A DNA stretch of 64,000 nucleotides from Podarcis vaucheri (Eukaryota): NCBI GenBank assembly GCA_965113315.1, contig OZ220364.1; one strand, 5' to 3'. Made by a program: the position numbers and the translations under genes. Positions 1 through 64,000 of the stretch are shown here, piece by piece. The notes under the pieces were generated by a model. That model did no database searches. It was not told the origin of the DNA and saw only the letters and a list, made by a program, of their open reading frames with translations. The first letter of the stretch is position 1, and every line of letters begins with the position of its first letter.

Positions 1-2810
1 AAAGGTTAAGTTTGCAATCATTGGATATCAGTTCTGAGTTTACTTAGATTGAGAGATGGCTAAATATTTGAATCTGCATTTTCATTGCTGAGCGGGCATT
101 TGAACATACATTTCCCCCACGCTGCTCAGTGCTGAACTCAAACTGGTCTGCCACGCTGACCTTTGTAAAGAACGTTATCCCTTAAGCCTCTCATAGGCAG
201 AGACATTCCAAATTGGCTTCCATTTTTAAACTTCATGCTGCCTTTTCTAACTATCTTTGCAAAATTCTGGCCTTTCACCAGAAGTTCTTGGCCGTTAGGA
301 TTTATTCTGAGGATTTGTGGCTCACATTTTAGACATTGTCTGGTCTAACATTAGAGAAGGAATTGGGCACAATTGGGTACTTTTGCTCCCCAAGCTCAAG
401 AAGTTGACTATTAGCGCTTTAAGTGACTGTCTGCCTTTAATCACCCTATCTGATCCCCAGAGTCCACATCATGTGCCAATTTCTTCTGCCAGGCTAATAT
501 TTCAGGTAATGGTGGTACATGCAAGAATAGCAAAGGCAGAAGCCTGCAACATCAGCTTCACTGCATAGGGAGGGAGGTCCCCTGGCAGAAAAGGTACCTG
601 TCATTTTCAAGGACATTGCCTTTTGGTGTTGCATAAAGTGACAGAAGAAGTGTGTGGGAAGCTGGTGAACAGACACATTCTGGAATAATTGCAACAATAT
701 GCATATACTGTAACATTTGAAGTTCCTCACTGGCAATAGGTGTAGAATAAATGGATAGGAATATATCTGTTTGCTGGATTTATGCTAGGGTAAATTCTAT
801 ACATTTATAGTTCTACTGAATTAGAGCGTAGGGAAACAGGCTAACTCTTCTGGGAATGCTATTAAGCACAGACAAATCTATGTGGCCTTTTCTGTCCTGC
901 ACTCTGGGCATCCAGTAAGAGGGTCAGGTAATGCCAATGCTCTAGTCAACGTTATTGATGTAGTTCACCTGTCCCCCAGAGCATATACTGCAACGCACCA
1001 ATTCCTAGGCATTAACTAAACATTTTTAGAACTTTATTCCCACTAAATTCCTAACAACTACCCTGCTTCATTTCTTGATTCTGAACCAGATCAATTTTAT
1101 TTTAAGAAGTCTTTCTGGTACGCCCAGGAAATCCAACGACACACTCCCCCTTTGGAAACAGCCTAAGTCAACCATATCTTACAACTGTGCACACAAAAAA
1201 TGTGCAGTTTGGAACAATCCCTTTAAGCAGCCTATTCCCAAGCATTCAGACACTAGTCCATTTAGACACTTGTTTTTGTCTGCTTGCATTAGAATGTATT
1301 AAAGTATCCCAATAGTACATTAAGTAGTTAACACGTGTTGTCTAAATTATACTCTTCCAGGAGATGCAAGTTCTAGTTACCATATGCACAACAATTTTTT
1401 CAAGTGGCTGAATGCTGAGTTAAAGTGATCATGTCAGATCTTCACTTCTCTCTATTGGCTGCCATTCACTTTCATTGCAAAACTTATTTACTTAGTATTT
1501 TCATGGCATTCCCCTACCCTGCTATTTTGGTCCTTTATTCTGATATATCCCTGCAAGAGACATTCCCCATCACTACTCTGTCACCCATGTTCACCCCCAA
1601 GGTTTCCTGCTCATTTCTCTCTCTGGTTATCAGTGTGCTGGAACTCCTTTTTAGATGATCTATGATGGAATTATTATATCTGTATCTGTCCCCTGACCAC
1701 AATCACATAGTTAAAAAAAACTCAGTTATGACCTTCATTACATTTATTTGTGCTTTTTGTCATTTTACCTTACACTGCCATAGCCTTTTTATGCTCCCTT
1801 GGGTATATTGATCAGTTATGTGTTCGATAGATAAAGAAAATAAGAGCCAGAAAACAGAGGTGCAATCAGGAACATATATACTGAACACATTTTCCAGAAT
1901 GGTAGTTGTGGTAATTGCTTGAAAACAACTGGAAAGAGTCTTGTTGTTACACTTTAAACTCTAAACCATTTATTAAGGCACAAAGCTCTATGGATTAGAG
2001 TCCACCTTCTCAGATGCAACAAGCCTTATCCTCAGGTACTCTTCTTGTTTGCCATCCCAGAAAGCATCTGGTTTAACAGATAGGTTCTAAAACCTACTAA
2101 GTGTTGTGTATCTCAATGCTACTGATATATATAGACTCTGTGCTTTAGTGAATGTGCTATATACTTTTATATTTTAAACAACAATGATGCTTGTTGGTGT
2201 CTGGTGTCAACCATGCTACCAATCTCTTTGTTGTAAATATACAACTTTGATGACAGTGAGATGGCACATAGCATTGTTTATTCATCAGCACAGGAAGAAA
2301 TGTGGAATGATTGGCAGCCCTGAAGGGCAGAGACAATTTTATTTCCTTTCATCTTTAGGATGTAGGTGAATTGGGAAAGTAGGTTCCCTGTTTTCATCCC
2401 TCGTCTAAAAGTAGCCACTCTTTAAGAGGAAAGGGCCATTTTATGGCAAATCTTTTGCTGGCATTTCTTGATTATATCCAGCATGATGCCCAGAGGAACT
2501 GCAGAACTGTTTTGAAGTGTTGGTGCGGTGGGAGGTAGTCCAGAGAGCAGCCCAGTCACCAGATGTCTCCTGCCTTTTTCTTGAGAAGGTCTGTGGTGGC
2601 TCAAGGGCATTCTGAACTCTTGTTTTGGCCATAGGGAGAGGCTACCTGCTTGTCTGTCTGAGTCTGTCGTACAGATGCAGAACGACACAGGTGTGCATAA
2701 CAAGTGCTGCTGAATGTAACAGGAGCTTTACAAATGTGGCCTTTTATTCTCCAGAATTACATTTTAAAAAGAGAGGCAAGAATTAAGGGCCAAGGGAACA
2801 ATGTTGGTTG

Positions 2811-2843
<33 letters not shown>
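2811..2843. repeat. (CT)n microsatellite
   Basis: Direct CT dinucleotide run with one interruption. Confidence 0.9.
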
Positions 2844-2891
2844 CCCCTCTGCTGGCAAAATCAGCCACCCTGCACAACAGTTAAGCCAATG

Positions 2892-3060
2892 CAGTGGCGT
2901 AGCGTGGGTTGTCAGCACCCGGGGCAAGGCAAGTAATTTGCGCCCCCTAACCTGTGGATTTGCGCCCCCTAACCCGTGGATTTGCGCACCCTAACCCTAA
3001 CCCCCAGATGTTGCGCCCGGTGCGGCCGGCCCCCCCTGCACCCCCCACGCTACGCCACTG
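2892..3060. mobile_element. GC-rich hAT-type MITE (short form)
   Basis: TIR CAGTGGCGTAGCGTGGG / CCCACGCTACGCCACTG; perfect 8-bp TSD AGCCAATG (2884-2891, 3061-3068). Confidence 0.92.
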
Positions 3061-3457
3061 AGCCAATGTATACTATTTCTCATAGAGTCAGGTAATTTTA
3101 AAGACAGTTCGTCCCTCTGCTTAATAGTATCATAATCTTATGGGGCAAGAAAGAAAGCTCCAGACAGTAATCATAAGTCACTGTAACAAAGTTTATATTA
3201 CACAGGTTGGTTGCATTTGGGGTGGGAATTATGTAAAGTTTGTAGGGTGACCAAAAAACCCCCAATCAAGAATAAAATAAAATAGCTGGGAAACAAAGGA
3301 TTTGGTTATGAGTTGCATACAAGGATTAAATATTATCTTAAGAGCCTCCCTTCCCCACTCAGTGTGGAGAAGTGAAAATGGAAAAAAAAAGAGGATGTGT
3401 TAAATGGAGCACATGGCAGCAACATTTCACATGTGGGAACATGCTTCAAAAGCATTA

Positions 3458-3463
3458 TTTATT
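3458..3463 (-). terminator. Candidate polyadenylation signal (AATAAA) of the TBC1D24-like gene
   Basis: TTTATT on the plus strand at the edge of an AT-rich, 3'UTR-like block about 1.35 kb past the stop codon. Other AATAAA hexamers exist nearby (about 3566 and 4547). Confidence 0.35.
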
Positions 3464-3997
3464 ATAACACAATTTGAAAAACAGTACATATTTCAAAATA
3501 TAAAGATACCTGAAGGAAAATGCATCATACACAAAAAAATAGATTGATATACATTACCTTAGAATTTATTATTTCAATGATTTATAAACACATTTTAAAA
3601 AAACTGCTGTTCTTTTGCTCTAGTATGTGGCATTATTATTATTAAGCTACCATCTATCTTTGCCCCAAACAATCCAATATAAAAGGAGTCCTTGGAAATT
3701 TCCATCCGGTTTGTCTAATAAAAGGGAGCAGAATGTGACCGTTTCTGTATCTTCATTAAAATTAAACCTTTCAGACATCTAAGTAGAAGAGTTTTCAGAG
3801 CAAATGACAAAAAGCAGAGGTTGGGAAGATGTGTCCTCCCAACTCCCATCAGCCCCAACAACATGGCCAATGGTCATGGTTGTAGGAGATGGAGTCCAAC
3901 AACAGGTTGGAGGGTCACAGGTTTCTCATCCCTGTGGTAAAATAATATATTTTTTATTATCACCAGAAAGCCTCAGAGACATACATTGGTTTTAGTT

Positions 3998-4254
3998 CAG
4001 GAGTCGGCAAGGTTTACCACACCTGGGCCAGTTCACTCCAGCGGAGATCCCTCTGTGGGCCAGATAGCGCATGCACTCACAATTTTCAGCATCTCCGCAT
4101 GCACGGACGCGATTTTCGGTGTCGCAGAAGCGAGTTTAGTGCAGCGCGCAGGGGCTTGCCAAGCAGGCAGCTCGGTTCAGGGGCAGCTCATGGGCTGGTT
4201 AAACGACCCCTGTGGGCTGCTTGTGGCTCATGGGCCTTAGGTTGCCGGCCCCTG
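3998..4254. mobile_element. hAT-type MITE
   Basis: TIR CAGGAGTCGGCAA / TTGCCGGCCCCTG; 8-bp TSD TTTTAGTT / TTTTAGCT. Confidence 0.85.
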
Positions 4255-4295
4255 TTTTAGCTGGTATTCCATCTTATTAAAATACTTTTCATATA

Positions 4296-4526
4296 CAGTG
4301 GTACCTCGGGTTAAGCACTTAATTCGTTCTGGAGGTCCATTTGTAACCTGAGACTGTTCTTAACCTGAGACACCACTTTAGCTAATGGGGCCTTCCGCTG
4401 CCACCGTGCCATTTATGTTCTCATCCTGAAGCCAAGTTCTTAACATGAGGCAATATCTCTGGGTTAGCGGAGTCTGTAACCTGAAGCGTCTGTAACCTGA
4501 AGTGTCTGTAACCCGAGGTACCGTTG
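4296..4526. mobile_element. Tc1/mariner (Tigger-like) MITE
   Basis: TIR CAGTGGTACCTCGGGTTA / TAACCCGAGGTACCGTTG; TA TSD; same family as 17053 and 18760. Confidence 0.9.
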
Positions 4527-4801
4527 TACTATCGCTACTACATCAGTTTATTCACATTTTTATCCCATTTCCCCTCATCTTATTTATAGTTGGTTGGGAC
4601 TATTTCCCTTTGTTCGTATTGTTCACTAGAAAGCCTAGTGCCAAAAGTCTCGCATTAGTGGACAGTTTCCAAAATGTGTGAAAATGTTCTGCTCCTGACA
4701 TCTCCAGATACCACCTTGTGTCATTTCTTTCACTACCAGTTGTCATGCCCAGTGCTGTGGAGATGAATGCCAGCCTGAAATATTGCATCTCATTGGCACT
4801 A

Positions 4802-4947
4802 TCAGGAGTTTTGAAAGCCCCAGACTTCTAGAAGCTGCACCTGGAAGTTTTCTTGGCAGAGAGGAGGGTTGTCAAATGTTTCGCAGTGCTCCGTTCTCCC
4901 ATGATGCAGATCAGCGTCAATAAACAGAGCTTGGCCTCCTCCACCAC
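4802..4947 (-). CDS. TBC1D24-like last coding exon (TLDc C-terminus and stop)
   Basis: (G)[47 protein letters not shown] (TGA then TAG). Acceptor ttttcccccAG. Exon lengths 983+159+64+96+265+146 = 1713 nt = 570 aa + stop. Confidence 0.95.
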
Positions 4948-5960
4948 CTGGGGGAAAATGAACAGAGATTTGTTGTGAGCTGTGAAAAGCAAACTGAAAT
5001 GCTGTCCTCTGTTGTATGATCAGTAGCAGATTTCATTGCTGTGAAGTTAAATCTGAAACACTCTGACTGGAGGACAGCAGCATATGCAGGGGCACAGAAA
5101 AGAAATGTGTGTACGGTATATCGGCCCCAAATCTGGTATTTTGCAAAACTAGTTCCTTTTCATTATAGTTACTCTGTCAGCAAACCACCTGATGAAACAT
5201 AGTAACAACCATTCAAATGGCTTCGTCTAAATAATTGAACTGGTGAAAGACAGCGAAGGGATTAATCTTGCATTTCCAGAGACTAAACCTGACCTAAATT
5301 TCAACACGGTTTGCAAGGAGCTCCAAAATAAGCTTTTAAACTGGAAAGGCATATGCCTATCTTACGCCAAAGTACTTGGGAATATTTTCTGTGCTAATGT
5401 GATCATGTAGCCTCCTAGTGGCTGTCATCAGTAGGCATAGTATTCTCAAGCTGCATGTGCTGCTAGGTTGCTCACATATAGCACAGCACCCCTAAATTAT
5501 ATACGAGCACAAAGTTCTCTCAGTTTAGATTAATGCCTTATTCTGCATGCAAATAGTGTAGTCCATAGGTGTATATTGCTGCATGCAAGCAGTCAGGCCT
5601 CATTGTAATATCACTGGTAGGCTGTCAATTTGATAATATTTGTGCTCAGTTCCTCTATGAAATGTTTTGGTTTATCCTTTACCCCTAACAGCAGGGATGT
5701 GGGATCTGTTGCTAAACTGCAACACCCATCAGACCCAACCAGCATGGTCAATGTTTAGGTGTTTGTGCAGGACAGGTCACATGGCACATTCAGTTCTACC
5801 CCAACACCACCATGCCACTGCTGCCTCCCTTGCCTGCCAGCAACTGCTGCTTGAGGCAGCTTCCCCGCTCTTAATGATAGGGCCAGTCCTGGGTGCCAGA
5901 AATGTCTGTGGCACTATGGTCTCTGTGACAGCTATAGTGTCATAGTAGAAGCATAGCTAC

Positions 5961-6225
5961 CTATGATGATCTCTTTCTGAGTTCCAGACATGAACATGGA
6001 GGCTGTTTTGGAAGGCAGCTTGAAGTGTCGAATAGCCAGGAATGGAGAGAGGCGGTATTTAATCATGTCCAACACTGGCACAGTGAGGTGGTTTGAGCTG
6101 GTTGTTGAGTGACCTTCGGAAGAGAAGGGAGATGGAGAGCGCGGGCGTGGGGATCGAGGCAGAGCTTTAGCTTGTTCTGGCTTCTTGATGAACACCCACT
6201 CATATCTCTCCATTTCTGGGTGAAC
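5961..6225 (-). CDS. TBC1D24-like coding exon 5
   Basis: VHPEMERYEWVFIKKPE...RLSPFLAIRHFKLPSKTASMFMSGTQKEIII(G). Acceptor ttttgctttgaaAG, donor GTAGCT, 265 nt. Confidence 0.93.
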
Positions 6226-6438
6226 CTTTCAAAGCAAAATGACATAAATCAAGTATATTTTTCCATTGCGGTTGCTCTGCTAGGGCAGCACAGGAACAGG
6301 AGAGCACATAGGGCCTGAGCCCATCTGACTGGCAGCAGCTCCCCAGGGTTTCAGGGAGGGGTCTCTCCTAGCCCTGGAGGTGCCAGAGATTGAACTTGGC
6401 ACTATGTGCTACTCTGAGCTGTGGCCCTTCCCCTGGGA

Positions 6439-6637
6439 CAGAGCTTTCCAAACTTTTCATGTTGGTGACACACTTTTTCAACATGCATTATTTCGCAACA
6501 CAGTCGTTTAGTTTTACTAGCAAACTGGAGGTCAAACCTTCCAGCCCTGGGAGGCACACAGGGAGTTTTCATGCAGCACACCTACACACTGGAGGCAACA
6601 CACTAAAGTGTCACGACACAGAGATTGGAAAGCTATG
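6439..6637. mobile_element. hAT-type MITE
   Basis: TIR CAGAGCTTTCCAA / TTGGAAAGCTATG; degenerate 8-bp TSD; adjoins a tRNA-SINE remnant at about 6290-6435. Confidence 0.7.
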
Positions 6638-7203
6638 CCCCAGGGCATGACTCCTTGAGGGAACTGGTTCCAACTGAGCTCCTGGTAACCTCAATATGAA
6701 CATAGTGCACATAGAATTTAAGGCTTGGAGGGAACCTTCAAGATAATCTAGACTAGGGTTTTCCAAACTTGGGTCTCCAGCTGATTTTGGACTGCAGTCC
6801 CAGTCATCCCTGACTACATGCAGGAAGCCCACTGTGCTCACATGTCATGCTGCGCTTTCAGAACAAGGTGGCACAGAATAGGAAATTGCAACAGGTAGAG
6901 CCCTGCCCTCTTCTACAGCTGGTTGGCCGCCTTACCTAGTAGGGGTGTTGAGACTCACAGCTACATTTTGGGATAGGCAGAGTGGGCTTCAACTTTAGCC
7001 TGAAAATGCATTTTGAGGCTCACATTTAATTTTTACTGCTTATTTATATGGTGTTGGTGCTGCTGGTGGGACCCACTTTAGTTCGCACTGTGATCCAGTA
7101 TTGGTCAGGCTGTGACCTACCAGTTGAAGGCCAATGAATAAAAGGACTTTAAAAATTGTAAAATCAACCCAATCTCCATTGTGGGAATAAATTTTAGACT
7201 CAC

Positions 7204-7299
7204 TGTGAAAACAAAGCATTCTCCTGTGCCAAAGAAACTTGATGTCCCCCCACTTTTTTTCCTTTCGCTCCAGTCAGAGGACAGAAATGCTCCACACAC
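7204..7299 (-). CDS. TBC1D24-like coding exon 4
   Basis: [32 protein letters not shown], containing the TLDc [10 protein letters not shown] motif. Acceptor ccatacAG, donor GTGAGT, 96 nt. Confidence 0.95.
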
Positions 7300-7918
7300 C
7301 TGTATGGAAGGAAGAGGCAAGAAGCAATAAATTCTGTCATTTGTCATTCCTAGAGGATCACAGAAAGAGCTGAGGAGCCAAATATATATCTTTTATCACA
7401 GAAGATTGATAGGGTCACTCCCTTCGAACGCTTTAATTGGAGCAGCACAGCCATTATTGGATATGGCTATGTACCAAATAGAGTAGTGTCACAAAATGAG
7501 ATACTATCACAGTCTTTCAGCCATTTTATGACAGCATAATAAGCAGATAAAACTGGAGCAAATATTAGGATAGGGACTTTGGATTGACAGAGAGCTTAAG
7601 GTTTGTAATTTGTGATCTCTCGCTGTTAATTAAACTAAATTTTAAAATGTGTCTTCCCTTCAATGACATGCAGATCTGGGGTGTCTAACAAATCAAAGAA
7701 ACATGGATTACACGCTATAATTCAAGCCTTCTTTTAAAAAGTTTTAAGCAAAACAGCATGAAACCAGAACATTAAAAAGTTAAAAACTTTAAAGAGCACC
7801 ATAAAAGACAGGACTTTTGTTAAAGACCTGAAGGCTGAGCCTTCTTGGAAAGAAGATTGTCGAGGCAAAGCCCCACAACAGAAAAGGCCTCTCCTCACTC
7901 ACCTCTGATCACCTAGAC

Positions 7919-8056
7919 CAGTGGTTCTCAACCTGTGGGTCCCCAGATGTTGTTGGACTACAACTCCCATCACCCCTGAGCTCTGGCCTTGCTAGCTAGG
8001 GGTGATAGGAGTTGTAGTTCAACAACATCTGGGGACCCACAGGTTGAGAAAGGCTG
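7919..8056. mobile_element. Palindromic hAT MITE (MER5-like fold-back)
   Basis: Nearly full-length inverted repeat (TTCTCAACCTGTGGGTCCCCAGATGTTGTTG... / ...CAACAACATCTGGGGACCCACAGGTTGAGAA); TSD ACCTAGAC / ACATAGAC. Confidence 0.88.
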
Positions 8057-8855
8057 ACATAGACAGAGAGGGGGGCCTGAGCAGGTTGAGGTGGAAGCAA
8101 GTGTTCCTTCAGGTACCCAGCCATGAAGATAAGCACCACCCATAATGTGTCAATGTCACTTTAGTTAAAGGAAAGCCTGGACCATTTCACGTGTTACATT
8201 TTGAAGTGTACACCTAAGATTATGAGTGGAAAGCAATGTGTTGTCCTTGGCTGCAGCTCCCTATTGAGTATGAAAACTTGGTGGAACAGAACTTGGTGGT
8301 TCTTTTTCCTTTCTTAGGAGTGAAACAGATATGCAACTGGCATGTAACTGACATCCAAAGTAGCACAGTTACGAATAAATACACTCATTCATTTGTTATG
8401 ACAAAATAGCTTTGCTTGCCCAGTATTGCTGTCTTTAGGAGTGACCCAAGAAAAGTAATAGTGCCTTCTATCAATTCTGAAAGAACAGTACTGTTTGGAA
8501 GCATCCCTTTCACCTGGGGGTAAGGTAACCTGTACTGTCCTGTGTCTCGAAACAGATGCTCTTTATAGCCTTCCTAACCATTCTGACCCAGGTCTCAATT
8601 TGCCTCCACGATCGCCACTCTTCCCGATTTGGCAAGCATCAGAGTGAGTTACAGATATGAACGAACAAATGCTTGTGTTCACTATTCAGCGAGGATCCTT
8701 CAGCAGAGAATTTCGGGACTTGTTTCTAGTCCAGGCAGAGTTTACAGAGTACCCTGCTGATGGTTTCTGACATTTCTGTTATTTGCGTTTTCAGCCTAGA
8801 CCCATAGAAGAAAGGCCCGACCCACAGGTCTCTCGGATGCTCAGAAGAGACTTAC

Positions 8856-8919
8856 TTCCCCCAGTGTGGTTTTTAACAGCAGTACCGTTGGTTCATAGCC
8901 TTCACAGCAGGAATAAAAC
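8856..8919 (-). CDS. TBC1D24-like coding exon 3
   Basis: (R)FYSCCEGYEPTVLLLKTTLGE. Acceptor tttcttgcAG, donor GTAAGT, 64 nt. Not in the ORF track. Confidence 0.93.
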
Positions 8920-10936
8920 CTGCAAGAAACAAAGATGGAAGAAGGATGAACTAATGTCAGGGAAAGCAATCCCATTATAGCACTGAGGTGGAAGTCGAAT
9001 GGACTGTGACCTGTCAGCACAGTACATTCTACTTTATTGCATTACTAGGAAGCCTGGGGCAATGAAAGCATCAAGGTGCAAGCAAAACAGGCTTCCTGCA
9101 TAATCATCCAGATCCACTGCATGCTTTCCACATTAAGAACAAGAGTCCTGCTGGATCAGGCCAAAGGCTTGTGTAAGCCACCCAAACTGCCTGTTGCACT
9201 CTATGCTCTTCTGTTTCTTCTTTGGCTGGACCCCATGATGCTTTGCATCCTCCTGCCTGGGTTTGGGGGAGGATTTTTTGGACTAAGTCCACTGCTGGTG
9301 AAAGAAGAAGTAATGCAGGGAGGAGATGGAGTTGCAACACTGATACAGGTCTCTGCAGAAGTTGGATGTAACTTCATCCCTTTGGTGTTTTCATGCATCA
9401 CTGAGAAATCTGTCTGTGCATCACTTTCGATAGGTTTGGACGCTACTAGTTTAAATACCTGGAGGAATAGCAGTACGTAGTGACAGTCATCAATCTCCTC
9501 GTGCTTACCATTGCTGTGTTAAACAGGCAGCCTTTGCAAACTCATAAAGGAGAGGTGGCAAAAACACTCCTTCGTTCATTTTCAGTATTGTTTAGGGATG
9601 TGTAATAACAGGCAAAGCTGGCATGCTATGTGGAGTTTGAAGCCAGAATTTTTGCTCAGTGGTGCAGGTAATTGCTCAGATAAAATTTTAAGCACAACAT
9701 AATCTCAGGGGTGCATGCAGGATCTTGACATACGATTCCTAGGTCTGAAATCAGGCGGCTTAATTGTGATTGCGAAAGGTTATTTCTTTGGAGGTGGGTG
9801 TGTCTTAACTATTATTTGCCCCAGGACTGTGACACTGATCAGATCCTACTATATATCTTCTGAGACGGCAGGGGGAGCTTTCACACTTCTACCAAGCAGA
9901 CCATCAGGGCTGTTTTCTAACAAGATTTGCTGTTGTTACATATGTCCCAGTGTACCTGGCCAGACTTCAATATTTACGTTCTTTTATTTTGGAAATGTCA
10001 ATAGAAAATAGCTCGAGGCCCATCTCTTTGTAATGACAGAATGGCCAGGTGCTAGTATGAGATGCAAGGCCTGCAAAGCGAGTCCTGGGAACTTTCCAAG
10101 GTAGTCATCACAAATTCATGGTTGACCCTTCTGACATTAGCAGGCTGCATCCCTATAGCCGCTTCTGCATGCACATTTTCAAAACAGCGGGGGGGGGGGG
10201 AGGACAACACTGGCAGCAGCCTCCAAATGATCCATGGAGCAAAATTAAGCAGTGCTTCCCTTCGCTTATTTGTGTGTTGCATTGAAATCTTAACATGATA
10301 TTGTACAGGTTTTTTTTGCCTTTTGCTTTTAGTCAGTCCTGATTCCAGAAGACTTCTCTCCAAGCAACATAAATGTTATGGGTCAGAAGCATAGGAACAC
10401 TTCCTTTCCATCAGCCTGGAGCAGAGGAAGGGAAGGGAAGCAGGGCCACTCCAGAGAGATCAGCTCCATTTTGCTTCTTCTCTTCCTCAACTGTTTCCAC
10501 CCCAACTGATCCTTATACAATCTTTAAAAACCATTCCTGGAGTTTTCTTATTCCCTTTTTATCACGTTGTGTCATGCTAGTCTGAGGGCACACACTATTA
10601 TCGATCTCATGTCAGCTACCTTGGGAGCCCTTTTAGCTGAAGAAATGTTTTAAACAAACATTATCCCTATGTCAATTCCTGTGCAAAAATAATAATAATT
10701 CATTGGGGCACATTCTCACATTAATTCTTAAGCCTAGATAAATGCCCTGAATAATAAGCAACAGTCCACCATCATGTTCTCACAGTAGCCAACTAGTTGC
10801 TTCTGGGAAGCTCGCAAGCAAAATCTGAGTGCAACAGTAGTCTCCACACTTGTGATTCCCAGAAATTGGCATTCAGAGGCATACTGCCTCCAACAGATAA
10901 CTTCTTGTTATTTATTAAATTTGTGTGCCTCCTTTC

Positions 10937-11633
10937 CAGGGCCAGATTTAGGTTTGATGAGGCCCTAAGCTACTGAAGGGACGCAGGTGGTGCTGTGGGT
11001 TGAACCACAGAGTCAAGGGCTTGCCGATCAGAAGGTCGGTGGTTTGAATCCCCTCGACGGGATGAGATCCCATTGCTCAGTCCCAGCTCCTAACAACCTA
11101 GCGGTTTGAAAGCACATCAGAGTGCAAGTAGATAAATAGGTACTGCTCCGGCGGGAAGGTATACAGCGTTTCCGTGTGCTGCTCTGGTTCGCCAGAAGTG
11201 GCTTAGTCATGCTGGCCACATGACATGGAAGCTGTACAACGGCTCCCTCAGCCAGTAAAGCAAGATGAGTGCCGAGCCGCAACCCCAGAGTCGTCCACGA
11301 CGGGACCTAACAGTCAGGGGTCCCTTTACCTTTTAAGCTACTGAAGGTAATGGGACCCTTTGTATGTCCAGCTGTCAACAACAAATTGTCACTGTTTTTT
11401 GTGTTGAATATTTTAGGGAGCAGGCTAGCAGGCGGGGCCCATTATTTACACATCATAGGAGCCTACACAACTCAAAACACTGTTGCTGTATGTACGCTTT
11501 ATTTTATTTGTTTTTTATCTTATATTTTGGAAATGTACATCCAGGTGTTTTTTCCTTTACATTTTTTGGGGGCCCCCAAGAGAGTGGGGCCCTAAACTAT
11601 AGCTTGTTTAGCTTATACATAAAACCGGCACTG
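10937..11633. mobile_element. hAT-type MITE interrupted by a Sauria SINE
   Basis: TIR CAGGGCCAGATTTA / TAAAACCGGCACTG; imperfect TSD CTCCTTTC / CTCTGTTC. Confidence 0.75.
10980..11333 (+). mobile_element. Sauria SINE (Squam1)
   Basis: GGGACGCAGGTGGTGCTGTGG head, GCAAGTAGATAAATAGGTAC core, CCTTTACCTTT tail; 14-bp TSD TAAGCTACTGAAGG. Confidence 0.92.
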
Positions 11634-12280
11634 CTCTGTTCATCTGAAGGTCACAGGGTGGTTCACAACATAAAAATACAAAGTGAGAACACAAAATACA
11701 TAATAAACCCAAACACAACGCACCATTCCAAGGCAAAGTAACACACTTCACAGGATATTACCGGTACCTCATTTCCTCCACAACCCTGAATTATTCCCCA
11801 AGCCTCCCTGAATGAACAAGCCTTGTTGTGGCTCGTAACCATTGATACCCATATCCATGATTTTTTTCTCATTTCCTTCTAAAGCCATCCAAATTAGTGG
11901 TCATTCCATAGGTTAGCTATGCACTGTGCAAAGGACTACCCTGAGTCTTCACTGGATAGTCCCAAGTCTTCTGTGGAAGAGAGAGAAAAATCTCTCTCCA
12001 CTGGTTTAGCTATGTACTATGTGAAGAAGTATTTCCTTTTATGCTTCTTGAAACTTCCCACATTCAGCTTCACCGGATGGCCCCAGGTTCTAGTATTAGG
12101 AGAGATGAAAAAAAGCTTTTCTTCTCACCATGCATAATTTTATAAAACCTTATCATGTCTCCCATTACTTGCCTTATAACTAAACTAAAAAGCCCCAAAT
12201 GTTTTAACCTTTCTGTTCATTTTCTTTATCCTGTTTAGAATTCTGATGGTTTGAAACTCACTGTGCGGATGCCAACTTAC

Positions 12281-12439
12281 CTCTGCAAGCTGTATCCATT
12301 TTCTGAAGTTGAGAATATGCGGACAGGTGAGAACAAAGAAAATCGTTCAGGGATCCAGGACCAGACAACACGCATTTCCTGAGCAGTAACAATGGTGGAA
12401 GAGAAATTGTGGGCATTCACAGTGAGGTGAAATGGTTGC
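12281..12439 (-). CDS. TBC1D24-like coding exon 2 (start of TLDc domain)
   Basis: (R)QPFHLTVNAHNFSSTIVTAQEMRVVWSWIPERFSLFSPVRIFSTSENGYSLQ(R). Acceptor ctgtacAG, donor GTAAGT, 159 nt, phase-compatible with the previous exon. Confidence 0.95.
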
Positions 12440-13398
12440 CTGTACAGCAGAGGAGAGAAGGGAAAAATAATTAATCCTGTACTATAAATAGCTCCATAGA
12501 TCCCGATCCTGAGGACAAAGATTTTTCTTCCAAAGATACTACTAACCAAACACACAGTCAGCTCTTCATATGTTATGTCCAATGGTAGTAGACATAACAG
12601 ACTGTTGTGTCAGTTCCAAAGAATGAGATCCAAAATTAGTCAAGGCAATTACTTTTTCGAGAACGAATACAACAATTGGCAATGTGGTATAGATTAATTC
12701 TAAAGCAGCTGACCCAGAAATATCACTTTACCAATGCCATGTGCCTTTGTGCTTCCTAAATCCCTTTGTCACTTGGGACAATCCTGGTCCTTTTTGTGCT
12801 TCTATACTGAGACCACAATCACACCATACATTTGAAGCACTATCAGTCATGATTTCGACCCCCAAAGGATTATGGGAGCTGTAATTAGTTAAAGGTGCTG
12901 AGAGTTGTTGGGAGAGTCCTGTTCCTCTCCCAGAGCTACTATTTCCAGAGTGGTTTAACAATCAATCCCCAGGGAACTCTGCAAATTGTAATTCTAGGAA
13001 GGAAATAGGGGGTTGCTATCAAATTTCAGCACCTTTAACAAACTACAGCTCCCAGAATTCTTTAGTCGCAGGTCATGACTGTTTAAAGTGGGGACCATAG
13101 TGGTAGCAGGAAAAAAAACCTGTATGAGATTATCTTATGGTGACTGAATGTCTCTGGTCATCTGTAGCTGTACTATAGAGTGCTCTGTAACTGACTTAGC
13201 CGTAATGTTTGGTGGAGTGCTTCTCAAAAGAGAATGTGCAATATCTAAAGTAGGATGTAAAGGAGATCCTTCATAGAATCATAGAACTGTAGAGTTGGAA
13301 GGGACCCCCGGCAATGCAGGAATCTTTTGAACCCACAACCTTGAGTCTCATGTTCTACTGACTGATCTAACTGGATGGTGCCTCATGGCCTTTTGTAC

Positions 13399-14381
13399 CT
13401 GTGCTGCACTGCGGTCACTCCTTTCTCCACTAATGCCTTCCTGTTAGCCATTTGAAGGAGCCAGATTTCTTTGCGGGAGAAAAGCCGGATGCTGAACGCC
13501 TTTTCCAGAAGCTTGTCAGTGGTCATGTGCTCACGAATGTCCCGCATGAAACCCCACAAGCTCCCTTTGATATCCACCACCTCCAAGCCTTGCGAAGCCA
13601 CGGACAGCTGGAACTGCTTGAGCAGGGCCAGCGCGATCCGGTAGAGGACTTTCTGCCCCTCCAGAAGGTACACGTCAAAAATGCGGATGACATAATCGAA
13701 CGGGAGGCCATCGAAAAGCCAGACCAGCCAGTCGGAATACACCTCAAAGATGTTGTCCGATGAGCTCGCTATCAGGCGGTGGGCAGCTGGGCAGTGTTTG
13801 TTGGCCAGGTCCCCAAAGGTCATGCACGAAGCCTCGTGGGTGAGGAAGGAGTGGTCAATGTAGGAGGTGTGGGGAGCGTTGCAGTAGAGGAGCCGGCAAG
13901 TGTCCTCAAAGCACTGGGCCTCGCCTTGGCTGTAATGGAGCATCAGGGCAGTCACAGCGGGAAGCAGCGGGCAGTAGGTGATGTCGGGGTACAAGCTGGA
14001 AATGCAGATGAGTATCCTTTTCACTGCAATTACCCCTTCTTCAGAGAGGCAGTATTCGGGCATGATGCTTCCTTCCAGGAATTCAGGTAATGGGTCGAAG
14101 CTCTCGTTCGGGGCTTCAAACAGCTTGCTGGCAACATCTCTGTAGACTTCAGCGTCAGGGGTCATGAGCCTGCACGGTATGTGCTGGATTACATGCTGAT
14201 AAGCCTGCGCCCTCAGAGCGTGACTTCCTGCCCAGCGCCCTTCCCTCCCCAGCTTTTTGAGCTCCTTCATAGACTTGCCAAACAGGGGCTCCTGTCTGTC
14301 CTGCTGCTCGTTCAGCTTGGGCATCTTGTTCTGGTCCACAAATTCGCTGCAGCATAAGCAGGAGGCTGCGTCCATGTCCAT
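13399..14381 (-). CDS. TBC1D24-like protein, coding exon 1 (TBC domain)
   Basis: Translation MDMDAASC...ELKKLGREGRWAGSHALR...PDITYCPLLPAVTALMLHYS...EGQKVLYRIALALLK...KAFSIRLFSRKEI resembles the TBC1D24 TBC domain. Acceptor ttttgcttcacAG gives an exon boundary at 14431; ATG at 14381; donor CACAG|GTAC at 13399/13398; 983 nt coding. Confidence 0.93.
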
Positions 14382-14748
14382 CGCAACCACCGAAGGGATT
14401 TGCAAGGAGGCCTTAGATAGATCGGTGGTCTCTGTGAAGCAAAAGCACCATGGTTCAGTACGATTCACACCTCACCATCGGGCAGATTGCTTAAACTGTT
14501 CCTGACAACTGTGGGTGAAAAGCACTGGGATTTTATCCAGTCTCTTGGGAACTGCAACCACAGACAATTCCCACTTAAAATTTAAACACAAGCACCAGTC
14601 ATAGTTATCACTTGTCACCTCACAGGCTTTTATTTAGTCTTCTAGGTATTTGGGGATGCTTCCATCTCTCATGTAAATAAAAACTATCTGCTCATCATTA
14701 CTTAAAAAGGTAGAACAACAAAACATTTAAATGTGAGTAAGCATAGAG

Positions 14749-15073
14749 CAAGGGTGATGGCCTGGCGGGTTGAATGTGGCCCTTCTAGTCTCTCTGTCTG
14801 GTCCTTGGGACTCTCTCAAAGCCATTCCCACCATTAGCCTTGCTTCTCACCCTCCTTGAGTGTTTTTGCCAGGCTGGAATGTGTCTTTTAACTCTTACTT
14901 CCTTGGGTGGAGATAAAGGGTGTGAGAGCGTGTGTAGAAACTAGCCTACTGTCCAAGGGTAAAACTTCAATTCATTGCCCCACCCATGTTTGCCTCTGGC
15001 CTTGCTCAGAAATAGCATGTGGCCCCCAGAAAGTAATGTGGCCCTTGGGCTGAAAAGGGGTTTCTAATCCCCG
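14749..15073. mobile_element. Degenerate hAT-type MITE
   Basis: 8-bp TSD GCATAGAG / GCACAGAG; subterminal TGTGGCCC motifs; weak TIRs. Confidence 0.6.
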
Positions 15074-15240
15074 GCACAGAGAATGTAGATCCATATACAC
15101 ATTATGTTACATATAAACATAGGTTTGTTGGTTAGGAAATCAAAATCATTAGGCATTGTTAGAATGAATAAATGGTATTCTAAAACTGATTTATAAACCA
15201 CGCTTTATCTTAAAGTGGTACGAAAAGGCAAAAGGAACTA

Positions 15241-15499
15241 CCGTATTTTTTGCTCTATAAGACTCACTTTTTCCCTCGTAAAAAGTAAGGGGAAATGTGT
15301 GTGCGTCTTATGGAGCGAATGTTGGCTGCGCAGCTATCCCAGAAGCCAGAACAGCAAGAGGGATTGCTGCTTTCACTGTGCAGTGATCCCTCTTGCTGTT
15401 CTGGCTTCTGAGATTCAGAATATTTTTTTTCTTGTTTTCCTCCTCCAAAAACTAGGTGCATCTTGTGGTCTGGTGCGTCTTATAGAGAGAAAAATACGG
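15241..15499. mobile_element. Tc1/mariner-type MITE
   Basis: TIR CCGTATTTTTTGCTCTATAAGAC / GTCTTATAGAGAGAAAAATACGG; TA TSD. Confidence 0.88.
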
Positions 15500-16348
15500 T
15501 ATTTGCATAGCAACAGGATTTTCAAAGTGCATTTTCCCAGACTGTATTTGGAGCCTAAAATCACCCAAGCACATATTCTCTGAGGGAGTAGGGAGTTCGG
15601 GAAGCTAGGAAGTATTCCATAGGCTTCCTTCAGAAAGCTTCAACTCCATTTAGATCTGAAATCAGAATCTCCTAATGTGAAATTGTTGGCATGGGCAAAA
15701 GGGTAACCACCTGCTTGATGATATGGCCCGTTCAGTGTTCCAGAGGCAGGCTTGTGAAAAGCCAATCAAGGCGTGAATAATATCATGCAATCTGAGCCAG
15801 GCAACTGCATCTTCTTCAAGTAACAAGGTAGATTATCATTTAAATGAGAGAGAGGTGGGGACAGGCAGGCAGGCAGGCAATTAATACCCACTTCCTGGGA
15901 AGGCCTCCTCAGGAGAAAAGAGATGTCATGCCTGCAGCTGCAGATGACAGCCATAAAATAAACAGATGGGTTACTTTGCTGATTCTCCCCATGATGGAGT
16001 TTAGGGCTTTCTAAAATAGAAGACAGAACGTAAAACCGGTGAAACGTTAGAAATCATGGTGAATATAGGTCACATTAATCACAGTGTGTTTAATACTTAA
16101 TTGATCCTGCTTCCTGATCTGCTAAAACATAAGTAATAAAATAAAATTTAGGTTGGGATGCCCCATGCAATGTATGGTTAAATAATGTATACAGCTTTCT
16201 GTGTCTGTTAGCTATCAGGGTTGCCAAACTTTTTGTTTGCCTGGGTATCTTGCTGTAAATATCTGGATTGTGAAACACTGCAGTTAGAGCAAGGAGGCTG
16301 CTTTTATAGTGTTGCAGTATTTATGTGATGTGTGTGACTGCAATGATG

Positions 16349-16656
16349 TAAGAACATAAGAGCCCTGCCAGTTCAGGCCAGTGGCCCTTCTAGTCCAGCA
16401 TCCTGTTTTTACAGTGGCCACCCAGATGCCTGTGGGAAGCTAAACACAAGACCTAAATGCAGCAGCACTCTCCCCTCCTATGGTTTCAAGTAACTAGTAT
16501 TCAGAAGCATACAATGAAAGCATACCCTAGTCATTGTGGCTAGTAGCTTTATGTTCCATCAATTTATCTAATCCTCTTTTTATTTCCAAGTTGATGACCA
16601 TCTACATCCCAACACTGCTTTCCATGAGCATTTCTTCCATAATTTAACTATGTGCT
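16349..16656 (-). mobile_element. CR1 LINE 3' fragment (host of nested insertions)
   Basis: TAAGAACATAAGAGCC...TCAGGCCAGTGGCCC..CTAGTCCAGCAT, recognised as a reptile CR1 3' end in antisense; resumes briefly after 17312. Confidence 0.6.
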
Positions 16657-17312
16657 TCTCGATTCAGGTACGTAGCCGTGTTGGTCTCATGCAGTCAAAA
16701 TAAATAAATAAAAATGTAAAATGTTCAGTAGCACCTTAGAGACCAACTAAGTTTGTTCTGGGTACAGTGGTACCTCAGGTTAAGAACTTAATTCGTTCTG
16801 GAGGTCTGTTCTTAACCTGAAACTGTTTTTCTATGTTCTATAGCCAATTTCCGTCTCACCTGTTCAGTATCCACCAGACACATCAGTTAGCTAGCGGATA
16901 GATGTATTTTTTTACACTGATCAAATCTGATGGTATATGAAGAAGTGGACAGGCCCTGCTACTACGAATTGGCAAGGCCTTAAGATGCCACAGCATCTTC
17001 TTGGTCTTTTTTTTTAGCAAAGAGAACAGTTCTTCATTTACAAATCCAAATACAGTGGTACCTCAGGTTAAGTGCTTAATTCGTTCCGGAGGTCCGTACT
17101 TAACCTGAAACTGTTCTTAACCTGAGGTACCACTTTAGCTAATGGGGCCTCCCGCTGTCACCGTGCCACCGCCATGCGATTCCTGTTCTCATCCTGAAGC
17201 AAAGTTATTAACAAGAGGTACTATTTCTGGGTTAGCAGAGTTTGTAACCTGAAGCACCTGTAACCCGAGGTACCACTGTATAAGCTTTTGTGTGCATGCA
17301 CACTTCTTCAGA
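16657..17312. mobile_element. Penelope-like retroelement fragment split by a composite MITE
   Basis: GTAGCCGTGTTGGTC...CAGTAGCACCTTAGAGACCAACTAAGTTTGTTCTGGGTA | TAAGCTTTTGTGTGCATGCACACTTCTTCAGA; 12-bp flanking duplication TAACTATGTGCT (16645-16656, 17313-17324). Family name from recalled lizard repeats. Confidence 0.6.
16765..17278. mobile_element. Composite Tc1/mariner MITE: truncated left copy (16765-16827), captured DNA (16825-17052), full copy (17053-17278)
   Basis: Outer TIRs CAGTGGTACCTC / GAGGTACCACTG with TA on both sides and an internal second left TIR at 17053. The middle segment is the reverse complement of 43267-43495. Confidence 0.9.
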
Positions 17313-18759
17313 TAACTATGTGCTGTGTAGCATATATTTGCATTTTGCTTTTCTACCCAAGAGCACAAGATTGTGTATGTTTTCCTCCCCTCCCCATTTT
17401 ACATTTGCAACAGCCCTCTAAATTAGGCTAGGTTACATTAATCTATCTGCCTAAGCAGCAGTTCTTGTCAATAGATTGGGGGTTGGGATGCAGGGACCCT
17501 AATCCCTATACAGTATACTGTTTACAGGAAATCCTGTTGACATCTCTGATGACATGATAGAGTAAGAACTTGCAAGTTTTTACTAAAATCTGTTCCGAAT
17601 AGCATGCCTCCAAGAATGGCTGCCCAGGTCCTAATGCTATTCATCCCTGCATTAGGTTTAGAAGATACATTGGGAAGAGTAATTCCAAAAGCACCTTAGA
17701 GGCTGAATAGTTAAAGCTGAAATATACTGGGAGTGATATCACTGTGATTTTGCATGGTCCTGCAGGTGGGAGAGATAACAGTTCAGTGCACACTTGCTGT
17801 TGTAGGTTTGGAGTTGATAAGGTCCAGAACTATTTTCCCAGAATCCTTCATAATGGCTGCAAGTTAAACTGTGCTAATGCTTAGCATTCAGTTAACACCT
17901 GTCGCCTAACAATTTATAGCATTGTTATATTATTAATTTGTACTGCAGAGATGCTACAGAAATAGAAATGCCAGAACAGAAACACGGGTGTCAGCTGCAA
18001 TGGCTCATTGCTTGGGGAAAGAAGGTGGGGAGGGGAGAGTAGCAAGTGACAATCAAATGCAAAAAACCATCTGGAAGTTGTTGCTCTCCTCAGAGCTGAA
18101 GAGGGTGATGTTAGTTTGGAGGCCCTGATTGCAGTTACAGAGTCTGTAGCTATGGTTTCTCCAAATGATGGGTCTCAGGCACTTAACAAAATAATGTTAA
18201 TGTATTTGATCCCTGGCTTTTTATTTCTAGCCTGGGGATGTAATATCCTTCAGGGTCTGGGAAAGTGACACACTCCAGTTCACTGGTGTCTGCAGGAATA
18301 TTTTAGATGCAGGGGGGTGTATACATGCATACAGAACTGACATCAAAGAACATGTCTACCATTTCTGATAGATCTGGTGACAAATAGTCATCCAAGATGG
18401 AAAGGCCTGGCCTCCAAGAAACTTATGCACCATGTCGACGCCCATTTCTCTCTCTAAATGGCTAGACCTTCTGTCTATGTCTGGCATCTAGATAACGTCC
18501 TTCCACCCACAACTGAAACTTTTTTCCCCTAGCTCCCTTCACCCCTGTGCCTTTAATTAATTTCTCAGCTGCTACAACCAATTTCACAGTCCATCCTGCA
18601 TTTCCCTTTAACAGCAGCAGCAACAAACCAGAATAACAACAGCGGGGTTGTCATACAACACTCTTAACTTTGCCGTCCTTCCAGTAAAGTGGGTAAAGCA
18701 ACACCGGGTGCAGGACTGATATAAACCATATCCTCTCAACCTCCCCATACCCAGCAATA

Positions 18760-18996
18760 CAGTGGTACCTCAGGTTAAGAACTTAATTCGTTCTGGAGGT
18801 CCGTTCTTAACCGGAAACTGTTCTTAACCTGAGGTACCACTTTAGCTAATGGGGCCTCCCACTCCCGCGCCACTGCCACACAATTTCTGTTCTCATCCTG
18901 AGGTAAAGTTCTTAACCCGAGGTACTATTTTTGGGTTAGTGGAGTCTAACCTGAAGTGTCTGTAACCTGAAGCATCTGTAACCCGAGGTACCACTG
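18760..18996. mobile_element. Tc1/mariner (Tigger-like) MITE
   Basis: TIR CAGTGGTACCTC / GAGGTACCACTG; TA TSD. Confidence 0.92.
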
Positions 18997-19140
18997 TATG
19001 GGTATAATAATGATGGATTTCTCTGCATCGGGAAGGTTTTCTCTTTCGTTCTTATAAGTTTTGGGGAAGGGGGGAATCACGTCTTAAATGCGCATTTTAT
19101 GCTGCGAACTGCCCTGAGATCTTCGGATGAAGGGTGGTAT

Positions 19141-19424
19141 CAGGTGCGCCACCTTGGCCCCAAAACAGTGGGTGCCTGGGGCATGCTGGCACCATCGCAG
19201 TGTGCCTGTGTAGTGTCGGCACGCCCTGCAGCATGAGCACAAGACATCAGCATGACCCGCAGCATGCTGACATCACTCACGCATGTAACGGGGGGGGTGT
19301 GCCAACGTCACATGCACAGGCCCTGTGGTATGCTCACTCCGTGGAGTGGAACCTTGGGGGGGGCCTTCATTAAAAATTTGTGGGTACCTGAGCACCCAGT
19401 GTGCCACATAAGTCAGCGCTTATG
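19141..19424. mobile_element. hAT-type MITE inserted in an L2-like 3' tail
   Basis: 8-bp TSD GGTGGTAT (19133-19140, 19425-19432); GC-rich interior; imperfect TIRs. Confidence 0.65.
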
Positions 19425-19434
19425 GGTGGTATAC

Positions 19435-19795
19435 ACAAGCTGGAGTTAGAAAATTCATACAAACAAGCTGGAGTTAGAAAATTCATACAAACAAGCTGGA
19501 GTTAGAGAATTCATACAAACAAGCTGGAGTTAGAAAATTCATACAAACAAGCTGGAGTTAGAGAATTCATACAAACAAGCTGGAGTTAGAGAATTCATAC
19601 AAACAAGCTGGAGTTAGAGAATTCATACAAACAAGCTGGAGTTAGAGAATTCATACAAACAAGCTGGAGTTAGAGAATTCATACAAACAAGCTGGAGTTA
19701 GAGAATTCATACAAACAAGCTGGAGTTAGAAAATTCATACAAACAAGCTGGAGTTAGAAAATTCATACAGACAAGCTGGAGTTAGAAAATTCATA
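19435..19795. repeat. Minisatellite, 13 x 28 bp (ACAAGCTGGAGTTAGARAATTCATACAA)
   Basis: Head-to-tail units at an exact 28-nt period, differing mainly by one A/G. Confidence 0.97.
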
Positions 19796-21248
19796 AATGC
19801 AGTTACGCTATCATCCTGGATTTCTGAGCTTCATTCTATGGGGCGGCAAGGACATTTTCACCAGGGAAGACACACACACAGACACACCTTAAAATGAACC
19901 AAGGAGTATGTCACATTCTCTTTCCCTAATTGGCTAGATCTACTTTGCATTATAACGGGGCTGGCCCTGTTCTTATCACTTGGAAAGCGGGGAGCAGGTC
20001 AGAATATAGAAACCAAAGAACTGAGAGCAAGAAAGAAATGAAGAAAAAAGGCTTGCATCTGTGGTGGGAGAGTGGGGGTGGTCCTTACGTATCACTGGGA
20101 TAAGCCATATGGAAAGTCCTGGGAACAAAGAAGTTACATGGCAAAGGAAATCATATACAAAAGGCAAGGTAAACAAAACATGTTGGAGAAAATGGATCAA
20201 GAGATAAAAGAAACTACTGGAGAGGCTAAACTGTGCCAGGGAAGGTCATTATAGTTGTCTACAGACCCGAGGTGTGCCTAAAACTCCTGCATTAGATGAA
20301 AACCTCTGAAATTACGGTAAATGTGTGCTGTGGGCAAGTTCTTTAGCTCTGCTGTTGAAGTTGAGTCCCCCTGGGGGAAATACTGTGCAATTGCTAAAAA
20401 GAGTTAGTTAACGATGACCTAAGAGTAGTTGGAATGTTTTGCAATTGCTGAAAAATTGTGGCTTCATCAGTAACTGAAACTTGTGGTTAAGTGTTTTTAG
20501 GAGGTGTTGTTGTCTTTTAACAGCACATGGATAAATAAATATATCTCAGATAACATTATGTTCTGCAGCTTGTGCTGTTCTGTAGTTAGGATTTGCTTTT
20601 TAAACTATGTTAGTAAAGCTAGCTTATACAACAGAAAGCATCCTGCTTGTGCCATATCTACATGCCTTGCCTCTATCCAGAAATAAGGGCCTGGTTAGAC
20701 TGAAGCTGTGTACACACTGTCATTTATTGGGAAATGCTGCTATTTGATTTATTTCCTCCAAACCAGCTTCAATCAGAATTAAGAAAAAGAACAACTAGCA
20801 TTTTAAACTGATAATGCATACACAAGTTGAATTGATGAAAGTCTTGCTTTCTTTAGTACAGTACACTGTAAACCTATTGTGCAAATAAAACATGCATAAT
20901 AAAAGAATGAAATGAAACAGAAACAGCCTGTAAATGCATGCTTCCCTCTATCTAGCATCTCAGGGAGCATGCTAAATTGAGGGCCTGGAGCTTTAAAGCT
21001 GGATGTAGTTGCTGTATGTAGTTCAGGTGTGGAAAACCTGTGGCCACACAGTTTGTGTACTAGCCCTCGGAAGAAAACAGACATCGGGTCTACCCCAGCC
21101 AAATGCAAAACCCTGCAGCACCTGGATCTAATGCACTATTACAACTAACTACTCGTTAAGAGCAAATAACACTTCTATCCAGGTTAACAGCTTGTTAGCC
21201 TGGGCTGCTCAAGCCACCTTCTGGTATATAAATACAATTTAGTTAGTT

Positions 21249-21252
<4 letters not shown>

Positions 21253-21282
<30 letters not shown>

Positions 21283-21970
21283 ATATCCCGCTCTCCCCAG
21301 CCGAAGCCGGGCTCAGGGCGGCTAACAACAATAAAACAGTACAACAGTTCAACACAACACAACACTCTAAAATCATTTATTATAAAATTAATTCAAATCA
21401 AACCAATGGCAACCATTGGGCCAGAGCTCCACGAAGATTGCCAAAGAAGGGAGTCAGGCTGTGCCCTGGCCAAAGCCCTGGTGGAACAGCTCTGTCTTGC
21501 AGGCCCTGCGGAAAGATGTCAAGTCCCGCAAGGTCTCTTGTGACAGAGTGTTCCACTAGATTGGAGCCACAGCCGAAAAAGCCCTGGCTCTAGTTGAGGC
21601 CAGCCTAACCTCTCTGTGGCCTGGGACCTTCAGGATGTTTTTATTTGAAGACCGTAAGTTTCTCTGTGGGACATACCAGGAGAGGCGGTCCCGTAGGTAC
21701 GAGGGTCCTAGGCCGTATAGGGCTTTAAAGGTTAAAACCAGCACCTTAAACCTGATCCTGTACTCCACCGGGAGCTAGTGCAGCTGGTATAGCACCGGGT
21801 GAATGTGATCTCGCAGCGAGGACCCCGTAAGGAGTCTCGCTGCAGCATTCTGCACCCGCTGGAGTTTCTGGGTCAGTCTCAAGGGCAACCCCACGTAGAG
21901 CGAGTTACAATAATCCAGTCTGGAGGTGACCGTCGTGTGGATCACAGTGGCTAGGTCAGGGCAAGAGAGG
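21253..21970 (-). mobile_element. L2-clade LINE, 5'-truncated (ORF2 C-terminus, 3'UTR and (TTTA)n tail)
   Basis: Minus-strand peptide ..EYRIRFKVLVLTFKALYGLGPSYLRDRLSWYVPQRNLRSS..RAFSAVAP is typical of the L2 ORF2 end; (TAAA)n at 21253-21284 on the plus strand. Confidence 0.88.
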
Positions 21971-24900
21971 TCTAGGCTGACTCTACTCCCCCCCCCCAGT
22001 GATCTGCAAGGTTGTTTGGAGATGTCTTACCTTGTGTGGTCTCCAGGTTGCCTTCCTTTAGCTCACCCATCATGGTGTTTGCTGTTTTCCTTGCCCTTGC
22101 TTTGTCCAAAGGGACATCTGCTCTGGGGGCCCCAGTGGGGCTGGTATAACTCAGCCCAATCTGCAGCATCCCTTGTCCTTGCTCGAATGACCTGGTTGAA
22201 GCTTTGCTCCTGTGCCTCATTTATTGGGCCCGAGGCCTCCTGTGCAGCCAGCTCCTCCCCGAAGGAGATGCTTATTTGGTGTAAACACTAGTAAAATGTT
22301 CCCCCACCTACTCACTCATTCATGCCTGCCATATGCCTCTCTGTCAAGCAGGATGTAAATAGGCAAGATACTGATCAAAATATCATCAGGACCATTAAAA
22401 AGGCTCATTTATTTTTTCCAAGGGTAAACTTTATTTCCCTGTGTGGTCCTTGCAATATCACAAGAAAACGAGTCCCATGTGTACCAGAAAAACAAACATA
22501 CCAATATACAGAGGAGAGGGGAGGGGAAGTAGGGGTGTCTCTCGATTTCTGTCCTTGTTTAAACGTCCTTGAAAGGATGGAACATAAACAACAAAACTGG
22601 CTCTCCAACTGCTTCCCGCTGGTTCCTTTGTTTCTACTTGAAGATAGAAATAGAATCATGTGAACAGTGAATGCCAAGTGTTTTAACTGACGAAGCTGTG
22701 AGGTTCAGAGTGTATAAAAACAAAGGGGAAAGCTGTTATAAATGTACCACAGAGCTACACAGGGGAGGCCTTTTGTTTACACAGGCTGCATACACACTAC
22801 ACCTTTAAAGCACATTCAAAGCTCATGCCTTCCCTCAAAGAATTCTGGGCACTGTAATTTGTTAAGGGTTGCTGGGAATTGTAACTCTGTGAGAGGTAAA
22901 CTACAGTGCCCAGAATTCTCCAAGGCAAAGAATGTAATTTCAATATTCTTTAAAGGTACGTGTATAAACAGTTTTAATTTTGAGTGGAATACAATAAGCG
23001 CAGGGCTGTTGTTTGAGTTTTGTCCAACCTGGGAAAGAAGGACAAGTTCTGAAGTGACTGCTATACTTGCACTGAGAAAGATGGTGGGACTGTTAAGATG
23101 GGAATGTAATGACTGGGAATTATTCACCATCAGAGTGCCTCCTGCTGTTAATGTGTGTAATACATCAATCTGCAGGTTGTATATATGCATAAATAAACCA
23201 TGTATCATAGAGATACCACAGTCTCTGCTGTACCTCATTCTGAGGAAACCGAACCCTGGGTACTTGCAAGGAACCCCTGGAATCTGGATTAAGGTGGTGT
23301 GCAACAGTATTCCATCCCTCCTAATCACAGCACAACCTTCTCCCTGCAAATGTTTTCAAACCATTCATTTCTAGCCCTAGAGCTGATCAGAAAAACACAG
23401 TCTGGTATATGTCTGTGCCTTTAACAGCATGTTAATTGGCTGAGCATTTCACAGCCTGTAGAGATAAACATTATCATCTTCTAATTTTTATAGATCAAGC
23501 TGATGATAAGAGAACAGGAATGAGACTAGTTAAATAAAAGTGGCACCTGTTGCTACCTAATGGCCCCAAACAATGAAACTAATTTCTGCCCCACAAGTTC
23601 TTGCTGCTGCAGCTACACACTTGAGTTTGCATCATGTGCATCCTGATCTGTTGCATGTTTACTCAGAAGTAAGTGCCACTGACCAAGCCTACGTTGAGAA
23701 GAGTGCCAAAATGCATTCTTCCTCGCATATTCTTGACATGCAGCAATCTGGAAGGTTGCCTTCTTCTAGATGAATCGAAGCAAGCCAAATGGAGGTGGAT
23801 AAAAAGAACTAATTAAAGAATTGTGAGCAAGGGATCACTCTTTCTTAAAATTTAATGGGGAAGAAATGAAATATGCAGAGGCCCCATTCCCTCCCAATGA
23901 GGAATGCAGCTGAACATGATGAATGTTTCATGATTACCTCTTGTCAAATGTGCAAAGACAGGAATTGAGCCCAGCATCTTCTTCAATCCACTTTGCTAAA
24001 GGGTTCAGAAAAGTGAAGCGGAAACAGAAAACTGCTGCATGGTGTGTTAAGACCAATTCTACTACGGGGGGGGGGGGGAGAGAGAGAGAGAGAGAAGACA
24101 CTAGTGCCACTAGCAGAGTAATCAGTTGATCAGTGTTTCATGATGACAGTGTCCTGACAGTGGCATGGAGAATCCAGTGGGCTTGGTTGTAGGTAGGATA
24201 CAGTTCAATGCACATTTATGGAAAGTAACGAAGCAAGCCTAACAGGGACATATGCAGCCTGGCCAGGGTGGAAGCCAGGAGGGGGCATAGTTGGGTATGT
24301 TGTTTCCACAATTGCCCCTGCTCTTTCAGGACCCCACAATGATTATGGCCAACAGCAATAATAGTGTGTGCTCTACCATGCTTCCTATGGGTCCAGTGTA
24401 GGCTTCTGCAGCAGCAAAGCCCCCTCCCCACAAAGTCCAGTGCACACTGGGTTAAGGATCTGCTTATCTTATTGAATTCAGTGAGACTTAACTTCTGGGT
24501 AAAATAAGGTTGGGTAGCTAGCTTGGGACAAGAGCCTTGAATGATACCATTATACTGTGCTGTAGTGTTTAGAGTGTTGGACTCTAGGATCAAGGAGATC
24601 TAGGTTCAAATTCCCTTGAAGGTTGGCCCACCAAACTGTTTTAGGCAAATGACACATAGCTTTCCTGACCTGATATCACATATTAAATCAGGCACATGAA
24701 AGTTCAAGCCACTGCTCAAATTTTCAAGCCAAGGCTAAAAGGAAGAACCAGGGCTTCCTGTTGTTGCATTGTTGTGCTGGTCTTTTTGAATATGGTACCT
24801 TTTTCTGTGGGCTTGCACAGCTTAAAGTAATGGAGGGATAAAAATAGAATGAATAAATCATGCTCAGCATGGATTCATTGAGTTGGTTTGCACAGAATAC

Positions 24901-26331
24901 TAAACCATGGTTTTAATGGTAACCATAGTTAAAGCTGAGGCATCAGTCACTTAAATATTGTTTATTACATCATAGAGCAATTAAAAGCACCAATGATAAC
25001 AGCTGAGCCTTGGAAGGGTTTGGGGAAAAAATTCATCACCCTTTAGTCACAGTTCTGTAGCTTTTGGGTAGTGGAGGCTCTGTAGGAAATGTATACTTTT
25101 TATGCCTTCTATAATTTCCTTTTTAAAGAGGTGGTTACATGTAACGCTAAGCTATGATTAACATTAATGAAGGTTTATGAACCAACTACAAACATTGTTT
25201 AATGGGCAACCTTTAAACATAGTTAATAAACAATAGTTACTCTGCTGGGCTGGATTTACACAGAGCACTAAGCCATGGCTTAATAAACCATAGATTAATG
25301 GAGCATGGTTTACATCACTATGTGCAAACCATTGTGTGACCTTGGGTGTGTCATAATCTCTCAGGTTCAGCTTTCAATGTAAAAACTGATGAGTCAAATA
25401 AATACTGTCATTTAACTCATGAAAAGGGCACCAAAGATTTTTCTTCTTGTGCTTGATGTGTCTATTGTTACTGTCAAGTGAGCAAACACTCATTCTGGAT
25501 TAATCATGCATCTCCTGTCCTGTGAAGCTTAATCAGCATCCTGCCCTTTGTTTACCAAAACAAATCATCCTGCATTCTGTAAATTATGATGGACACGCAA
25601 AGGAAAAGCTTCACTGTTTCTGTGATTCCAGGGTGTGTGTGTGTGAGGAAAAATCGTTTATTGAAGAATTAATGAGGAAGAGCAGGGAAGTCCAAAAATA
25701 GACTGACCAGAAAGAGCTCCTTGCCAAAGCCAGTAAACAGTATTCTCCTATGCTAAGAAGACAAGAGAATTTTCAAATCAAGTCTCCCATTATGGAATGG
25801 CTCTCCAGATAAATATTACATCCCATTATTTTAGTCCTTAGAACTATTTTGCCTTCCGCTTGCTATTTCCTAAGTGCTGCTTACTGATTTTATGCTGTTG
25901 GGTGGTTTCATGCTGCTTTTTATTAACTTTGAGCTGGCATTGCTTTTCTGCATGGATTGTTCTTAGTCCTGTACTTGCATTTTATTGATTTTCAATTGTG
26001 AACCGCCCAGAGCACACAGCCGATTGTGTGGTGCAGAAATGCCTAAATAAAACAAAATAAAGGTTGTTTATGAATACATGGAAGAATAGGAACAGACCAG
26101 TCATGAATTCAGTTCAGAGGGAGGATCAGGTAAGGGAAGTGGATTAAGATTGCTGGGCTTCAATTGTCAAACTGGGAGATGCTCGTTCAAACGATCTGTT
26201 GTCAGCCATCAGGTCAATAGGCCTAGCCTCCTTCTTGAAAGAGGTGCTGTGCAGTGCTATTTACATCTAGGAGGCGGCTCATAGAAGGCTTGTTGGATAA
26301 TATCAACCACCTTTTGTCATCTAGCTCAACA

Positions 26332-26833
26332 CATAGCTGTCAACCGTCCCTTATTTGGCGGGAAAGTCCATTATCTGAGTGCCGTGTCCCGCTGCTGTCC
26401 CATATTGATGATGTCCCTTAAATTTCCCAGGTTTCAAAGGAAGCAGCTCCTCTCCCTCCCTCCCTGATGGCCAGGGAGGAGGGAGGCTCCAACTGTGTTG
26501 CTTGGCTGTGTTGCTCACCCAATAAGGAGTCTAAGAACGACTGGGGGGTGGAGCTTGCGTGCCTTGTGCCGATCAAATCAGCCACGTTGCCTGGGGACTC
26601 GCCTTTGCTCAGTGCTTCCCAGCGGAGAGGTGATTGTGGTTTTCCTTGCTGTATCCCCTTTACTGGGTTGCTGCGCTGTGGGAACCACTGCTTGACGCTT
26701 TGTTTGGCTGCTGGCTGGGCTTTCTGCCTTTGGCTCGGAGGGGCTCAGAAGTTGAACATACCTGTGCTCTGAAAATCCCTTATTTTCGAGGCTGCTGGTC
26801 CCTTATTTTCAAATCTGTAAGTTGACAGCTATG
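26332..26833. mobile_element. hAT-type MITE
   Basis: Perfect 13-bp TIR CATAGCTGTCAAC / GTTGACAGCTATG; TSD GCTCAACA / GCTCAGCA; repeated TCCCTTATTT subterminal motifs. Confidence 0.9.
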
Positions 26834-26851
26834 GCTCAGCATTGTCTACAC

Positions 26852-27450
26852 TAGTGATGGGTAACCAGTTACACCCCCCTGACTCATTTCAAGTGGCCCA
26901 GCAGACGCTGTGGCCCCACTCTTGATCTCTGGACCACACTGAGCAAGAGGGAGAAAGAAGTAAAAGAGTTACAAGCTTGCCAGCTCTGCCCTCTTTGGGT
27001 TTTGGTTGCACCTACCATTAGCTGGGACGCGGGTGGCGCTGTGGGTAAAACCTCAGCGCCTAGGACTTGCCGATCGTCAGGTCGGCGGTTCAAATCCCCA
27101 TGGCGGGGTGCACTCCCGTTGCTCGGTCCCAGCGCCTGCCAACCTAGCTGTTCGAAAGCACCCCCCGGGTGCAAGTAGATAAATAGGGACCACTTACTAG
27201 TGGGAAGGTAAATGGTGTTTCCATGTGCTGCGCTGGCTCGCCAGATGCAGCTTGTCACGCTGGCCACGTGACCCGGAAATGTCTTCGGACAGCGCTGGCC
27301 CCCGGCCTCTTAAGCGAGATGGGCGTGCAACCCCAGAGTCGGACACGACTGGCCCGTACGGACCTTTACCTTTACCTTACCATTAGCTGCAAGCCTCCCC
27401 GCCCTATAGACTTGTCCTGTGGGTAAATGGGTACGGAAAAATCTTCACTA
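26852..27450. mobile_element. Probable hAT-derived insertion containing a Sauria SINE
   Basis: Ends TAGTGATG / CTTCACTA; splits the host SINE sequence ATTGTCTACAC|TGACTGGCAG; no clear TSD. Confidence 0.5.
27024..27377 (+). mobile_element. Sauria SINE (Squam1)
   Basis: GGGACGCGGGTGGCGCTGTGG head; (ACCTTT)n tail; TSD TACCATTAGCTG. Confidence 0.93.
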
Positions 27451-27580
27451 TGACTGGCAGATGCTCTCCATAGCTTCAGAAAGAAGTCTTTCCCAACCCT
27501 ACCGAGAAATATCAGGATTTGAACCTGGGGCCTTCGGCATGTAAAGTATGTGCTCTATCTCTGAGCTACAGCCTTCCCTC
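27451..27580 (-). mobile_element. tRNA-derived SINE (Squam2-like), 5' part; 3' parts at ~26315-26331 and 26834-26851
   Basis: Minus strand GGGAAGGCTGTAGCTCAGAGATAGAGCAC...CCCAGGTTCAAATCCTG (A and B boxes). Related remnants at ~6290-6435 and ~43950-44055. Confidence 0.6.
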
Positions 27581-30474
27581 TCAATACAAGTAGCAGCTTC
27601 AGATGAGTAAGTTTTGTTGAGACCATGACGGGGAGGGAGAGTTAAGGTCCCTTTCCCTTTCTCAGGCCATGATCCTGATCAGAGGTCCTCTTGGCAGCTT
27701 CCCCCCCCCCCCACCCAGTGCAACAACTTATTTACTGTAACATGGAGTGTGGCTGTAAGTGTAAAATACTTTGTACTGTACACCCTAAAGCAGTTGCTTT
27801 CACTTGTTTACCTATTTCTAAAGCATCAGCAAAATAACATAGATTTACCTTACTACAGGAAATGAGCAATGGGATGGGAATGTTGCAAGGCAACAGATGC
27901 CAAAAAAATGTGAACTGAGGATATAGTTCACTTCTGTAAACATTGCTGCTGTTAAACTCTTAACTGGTTGCTTTCAAGCACCAGAGAGATGCCAAAATGC
28001 CCTGTTAATGATTATTAACTTCTTGATTGTCATGAATGTACTTAAGCAGACTGCCACATGATACGATCAAGCTGAAACAGGAGGCTTACTGAAGATAAGG
28101 TGTGAGAGTTTCACATACAAAGGGTATTTGACACCCATGATTTAATAGGTATCCATTTATGCTTGTTTAACCCTTTTCTGTGCTCAGTGACTGGCATAAT
28201 GCACCACTTCCATCCACCATGAGGACTACACACTCTACTCTGAACACACACACAACAGGAACCTTTTCCAGTGTACATCCCCCTCCATGGCCTACTGTCC
28301 CCCCTTTTCACATGGAGCTAAGGTCTTTGCATGGGACATTTCTGCCATGGATGGCTGTAAATGTTAAGTTTATATGTGTTGAAAACTCTTATTGCAGAAT
28401 TATTAAGGAATGCCAATATTAGCTCAGGATGGCATACATGGTTCTCCCCTTTTTACCCTCACAACAACCTAATAATCCAGGACTGTCCCATGCAGGGCAA
28501 CATGAAAAGGTACTGAATTGAAAAAGAAGCAGATTTTTTAATTCACAGGAAGAATCGGGAGCACAGTGTGTGCTCTTGATTCTTCATTACAGCTGTTGCT
28601 TGAAGTTTCCCACAGCTAGGGACATAAATGACATCAGGCACAGGAAAAGGTTGCTGTGGCCGAATGAAACCTCTGTTGTAATGTAAGGTAGGTTGGGATA
28701 TAATCCACCCTGTAAATTTTCTGGTTGTGTGGGGATCTGAATCCAAGTCTCCCCAGTCTAAGTCCATAGCAGTGACTCTGAAGCTTCAAATGATCAGAGT
28801 AGGATATGCTGTTTGCAACTAATGAATTGTGCAATCCTCTCCTGTATCTCTAACCTGTGCATGTTTTCATAGATGCCAGTCCTAGAGTTCAATGGGATTT
28901 AATCCCAAGTAAGTATACATAGGATTTCAGCCTTCAGTGATATCTGGATGTTAACCACTGTTAACACACAACATATTGGCTGTGTTTGAAGCAATAAATC
29001 TGTTTATTCTTTTGATGCATGAGCATCAAATAATCCTTGTAAGCATTTCTTCTGCCTAGTATTAGCACGTTAAAAAACAACAACAGTGCCTTTGATAACA
29101 GCTTGATGTACATAAATTGAGCAGCAGATAAAGTAATGTTAGGCTATTGTCAACGGGGGGGGGGGACTGGGAGGGGGGTGGAAGTGGCACTCCTACTGCT
29201 TTTCTGAAATCACCAACTCGCCTCCTTTCTTCTACAAAGCATTTGGGGACTCATCAAAGTTTAACTAGACTGGTGCCATATGGTACGTGTTAAGGACCTT
29301 GTTGCATACTCCCTAGTCCTGACCCACATTTAGTGAACTGTGCCCACTCCCTTAGTCTTAGTCTTTGTCCTGTCCCTTTATCAACTCTATTTTTGTGTGC
29401 ACTGCACCAGCCACACCACCTAACAGAAAACAAACAATGTCAATATATTTTTATTAATTGGCACAATAATGTTATCTTTCTGCAGGGCTGGTTAGTAGCA
29501 ATAGTAAATTATAAAAAAAAAAAACCATTTATTTGTGTTTAGTTTTCTATTACACACACAATTTTTTTATTATTAATGAACATAAATTTTCTTCTCTGCA
29601 GCAGTTTGCAGCTCACAATTATTACAGCAGCAGAAGTCAAATCATATTTATGATTTGGGATACACTTTACATAGTTCATTGCTTTCTTCCGGCCATCACT
29701 TAAGTTTATCTCCATGCCAAGAAAAGCTTCACCAGCTAAATTTCGGCATGCCATGCTGCTATTGAAAGCACAGGACAAGGGCCAAGTCACGCTATGTATT
29801 AGCCTCCGTTATGGTGGCTGTGAGCCCTAGATTAGCAGATCTTAGCACATGTAATTTTAAAAAACAGTAATAACAATTATTACAAAACAGCAATAACAAT
29901 CAGGAAAGCAACATAAATGCCTCAGGACCAGAGGATAGTGGAGTCATTTGTAAAGGAGTGTTAGACCTGTCAAGAAGCAATGGAGTAACATAATTAAAAA
30001 TAAGTGTGTGCCAACAATTTTAACTGATCACTCCCTTGCGTGTTTGTGATTCAAATACTGATGATGCAAGCTTTGCAGTGTCTTCAGATGTTGCAGCCTA
30101 GGTTGCCAGAAGAAAAGAGAGACTGTGAAGCAAGATTGGTGTGTGTCCTGCAGAGAACTGTAGACTGAGTGGTTCTGAACTAAGAATAATCTACAGCAGA
30201 GGTAGAGCAGCTGCAATGATGATGTTGGAAGCTAACTCTAATCAGTTCCAGGCCACATGGCCAATGGTCCAGCAGCATCTGCAAGACCCAGGCTCCCTGC
30301 CCCTAATCTGCAGTATTCTATGGAGCTGTGATAACATAAAAAGGAACAACCCTTTTTAACTTAAGGGATGTTATATAATAGCAAGATGAGCCACGTTGCT
30401 GCAAGATTTAGTTGCAGTGATCGCTCTTGCATAGTCAGTGCTATCCCAAATAAGCCAGCAGGATTGATATAAAG

Positions 30475-30960
30475 GTTCGCGCACGCGCGGTTTCCGTTTT
30501 CCCTGCCCCTCCCGCCTCTCCCTCTTTCTCTGTACCCGGCGCCCCTTTCTCTTTCGTTTTCAGTGACGCCCCGCCTTTCGGCCCCTCCGTCGAATGCGCC
30601 CGAGGGTCGCGCTTTCCTCCGTCTCGTTGGTCGCCTGAGCCTTCGCGGACGCCGTTGTCAGCTGACCTGACTAGGAACGGCTGCAGGCACGGAACTCGGA
30701 ATACAGGCTTTTTGGGTGGCTGGGCGCCGCCATGGCTCCGGACCCCTGGTAAATGTGTGTGTGTTTGTGAGGGGGGGGGGGGGCAGACCTCTTGGTTGAA
30801 GCCGTGGAGCGTTTCCCTTCGGGGCTGCTGCCTTTGACCCAAGGGGTGGAGGGGGGGGGGCTTCACTCTGGGCCTGATATCGGCCAGAGAAGGGCAGGCG
30901 CGTCCTGCCCCTTCCACTTAATGCTAACCGGGCGTGGGCAGCCTGAAGGCATAGTGCTGC
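30475..30960 (+). promoter_or_regulatory. CpG-island promoter of STX8
   Basis: Sharp CpG enrichment spanning the first exon, with an NRF1-like GCGCACGCGC (~30480), a CRE half-site TGACG and a GC box CCCCGCC (~30563-30576). Kozak GCCGCCATGG at the ATG. Confidence 0.8.
30732..30748 (+). CDS. STX8: Syntaxin-8 coding exon 1
   Basis: GCCGCC ATG GCT CCG GAC CCC TG|GTAAAT = MAPDP(W), the STX8 N-terminus; 17 nt. Confidence 0.93.
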
Positions 30961-31400
30961 TTACCGCCTCTCACTTTCCGCCTTGTTAAGGCAGGGATGG
31001 GGAGAGTTTGACCCTCCAGGTGCTTGTGGTAGCATCTCCGTCCCCGCCCCCCCCCCCGCACACAGTTCCTGTCACCTCAGCCAGCATGACCAATGGTTAG
31101 GGACAGTGGGAGTGGCAACCCAGAAAAGCAGCACCCCCGTTCCCCCTGCAATATAGTATGAGGTTTGGTTTCTCCTCTTCTGTCCTCACCATTCTTCCCT
31201 TCAATCTCCTTCCTCTGGAATCAGTTGTGGGGCTAGTGCTGTAGAGATGGGAGAATTTTCACAGGTGCAGCTTCTTCCGCCTTGGTGCTGTAGCAATAGA
31301 AGACCAAAAAGCCAGCACCTAGCGTGGATACAAAGGAAGGCTTGTACTTTGATAGTAGCATAGCAGAGAGAATTTTCACATGTGTAGCTTTTCCTTGTTT

Positions 31401-31751
31401 TATTATTATTATTTTATTTATGATTTTCAGTTTTATACATTTCAGTAATTTTACAATCATTTCAACGTTTCAAAAACTCAACTTCCTTCCACATTAACTT
31501 AATTTACTCATTTATTTATCTACTTTAAATATATACTCTTATAAAACTGCAGGTTATTACAATAATCCTGTCAAAGTTTTTATATGTTTACAGTTTATAT
31601 GTAAATATTTAATAAACCATTTCCATTCTTTTATAAAAAAATTGTTATATTGATTTCATAGTTTTCCAGTAAATTTCACCATTTAGGCGTATTCCATAAG
31701 TTTTCATATCCATTATTCTTTTGCTGGGACGACTTCTTTCCATTTCCCCCC
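31401..31751 (-). mobile_element. L1-clade LINE 3' fragment
   Basis: Degenerate peptide KWKEVVPAKEEWIWKLMEYA..KFTGKL..FIKEWKWFIKYL, homologous to the fragment at ~59170-59330; (AAT)n tail; 15-bp TSD AGCTTTTCCTTGTTT (31386-31400, 31752-31766). Confidence 0.85.
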
Positions 31752-33629
31752 AGCTTTTCCTTGTTTGATTCCTCCTTTGATATGGCAAATGCTTAGGTGT
31801 AATATAGTTGTACTACTTTGCAACAGAGGGAGACAAGTTTCTCCTCCGTTAAGCACTCACACTTTGTAGTAGACTCAATCTGTTTTGGGGGCGGGGATTC
31901 CCTAACCTGTTCACCTATTATGAGATATTTAGATAGACTGAATTAAAAAGCTAAATAAATTATATGTTCCTTGTGCTGGATAAAACACTTCTGGTTAAGA
32001 CTTTTGCATTGTGCTTGGGATACAAGGCAATGCTCCCCAAGTTTGACAAGGGATTGGAATTCTAGTCAAGATAGCTTGCTTTACTTGTACAGGGATTATT
32101 TCCAGGGCAATAACAATAGCAATAAATACCTCAAGTGATATGCTTTATTTTTTCTTTAGGTTGACTGACTGTATGTTTGCTTCAACCACATATAATTACT
32201 GTGAGAGGGGGAAGTTGACCACAGTGTTTGCATGTGAATTCAGTGTAGCACTAAGGAGATTGCTCAGTCATCACAAGCCTCTCCGCTTGTCTAATGGAAC
32301 AATCTTCTTCCCTAGTACATTGTGCACAGTGTTCAATACTCCCGTTGTTCTAGGTGCAGTACTGTGCCTAAGATTTCAGATTAAAACTGTGCAGAGTGGA
32401 AGGAAAGGAGGAGATTTTTCTGCCTCCCCACTTCCAGCTACTCTCTGAAGACTGGAGAAGAGACCCTCTTAAGAATATTAGGGGGTGGGTAGGGGAAGGA
32501 CTAGACCATGTGAAAAACGAACATAATATTTTAGCTGCAGTTCATTCATTTTCAGCTTTGTTTGTATTATAAAAAAGTGTGCATAGACATTACATCGTTT
32601 TACCCATAATCTAGGTTTAAGGTGCCATTTAGCTCCTAACTTTCATATCTGTTTCAAACACTGATTGTACATTGTTCCAGGGATTCTCTTGACCCATGAG
32701 CAGATTTGAGAGGTGGGGCCTTGTTGCCCTCTAGGCTCATTTGGAGGAAGGGTGGAATAGAAATAAAATAGCTTACCTTGGTGCTGTTTATGAATTGTGA
32801 CCATGTGCTAAAAATCCTCAGTGGTGTTTTAGCATCCTGTGTCTTGTTACTTGCTAAAACTTGGTGGCAATTAATATATTGGCTTCTCTATAGGATGTTT
32901 GTTGGGTTAGCTTCTTTAGCTATGATCTAAATTTGGAGGAATTTTTTTATGTATAAGCTGTCCATATTTGTTTTATTTCTTGTTTCCATCTATAGACTGC
33001 TTTACTACCTAAAATACCTGAAAGCAGTCTACATACACAGTATGTTCCACAAACCACATCCAATGATTTGCACCACAAAATACATTTAAAAATCCATAAG
33101 CATAATATAAAATCAGAGCGAACTACTAGGCAGTATAATATAAAATTTCAAACAGCACAGCATATGTGCAATCATTCATTCAATCTCACTCACCCTCAAT
33201 TTCACACAACCACTACAACCATTTGCTACACCAAACATTACCTCTATCAATTACTCATACTTTCAACCCACATACAAAAGGTCATTGCCAAGCATACACA
33301 ATAAGATACACTTCTAATACATGAAGCAGTATTGGACTTGTGTCCCACTCTCACTGAACGATCTAATACTTATCTCCCGCCTCTCCCTGGAGTGATCCCA
33401 GGCTCTCATCCTGGAGGGTATAGAACTATTTCTGTCCATGCACTGCCAGTTATGGAATCATAACATGCATGGTACTGCATAACCTCAAAACCTGATACAG
33501 AAACAATCAACTTGACTTGAAATAGGCATCTTTATGGGTCGAGGGGCAGTGGTGAAAGATTGAATATTTTGATGAACAATAAAGGCAGGAATGTATGTAT
33601 ATTAGTTAAAATATATTAACTTGTTTTAG

Positions 33630-33729
33630 GTTGTTGATGTATGAATCCACTTGCCATACTGCCCAAGAGGTTGCTGAAAAAATTCAAGAACGCAATCGAT
33701 GTCAGAGGAATGGCGAAAGTACAACTAAG
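33630..33729 (+). CDS. STX8: Syntaxin-8 exon 2
   Basis: (W)LLMYESTCHTAQEVAEKIQERNRCQRNGESTTK. Acceptor ttgttttAG, donor GTACTG, 100 nt. Confidence 0.95.
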
Positions 33730-36497
33730 GTACTGCATAATTCATGGACCACCTTCTAGCTTTGCTTTACCTTCTCTTACATCTTTTAAGATCAGCAGCC
33801 AGTGTCCTCTTGACTGAGCAAGCTGTGTGCACCTGAAATCTATTGAAAGGTAATCTTGGTAGCTGCCTTATAACACTGGAGCTTCTATCCTTAAAAGACT
33901 CATCAGATTCTTTGAGGCTGAGTGCTCTAACAGACCAAGCTTGAAGAGATTAGTAACTAGTTATTTTATTCTGTCCCCACTCCTCCGCATTAGCCTGGAT
34001 TTGTAAATTACAGTTACCTATTTTAAGTCTTAGTGACAGAGTGAGATAAAAATTGGAATAAATATTTTTGAAACAATAATATTTTGCTTGGTTTTGTAAG
34101 GGTAGGATACAGACTATGATGTCAGTTGGAAAGAGGATGCTCTTGATGTAAGATAACCACCTCTGTCTCAGAACATGAACATGGCACTTTGAAACTGTAT
34201 TGTTGTCAGGTAAAATGAGTGAGCTGGACATTTGCTGCAGTTCTTTTACCTGTTAGTCACGTCATTGCTTTCGGCTGTCCCCTGAGAGAAGGCAACAGCA
34301 CCAGAACAAACCCAGTGTTGGGACAAAGCAGAGGTTCTTATTTCCATGGTATTATTAATCCTGAAATAGGGAAGCTAAGCCATAGCTGTAAGGTAAAGGC
34401 CCAGCTCAGGTCAGAAAATATTCAGTAAGCTGGACTGAAATGATTTGCTTCATGTAAAATTGCAAAATCCTTTACACTTTCAGATGATAGGAGAATCCAG
34501 AAGGTATGGTGAGCCCTAATAATTTAGGGCTACTTCACATGCAGCATTTGTTTCACAAAGCTGTGTTTCACTTAGTAGATACCTGAAGTATGAAAGAAAG
34601 ATGCACATCTTGAAATGTGTGTCTGTGACTAGAGCAGTGACCAAGTGCAGATGTGTCAGGGCCACCTATTGTTCCTTTGCGCTCTCCCCATACTGTAGGA
34701 ACAGTGGTTCATGTTACAAAATACACTGCTCAGTAGACGAATGGTTCCCTGAAGAAAACTTTCCATGTTTGTACGTGAGTAGAATTGCAGGCGCTCGCTC
34801 AGTGAGCAGGTAGGAAGCCAGCATTTGAGTCCAGTGTAAACAGGCTTCCAACAATTGCAATATTTATTGCCATAACAACTGATGTTATGGGCTGATGTTG
34901 AAAAACATTAAGCAGCTCAGTCATGTTGTCTGTGGCCAGGGAATGTTTTAATGAAGAAAAATGTTCTTTTCCCATGTTTGCCAAGTAGGGGAAATGTCAT
35001 CAGTGTCTTGTTTTTCTGGGATTTTGCCACTTTCATGCGCTTAGACGTTTTTTAAAAAAATGTAGTGAGAAAAAATCAAGCATTTCTATTGCCATTCTGA
35101 ATGAGAGACAAAAGAAAACTTACTCTTATTCCTAGTCCTTCCCCTCCTCATCTCTTTGCTTTGTTGGTAGTTAATACTTAGAGTGAAAGATTGGAAACAT
35201 TCCTCAGTAAAATGTATACATTTTTAAAAAAAATGTGGAAAGCAAATGTAAGTCCACACTGGATGCAAATCTCTCAAGAATGTTTCCCTTATGGATTACA
35301 GTAACATAAGAGCACAGTTGGGTGGTTGCACAAGTCCTATAGTTAAAACTGGTCTTGTTTTACAGAAATGAGCTAGTGGATTGTGACTTCAAATTGAAAA
35401 TTGTTTGTTTTCTTAACCTCTTCCAACCACTTTGCCCTGATGTAGCAAGTCTGTATTCCTAAGAAGTTAAGATTTATTTGGAAGTACTGTAAATCCCATT
35501 TTAAAAAATCAGTGGGTATTACATCCAAGTAAACATACTTAGTGTAGGGGCATTAGTGAAATTTGCCATCCACCCCTTTTTTGCTTTTAAATCAAATGTG
35601 TACATGAGACAGGGCTAATGTTTCCATTGTTGTGCTACAATATAGTGGATGGTCGTGGGAGCTGCTAGTTCTCAAGGAATTGTCACCTGGGAAAGGTCCT
35701 GTGAGTGGATGGTATTGCTTCATTACCTTGGATTAAAGTGACATGAAATTCTGGGGAGTTCCTGGACTTTAACAGGGTTAGCTGTCAGCTTATGTCACCT
35801 TAGCAATACTTGCTGCTCTTTGACTTTCAGTAGATTGCCTCAAGAGTGCGCGTGAGATTCTGATCCAGAATGAAGTCCTTGATGAATGCTTAGCACCACA
35901 TTCCCCACAAATTACCAGTTCCCTGTGGATGGATGTAGTGTAGCCCTCTTCTGATCATTCTCTGTTCCCAAGATGGCTGGCATTCTTTGCCAGGCTGGCA
36001 ATGCAGGGTCTACTGCGGCTCCTTGGCACTATAGTATTGTTACAAGGACTGACTGTTGCTCTTTGATTAAAATGGATAGGGTTTCTTGCTGGATCCTAAG
36101 GTTGGGGGGAATGATCTAACTTGAGTGCTCTTTTCCAAACCTGTTGTGTATAGCTGGCTTCCTTTTTCATGAATGTCTTGCTTTTTGAAAGCTGTAGAAG
36201 GCATTGGCTCACAAAAGCAGTAGTTTAACTGGAAATCAGTGGCTCCAAAAACAACTCAGATACATGAGTAAGTTTGTAAGTGCACCTTCCGGTTAACTGT
36301 CTGGAGTTCTAATAGGATTTTTTAAAAAAGCTATCCTACATAGGTAACTCTTCTCTACTTTGATGGGGTAATAATGAGCTATACTCTGTTTTTATTTGCT
36401 TATTTCTGTGTGTTTCTGGATGGTCTCATCTGCAAATTCAATGCAGCACTGATGAGCTGATCTCACTTATTTCCCTTTTGCTCTTGTCTCTTTTCAG

Positions 36498-36592
36498 CTC
36501 AATGTTTCCATCAGGTCACTGTTGCAAAACCTCAAAGAAAAGACTGAGCGTCTGAAGGACCTCTTGCTTCACTCTGTATCAACACGTCAGAT
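36498..36592 (+). CDS. STX8: Syntaxin-8 exon 3
   Basis: LNVSIRSLLQNLKEKTERLKDLLLHSVSTRQ(I). Acceptor tcttttcAG, donor GTATCCAT, 95 nt. Confidence 0.95.
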
Positions 36593-37362
36593 GTATCCAT
36601 GTAAACAGCTGTATACCAGGAAGGCCAGTGAGACAAGAGTGGGTCAGCATTCTGTTTTGGAAAAGGAACGAGACTGTTAAATTATATCTTTGTGTTTAGA
36701 AAATCCCCAACAACTTGGGAAAAACCCAGGTACAAAAAAAATGTTTGCAGTCTTCATTTTATTTCCAGGGTTTGTTCTGTATGTGCAAGCGCTTCTTCAA
36801 GGCATTCCTAACTAAATGGGCTGCAGCAAATGTTGTGTAAGATCCAACTGGAGCCCACTTTACACACGCAACTGAATGGGCTGTGTAAAGCTGTGCCCAT
36901 GTGGTTTTATTACAAGTCGATGCTCACTTAGGTAGTTGCATGTGTGAGTCTGAATTCTGCTATAAGTAGTTGCACAGTTATGACTTTTGCCACCTTGCTG
37001 TTTGTTTTTAAAACGTTCCATGTGTCTTATAGACTTATAAAATGAGGTAAATGTTGTAAAGTAGTTTTTACACATGGAAAAGTGTTATAAAAATGATAGT
37101 AGTCTGTCGTCAGTTCTCTGCCTAGGACAAGATAACCTCATATCCTTATTTAGTCATAATAGAACTTAGATATTTTTTAACTCTGGCCTCTCCAGTATAG
37201 ATCTAGTATGTTTTTTCCTGTACTGATAGGTACGCATGTGGTTCTTCCTGACTGGATAAAGAAGTCATAACTTACTTGATTTGTGGATTTAATACCAAAA
37301 GTATGAGGTCTAGATGTTCAGTCATTTGTTTCTGGCAATCAACCTTAACCCAGTTCCTGCAG
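36593..37362 (+). other. STX8: U12-type (minor spliceosome) GT-AG intron, STX8 intron 3
   Basis: 5' splice site GTATCCAT (consensus RTATCCTT). Branch point CCTTAAC at 37343-37349, about 14 nt from the 3' AG. No long pyrimidine tract. Confidence 0.85.
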
Positions 37363-37473
37363 AACACAACTTGAAGGGGACAGGCGGCAGAACTTAGTGG
37401 ATGACCTCCTCACGCGACATCGTCATCTTCAGGCATCTTTCAAAAATGAGGGGACAGAACCGGATGTGATAAG
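37363..37473 (+). CDS. STX8: Syntaxin-8 exon 4
   Basis: (I)TQLEGDRRQNLVDDLLTRHRHLQASFKNEGTEPDVI(R). Donor GTACAG, 111 nt. Confidence 0.96.
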
Positions 37474-40400
37474 GTACAGTTATAAATGAGAAATGCATGA
37501 GAGTAGCTCTCTCTTGAGCTATGAAGCACCAGTGTACCTGTACCCCAGGAATCCTCCTGATGACTGGTCATATTGGCTGGGGCCTGTTGGGAGTCCAACA
37601 ACATCTGGAGGGCCACAGGTTCACTGCCTCTGCTGTACCTTATTTTCACACAGACCCCACCTGTTTTTTGTGTGATCAGTTATGCTCCCCTTCAGGATAT
37701 TGTTTTTCATGTATTCTCTGAGTACCTTGACCAGGTACCCAGACTTGATGGAGCATCTGCACTCAGAATCGAATAAAAAAATTGGAGCTGAAGGTTGCAT
37801 CAAAGCCAGTCATGCTAAAAGGCCGAGTGTCTTAAGTGGTTCAGAGCCAAGGTCAAGCCAAAGCAGACTTTAACAGAGATGGGCTCAGAAGCCACGCAAG
37901 ACAAAACTTCACATCACAATGGCCACAGAAAGCAAGCGTGTATTGGAATTTAAGAGTCATATGGTGTCAGGGATGGATGAGGGAGATAAATGAGAAATAA
38001 AGAGATAGTTGCACATAGTTTGTCTAGGCAGGGTGGTTTTGTGTCCTTAGGGCACAAGCCAGGAAAACTGGCCAATCAAAAGAAAGGCAGTTATGTGGTC
38101 CAGAGCTACAGGGGGATCTATGGAGTGGAATTTCCCAGCAGTGCATACCTTGTCCTTGCAGTGTTGCTCTGGACTGTGAATAAGGGAACTATAGAGATCT
38201 ATGCCTTAAGAAAACCAGTCACACTACAAAATTTGGAAGGAGAAGCGTGGTGGTACATAGTATTGGTCTTGCAAATTGGTTCAAGATGTGCTTTTTACAT
38301 TACATTGATGCATCTTTTAGTAATATTTAATGATTATATGCTAACATTAATGATGATATCCTGATTAATTTCCCACTTGTCCTAAGCTAAAGGGAAAAAA
38401 GAAGCAACATAAATTTTGAAAATGATTCCAGCTGCTGGTTGGGTTTTGATGATCTATCCCATTCTCTTTTTATATCTTCTATACAGAAGCTTGAAATAGT
38501 TAAAGCATATATGTATCACCCAAGACATTTCAGGTGGAGGAAATGTGTTTTGGGTTGCCTGTGTTGTTGAAAGAGGAAACTCTGGAAGAATGTCTAATCG
38601 ATTAATTGTTTTTCTGGCCTTGTAATCCCTTGGAAAGCAGTGCAAATCCTTCCAGCTCTCCTGTGTGCTGGATTTTGTATTTAGCTAGTTTAACTCAGCA
38701 TGAGAAATCAGTCGGGCAGTGCTTTCCATGTTGATGGATTATCTGAGTTGAGTCGTCGTTTATTTCATGCTCCAGCAACAGCATAAAGTGAGCCTATGCA
38801 ACATTGTCTTGGGAATTTCAGTACTACTGAATTGCCACCAGGAGGAGCATGCAACTGTTGCTTCCTCCATCCCTGAACCCACAAATACAAATTGCAGCGT
38901 AAACAAGATTCCTCTTACATTTCAAGTTTTTTATAATTTCCTGTCCTATCCTCACCTTTCTGAAACAAAAATAAATGAAATATTGGGGACGTTAGTGTGC
39001 CAAAAAAAGGTGGATGGTGGTTAGAAACTGCTAGTGCTAGAATTATTGTTGGCTATGGAAATTTCTGTGGATTTCTCTTGGCCAGCCAAGAATCTCCAAA
39101 GCTGTAACTCTTAGCTTTGCATGTGTATTTTAAAAGAAAATGTATTCCAACTTGAACCTGATAGTTAGATCTTTCCAATCTGGCTGTAGTTGCTGTTGAG
39201 CTCTGGCTCCTCCCTTAGGGGTCTATAATTATTGCTATTTTTTCCCTTAGAAAAGCCCAACCATTCTATATTACAAGCCAAATTCTATTTCATCATGCCC
39301 ATGCATATTTCTATTTTCATATTTTCTTTTCAGAATTTAGAAGTTGTGTGATGTGGGTGTGGTTGGATATAGTGGGGTCATGACAGTTTGATCTGACTGT
39401 GAGTAGGCATTTTGTTTCTCTCTTCCTGTTCCTATATGCAGACATCACTTTTCTTTTATCTGATCCATCCTTAAAGTACACCCCACGTTTTCAGGAGCTT
39501 TTTTCGCACTTCTCCCTCCACCCCCCCCGTCCTATCCCGTAGTCATCCCCTTCATTAACCTTCTTGCATCAGTGATCACATGTCTTATTGTCCTCATGGT
39601 GTGCAATTGTGAAAGCATTCTCAAAATTAATCTCCGTTTACGTTTGGTCACCATTCGGTGAGTTTACATCCTTTGAAATCTGCTTTAATGTGAGTGCTCT
39701 TGGTGTGGTACAGTGGCCTTAGTACTTCTAATTCTTATTTTAAGTGACAACCTGGGCCACGATACAGATCAAGGCATTGCTTTATGAGGCACCCAAGTAG
39801 CTTACCTTCCGGCATTGTCAGACTTAATTAGGACACAGTTCTCAGTATCCGAAAGGGTTGTGCCATTTGCATAGCTGCTTCAATGCAGTTATTTCTCCCG
39901 ACCCAAACCATTTTATTCAATTGCCTTTAAATTAACCATGCAATATCTGAATGTGAAGAAGACTTGTGTATCTAACACGTAGAATGCCAATTTCATGAAC
40001 CATCCTAGAGATGCCATTAGGGGCAAAGCCGAGGTCCAGGAAATTGTGAGATATTAAACTTAATATTTTCCTTGCATCCAAGGAGACGGTGATCCCTTTG
40101 CTGGACTCCTTATCAGAGAATCTATTAAATGGATGAAGTTGTAATGAAATGGGGGTTGATATCCTGTGACAGAGTAGAAGGCAAAAAGAGCAAACCCACC
40201 CACTTCCTGCGAAACTAATAATGCAGCTTTTGCTAATGCTGAGAGTGAACCTGTATGGTAGGGCATTTATAATGCAGTTTGAGAAAAGTCCCCATCTCTA
40301 GCTTGCAGTAGCTGCAGTTGTGGGAGGTGTCACTGGAAGTATGGAGAGTGTATTGCTACCCTGGTAAAAGGAAAGAAAATTAAGAGGGTGATGAAATGAT

Positions 40401-40759
40401 GCATGTCACCTGTAGGAAGCTAGCATCTTCCTAAATTGAAAACCCGAACTAATGCTAGCCACAGTCGTGATTAAAACCATCTGCATGGGAGCTTCCTTCT
40501 TCTTACACAGCTAGCATAGAACTGTAGAAATGTCTTCCACCCTTGGACCCTGGCCAGACCCCAAGCTGAGCATCTTTCAGCAGGCTTCCTTGTAGCTGGC
40601 TTTTGACTGGCTACAGGTAGAGCGCTTAATATTTGTATCATGTATTTTGAATTACCTATTGTGTGTGTGCTTGTACATATACTAAATGTTGCAAAGCCCT
40701 TACCCCAAGCCTAAGAGATGTAAGCAATTAATGGTTCTCAACAATCTGATTGCTAAGGA

Positions 40760-41565
40760 CACAGATGACAAAATCTAGATTCAAAATTATCTTGACAGGC
40801 TGGAGCATGACCAAAACTGACAAGAGAGATAAATGTAAAGTTACTTGGGTTTAAAAATACAAGTAAAAATCAAATACACTAGTTACAGGATGGGAGAGAT
40901 TTGGCTTGACAGCAAGACATGTGGAAAGGTTCTGAGTGTCTCTGTGTGCATTGTAAGCTGAGAGAGCCAACAGGGCAATGCAGCCGCTAAAGAGGCAAAT
41001 GCAATTATGAGTTATGCTAATCAAGAAAAGTAATAATGCCACTCTGTCCTGTGCTGGCCAGGCCTCATCTGGAGTACCACGTCCAGTTCTGGGTGCCACA
41101 TTTTAAAAAGGAATTAGCATGTCCAGAGGAGGGTGACTCTGATAGTGATGGGTCTGGAAACATCCTGTGAGGAACATTTGAATAATCAGGCTACATTTAA
41201 CCTGGAGAAGAAAAGGAGGACGCATGGTTGCAGTCTTCAAATAACTGAAGGGCTCTCTTGTAGAAGATGGAGCAGACTTGTTCTCTTTTGCTCCAGAGAG
41301 CAGAACTAGAAACAGTGGGTGGAAATAGCAGGGAAACAGATTTTGGCTGTTAGAAATAGCTTCATAACGGTACATGTTGCTCAACAGTGGAACAGACGCT
41401 CTCAGGAGGAGGAGGGCTGTCTTTTGCTGCTGATATTTAAGCTGAAGCTGGGTGGCCCTCTGTTAGGGATGCTGCAGTTACATCCTGCGTGGCAGATCCC
41501 GCATTGAGCCCAAGGGTTGGACTACATGGCCTCCAGCATCCCTTCCAGTTCTATATCCTCCTAAT
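40760..41565 (+). mobile_element. Degenerate CR1 LINE 3' portion
   Basis: CR1 ORF2-like motifs (CAAAATTATCTTGACAGGCTGGAGCA, GGCCTCATCTGGAGTAC..GTCCAGTTCTGGG, TCAACAGTGGAACAGAC) and 3' end CCCTTCCAGTTCTAT. Confidence 0.8.
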
Positions 41566-43266
41566 GCCACCTGTTGCACCAAGACAGCAAATAAAATGAA
41601 AGCAGCACCCAGTACTGGGGGGGAAATGGGGAAATTCACTATATTGCCATGCAGATTGTTCCAAGGGCCTCGTATCCAATGTTTTTGGGAAACCCCCAAT
41701 CACATTTTACAGCAATTTATGAATCCAGATTGAAGTACTCAAAACACTTCAAATATTATTACTGTACTGCCATATTCACAAGGGGAAATGTGATTAATCA
41801 CATAGACCAATGTCACATGACCTGTGTTTTTGTTTTAAAATCACTCACGTTGATTGTTCTAAGGCTTGAAAGCCTTCATGTGTGGCCGTGGTCTAGGGAA
41901 AGGTCTGTTTGACTAATTTGTGTTTCTTGGGAAATTTTGTAAGAATTAACCAGTGAAACAATGCAGTTGGGAAGATAAGCTGCTGTTTGTTAAGTAGAGG
42001 CACAACCCTTGATTATAACCCTCCAGCTTCCTTTATATTTGGGCACATTGCTAAGCCTTTTAATTAGTTAAATCTGCTCCTATAATCAAAAGCTATCTGC
42101 ACACTCCACTGTGCTGTGACAATTTCAAAGATTTAAGTGATTAACTTGGCAAAAGCAGTGGGTGGCTAATTGGATAAACTTTAATCTTCACACTGCCAAA
42201 ATGAAACAGAGGAAGATCAGAAGAAAGAGGAAGTTGGGCTGCCCTGGGTGGGAAGAGAGCTACCAAACATGTCAGAAAGATTATTTTTAAAATGCTAGCA
42301 GGTCACTTGCCGCAACCAAAACTAGAAAGCATGGTTGGGGGTAAAACTGTGCCACTACATGACACACACCCCTCTCTCTCATTGACATTTTCAAATGGCA
42401 AAAGGTTTTTCTCATTTGAGCTAGTGGAGCCACAGCTGTGGATTTTGGAGCAGAGGATTTGGCTAGACCATCTTCTCTTGGGAAGACTCTGATGAGAGCT
42501 GCACCTTTTTATTTTGACAACGTTTAATGGGGATTTGGGCCCCTTACAGGAGTAAAAATGTCCCCTATGGGAGTTGGCTTTTTAAAAAACACAAATGTCC
42601 CCATTATACTGAATTACACAATATTCTTGAAGCTAATGGGGGTTGTTTTGCTAAATATGAATATATTTCCCCCGCATGTCACATGCCTGCCTTGTTTGCT
42701 TATTATTACTATGAGCTCTTGAGGCACACAGTAATAATATGGCTGGTGAAGATTAGAGGAGTACTTTAGCAGTCATTTTGCCAGCGCAATCTCTTCAGCT
42801 TGCCAGCTAGAACGGCCCCCACCCTCCCTATGGGTGCTGTTCTGGGATTTCTCTCAAACCCCCTAGAGCCATTTTTTCTTGTGGGGTGTGTGTGCTCTGA
42901 GGAATGTTCTGTTGCACTAGGTAGAGCCCTTAAACTGGCTTCTGCTAGTGGAACTAGAATAACAGAATCACAGAGTTGGGAAGGGATCCCAAGAGTCATC
43001 TAGTCCAACCCCCTGCAGAGCAATTGAATCCTGCCCTACTTCTTCTGTAGTAGTTTTAATTCAACTGCAAGTGAAGATGGTTTTAATTAAAGAGAAAACA
43101 AGGAGGTAAATGACCTTTAGGCTCCTTCTGTCCTAGTGAGTGTGGCTGACATGTGTAACAGGTGACAAATTGAATGGCCAACTTAACCAGAGTGGATTTA
43201 ATACAGCTGGTTCCTGGGTTGTTTATTAGCTAGAGATCAATGATTTGGGTCCCCCAAATTTCATTT

Positions 43267-43495
43267 TATTTGGATTTGTAAACGAAGAACTGTTCTCTTT
43301 GCTAAAAAAAAAAGACCAAGAAGATGCTGTGGCATCTTAAGGCCTTGCCAATTCGTGGTAGCAGGGCCTGTCCACTTCTTCATATACCATCAGATTTGAA
43401 CAATGTAAAAAAATACAGCTATCTGCTCTCTAACTGATGTGTCTGGTGGATACCGAACAGGTGAGACGGCAGTTGGCTATAGAACATAGAAAAAC
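43267..43495. repeat. Source copy of an inverted dispersed duplication (partner 16825-17052)
   Basis: The reverse complement aligns by eye to 16825-17052 with about 11 substitutions and 1 indel over ~228 bp. Confidence 0.95.
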
Positions 43496-45014
43496 TGCCT
43501 TATACTAGGGTAGATCATACGTTCATCTAGCTCAGCAACCCCTGCCGTAGACAGATACTTGTTTTTATTTGGCCTGAAGGCCACATTGCGGTAGACCATC
43601 CCACTGAGGGCCACATGCTGGGGTGGATGTGGCCAATGCACACTTTCATGCACAGCCAGCCAGCAGAGGAGGAGAGGTCCCTCCACACTGCAGCTCTGGT
43701 CTAAGAAGAGAGGTTCCTCTCTTCCTTAGATGGGGAGGAAAGCCCTTCAAATGTTGGATGCCTCTTACTACCTTTGGAAAAGTGCTGCTTCTCCCCCTGG
43801 TGTAGCCCCATTGTCAGAAGGCCTTAGAAAAGCACAGCAAACAGTTTTGGAAGTATTCAGTTTTGGGAAAGAGCTGTGAGCTACTAAAAATAGCTTCACG
43901 GACAGGGCCGAGGCACTGGTTTGTCACTTCAGTAGACCTTGGAGGGCCAATGCTGCTTTCAGTCTCTCCCAGCCCTATCAGGAGGTGCTGGGGACTGAGC
44001 CTGGCATTTTTTCCATGCAAAGCAGATGTGCCAGTGATGCACCAGTCCTTCCGTAAACTCTAAGCACTAACATGTAATTCATTTGGTAGACAGGTATTTG
44101 ATTTGGTGGACAGGGCACTCTTTCTATGTAAAGTGACCCCCCCTTTTTTTAGCATGGCATATGCTTATAGTCAGCGGTTAAATGTATCTAAGGCATGAAG
44201 AACCTGTTGCTCACCCAACTCTCATCTTCCTTGATCATTGGCCATGCTGCCTGGAGTTGATGGGACTCCCAACAGCACCTGGAGAATCACAAATACCCCA
44301 GTCTTGATGTATCTGAAGGGCTTGTGCAACTTGCACTTTTAGCCAGCAGGTGTCTCTCTCATACTGAAAATTCACACATTTACTGTATGCTGCAGAAATG
44401 AATTTGGTAGAGATCCTGGTTTTCATCCATTACACTTCATTCTTCTGTTGCATAGATGCACTTCAACAGAATATGAGGGCCTGTCTCTGTCTTTCACTTA
44501 TATTAATATTGCAGTGCTGCATAAAATCCTACCTCCAGGTTAAGTGCATGCCCGTTCACTATTATGCATGCAAGTCCCTCTGAATTCAGTGGGAGTTCTC
44601 CCAAGTCTGGTCTGCTGGCCAGATACCACAGCAGCCACCCTGCCTTCTGGGTCCTCTCCTCTCCCAGCACCATCTGTTAAGTAGGGAGCAGCAGAGCTGT
44701 AGCTGCAGGAAAAAAAGGACTTTGGTGTCATGCAAAGTCTGCAGTTGCAGCTCCTTCCTCTGTATAAAAATATATTGCAAGAAGAAAAGTGGGGGTATGT
44801 TTCATAATATACACATGTTGTACTCTTTGCAGATATGCAAAAAAGTCATTCATACATTTTGTATGTGTGCAATTTCGGAGATGCAGTTGCACTTTTTTAT
44901 GTTGATGCTTCAGAAACTGTATGGCAGGCTTGCTGGGGTCCCCCCCCCTCCTTTGAATAAATTATTTTAAAATGTTGAAGCTTGTATTTTTTTAAAAAAA
45001 ATATATTTTTTCAG

Positions 45015-45139
45015 GTCTAGCCTAATGGCTGGAGGGGTCAGACAAGGTGTCGTAAACCCATGGCTTGTGGAGGAGCCTGAGGAAACAAGAGGGCTTGGCT
45101 TTCATGAAATCCAGCAGCAGCAACAGAGAATTATAGAAG
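45015..45139 (+). CDS. STX8: Syntaxin-8 exon 5
   Basis: (R)SSLMAGGVRQGVVNPWLVEEPEETRGLGFHEIQQQQQRIIE. Acceptor tttttcAG, donor GTAAGT, 125 nt. Confidence 0.96.
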
Positions 45140-47577
45140 GTAAGTCATCCTTCTTGGTTTTTAAAGCCTTAATCCTATCCTAGAACCTCTACATAGGCAT
45201 CATGGTTGATAGCCACTGGTGTTGATTGCATCCTCTTACTCCAGTGACCTAGGTCAGAAAATCTTCCACCTTCACCTTCTTTTGTATAGGATGGAGGTAT
45301 TGATTTCTGATGTCCAGTTTGTTTTGTCCCTGACCATCCAAAACATTCGAGCACTTTGTTAAATGTTTGTTTTGAGTCCATGGGGGCATTTCTCTGCTTA
45401 AGTTCACACACTCGTCATTTGAAAAACAATTCTGTGGGTAGCTAGGAGCTGGCTTGTTAAACCGGAATTCCTTAAGATGCCTCAGATAATTAGGCACCAA
45501 GCCTTAAGTGCCAACGTAGTTTCGGTTCCAGAATTTTCCAGGCTCCTTGGAAGATATCAGTCTTCTGCATCCCTTGGTTGCTGGTGGAAGATCTTGGACG
45601 TACTTCACACTAATCAGGCTAACGTATGTCAGTGTGTAGATAGGGAAACCTCATTCTTATCCAGGCTTGTTTGTGAGGGATGAAAATTTTTACTGGCCCA
45701 CTTTATCTTGCAGACCACTCTTAGCCTGAAACAACCAGAGTGGCACCTTGATCTGGGCTGCCTCATCATTATGAGCTTAGAACTGGTTGTGTGGCTTGTG
45801 TCCCACCAAGAAAATGTGGCTTACTTGGGGCTCGGTAAGCCTTTGCTGTAGGTGCTGAACCTTAAAACAGAGCTGTCAAAGCAACTGTCAGGCAGCAGCA
45901 TAAACCCAGCAGGCTGTATTGGCATAGTGAGCCACAGGTTGTGTAGATCTACCCTGGTCTCTTGTTTAAGTAGATCGAGTCCTTCCCCATGCCCAGGCTT
46001 CCATCGCCAAATAGCCTGGGGATGGGGAACTTCTGACCCACGGACCCAATTAGGTCCTCTGGGCTTTCCTGTTTGCCCCTCAAGGCCATGTCAAGGGACA
46101 TCCGCCTTCCCTACACCCAATGTCAGGTGTGGGGCAGGTAAAGTCCTGGCTCAGCCAAAAGTGGGTCTGCAGGCACTGCCCATCAGCTTTTTAGCAGTGT
46201 CTAAAAAGGGCTTGGAAGATAGTGCTTTGAAAGGGGCTTTTGAAGACTGATTTTCTTCAGGGGCCTGTTTCAAATTGCTGTACGAAGACCCCTGTTAGCA
46301 AAAAAGGCCACCTGGTGTCATTGCCAGCCAGATCCAGTTCCCCACGCAGAATATAGCCCTTTCCTGCTCCTCTCATTGACATCATTTCTGTCTCCTAGGC
46401 TCTATGCTTTTTCTTGAACAGTGATTTTATGTGAAGTAGTTGTGAGGCCTCTTTTGCTGATTAAGTTCTACGTCCTTCTCCCTGATGGTAGGAGGAGTAT
46501 TTTTGGCCTTGGAAACGCTCTCCCATGCACCAGCAGTCATAATGGTGTGGTGCTTGGCTATGCCATCTGTATGGGAAACAGCGTCTGGATGCCAGTAAGC
46601 CAGCTTTTCCACAACAACTTTCTGCTCCTGTAGTGCTTGTCTTAAAACCTCGTGGACACTTTGGGGGCATTTCAAAGCAATTGTATATGCTGTCAAGTAG
46701 GGAGTTTTTTTAAAAAATAAAAATAACGGCTTCTGCAGAAAGATCTATTGAGCCATCAGTTAGCCATTAATCTTTTGCCCTCTTTGCTTAAACAGCCATT
46801 GGCACACAACTCTCCCGCTCCGGCACCTGTAAAAGAACCCCCTCCCCCTTTGCAAAACGCTACCCACAGTAGTTGATTGTGCTGTCTTTGGAGGACCTCC
46901 CCAAAAGCAACTCTCCAAGAGGGCTCCAGTACAAAAGAGAGCTGTGTACGACTGGAGTGTAATTCAGTGCCATTGGGACCAAGGGTGTGGTAATGCCATG
47001 TGCTCTGGATTACAATAGGGGGCATTTTGTAAGACTAGAGGGAGACTTCTATTGCGGCTGTGCTGGCTACAGCTCCCCTTGCCAAGAGTTGGATTATCTC
47101 CCCCCATAAACGCCACATTAACACGCAGCTTGAGAAACCCTTTGGATTCCTTGGTGCTTGCATCACCTATTTGTTTCTCAGTCGTGTTAAACCTTCCCTG
47201 GAAAATCAAAAAGGCTTAATCAGGAAACTATATGAGTGTGCCAAAATGAAATGAAAAACATCCAGTGCTCTTACGATGGAGGAGCAGCTGCAAATCCAGT
47301 TTCTGAAGGGTTTGGGACTCTTGGCTAAACTTTCTTTTCTAAGACACTACCCAGCACTGTCACTTTTACCCTAGTTTCTTAAGATCTGTCTGCTTTGGAA
47401 TTCATTGTCGTGCCATCGGTGAGGTCTTTGGGTCATTAAGTTTTTAACACTTCAGTTGCAGACTTTTCATAATGTTGCTTAGCTGTCGTGGGTCATAAAT
47501 TTGGGGTTTAGCATCAGAACGCTGGAATTTAATTTGATTCATTTTTTTGTTGTTGTTTTTGTTTCTCCCCTGTGCAG

Positions 47578-47670
47578 AGCAAGATGCTGGTCTTGATGCT
47601 CTCTCTTCTGTCTTAGCCCGTCAAAAACAGATGGGGCAGGAAATTGGGAATGAGTTAGAGGAACAGAATG
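47578..47670 (+). CDS. STX8: Syntaxin-8 exon 6 (first half of the Qc-SNARE motif)
   Basis: (E)QDAGLDALSSVLARQKQMGQEIGNELEEQN. Acceptor ctgtgcAG, donor GTAAGG, 93 nt. The downstream exons (rest of SNARE motif, TM anchor) were not found in the window. Confidence 0.96.
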
Positions 47671-48368
47671 GTAAGGACCGTCCTGCTTTCAGAGTTTGAT
47701 GGGTTCAAGAGAGCACACAGTCATTATTTTCGGTGTTGTACCTTCTCATAGTTCTGTTCTACTGAAAACCTTCGGCGCGTCATCTCTGCTGCATCATTAT
47801 CAACCACTCCCAATGATAGTTCCCCCCCTCCCCGAACAGTAATAGAAAAGCCACAATTAATCATCTTCATTTCTAATTGTGATGGTATAAAAGTGAATTG
47901 ACAACAGAGTTTGCTTCCCACTCCCAGCATTGGGTTCAGGCCGAGCAATGGGAAAGAGAGAGTGCCGAATTTTTATGTCATCAAAGTACAGATTTCAGAG
48001 AAGTTTTAAAAAGTGAAGAATTGTTTCAAAACTGTTACTCAATCTGCCCATGTCCGCCTGGATCATTATCTCCTGTATGGTGTGGTATGGCCCTGGATGC
48101 CACTGTGTCATAAAATATTTTCTATGCCTCCCCTTCTCTCCCATCAGTTGCAAAATTAACCAGAGTACATTGGTGTGGATGCCCCTTGGACATAGAATTG
48201 GGCCTCAGGGTACTTTTATTTTGGTCCCTGTGCCTTTGTTGGGGGGTCTGCCTCTTAGATCTAGAAAATGAGCTGTAAAAGGAGGACAGATTATTTACAG
48301 CAGTGTCCCAGGAACAGTAGTCCCTTCGCTCAAGAGGCTACAGTTTCTGTTTGTAGGTAGGTGTAAGG

Positions 48369-48556
48369 CAGGGCCTTTCAAACTGTGTGTCGGGATACAT
48401 TAGTGTGTCGGCTGCAGTGTGTAGGTGTGTCGCACGAACACTCCTCATGTTCTCCCAGGGCTGGAAAGGGCTTAGTTTAACCTCCGATTTGCTAGTAAAA
48501 CTTTGAGTTACTGTGCCGCGAAATGATGCATGTCTAAAAAGTGTGTCACCAACATG
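48369..48556. mobile_element. Partial hAT-type MITE
   Basis: Starts CAGGGCCTTTCAAACT with repeated GTGTGTCG motifs; right end not identifiable. Confidence 0.5.
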
Positions 48557-50209
48557 TAGCTCTGGTGGAGGGTGTTTGTGTGTCAGTTCATACTTGTGCT
48601 TTTCAAGGGAGCCTTCCATGAGAGCAGAGAGAGACCTAAGCAGGTTAGGTATGGTTAGCTGTTTGATTATTCCTGTCTGAGCCAGTAGGTGGCAGCACAG
48701 GACAGAAAAATGCCTAGTGCATGATCGGTTCTTGACCTTGAGGAGCGCATGATTGGTAGTTTTTCGTTTTTTCTTGGAGCTGTGCAACGCACCTTTTCCA
48801 GTTTAGCATTATTTTTTACCCATAGTTTGTCCTTTGGTCTGGGAGTATGCTTACATATTCTTTTTTAGTTTAAATGATCACATCTAGGGCTGACAATTAG
48901 ATCAGCCTTGCCATTATAAGCCCTGAAAAGTTGCTAGCCTGACTTAAAAAAAAATATGAAAGAAAAGTAGCCTCTTAGCTGCCATGGCCTCAGCCTCGAG
49001 CTCAGATCTGGGAGGATGAACTGATCGACTCTTTGGCTTTTGCACCACCCACGGGCTGAGGAACTGAACAATACTGAACTTAAGGCTAGCAGTCAGAAAT
49101 GTGTGGACCCTGAGCCAGGACCTTCACGGGCACCTTCCCCCCAGCGTGATTTGCCAGTGCAGTCTAATACCTCCTGTTTCACCTAGTCCAGGAGGCAGGT
49201 CTGGCAGGAGGCCACAGAAAGGAGCACATGCACTCTCCTTCAGGATAGGGTGTTGGCATTTTAAAAGTTTTGGCCTCTTTCACCTTAGCGCTGCTTGCTT
49301 TGCATGGATCACAACATTTGCAGGCTAGGTTTTATTATGATTATAAAGTCTCCTAACAAATGAAGCAGGGGCAGTTGTCTCTGCCCCTTGTCTGCCAGCC
49401 TACATGGTTTCCATGCTGACCGTGGGGGAAGAGGCTCAGCTTTATCCTCTACCAGTCCAGCATGGAAGCTCACTTGGTTTTGCTGCCAGCTGCAGAGGAA
49501 GTGATTTGCTTTCCTCCAGCAGGGGATATTCAGGAAGCTCCTTCCTCAGTGCCTAGGAGCACCAGGTTCGTGAGTGAGGGATAAGACTGATCACCGAACG
49601 ACTGTATTTTCATTCTTGCTACAGAGGTAGACACTTTACTTCCTTCGCCACCAGTCTGCTCACTCACCTGATCGGAATGCCTTGTTTTTCCTTGTGGCGT
49701 CCCAGGCAAGTAGTTATATACAAACACCCAGCTGTATTTTACATCCTAAAGTTTCAGTGGGATCAATTGGATCCTGCATTATAATGTAGCTTGTAGAAGT
49801 CTGGTGATGCACACCCTTTTCTTTTTCCTGGGCTAGTATGAGAGACAGATTTGAAGTTAAACCATACTGTAGCACTCACTCAGTTGTTGAGATGACCCCA
49901 TGGGAGCAAATCTATAGATTTTTGAGCTTTTCTTTTTTCTTACAGTATGGTAGAACTTTGGAATGTTTCCAGCTGTGTGATCTCTGCAAAGATTTGATCC
50001 ATCTGGTCTGCTTCTAGAGAGGGTTGTGTGAACATTAAGTGACTGGAAGGCAGCAGCTCTGATACTTCCCCATTTGCTGAGCACTTTCTTCATTGAGAAG
50101 GTGTCACTGCCAACAACAGCAGCAGCAACAACAACAACAAATTTATACCTCACCCATCTGGCTGGGTTTCCCCAGCCACTCTGGGTGGCTCCCAACAGAA
50201 TATTAAAAA

Positions 50210-50380
50210 CATAGAATCATAGAGTTGGAAGAGACCACAAGAGCCATCGAGTCCAACCCCCTGCCAAGCAGGAAACACCATCAGAGCACTCCTGACATAT
50301 GGTTGTCAAGGCTCTGCTTAAAGACCTCCAAAGAAGGAGACTCCACCACACTCCTTGGCAGCAAATTCCACTGTCGAACA
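50210..50380 (-). mobile_element. CR1 LINE 3' end adjoining an L2-like tail (50112-50209)
   Basis: CATAGAATCATAGAGTTGGAAGAGACC = antisense (ATTCTATG)n tail; peptide VRQWNLLPRSVVESPSLEVFKQSLDNHMSGVL is a CR1 ORF2 C-terminus. Confidence 0.88.
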
Positions 50381-53334
50381 TCAAACATTAATACTAGTAG
50401 TCTAAGGGTCAAGTGCACATATTGGGTCCTCATGCCCTGTTTTTCACCCTTTCTGCTCCCAATCTGATCCTGTTTTTTCCAGGGTTTCTGAGGTGCATAT
50501 TCAGCCCTGGCAAGCATTGCACAAAAGTTATCAGACTTGCCTGCTCACATGTCCCTGGGTTTATTAATTTGTTACGTACTGCGGGAATGATGGAGTGAGA
50601 TCAGCCTTGAAAATTAAAATTCACAAATGTTGTCCTAGTCTACAACAACTTTACTTGCCTGCCAGATTTGAAATGGGAAACTTTTTTTAAAAAAAAAGCA
50701 TTTCTCTAATCTCAGTCCTCGGAGAAAACAGATTAAAACCCCAGCTGTTCTGAGATTACTAAACTGAAGGCCTTAGGAGGGAAGAGATGTGGAGACTTAA
50801 AAAAAATAATCTGTCTTGACATAACTTTAAAAGAGCACCATAAAACAGCATTTGTAAAAGGAGCCGGGGGGAGTGTTCCATTGGTGGAACAGATTTAAAC
50901 TGACAAAAGTACAAACAAATAAATCAAGGTAAAATGATTATGATCTGCCCACACTGATTCCAAATCTCACCAAAACTTCAATGCATATCACGTGAATACC
51001 TTCTGCTGCTCATGTGTATGTTTGTTTAGTCAGAGTTGGAGTTGCTGAACTTCAGTTTGGGTCTCTTCCATGACTAGTTCTGAGAACTCCCATTCCTAGG
51101 CAATATAATCAGACCTTTGTACATGGGGTCTCTGATTAGCCTCGTGTGCGATGTGGAGCACATATTTTTCCAGAAGTGTTCCGCCCTTGATTAATATCAA
51201 CTCAGTATCTGCACAAATTATCGTTCAGTGATCTGTCTTGGACAGAAGACACAGTTCCCTCATCTGTGTATTTTTGGTCTGTATTGAGGCCATTTTCATA
51301 ATATGTAATCTCTGACAAGTGTACAAGCAACTGTGTGTGTTTGGAGCCAGATGAATTCGTAATGGTCTGCAGGAAAGCAGCACTGCCAAGCCTATGAAAC
51401 TAGCTCCCGTAGATCTCGTTGCTCCCCAAGAGCATGGTAAATGACTGTAATGCAAACCGCAGTGAATCGAACTACCCATCATATTTCCATATCACCACCG
51501 GAGTTGGGAGAGCCGGGTTCAAACCCCCGCAAAACTCACTATGTGCCTTGTTCTGGTCACACACTGTCCCCCTAAACTACTGATCAGTGATGGTACAAAT
51601 GACAGTGTTTACTGCTCCAAGAAGGGTGAAATATAAATGAAATTAATTAATAGTAAATTAATGTTGTGGGCGATGACAGCATAGGAAGCAGGTGCTTTTT
51701 GATTTTTGTTTCTTTGAAGAACAAGATTGTCACCAAAAGTGATTTGCAGAGTGTTGCAAACAATATCTTTCTAAAGAGTGAGCTTTAAGTACATTCTTGA
51801 TTCTGTGAATATTCTAATTCCTGTGGTATATTTAATGTTTTTCTCCTTTGGGAATGGCTGAAGTATGGTTCTGTTGCCCACGCATCCTTTTTTTACAGCT
51901 TTGTGACATGACCTGCATTCTAAGCCATCAGTTGTGCCCCTGTGACATCTTGCTATGCCCTTAGTTATAAGAAATTTCATTGCCATGATTACACAATTCT
52001 GAAGTAAGCCGCATCATTCTTGGTGGGAAGAGAGGAATATCAAGCATTCCTTCATCCATCTTGAAGATATGCATTCAAGCAAAAGAAATAAGAAGTTTTA
52101 AGTACTGTACACACAAAGAGAAAAATGAGCATTAAAACTTACTTCTCATTTGATTTTACTTTAATAGCAGGTCTGTCATATCTAAGCTCTAGTCTCATGA
52201 AAGGCTGATATTTAAGTGTAAAATAATTTAAGTGGGAAATATGAAATATATGCAAGTGTCTTCTGGTTTTTATTTTTAACGTAGCTTATCTGTCAATCTG
52301 TTGAAGCTGGAATAGGTGTGCTAACTCTAAATTGATTCCAAACATAAATCCACTGAATAAAAATGTCCCACATCCATTTCTCCTGCATTATATCACTGCT
52401 ACCATTGCATCCCTTTATCATGTGCAGAGAAAAACAAAACTGAATGGGAAGCAAATGATTAATTTTGAAAAGGAAGATACGTTGCCAGCTGAATTTTTTG
52501 CCTCTACCTTATTTCAGAGCACCTTATAAATTTAAATCCACAAAAAAATGTAAATTCTGAATTCCTGTTCACCTTGTTCCAGTTGAAGAAAGCAAATCCA
52601 TCAGCATTGTATCACCAGAATTGACCCTTCAAATGCTTTCCCCCCTCCCCCCAGTATTTTGTAATGATGGGTAACCTGCTTTTTGCCCCAGTACTGGACA
52701 TTGCATGCCAAAGGCTAAGAGTTTGACGTACTGAGAGTCAGTTGCATCCTAGTGATCCCATTGAAGAGGCTTTTGCCTGTTCCTAGTTTACTTAGTGCTT
52801 TTCCAAGAGGATGTGTAACCCAACCCAAGCATGAACAATCACACCAGAGACAGGCAATGGACCCTACAGCCTAGGTCTGACTTTTGCCATGAGGTGTTAC
52901 AGGAACAATCTGGGCACTCAGAATCTAGCAACCACAAAGTAATGAGTCACTTAGTCACATCCTGTCATTTACAGTAACTCAGGGTGATAAAGATATTTGT
53001 GTGTAATATCTAAGGAGCATAACCTCAAGTGGGACACCCTAAAAGAGTACTGTTCTATTTTGTAATAGGAAATACCTTGGACAATACATATTCTGGTGGT
53101 GGAGAAGAGTCATTGGTTGCTGGCATAAATTTTGCATCTCAAGGAGTTTATAAAGCTGATAATTCTGACTACCTCAAACATTTCGTTTCCTTACATGTCT
53201 AGGAAATGACTAATTTTATATGGGTTTGGTATATAGATGTGGTTATTTATTTTGTGATTTTTTTTTGCCTATTTTAACATTAATCTAGCTCTTTGGATTT
53301 TTAATTCTCCATGAACTACTGCCTTCCTTGATAC

Positions 53335-54030
53335 AGTGTATTTGAACTTTCAAAAAGCTGTCATCGAAGCAGCTCACCAAAGACTTCTCAATAAGCTTTA
53401 GCCATTAAGGAATAAAAGGAGAGGTCCTCTTGTGGCTCAGGAATTGGTTAAGTTGCAGAAAGCAAAGAATAAGAATAAATGGACAGTTCTCCAAGTGGAG
53501 AAGCCTAGAAAATTGAGTCCTCAAAGGATTGGTATTAGGACCTGTGCTTTTTAACTTGTTGATAAATGATCTAGAGCTAGGAGTGGGCAGTGAGGTAGCC
53601 AAGTTTGGTGATGATATTAAATTGTTTGAGTTTGTAAAATGGCAAATGCAGTTCAGTGTAAACAAGTGCAAAGTGATGCATATTGAGGCAAAGCATCTTA
53701 TTTTCATATTTATGTTTATGGGGTCTGAGCTAGCAGGAAAGAGGCCTTGGGTAGCTTCATTAGACAGCTCAATGAAGATGTCGACCCAGTGTACAGTGGT
53801 CATGAAGAAGGCGGATTCCATGCTAGGGATCATTAGGAAGTGACTTGAAAATAAAACTGCTGATATCATAATGCTGTTATACAAATCTGTGTCGTGACCA
53901 CATTTGGAATACATTTGGAGTACAGTTCTGGTTGCCGCATCTCAAGAAGGATGTTCCAGAGTTGGAAAGGGTTCAGAAAAGGGCAACTAAAATGACCAAG
54001 GGGGTGGAGCAACTTCCCTATGAAAAAAAG
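53335..54030 (+). mobile_element. CR1 LINE reverse-transcriptase fragment (degenerate)
   Basis: VLGPVLFNLLINDL...AKFGDDIKLF (FADD-like)...KWQMQFSVNKCKVMH...KKADSMLGII; internal deletions and stops. Confidence 0.9.
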
Positions 54031-54570
54031 TTGGAGTTTTATTCTAGAGTTTGGGGGACGTAAAAATATCCTATGGTACTTTTTAAAGAACTCTAATAAT
54101 GTTTTAATTGGGCCCAAGTAAATTTTAAAGCTGAAGTTTAAAAACAAGCTGGTTTTATTCATCATTACTGTATGGCTTCTTCCTACTAAAAACATATTCA
54201 ATAAGGGAAAAATAATTATTCGTCAGCTGTATCTTGTAAAACACTTCATATAGCAACTACAATTATTGACATTAGCAAGAGATTTGTTTTTGGAAATAGA
54301 AAAGCTTTTGAAAGGTTCCTGTTAATAATAATTACAGGGGGAAAGGAAAGTTAGTTACTTTAAAAAAAAAGGTTCCTTGCAACAGTCTTAATCCTCACGT
54401 TCTTCTCTGATGGTTTGTAGAAAGTCTTTTGCTTGTACCAAAAGCTTCAGTTGACACTACCAACCATTTAATTGTAGAGTTACAAATGGAGAGTTCAGAT
54501 TGCTTTTTAATCCAGTGTAAAAAAAAAATAGGAGCTGAATATGTTGTGCATAATCTTTTATCTCTATTCA

Positions 54571-54816
54571 GAGAGCCAGTGTGGTGTAGTGGTTAAGAGC
54601 GGTAGTCTCGTAATCTGGGGAACCGGGTTCGCGTCTCCGCTCCTCCACATGCAGCTGCTGGGTGACCTTGGGCCAGTCACACTTCTCTGAAGTCTCTCAG
54701 CCCCACTCACCTCACAGAGTGTTTGTTGTGGGGGAGGAAGGGAAAGGAGATTGTTAGCCGCTTTGAGACCCCTGAAGGGGAGTGAAAGGCGGGATATCAA
54801 ATCCAAACTCTTCTTC
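54571..54816 (+). mobile_element. tRNA-derived SINE with L2-like tail (Squam3-type)
   Basis: A box TGGTGTAGTGG, B box GGTTCGCGTCT, core GGGTGACCTTGGGCCAGTCAC, tail AGCCGCTTTGAG...GGCGGGATAT..(CTT)n. Confidence 0.85.
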
Positions 54817-54960
54817 AGGCAATGATGTTAAAAACTAGTCCTCCAGGGAATATATTATTTATGTAAAATGGGATATTTTGTTTTAAAGTTAATTTTTTAA
54901 AAAAATCTTTAACCTTTCCTGTGATACTGCAGCAATTTGCTCCATTAAGCTAATCAATTA

Positions 54961-55915
54961 CAGTGGTACCTTGGTTCTCAAACTCTTTGGTACTCAAAAA
55001 ACTTGGAACCAGAACCTGGCAGTAAGTGATCTGGTTTGCGAAATTTTTTCGGAAGCCGAACGTGCTCCATTTTGAGTGTTGCGCTTCTGATTTGAGGGCC
55101 ACACTTCCAATTTGAGTGTTACACTGAGGCAGCGGCGTAGCGTGAGTTGTCAGCACCCGGGGCAACGCAAGTAATTTGCGCCCCTAACCCGGGGCAAGGC
55201 AAGTAATTTGCGCCCCCCCCAACCCCTAACCTGTGAGTTGCCGCTGGCGCTGCCGCCCAAACGACGCCGCTTGCCCGGAGGAGGGGGGGGCAGAGAGGTG
55301 AGGAAAATGCAACGGCCCAGCAGCTGCAGCAGCACCGGCGGAGGCGGGGCTGTGAGGAGGGGCTGCCTGGCGCGTCCTCCGCGGCGAGCGCTGAGAGCCG
55401 CTGCCTGCCGGGCGCCTTCAGCCTGGACGCGCGCACAGCTCGTCGGTTCCGCGAGACATGCGGCTCCGCTACAGCCTGCGCCCGAGGCTCTTTGGCGACT
55501 CCGGAGGCAGCGAGCGCGCCCCCCCCAGATGTTGCGCCCGGTGCGGCCGGCCCCCCTGGTACCCCCCACACTACGCCACTGCACTGAGGACTGTCTGTTT
55601 TTGCTATTTATTTTGCATTTTTGTTTTGTTTTTGTGACTGCATGGAACCCAGTTCAGCTACTGATTGATTGATTGATTGATTGATTGTGTAATTGCAGTA
55701 CATTGTTTATTGCTTTCATTTCATGGATCAGTGGTCTCGTTAGATAGTAAAATTCATGTTAAATTGCTGTTTTGGGGGGGTTGTTTTTAAAAGTCTGGAA
55801 CGGATTAATCCATTTTGCATTACTTTGTATGTTAAAGCGCACCTTGTTTTTGGAACGCTTTGGTTTTGGAACAGACTTCCGGAACGGGTTAAGTTTGACA
55901 ACCAAGGTGCTTCTG
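54961..55915. mobile_element. Tigger/mariner-type non-autonomous element with a nested hAT MITE
   Basis: TIR CAGTGGTACCTTGGTTCTCAAAC / GTTTGACAACCAAGGTGCTTCTG; TA TSD; internal (GATT)n at ~55663-55686. Confidence 0.85.
55130..55581. mobile_element. GC-rich hAT-type MITE (long form of the 2892-3060 family)
   Basis: TIR CAGCGGCGTAG / CTACGCCACTG; perfect 8-bp TSD CACTGAGG (55122-55129, 55582-55589). Confidence 0.92.
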
Positions 55916-58900
55916 TATATGCATTTCTAGTAAGTTCATTGATGTGTCAAAATTAAGGTTTTATATGACAGCTAATGTACCATAGTGAATAGAGTGAGCT
56001 GGTAAGGCCTCAGGTCAAATGTCACCTCAACCACAGGTTTGCTAGGTGGCCTTGGATGAGCCACCATCTCTCACCCTCAGCTCCCTAATCTGTAATATGA
56101 GGAAAATGAAAATTACGTTCCTTACAGGATTGGTTTAAGGTTTGTGGAGATTGGAGGTGCAGAAGGCTGCTGGTAAAACCCTGTGTGAAATACTGGAGAG
56201 CTGCTGTCAGTCATTGTAGACAAAGCTGAACTAGCACAGATTCCTGTTGTGTTCCTATTGTGTATCTGCAGTGGTAGGAGGGGAAGTGGGTTTCATAAGT
56301 GCAAAGTGCAAAGTGTTATGTATTATATTCTAAGAAGGACTGATTGTCACCTGTCCTACTTTTCCTTCAACCTGTGTGCAGAGAGTTTATAAATAGTGCA
56401 TTAGAGCTGTATGCCACTAGTGATGGTGTCATTTACATACAGCTTCCATCTGGTTCCAGTTGCTTATCTTGCTCATTCTTCACCACTTAAGTCTTAAAGG
56501 TTACAATGATTTTAACCGCTTGTACAGCCAGACTTTGGCATCTCCCAAATGGGGAGAAGAAAGGGAAGGCCAGTTGAGAGGATAGGCATTTCGCCCTTTT
56601 GCTTTCACAGCTCATGATGGCTTATTCCTTAATGAGCTTTTGTGCTCAGTTGTTAGAAACTTACACTGCTCCCTGCCAATGTATTCCCTTAATTTAATTC
56701 AGAACCCATATCATTGGTCTCCTCCTCTTTAAGTGGAAACAGCTCGTGGGGGGGGGGGTGTTCATGTGAGATGAGGGTGGGCCCTGGTCTTCAGTGCTCC
56801 CTCTTCCATCACCCTCTCTGCTTCACTTACTTTGGGGAGGAGATCCTAAGTAAACCAAGGAAATCCTGGTTTTGAATTCCCACTATGATCCTGGAAAGAA
56901 ATAATATCCAAAATGACCCACTGATATTTCTTTGTGGAAGAGGATTAGCCTCGCACAGATATTTATTCTGCAGCTTAGCCACTTAGCATGCTGCCAAGGG
57001 GACTGAACCCACCTTAAGGTCAAATGCTGGGTTTAATGTACTTTGCATGGGCAGAATCTGTGTTGGGGGCATTCAGTGTGCATCTAATTAGCAGATCTGT
57101 GCCAGTACAAACATGCTTGGTTTTACGTGAAGAGTGAATGGTAATAAACACTCTTAAATTCTAGCTGTTCACACCTCAATAATGAGGTAGCAATTCCCAT
57201 AACCACTGAGATCGTGCTCTATTTCTAGCCCTCTGAGAATCCATACTGATAAAGCTTGAGTAGCTGTTTATCTTGCAGCATGTGTTCTTTTTTTCTATTC
57301 ACAGTGGTGCCGGGGCTTGAAGGGTATAAGCTACTTACACCCAACAGAAGACACACATTCATTCCAGAAGAGATGCTCTCTCTGCCTTGTAACAGTGTGG
57401 ATGAGCTCAAAGGAAAACTGGAAAACCCAAGCAGTGACCTTTGGGCTATTTGCTTTGCAGAGGTATGCTCAGTGAGAAAGAGCCCTGACACTGAGCTGGA
57501 ATAGAAAAGTTTTTCCTATTTATCCAAGGATTTAACGAGTTATGGAAAGGGACTATACCTTATGATGATTTGCCTTTCTAAATGCTGGATCTCATTAAAG
57601 ATAGGGACCCCTTAAATATAATTTAAACCATTCCTACACGGGTAGGAAGCCTGTGGCCATCAAGATATTTTTGGACTACAGCTCCCATCATCCCTGACAG
57701 TCAGCCATGCCAGCTGGGCCTGATGGGACTTGGCATCCAGACAATGTCTGAAAGACTCTTCATCTTTGCCTTATCCTAAATTAAAACTTGAAGGCAAAAG
57801 ATGGTCTCCCTCCAGTTCTTCAGGAATCTGCAATGCTTTATAAATTCAAGAGGTATTTAAATATTCTCATTGGAAGCAGAAATGGTTGTTTTGAGAGTGA
57901 ACAGCCGTTTCATGCAATCTTAATTTGTCAGTCACCACCCTTCCTCCCCACACAATCCTTCATCTTTTCCCTCAATTAGCAGAGGTTATTTGAAATAAAA
58001 TGCTTTGAGGAGGAGAGTGGCAAATATTTTCTTTCCAGAGCCTTTCTTATTTTTCTTGCTTTTAAACACCACATACAATACTTATCTTCTGTTTTATAAG
58101 CACTTTTTGGAATAGAGGATGCCATACTGGCCAGAGCTGTTGGTTTGTTCAATCTATTATTCTGTCATTTTCAGCATGCAAAATCCTCCCTTCCAATCCT
58201 TCCATTTCCTCAAAAAAAACCCTGCATTCAACTATACAGTTCATTAGGGATGAGTGAGGAGGAGAATATATCCTTTAACTTGAATATTTGAAATCCTATT
58301 GTTCATGGTACATTGTTACCAACTTACTTTCTTCCTAGTAGATCAGTTCTGATCACTGGTATTTCTGAAGAAAATAGTTGATTGTTCTTGTCTAGCTGCA
58401 GATGGTGGTGGAATGTATATATTATATATTTGCACTTTGATCAGTTTGGCTGCAGGGATCCCATCGCAGCAGATCTTTGTGGTCTGCGTTCATTGTTGAT
58501 CTGCTTCTTGGTGCAATTCAAGAGGTGAGTTCAATTTGCAAAGCAGAATATGGTTTTGTGACCTTTTAAGATTGGTTTCCCCTCATGTGTCCTTCAGATA
58601 GTTCTTTATGCCAGTGTGTCTGGTTGGGTGTCTGCATTACTCATTTGTTTTGGATCTATTATTTTCTAACTTCTCTTTTGTATATGTCTAATTGTAGGAC
58701 ATTGCACTGGGTTTTAAATTTTATGCTGGGGATTGCCTAGAATTTAAGAGGTAGGGGTTGACTGAGAGTTGCATTTTGTTCTTGGGAACGTCACTTTGGA
58801 CAATTGTAATCTAATCTTCATGGAACTAGTACACATTCACTATGAAGCAGTTGCCTCCACGTGTAGACAACCAGAGCGCGTGTGAGCCTGTAGCTATCTT

Positions 58901-58960
58901 GCGCTTCATGTTCCCAGATCAGGAATGCACAAGCAATCTACCACCCTCTCAGCTTTTCTT

Positions 58961-58980
58961 ACACACACACACACACACAC
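58961..58980. repeat. (AC)10 microsatellite
   Basis: Direct dinucleotide run at the tail of the L1 fragment. Confidence 0.9.
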
Positions 58981-58984
58981 AACA

Positions 58985-59998
58985 AAAAAAGATCCAAATA
59001 TCAAGATTACTCTGAATCTCCTGACTTCCCCTCATCCCTTCCATGGGTCCTAATAATATTTACAACTGCATATCAGTACTTGTCCAAATTTTTATCCTTT
59101 CAAATTGTTCATACTTTCCGTTACTTCACAAGTGTGGCTAAAATCCTGCCAATGTTTTAACCTGTTTACAATGGTCTTGTAAATAAATTATAAACTTTTC
59201 TCCATTCTTTGTTAAAGTTCTTATCTTCTTGGTTTCTAAGCTTCCCAGTTAATTTCTCCACTTCGGCATAGTCCATCAACTTGGTTTGCCATTCTTCTCT
59301 GGTAGGGGTTGTCTCTTCCTTCCATCCCTGGGCTAATAGCATCCATGCGGCTGTTGTCGCATACATAAACAGTCTTTTCTGGTCCTTCGGTATCTTGGTA
59401 CCTAAAATTCCTAATAAAAAAGCTTCTGGTTTTTTAACAAAATATATTTTAAACATTTTTTTCATTTCATTATATATCATCTCCCAGAAACTTTTAGTTA
59501 CTTTACACATCCACCACATATGATAAAAGGTACCTTCTTTTTCTTTACATTTCCAACAAGTATTTGGACTTGTTCTGTACATTATTGCTAACTTAAAAAG
59601 GTAAAGGTAAAGGTACCCCTGCCCGAACGGGCCAGTCTTGACAGACTCTGGGGTTTGTGCGCCCATCTCACATCTATAGGCCGGGGGCCAGCGCTGTCCG
59701 GAGACACTTCCGGGTCACATGGCCAGCGTGACAAAGCTGCATCTGGCGAGCCAGAGCCGCACACGGAACGCCGTTTACCTTCCCGCTGGTAAGCGGTACC
59801 TATTTATCTACTTGCCCCCGGGGGTGCTTTCGAACTGCTAGGTTGGCAGGCGCTGGGACCGAGCAGCGGGAGCGCACCCCGCCGCGGGGATTCGAACCGC
59901 CGACCTTTCGATCGGCAAGCCCTAGGCGCTGAGGCTTTAACCCACAGCGCCACCCGCGTCCTATTGCTAACTTAACCGGGGTCAAATACCACTGGTAT
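58985..59998 (-). mobile_element. L1-clade LINE ORF2 C-terminal fragment interrupted by a Sauria SINE
   Basis: With the SINE removed, the frame reads [39 protein letters not shown] (CCHC knuckle)...REEWQTKLMDYAE. Confidence 0.88.
59597..59961 (-). mobile_element. Sauria SINE (Squam1)
   Basis: (AAAGGT)n tail on the plus strand; head GGACGCGGGTGGCGCTGTGG on the minus strand; 14-bp TSD TATTGCTAACTTAA; CpGs largely intact. Confidence 0.94.
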
Positions 59999-62049
59999 TT
60001 GATGTCCTCTCAGCTTTTCAATATACATTTTTTTGTGCTGTACTAGTACCTCCTAAAAGGTGTATGTTCTGAATCATGGTTAAGGCATTCTGAAATAGGT
60101 ACCAGCTCTCAGGGATGGGCGCTATGATCTTTTCACATGGAAGACTGAACTATGGATGAAAATGGCCCCCAAGGTAAATTCCTTCCCTAGTATTCTCCAT
60201 ATGTGCAGGAAAGGGAGTTTCTTTGTGCCTAGTGAGGAAGTGAGGCCAACAAATTGCAAAGCTCTGCATTTTTCACTTACTCCCAGTGGATGCTGCACAA
60301 GATGATTAATATTTTAACATCTTTGTGTTCTCTGTTTTACTTTTAACACTGGAGCACTTTAAATCACTTGGGAAGAAGAAGGTCTGTCTCTTCTCCAGTT
60401 ACATAAACAACTGGTGGTACTAGGGCAAAAAAGGGAAATAATTTGGGTGGAGTTAGGAGAGAAGGTAGGATGAAGAAAACTGTTTTACATGTAACGTCAA
60501 AAACTTAAATTTTCCAGCGCCTGGTGTGAGTGCAGAGTTAGATTCCTATGTTCTGCTGGAATTGAGTTCTGCAGAAGCTCTGAAAGTTTCTTGTAAACAA
60601 TGTTGGAAAGTAGAGAGAATATTCCAGGTCTTCAAACAAATGCCTGTCCTGTTTTTCCACCCATCCCCATGTGGATAGGCCTCATTTATTAGAGGATGAA
60701 AAATGAGTCAATGACCTTGTCCACTGCCCTTCCCACATTTTATGTATTTGAGTCCTGTTTACTAGAGTAGAGATGTAAAATTTATGGAACTGCTAGCAGC
60801 ATTGATAACCCCCCCCCTTGTGGGTAGGATGGGGGTAATGATGAACATTTTGTGAAACACTGAAATATTAGCGGTATGTGCTTGAGAGTTCATACTGCAT
60901 TTGATAATAGCCATTGGGGTCAGAGGTACTTTAAGAATAGAGATGCCCTTAAAATACAACAAACTAATGTTTGAAATAAGGAATTGCAAAGTTAAATATA
61001 TTGAATTGAATTTCCAAAATATATAACTGCCACCAGATGTTAATAAAATAATACTGACAGTGAACCAGACATCTATACCAGTGTAACCATTTCTATTGTA
61101 GCTTTGAAAAAATGAATGTTTTTTTCCTCTTCATATTCTAAAACCAGTATTTGAAGACTCCATGGTTTGTCATCTTAACCCAACACACTGTTATTTCTAC
61201 AGATTGATCCTCTGTACCAATTGGTCAGGATCCTTAGGGTTTGGGGTTTGTTTGTTTTTACATTTAACTGCCAATCCCAATTTGTTTTTGAAAGTCTACC
61301 AACCTTCAAAAGGGGCTTGCCATGTGTATCGGAGGACCGTTGCTGAGATTACAAGCCTCGTTCCAGAAGTGGTTGGTGCATCTCTCTGGAATGTGGTCCT
61401 TGAACTAGCTTCAAGCCTTTCACATCTTGGTCTGATGCTTAAATTTTGTGCATTTCCAAATGTACCTGATAGGCAATAATCAGAGGGGAATTTTTTCCCT
61501 TTTTAAATTGCTCTTAATAAAATTAGAACAGGAAAAAATATTTAAAATCAAAATAGTGGTTGGATATTACATTTTAAATGCTCCCTTGTTTATTTATTTG
61601 TTTTTGGAGGTAAGATTTGAAAGATAGGCTTAACTGTGGGGTACAGACCAGTTTGAATGCAACTAAAAAACACCTGACAGGCATGCCACATTAGTCCTCT
61701 TGCCATTGTCAGGGTTTCTCTGTCTTAAAGTGGATATATGTTGACAGCTAGTGCAATTGCCATTTCACACAGCTTCCTTGTAAAAGACCTGTTGCCTGGC
61801 TTAACTTGCTTCATCCCAAAGGGTTTTTTTTAAAAAAAGAATCTTTGAAATTACCCAAATGAATGATTCACATAAGTATATGTAATTATCTATGGAAGAA
61901 TGAATCATCTTGCAGCTGCTTCCAATTAATGTCTATCATTTATGAAATAGTTCAGATACTATTTGGGAGAAATTGACACTCTGTAACTATACTGTTTGGG
62001 TCCCCCTCTGCATGTTTGTGCTGCTCTCCTGGCCTGCTGTCATCCAAAG

Positions 62050-62320
62050 ATTTGGGTCTCTGCGCTACCCTTATACAGATGATACCCATTCCATCTCTCC
62101 ATTCTGTTTGAATCAGTAGTAGCAGCTGTGCAGTGCTGGACCAGTGTCTAGAGGAAGTGATGGGCTGAATGAGGATCAGTAAACTTAGGCTGAATCCTGA
62201 TAAGATGGAGCTGGGATGGACAGGCAAGTCTTGTGTCTGGAAATTAGGAGGACAACCTGTTCTGGGAGGGGGTGCACTCCCTTCTCTAGAGGAACAGGTT
62301 TGTAGTGTGTGCTCTGGAAG
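62050..62320 (+). mobile_element. Old L2 LINE RT fragment
   Basis: TATACAGATGATACCC (YADDT-like) followed by LDQCLEEVMG*MRISKLRLNPDKME. Confidence 0.75.
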
Positions 62321-64000
62321 TAGTATAAAATACTTGCATTTTGGCTATTTTGTGATGGCTGTGGATCCGCTGACAAAGCTCTGAAATCTTAATATCTTTC
62401 TTTGTGTTTCTTCTTGTGTACTAATACTTTGTCCCTTGCTCCAGCCCTTCAGGGTTGAGGAAGCTACGCACCCAGTCAAAATGATTTCTTTTTACCAGAA
62501 AGCAGCTAAAGAACAGTTTTGGAAATGGCAACATTACCCTCTTTGTTCTTACCCCAACACAGAATCAACATTGTGTCATTTAATATTTTTTTTAAGGCAG
62601 TTGCTGCTTCCTCTAGAGGTCTATATTGCTGTTTTAATACAAATCACTCTCTTGATGATTACCAAATCCATTCCACTGCACCCTTGCAATAACTTAGGCT
62701 TTTTACTATTTTGCTTGACTGCTAGTGATATATTGATGTGATATTTAGAGAGGAAGAGATGATTGAGCTAGAATAATAGCAGGGAATCTTAGGAGATTGC
62801 AAGGACATTTTTTCATATTCTTGTGTAGTGGGAAGGAGAATTGTCCTAGATGGAAGGGCTGACCATTTAAGGGCAAAACAAAACATTACCTGTCTAACTG
62901 TTATGGAAAAACCACCCTATTTTGCCTTTTTCACAACAAGATCTTCATTGAGCTGTTGACTCATGGTCAGTCACCATCTGTTAGGACCCGCTTCACATAT
63001 ATGATTTTATTTTATTTAGAAGATTTATAAACCGCTCAATTGAAGAGCTCTCTAAGCAGTATACAATAAGTCGTATCTTTGGTCTCAGTTTTAAATCATA
63101 ACCAACTGTCCTTTGGATTATCTTCTCTGTTTGAGTCCTTGCGTTCTTGAATTTTGGGACAGTGCCATCACATATGGAGATCATCAGCTGCTATTTGTCC
63201 ACATTTTCAACCTCCGTATGTTTTGTTCTTATCAGTTTTATTTAATTTATTTAGGGTTAAATACCAACTATATTACAGTTGATAAAAAAGCTAAAGCTGA
63301 CACAGATGGCATTGCTTGCTGTGCCAGTAAAAACAGATGTCCATCTGCATAGAAGTGTCAGTCATTTTACCCATCTCTTTCTAAAAAAATTCCTTTTTCT
63401 GTAACACTTATTTCATTAGAAGACGGTATATTTTTGATGGTAATCCCTTAGTTTTGTCTGTTGTTAGAACTTAGTATTCAAATCCTGAATACAAGGTTCC
63501 TTTTCTAAAAATTTCCATGGTTACATAATTTCTCAGTTGACAAATTTGGAACCAGTGGGGGTGATAAGAATCTGATGGCTTTTCACAATGTCATTGACTC
63601 TTATAATACTGTTTTTTTTTACTCGTAGAGCACTCCATTTGCAGTGCTAGGTGTTTCATTACAACTAAAATATGACAAAAGGGATATAGAAGGACTTTAA
63701 AATATTTGTGCAAGATGTTAGCGTTTTTCATATTGTTCAAGAACTCTGGCATTTTAGGCTTCTGATGTTTCTCAAACTTACTTTTAAACCCCAAGGTGGG
63801 TTAGTAAATGGCATTTTAGCATTACCTGGTTCCGCCACATACTCAGGATCAGTTTGGTGCTCTTTGGCAATTGAATTCTGTTTTAGACATTTATATTGCA
63901 GACTACATGATGCAGTTGCAGCTAACTAACCCCCTTTTATGGCAGGAAAAGTGAAAACTGGTTGTTCTGGAGCAGTAAGTAAGTAGAAGCTGCTTTTCTT

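Follow-up and report, generated by a model that had tools for sequence, protein, structure and literature searches.

An O-subtype MITE in the genome of Podarcis vaucheri contains, within its own sequence, an inverted 228-bp copy of an STX8 intron segment followed by the 5' end of a second, Y-subtype MITE. The unit (16763-17280 of the window, that is, of the whole 64,000-nucleotide stretch of contig OZ220364.1, assembly GCA_965113315.1, that was analysed) is real and is shared across species. It probably arose when the O-type MITE was repaired by copying a Y-type copy that once stood at the TA of the intronic source and has since been lost. The route would be duplication-dependent strand annealing (DDSA; ectopic SDSA started in a repeat), for which transposase is not needed. 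The donor at 43267, deduced from the unit rather than seen, likely existed. At this locus the break site, the template, the direction of copying and the rejoining of a single germline repair event can be read with unusual completeness.

Structure of the unit and its source

Self-BLAST of the window aligned 16825-17052 with 43495-43267 in inverted orientation (94.8% identity over 229 columns, E 2e-98), bearing out the inverted 228-bp copy reported in the first-pass annotation. The captured copy (16825-17052, minus strand) differs from its source (43267-43495, plus strand), which lies about 26.5 kb from the unit, by 11 substitutions and one indel. When the 1.61-Gb assembly was searched, the 223-bp interior of the captured segment gave two matches – unit and source – while the other flank of the source gave one: the genome-wide copy-number check thus shows that the captured segment is no high-copy repeat.

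From left to right the unit comprises a TA (16763-16764), positions 1-63 of the host MITE (16765-16827, plus strand), the captured segment, an internal TA (17051-17052), a 226-bp MITE and a further TA (17279-17280). The outer arms are 95% complementary. At the left junction the trinucleotide GTT (16825-16827) is common to the end of the MITE fragment and to the source; because a microhomology of 3 bp is expected by chance in 5.5% of simulations, it is weak evidence alone. At the right junction, alignment and the contigs of related species identify the internal TA with that of the source (43267-43268), which would also have been the target-site TA of the donor MITE. Both junctions, and the layout as a whole, are as first described.

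The outer TAs represent the target-site duplication of the host MITE, as judged from the sequence and from paralogues of the interrupted repeat, in which the site is empty and holds one TA; the interrupted repeat is high-copy, and one TA was duplicated. Joints of these paralogues skip 516-517 bases, and loose ends run on into the opposite flank. On the evidence of depth, joints and loose ends, the left part of the repeat lies at 16650-16762 and the remainder continues from 17281 to about 17315, all boundaries being approximate. The earlier observation that the flanks rejoin as one repeat, which we take to be Penelope-like, therefore holds. The accompanying claim, that the whole unit entered as a single insertion, is set aside: the host MITE was likely there first and was then filled in place.

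Exon matches and self-BLAST place the source in an intron of STX8, between exons near 37.4 and 45.0 kb. The gene was identified through the match of an exon at 47574-47675 to syntaxin 8 (PDB 1gl2_D, E 3e-13); the ATG was read by eye at 30732, as were exon-like frames near 33.6, 37.4 and 45.0 kb. STX8 was not recovered by a genome-wide Pfam search for SNARE domains, in which none of 12 matches fell on its contig. The segment had been described as captured STX8 intron, and this is correct of the source; the unit itself lies outside STX8, 14 kb upstream of its ATG and 2.3 kb upstream of a minus-strand exon. This large exon (13386-14471), which faces away from STX8, encodes a RabGAP-TBC domain (PF00566, E 4.5e-23) and is presumably TBC1D24-like. 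As far as shown, no gene or function is affected, and the value of the locus is mechanistic. No MITE is found within 100 bp of the source, and beyond 43478 the source resembles what we take to be a degenerate LINE/SINE 3' tail. Elsewhere in the window, a 56-bp unit is repeated in a tandem array at 19435-19795 (about 6 copies at 96-97%), and 2891-3060 shares short direct matches (about 60 bp at 93%) with 55129-55581, 52 kb away.

A chimera of two MITE subtypes

The MITE family is abundant: 37 pieces were counted in 864 kb (about 43 per Mb), which extrapolates to some 70,000 per genome. Of 30 DDE_1 loci examined, one (L179), a 2,953-bp TA-flanked element carrying DDE_1 (PF03184) and HTH_Tnp_Tc5 (PF03221) domains, has nearly the same TIRs as the MITE, and the 75 bases at its 5' end are 81% alike. 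Because of this likeness to an element with both domains, the MITE is assigned to the pogo/Tigger type, and the label "mariner-type" given to it initially is not retained in the narrow sense. The assignment agrees with the TA target-site duplication, the short TIRs shared with a DDE_1 element and the high copy number; the MITE differs from pogo/Tigger elements in being non-coding. From its sequence the partner family looks old: relatives of L179 are 80-87% alike, and L179 has H at the first acidic position of the motif. A separate, young DDE_1 family has TIRs similar, not identical, to those of the MITE; 23 of the 30 loci belong to it, being 97-100% identical to their nearest neighbor, with open frames and, in most, all three acidic motifs. 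Its copies on many contigs (L180-L203) reach 100% identity in the DDE_1 region, and many of them have open frames 575-631 codons long; the family is possibly still active.

Two subtypes of the MITE are found in the unit. The left fragment (16765-16827) is of the O subtype (AA at positions 21-22, T46), with 0/55 non-CpG differences from the O majority and 3/55 from the TG/A46 majority of the Y subtype. The 5' end of the second MITE (17053-17125, plus strand) is of the Y subtype (T21, G22, A46): here the differences are 0/65 from the TG/A46 majority and 3/65 from O, and three other copies in the genome are identical to it over positions 1-73. From position 74 onward the sequence is again O-type. 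This part comprises positions 74-226 (17126-17278, plus strand, including the right TIR); over positions 74-200 it shows 5/107 non-CpG differences from O, as against 17/113 from TG/A46 Y, and of the 12 stored copies most similar over positions 64-200, 11 are O-type. The switch thus falls between 17099 and 17125 (MITE positions 47-73), an interval that includes the break at 63/64. The unit is thus one whole O element – the left fragment plus positions 74-226, both O-type – with an insert made up of filler, TA and Y-type 5' end. What had been taken for a complete MITE at 17053-17278 does have its full 226 bp, but it is a chimera of two subtypes and not one element; by the position of the switch, only the first 46-73 bases were copied, and not a complete MITE.

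How unusual is such a combination? Among 107 other copies, many of which were picked by likeness to one or the other part of the unit, G74 accompanies A46 in 0 of 26 A46 copies, TG plus A46 in 0 of 19, and T21 in 2 of 57. In a set of 90 copies not picked by likeness, which overlaps partly with the 107 (the two come in part from the same region), the corresponding counts are 0/16 for A46 with G74 (P=0.004) and 2/48 for T21 with G74 (P=1.5e-8). TG at positions 21-22 is rare, being found in none of these 90. The log-odds stand at +19 for positions 1-46 and at -46 for positions 74-125; this contrast is partly circular, the groups being defined by positions 21, 22, 46, 74 and 76, and the markers at 101-124, which were unused for grouping, agree with it. 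Three points count against a lost donor: the donor part is marked by three positions only (21, 22 and 46), T21 completes a palindrome, so that it may recur, and TG is as rare as stated. A plain tandem duplication of the first 63 bp of one MITE is ruled out, the two 63-bp ends differing in subtype markers.

Related species and loci that retain a donor

Part of the region is contained in 20 of the 24 sequencing runs listed, and seven of these, under seven species labels, were compared. The junction of captured segment, TA and MITE is present, as a loose MITE end before 43267, in all four runs aligned on the source (four species labels), and the left junction in one of them (X17). These results exclude an assembly artefact, one of the refuting outcomes named in the first-pass annotation. 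In the same four runs a contig crosses the source TA without a MITE, and the far-side junction expected of a donor allele was seen in none of them. In two further runs, X13 and X4, the contigs on the source extend 275 and 165 letters beyond the TA with no alignment to the MITE. The source is thus empty in six of seven runs (X15 being uninformative), as it is in the assembly, where the sequence at 43267-43268 bears no excision footprint. That 43267 now lacks a MITE is therefore confirmed, and the proposed comparison with related genomes reveals no MITE there, although contigs drop rare alleles, so that a donor allele that still survives might escape notice.

At the orthologous insertion site, contigs break in the repeat flanking 16764 in 4 of 4 runs. 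Among the matches listed for X13, X4 and X15 there is no capture junction, an absence that carries no weight. Run X1 has a contig crossing filler, TA and MITE as well as a long source contig with captured-like alleles. It was considered as a carrier of the donor allele and ruled out, since one of its contigs crosses the empty TA and it lacks the far-side junction. Since the two haplotypes are resolved in X17, what look like captured alleles in the long X1 and X2 contigs probably reflect paralogous paths that were merged. Divergence between filler and source is 11/228 (95% interval 2.4-8.5%), as against 1.5-1.6% for the flanks of X1 and X4 and 3.5% for those of X13, among the pieces listed: the capture is thus older than the closer species splits.

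Loci of the same build, at which the donor is still present, exist elsewhere in the genome. A search for a MITE 5' end followed within 500 bases by TA plus TIR, a pattern that sees early breaks only and is silent on hotspots, gave 1,134 matches. The first 100, all on C1, were reviewed (30 by alignment, 70 by eye on 80 letters), and seven candidates were examined further: two have extant donors, one is a tandem duplication of its own flank, for two no source was found and two are not cases. The first extant-donor locus (L245, C1:104956171-104956316) consists of MITE positions 1-40, a GAGG microhomology, a 108-bp filler, TA and MITE. Its donor is inverted and 4.4 kb away, near C1:104960729-104961065, with 341 bp at 93%, shared 5' variants and differing right flanks. 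The second (L268, C1:35813404-35813878) has MITE positions 1-85, a filler with 203 identical bp, TA and MITE; its donor, again inverted, lies 70 kb away (L269, C1:35742729-35742926) and is equal to it over MITE positions 1-77. The second MITE of L268 carries the private A78 of the host fragment and 11 further differences from the donor. By its sequence this capture would be very young. Its junction lies in a (TTA)n tract, and the host fragment is also split by a repeat with a 15-bp duplication.

At the tandem duplication (L237, C1:29356813-29356908), the repeated stretch takes in MITE positions 1-68 together with 30 bp from the left flank of that element. The two loci without a source, at C1:79092659-79092771 (L242) and C1:104539138-104539383 (L260), both have a truncated 5' end, filler (55 bp or 163 bp), TA and MITE. 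No source was found within about 15 kb of the former, and the filler of the latter is mostly another repeat; both are candidates for lost or distant donors. All three donors, one of them deduced, are inverted, a number too small to call an orientation bias. Split MITEs in L017 and at -122.9 kb of the region were rejected as captures, since they look like retroposon insertions. In L017 (904-1444) a SINE-like insert of about 310 bp splits the MITE at 62/64, the same position as the break in the unit, an anecdotal coincidence.

Probable repair from a lost donor, and known routes of capture

The proposed sequence of events would begin with insertion of the O MITE at the TA at 16763. A break would then have occurred near position 63, at the stem base of a hairpin of 22 bp that is possible in O copies. 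The right end would have invaded a homologous Y copy in inverted orientation, 26.5 kb off on the same chromatid, on its sister or on the homologue. Synthesis would have run outward across the 5' end and TA of the donor into 228 bp of its flank; the new strand, once released, would have been joined to the left end through GTT without loss of host sequence. The donor insertion would either never have become fixed or have been excised without a footprint. Because a linked donor gives it automatically, this scheme accounts for a junction exactly on the MITE end plus TA. Template-switching repair that used an allele carrying a MITE at 43267, as first suggested, is supported by the foreign-subtype end and by the two extant-donor loci; the donor allele itself was not found, and the aberrant transposition offered beside it is not needed by the repair account. 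In O copies positions 2-23 can pair with 61-82, and the mean energy of the first 90 nt is -18.0 (38 O copies) against -11.0 (25 Y copies), as compared without a shuffle control. The hairpin is a possible cause of the break, and one that is dispensable: the two extant-donor loci broke at about 40 and 85. The mobilisability suggested at first is at most hypothetical, the unit being single-copy and holding an internal, competing left end.

Four other explanations were weighed against repair from a lost donor. Were two templates used, the right end copying a Y 5' end elsewhere and then jumping to the source through TA microhomology alone, both the chimera and the empty, footprint-free source would be explained together, and TA/A46 copies do occur in the region, for example 34 kb upstream of the unit. 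The jump must, however, fall exactly at the element's TA; the unit is the sole TG-type copy in the surrounding 864 kb; and both extant-donor loci needed one template only, a MITE with its own flank. We consider this unlikely. Duplication of positions 1-63 of one MITE, by fork stalling and template switching or by one-ended aberrant transposition into the source TA, with later gene conversion to Y, is a reading that we hold to be quite unlikely. Three non-CpG differences in 55 sites would fit the age of the event, the own-flank tandem duplication at C1:29.36 Mb has such a shape, and one-ended transposition would account for the TA; but all three differences are linked subtype markers rather than random change, and with T21/G74 mosaics at 2/48 in the background an extra rare event is needed.

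The order of events might also be reversed, a longer piece of the source filling the O MITE, a Y MITE entering its TA and a deletion fusing Y (5') to O (3'). No lost donor is then required, and with about 43 pieces per Mb the TA-targeting family is abundant. Against this stand the three events required, a crossover that must hit positions 64-73 of some 160 homologous bases, compatible and low divergences of Y part (0/65 non-CpG) and filler (11/228), and the lack of any intermediate in the runs compared; we regard such a history as very unlikely. Hardly worth entertaining is an assembly artefact, or a 228-bp segment that is itself a repeat. X15, the run closest to the assembly, has source alleles only among the matches listed, and contigs drop variants; yet there are two copies only, they are 5% diverged, and the junctions occur in runs of four other species labels.

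The repair route is a known one, as is the kind of product, a single-copy Pack-TIR; less usual is a vanished donor betrayed by subtype chimerism. Among the open-access papers listed by our searches, judged by titles and the opening lines of abstracts, none described a vanished donor recognized by the chimerism of MITE subtypes. A subtype switch together with a junction exactly on TA provides a simple test that distinguishes homology-primed capture from microhomology gap filling, even without the donor. Two extant-donor loci among the first 100 of 1,134 matches suggest, moreover, that the route is countable genome-wide, and that a count would show how far away donors lie and how they are oriented in the germline of a vertebrate.

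Among known systems the nearest are the Pack-TIRs; a survey of 100 animal genomes reported 370 of them, most in single copy and in cis, and explained them by gap filling (Tan et al. 2021, PMC8277862). The unit has most of their features, and its description as a pack-type MITE stands: an internal 228 bp is enclosed by MITE positions 1-63 and a piece that ends in the right TIR, both termini of the TIR element being represented, and the parental copy is unique at an identity of at least 90%. Like single-copy Pack-TIRs (PMC8277862) it is a TIR element with 100-5000 bp of same-chromosome host DNA, an internal break and junction microhomology, and needs no transposition. It departs from simple gap filling in that positions 1-63 occur twice, the second time in the other subtype, and from mobile, multicopy Pack-TIRs or FoSTeST in that the filler is found at unit and source only. 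In the gap-filling model of that paper the parent is free of TEs and is joined through microhomology, and a small deletion is left, with a median of 4.6% of the TE (PMC8277862); the unit, unlike such Pack-TIRs, has one long-homology junction with a second copy, no deletion, and 63 bp present twice from two subtypes. The animal screen is described there as dropping parents with TEs within 100 bp (PMC8277862), and cases of a lost donor would likely be filed under it as plain gap filling. More tentatively – and we think it somewhat doubtful – homology-primed repair among copies of an abundant MITE, with inverted same-chromosome donors preferred, could be a routine source of Pack-TIRs here (dozens), the subtype switch being a fossil of insertions absent from living alleles; some animal Pack-TIRs with a "TE-free parent" would then be products of lost-donor DDSA.

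P-element gap repair and end-bypass capture (Gloor 1991; Tsubota and Huong 1991, as cited in PMC8277862) resemble the present case in that a DNA transposon gains neighboring host DNA. In end bypass, to judge from that citing text, transposase moves the element plus flank by way of a false end, whereas the unit keeps its original target-site duplications and has the flank inside the element. DDSA, whose mechanism is described in PMC3276153 and PMC3420103, is known through these sources from Drosophila duplications of kilobases (Fiston-Lavier et al. 2007). The unit shares with it a microhomology, GTT, at the re-joining end. The repeat that should adjoin the source is absent today, is implied by the foreign-subtype 5' end, and is present at the two sister loci. 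Unlike the Drosophila cases, as those two sources present them, the unit is a matter of 228 bp in a vertebrate MITE, and the donor repeat has gone from the source and can be read from subtype chimerism only.
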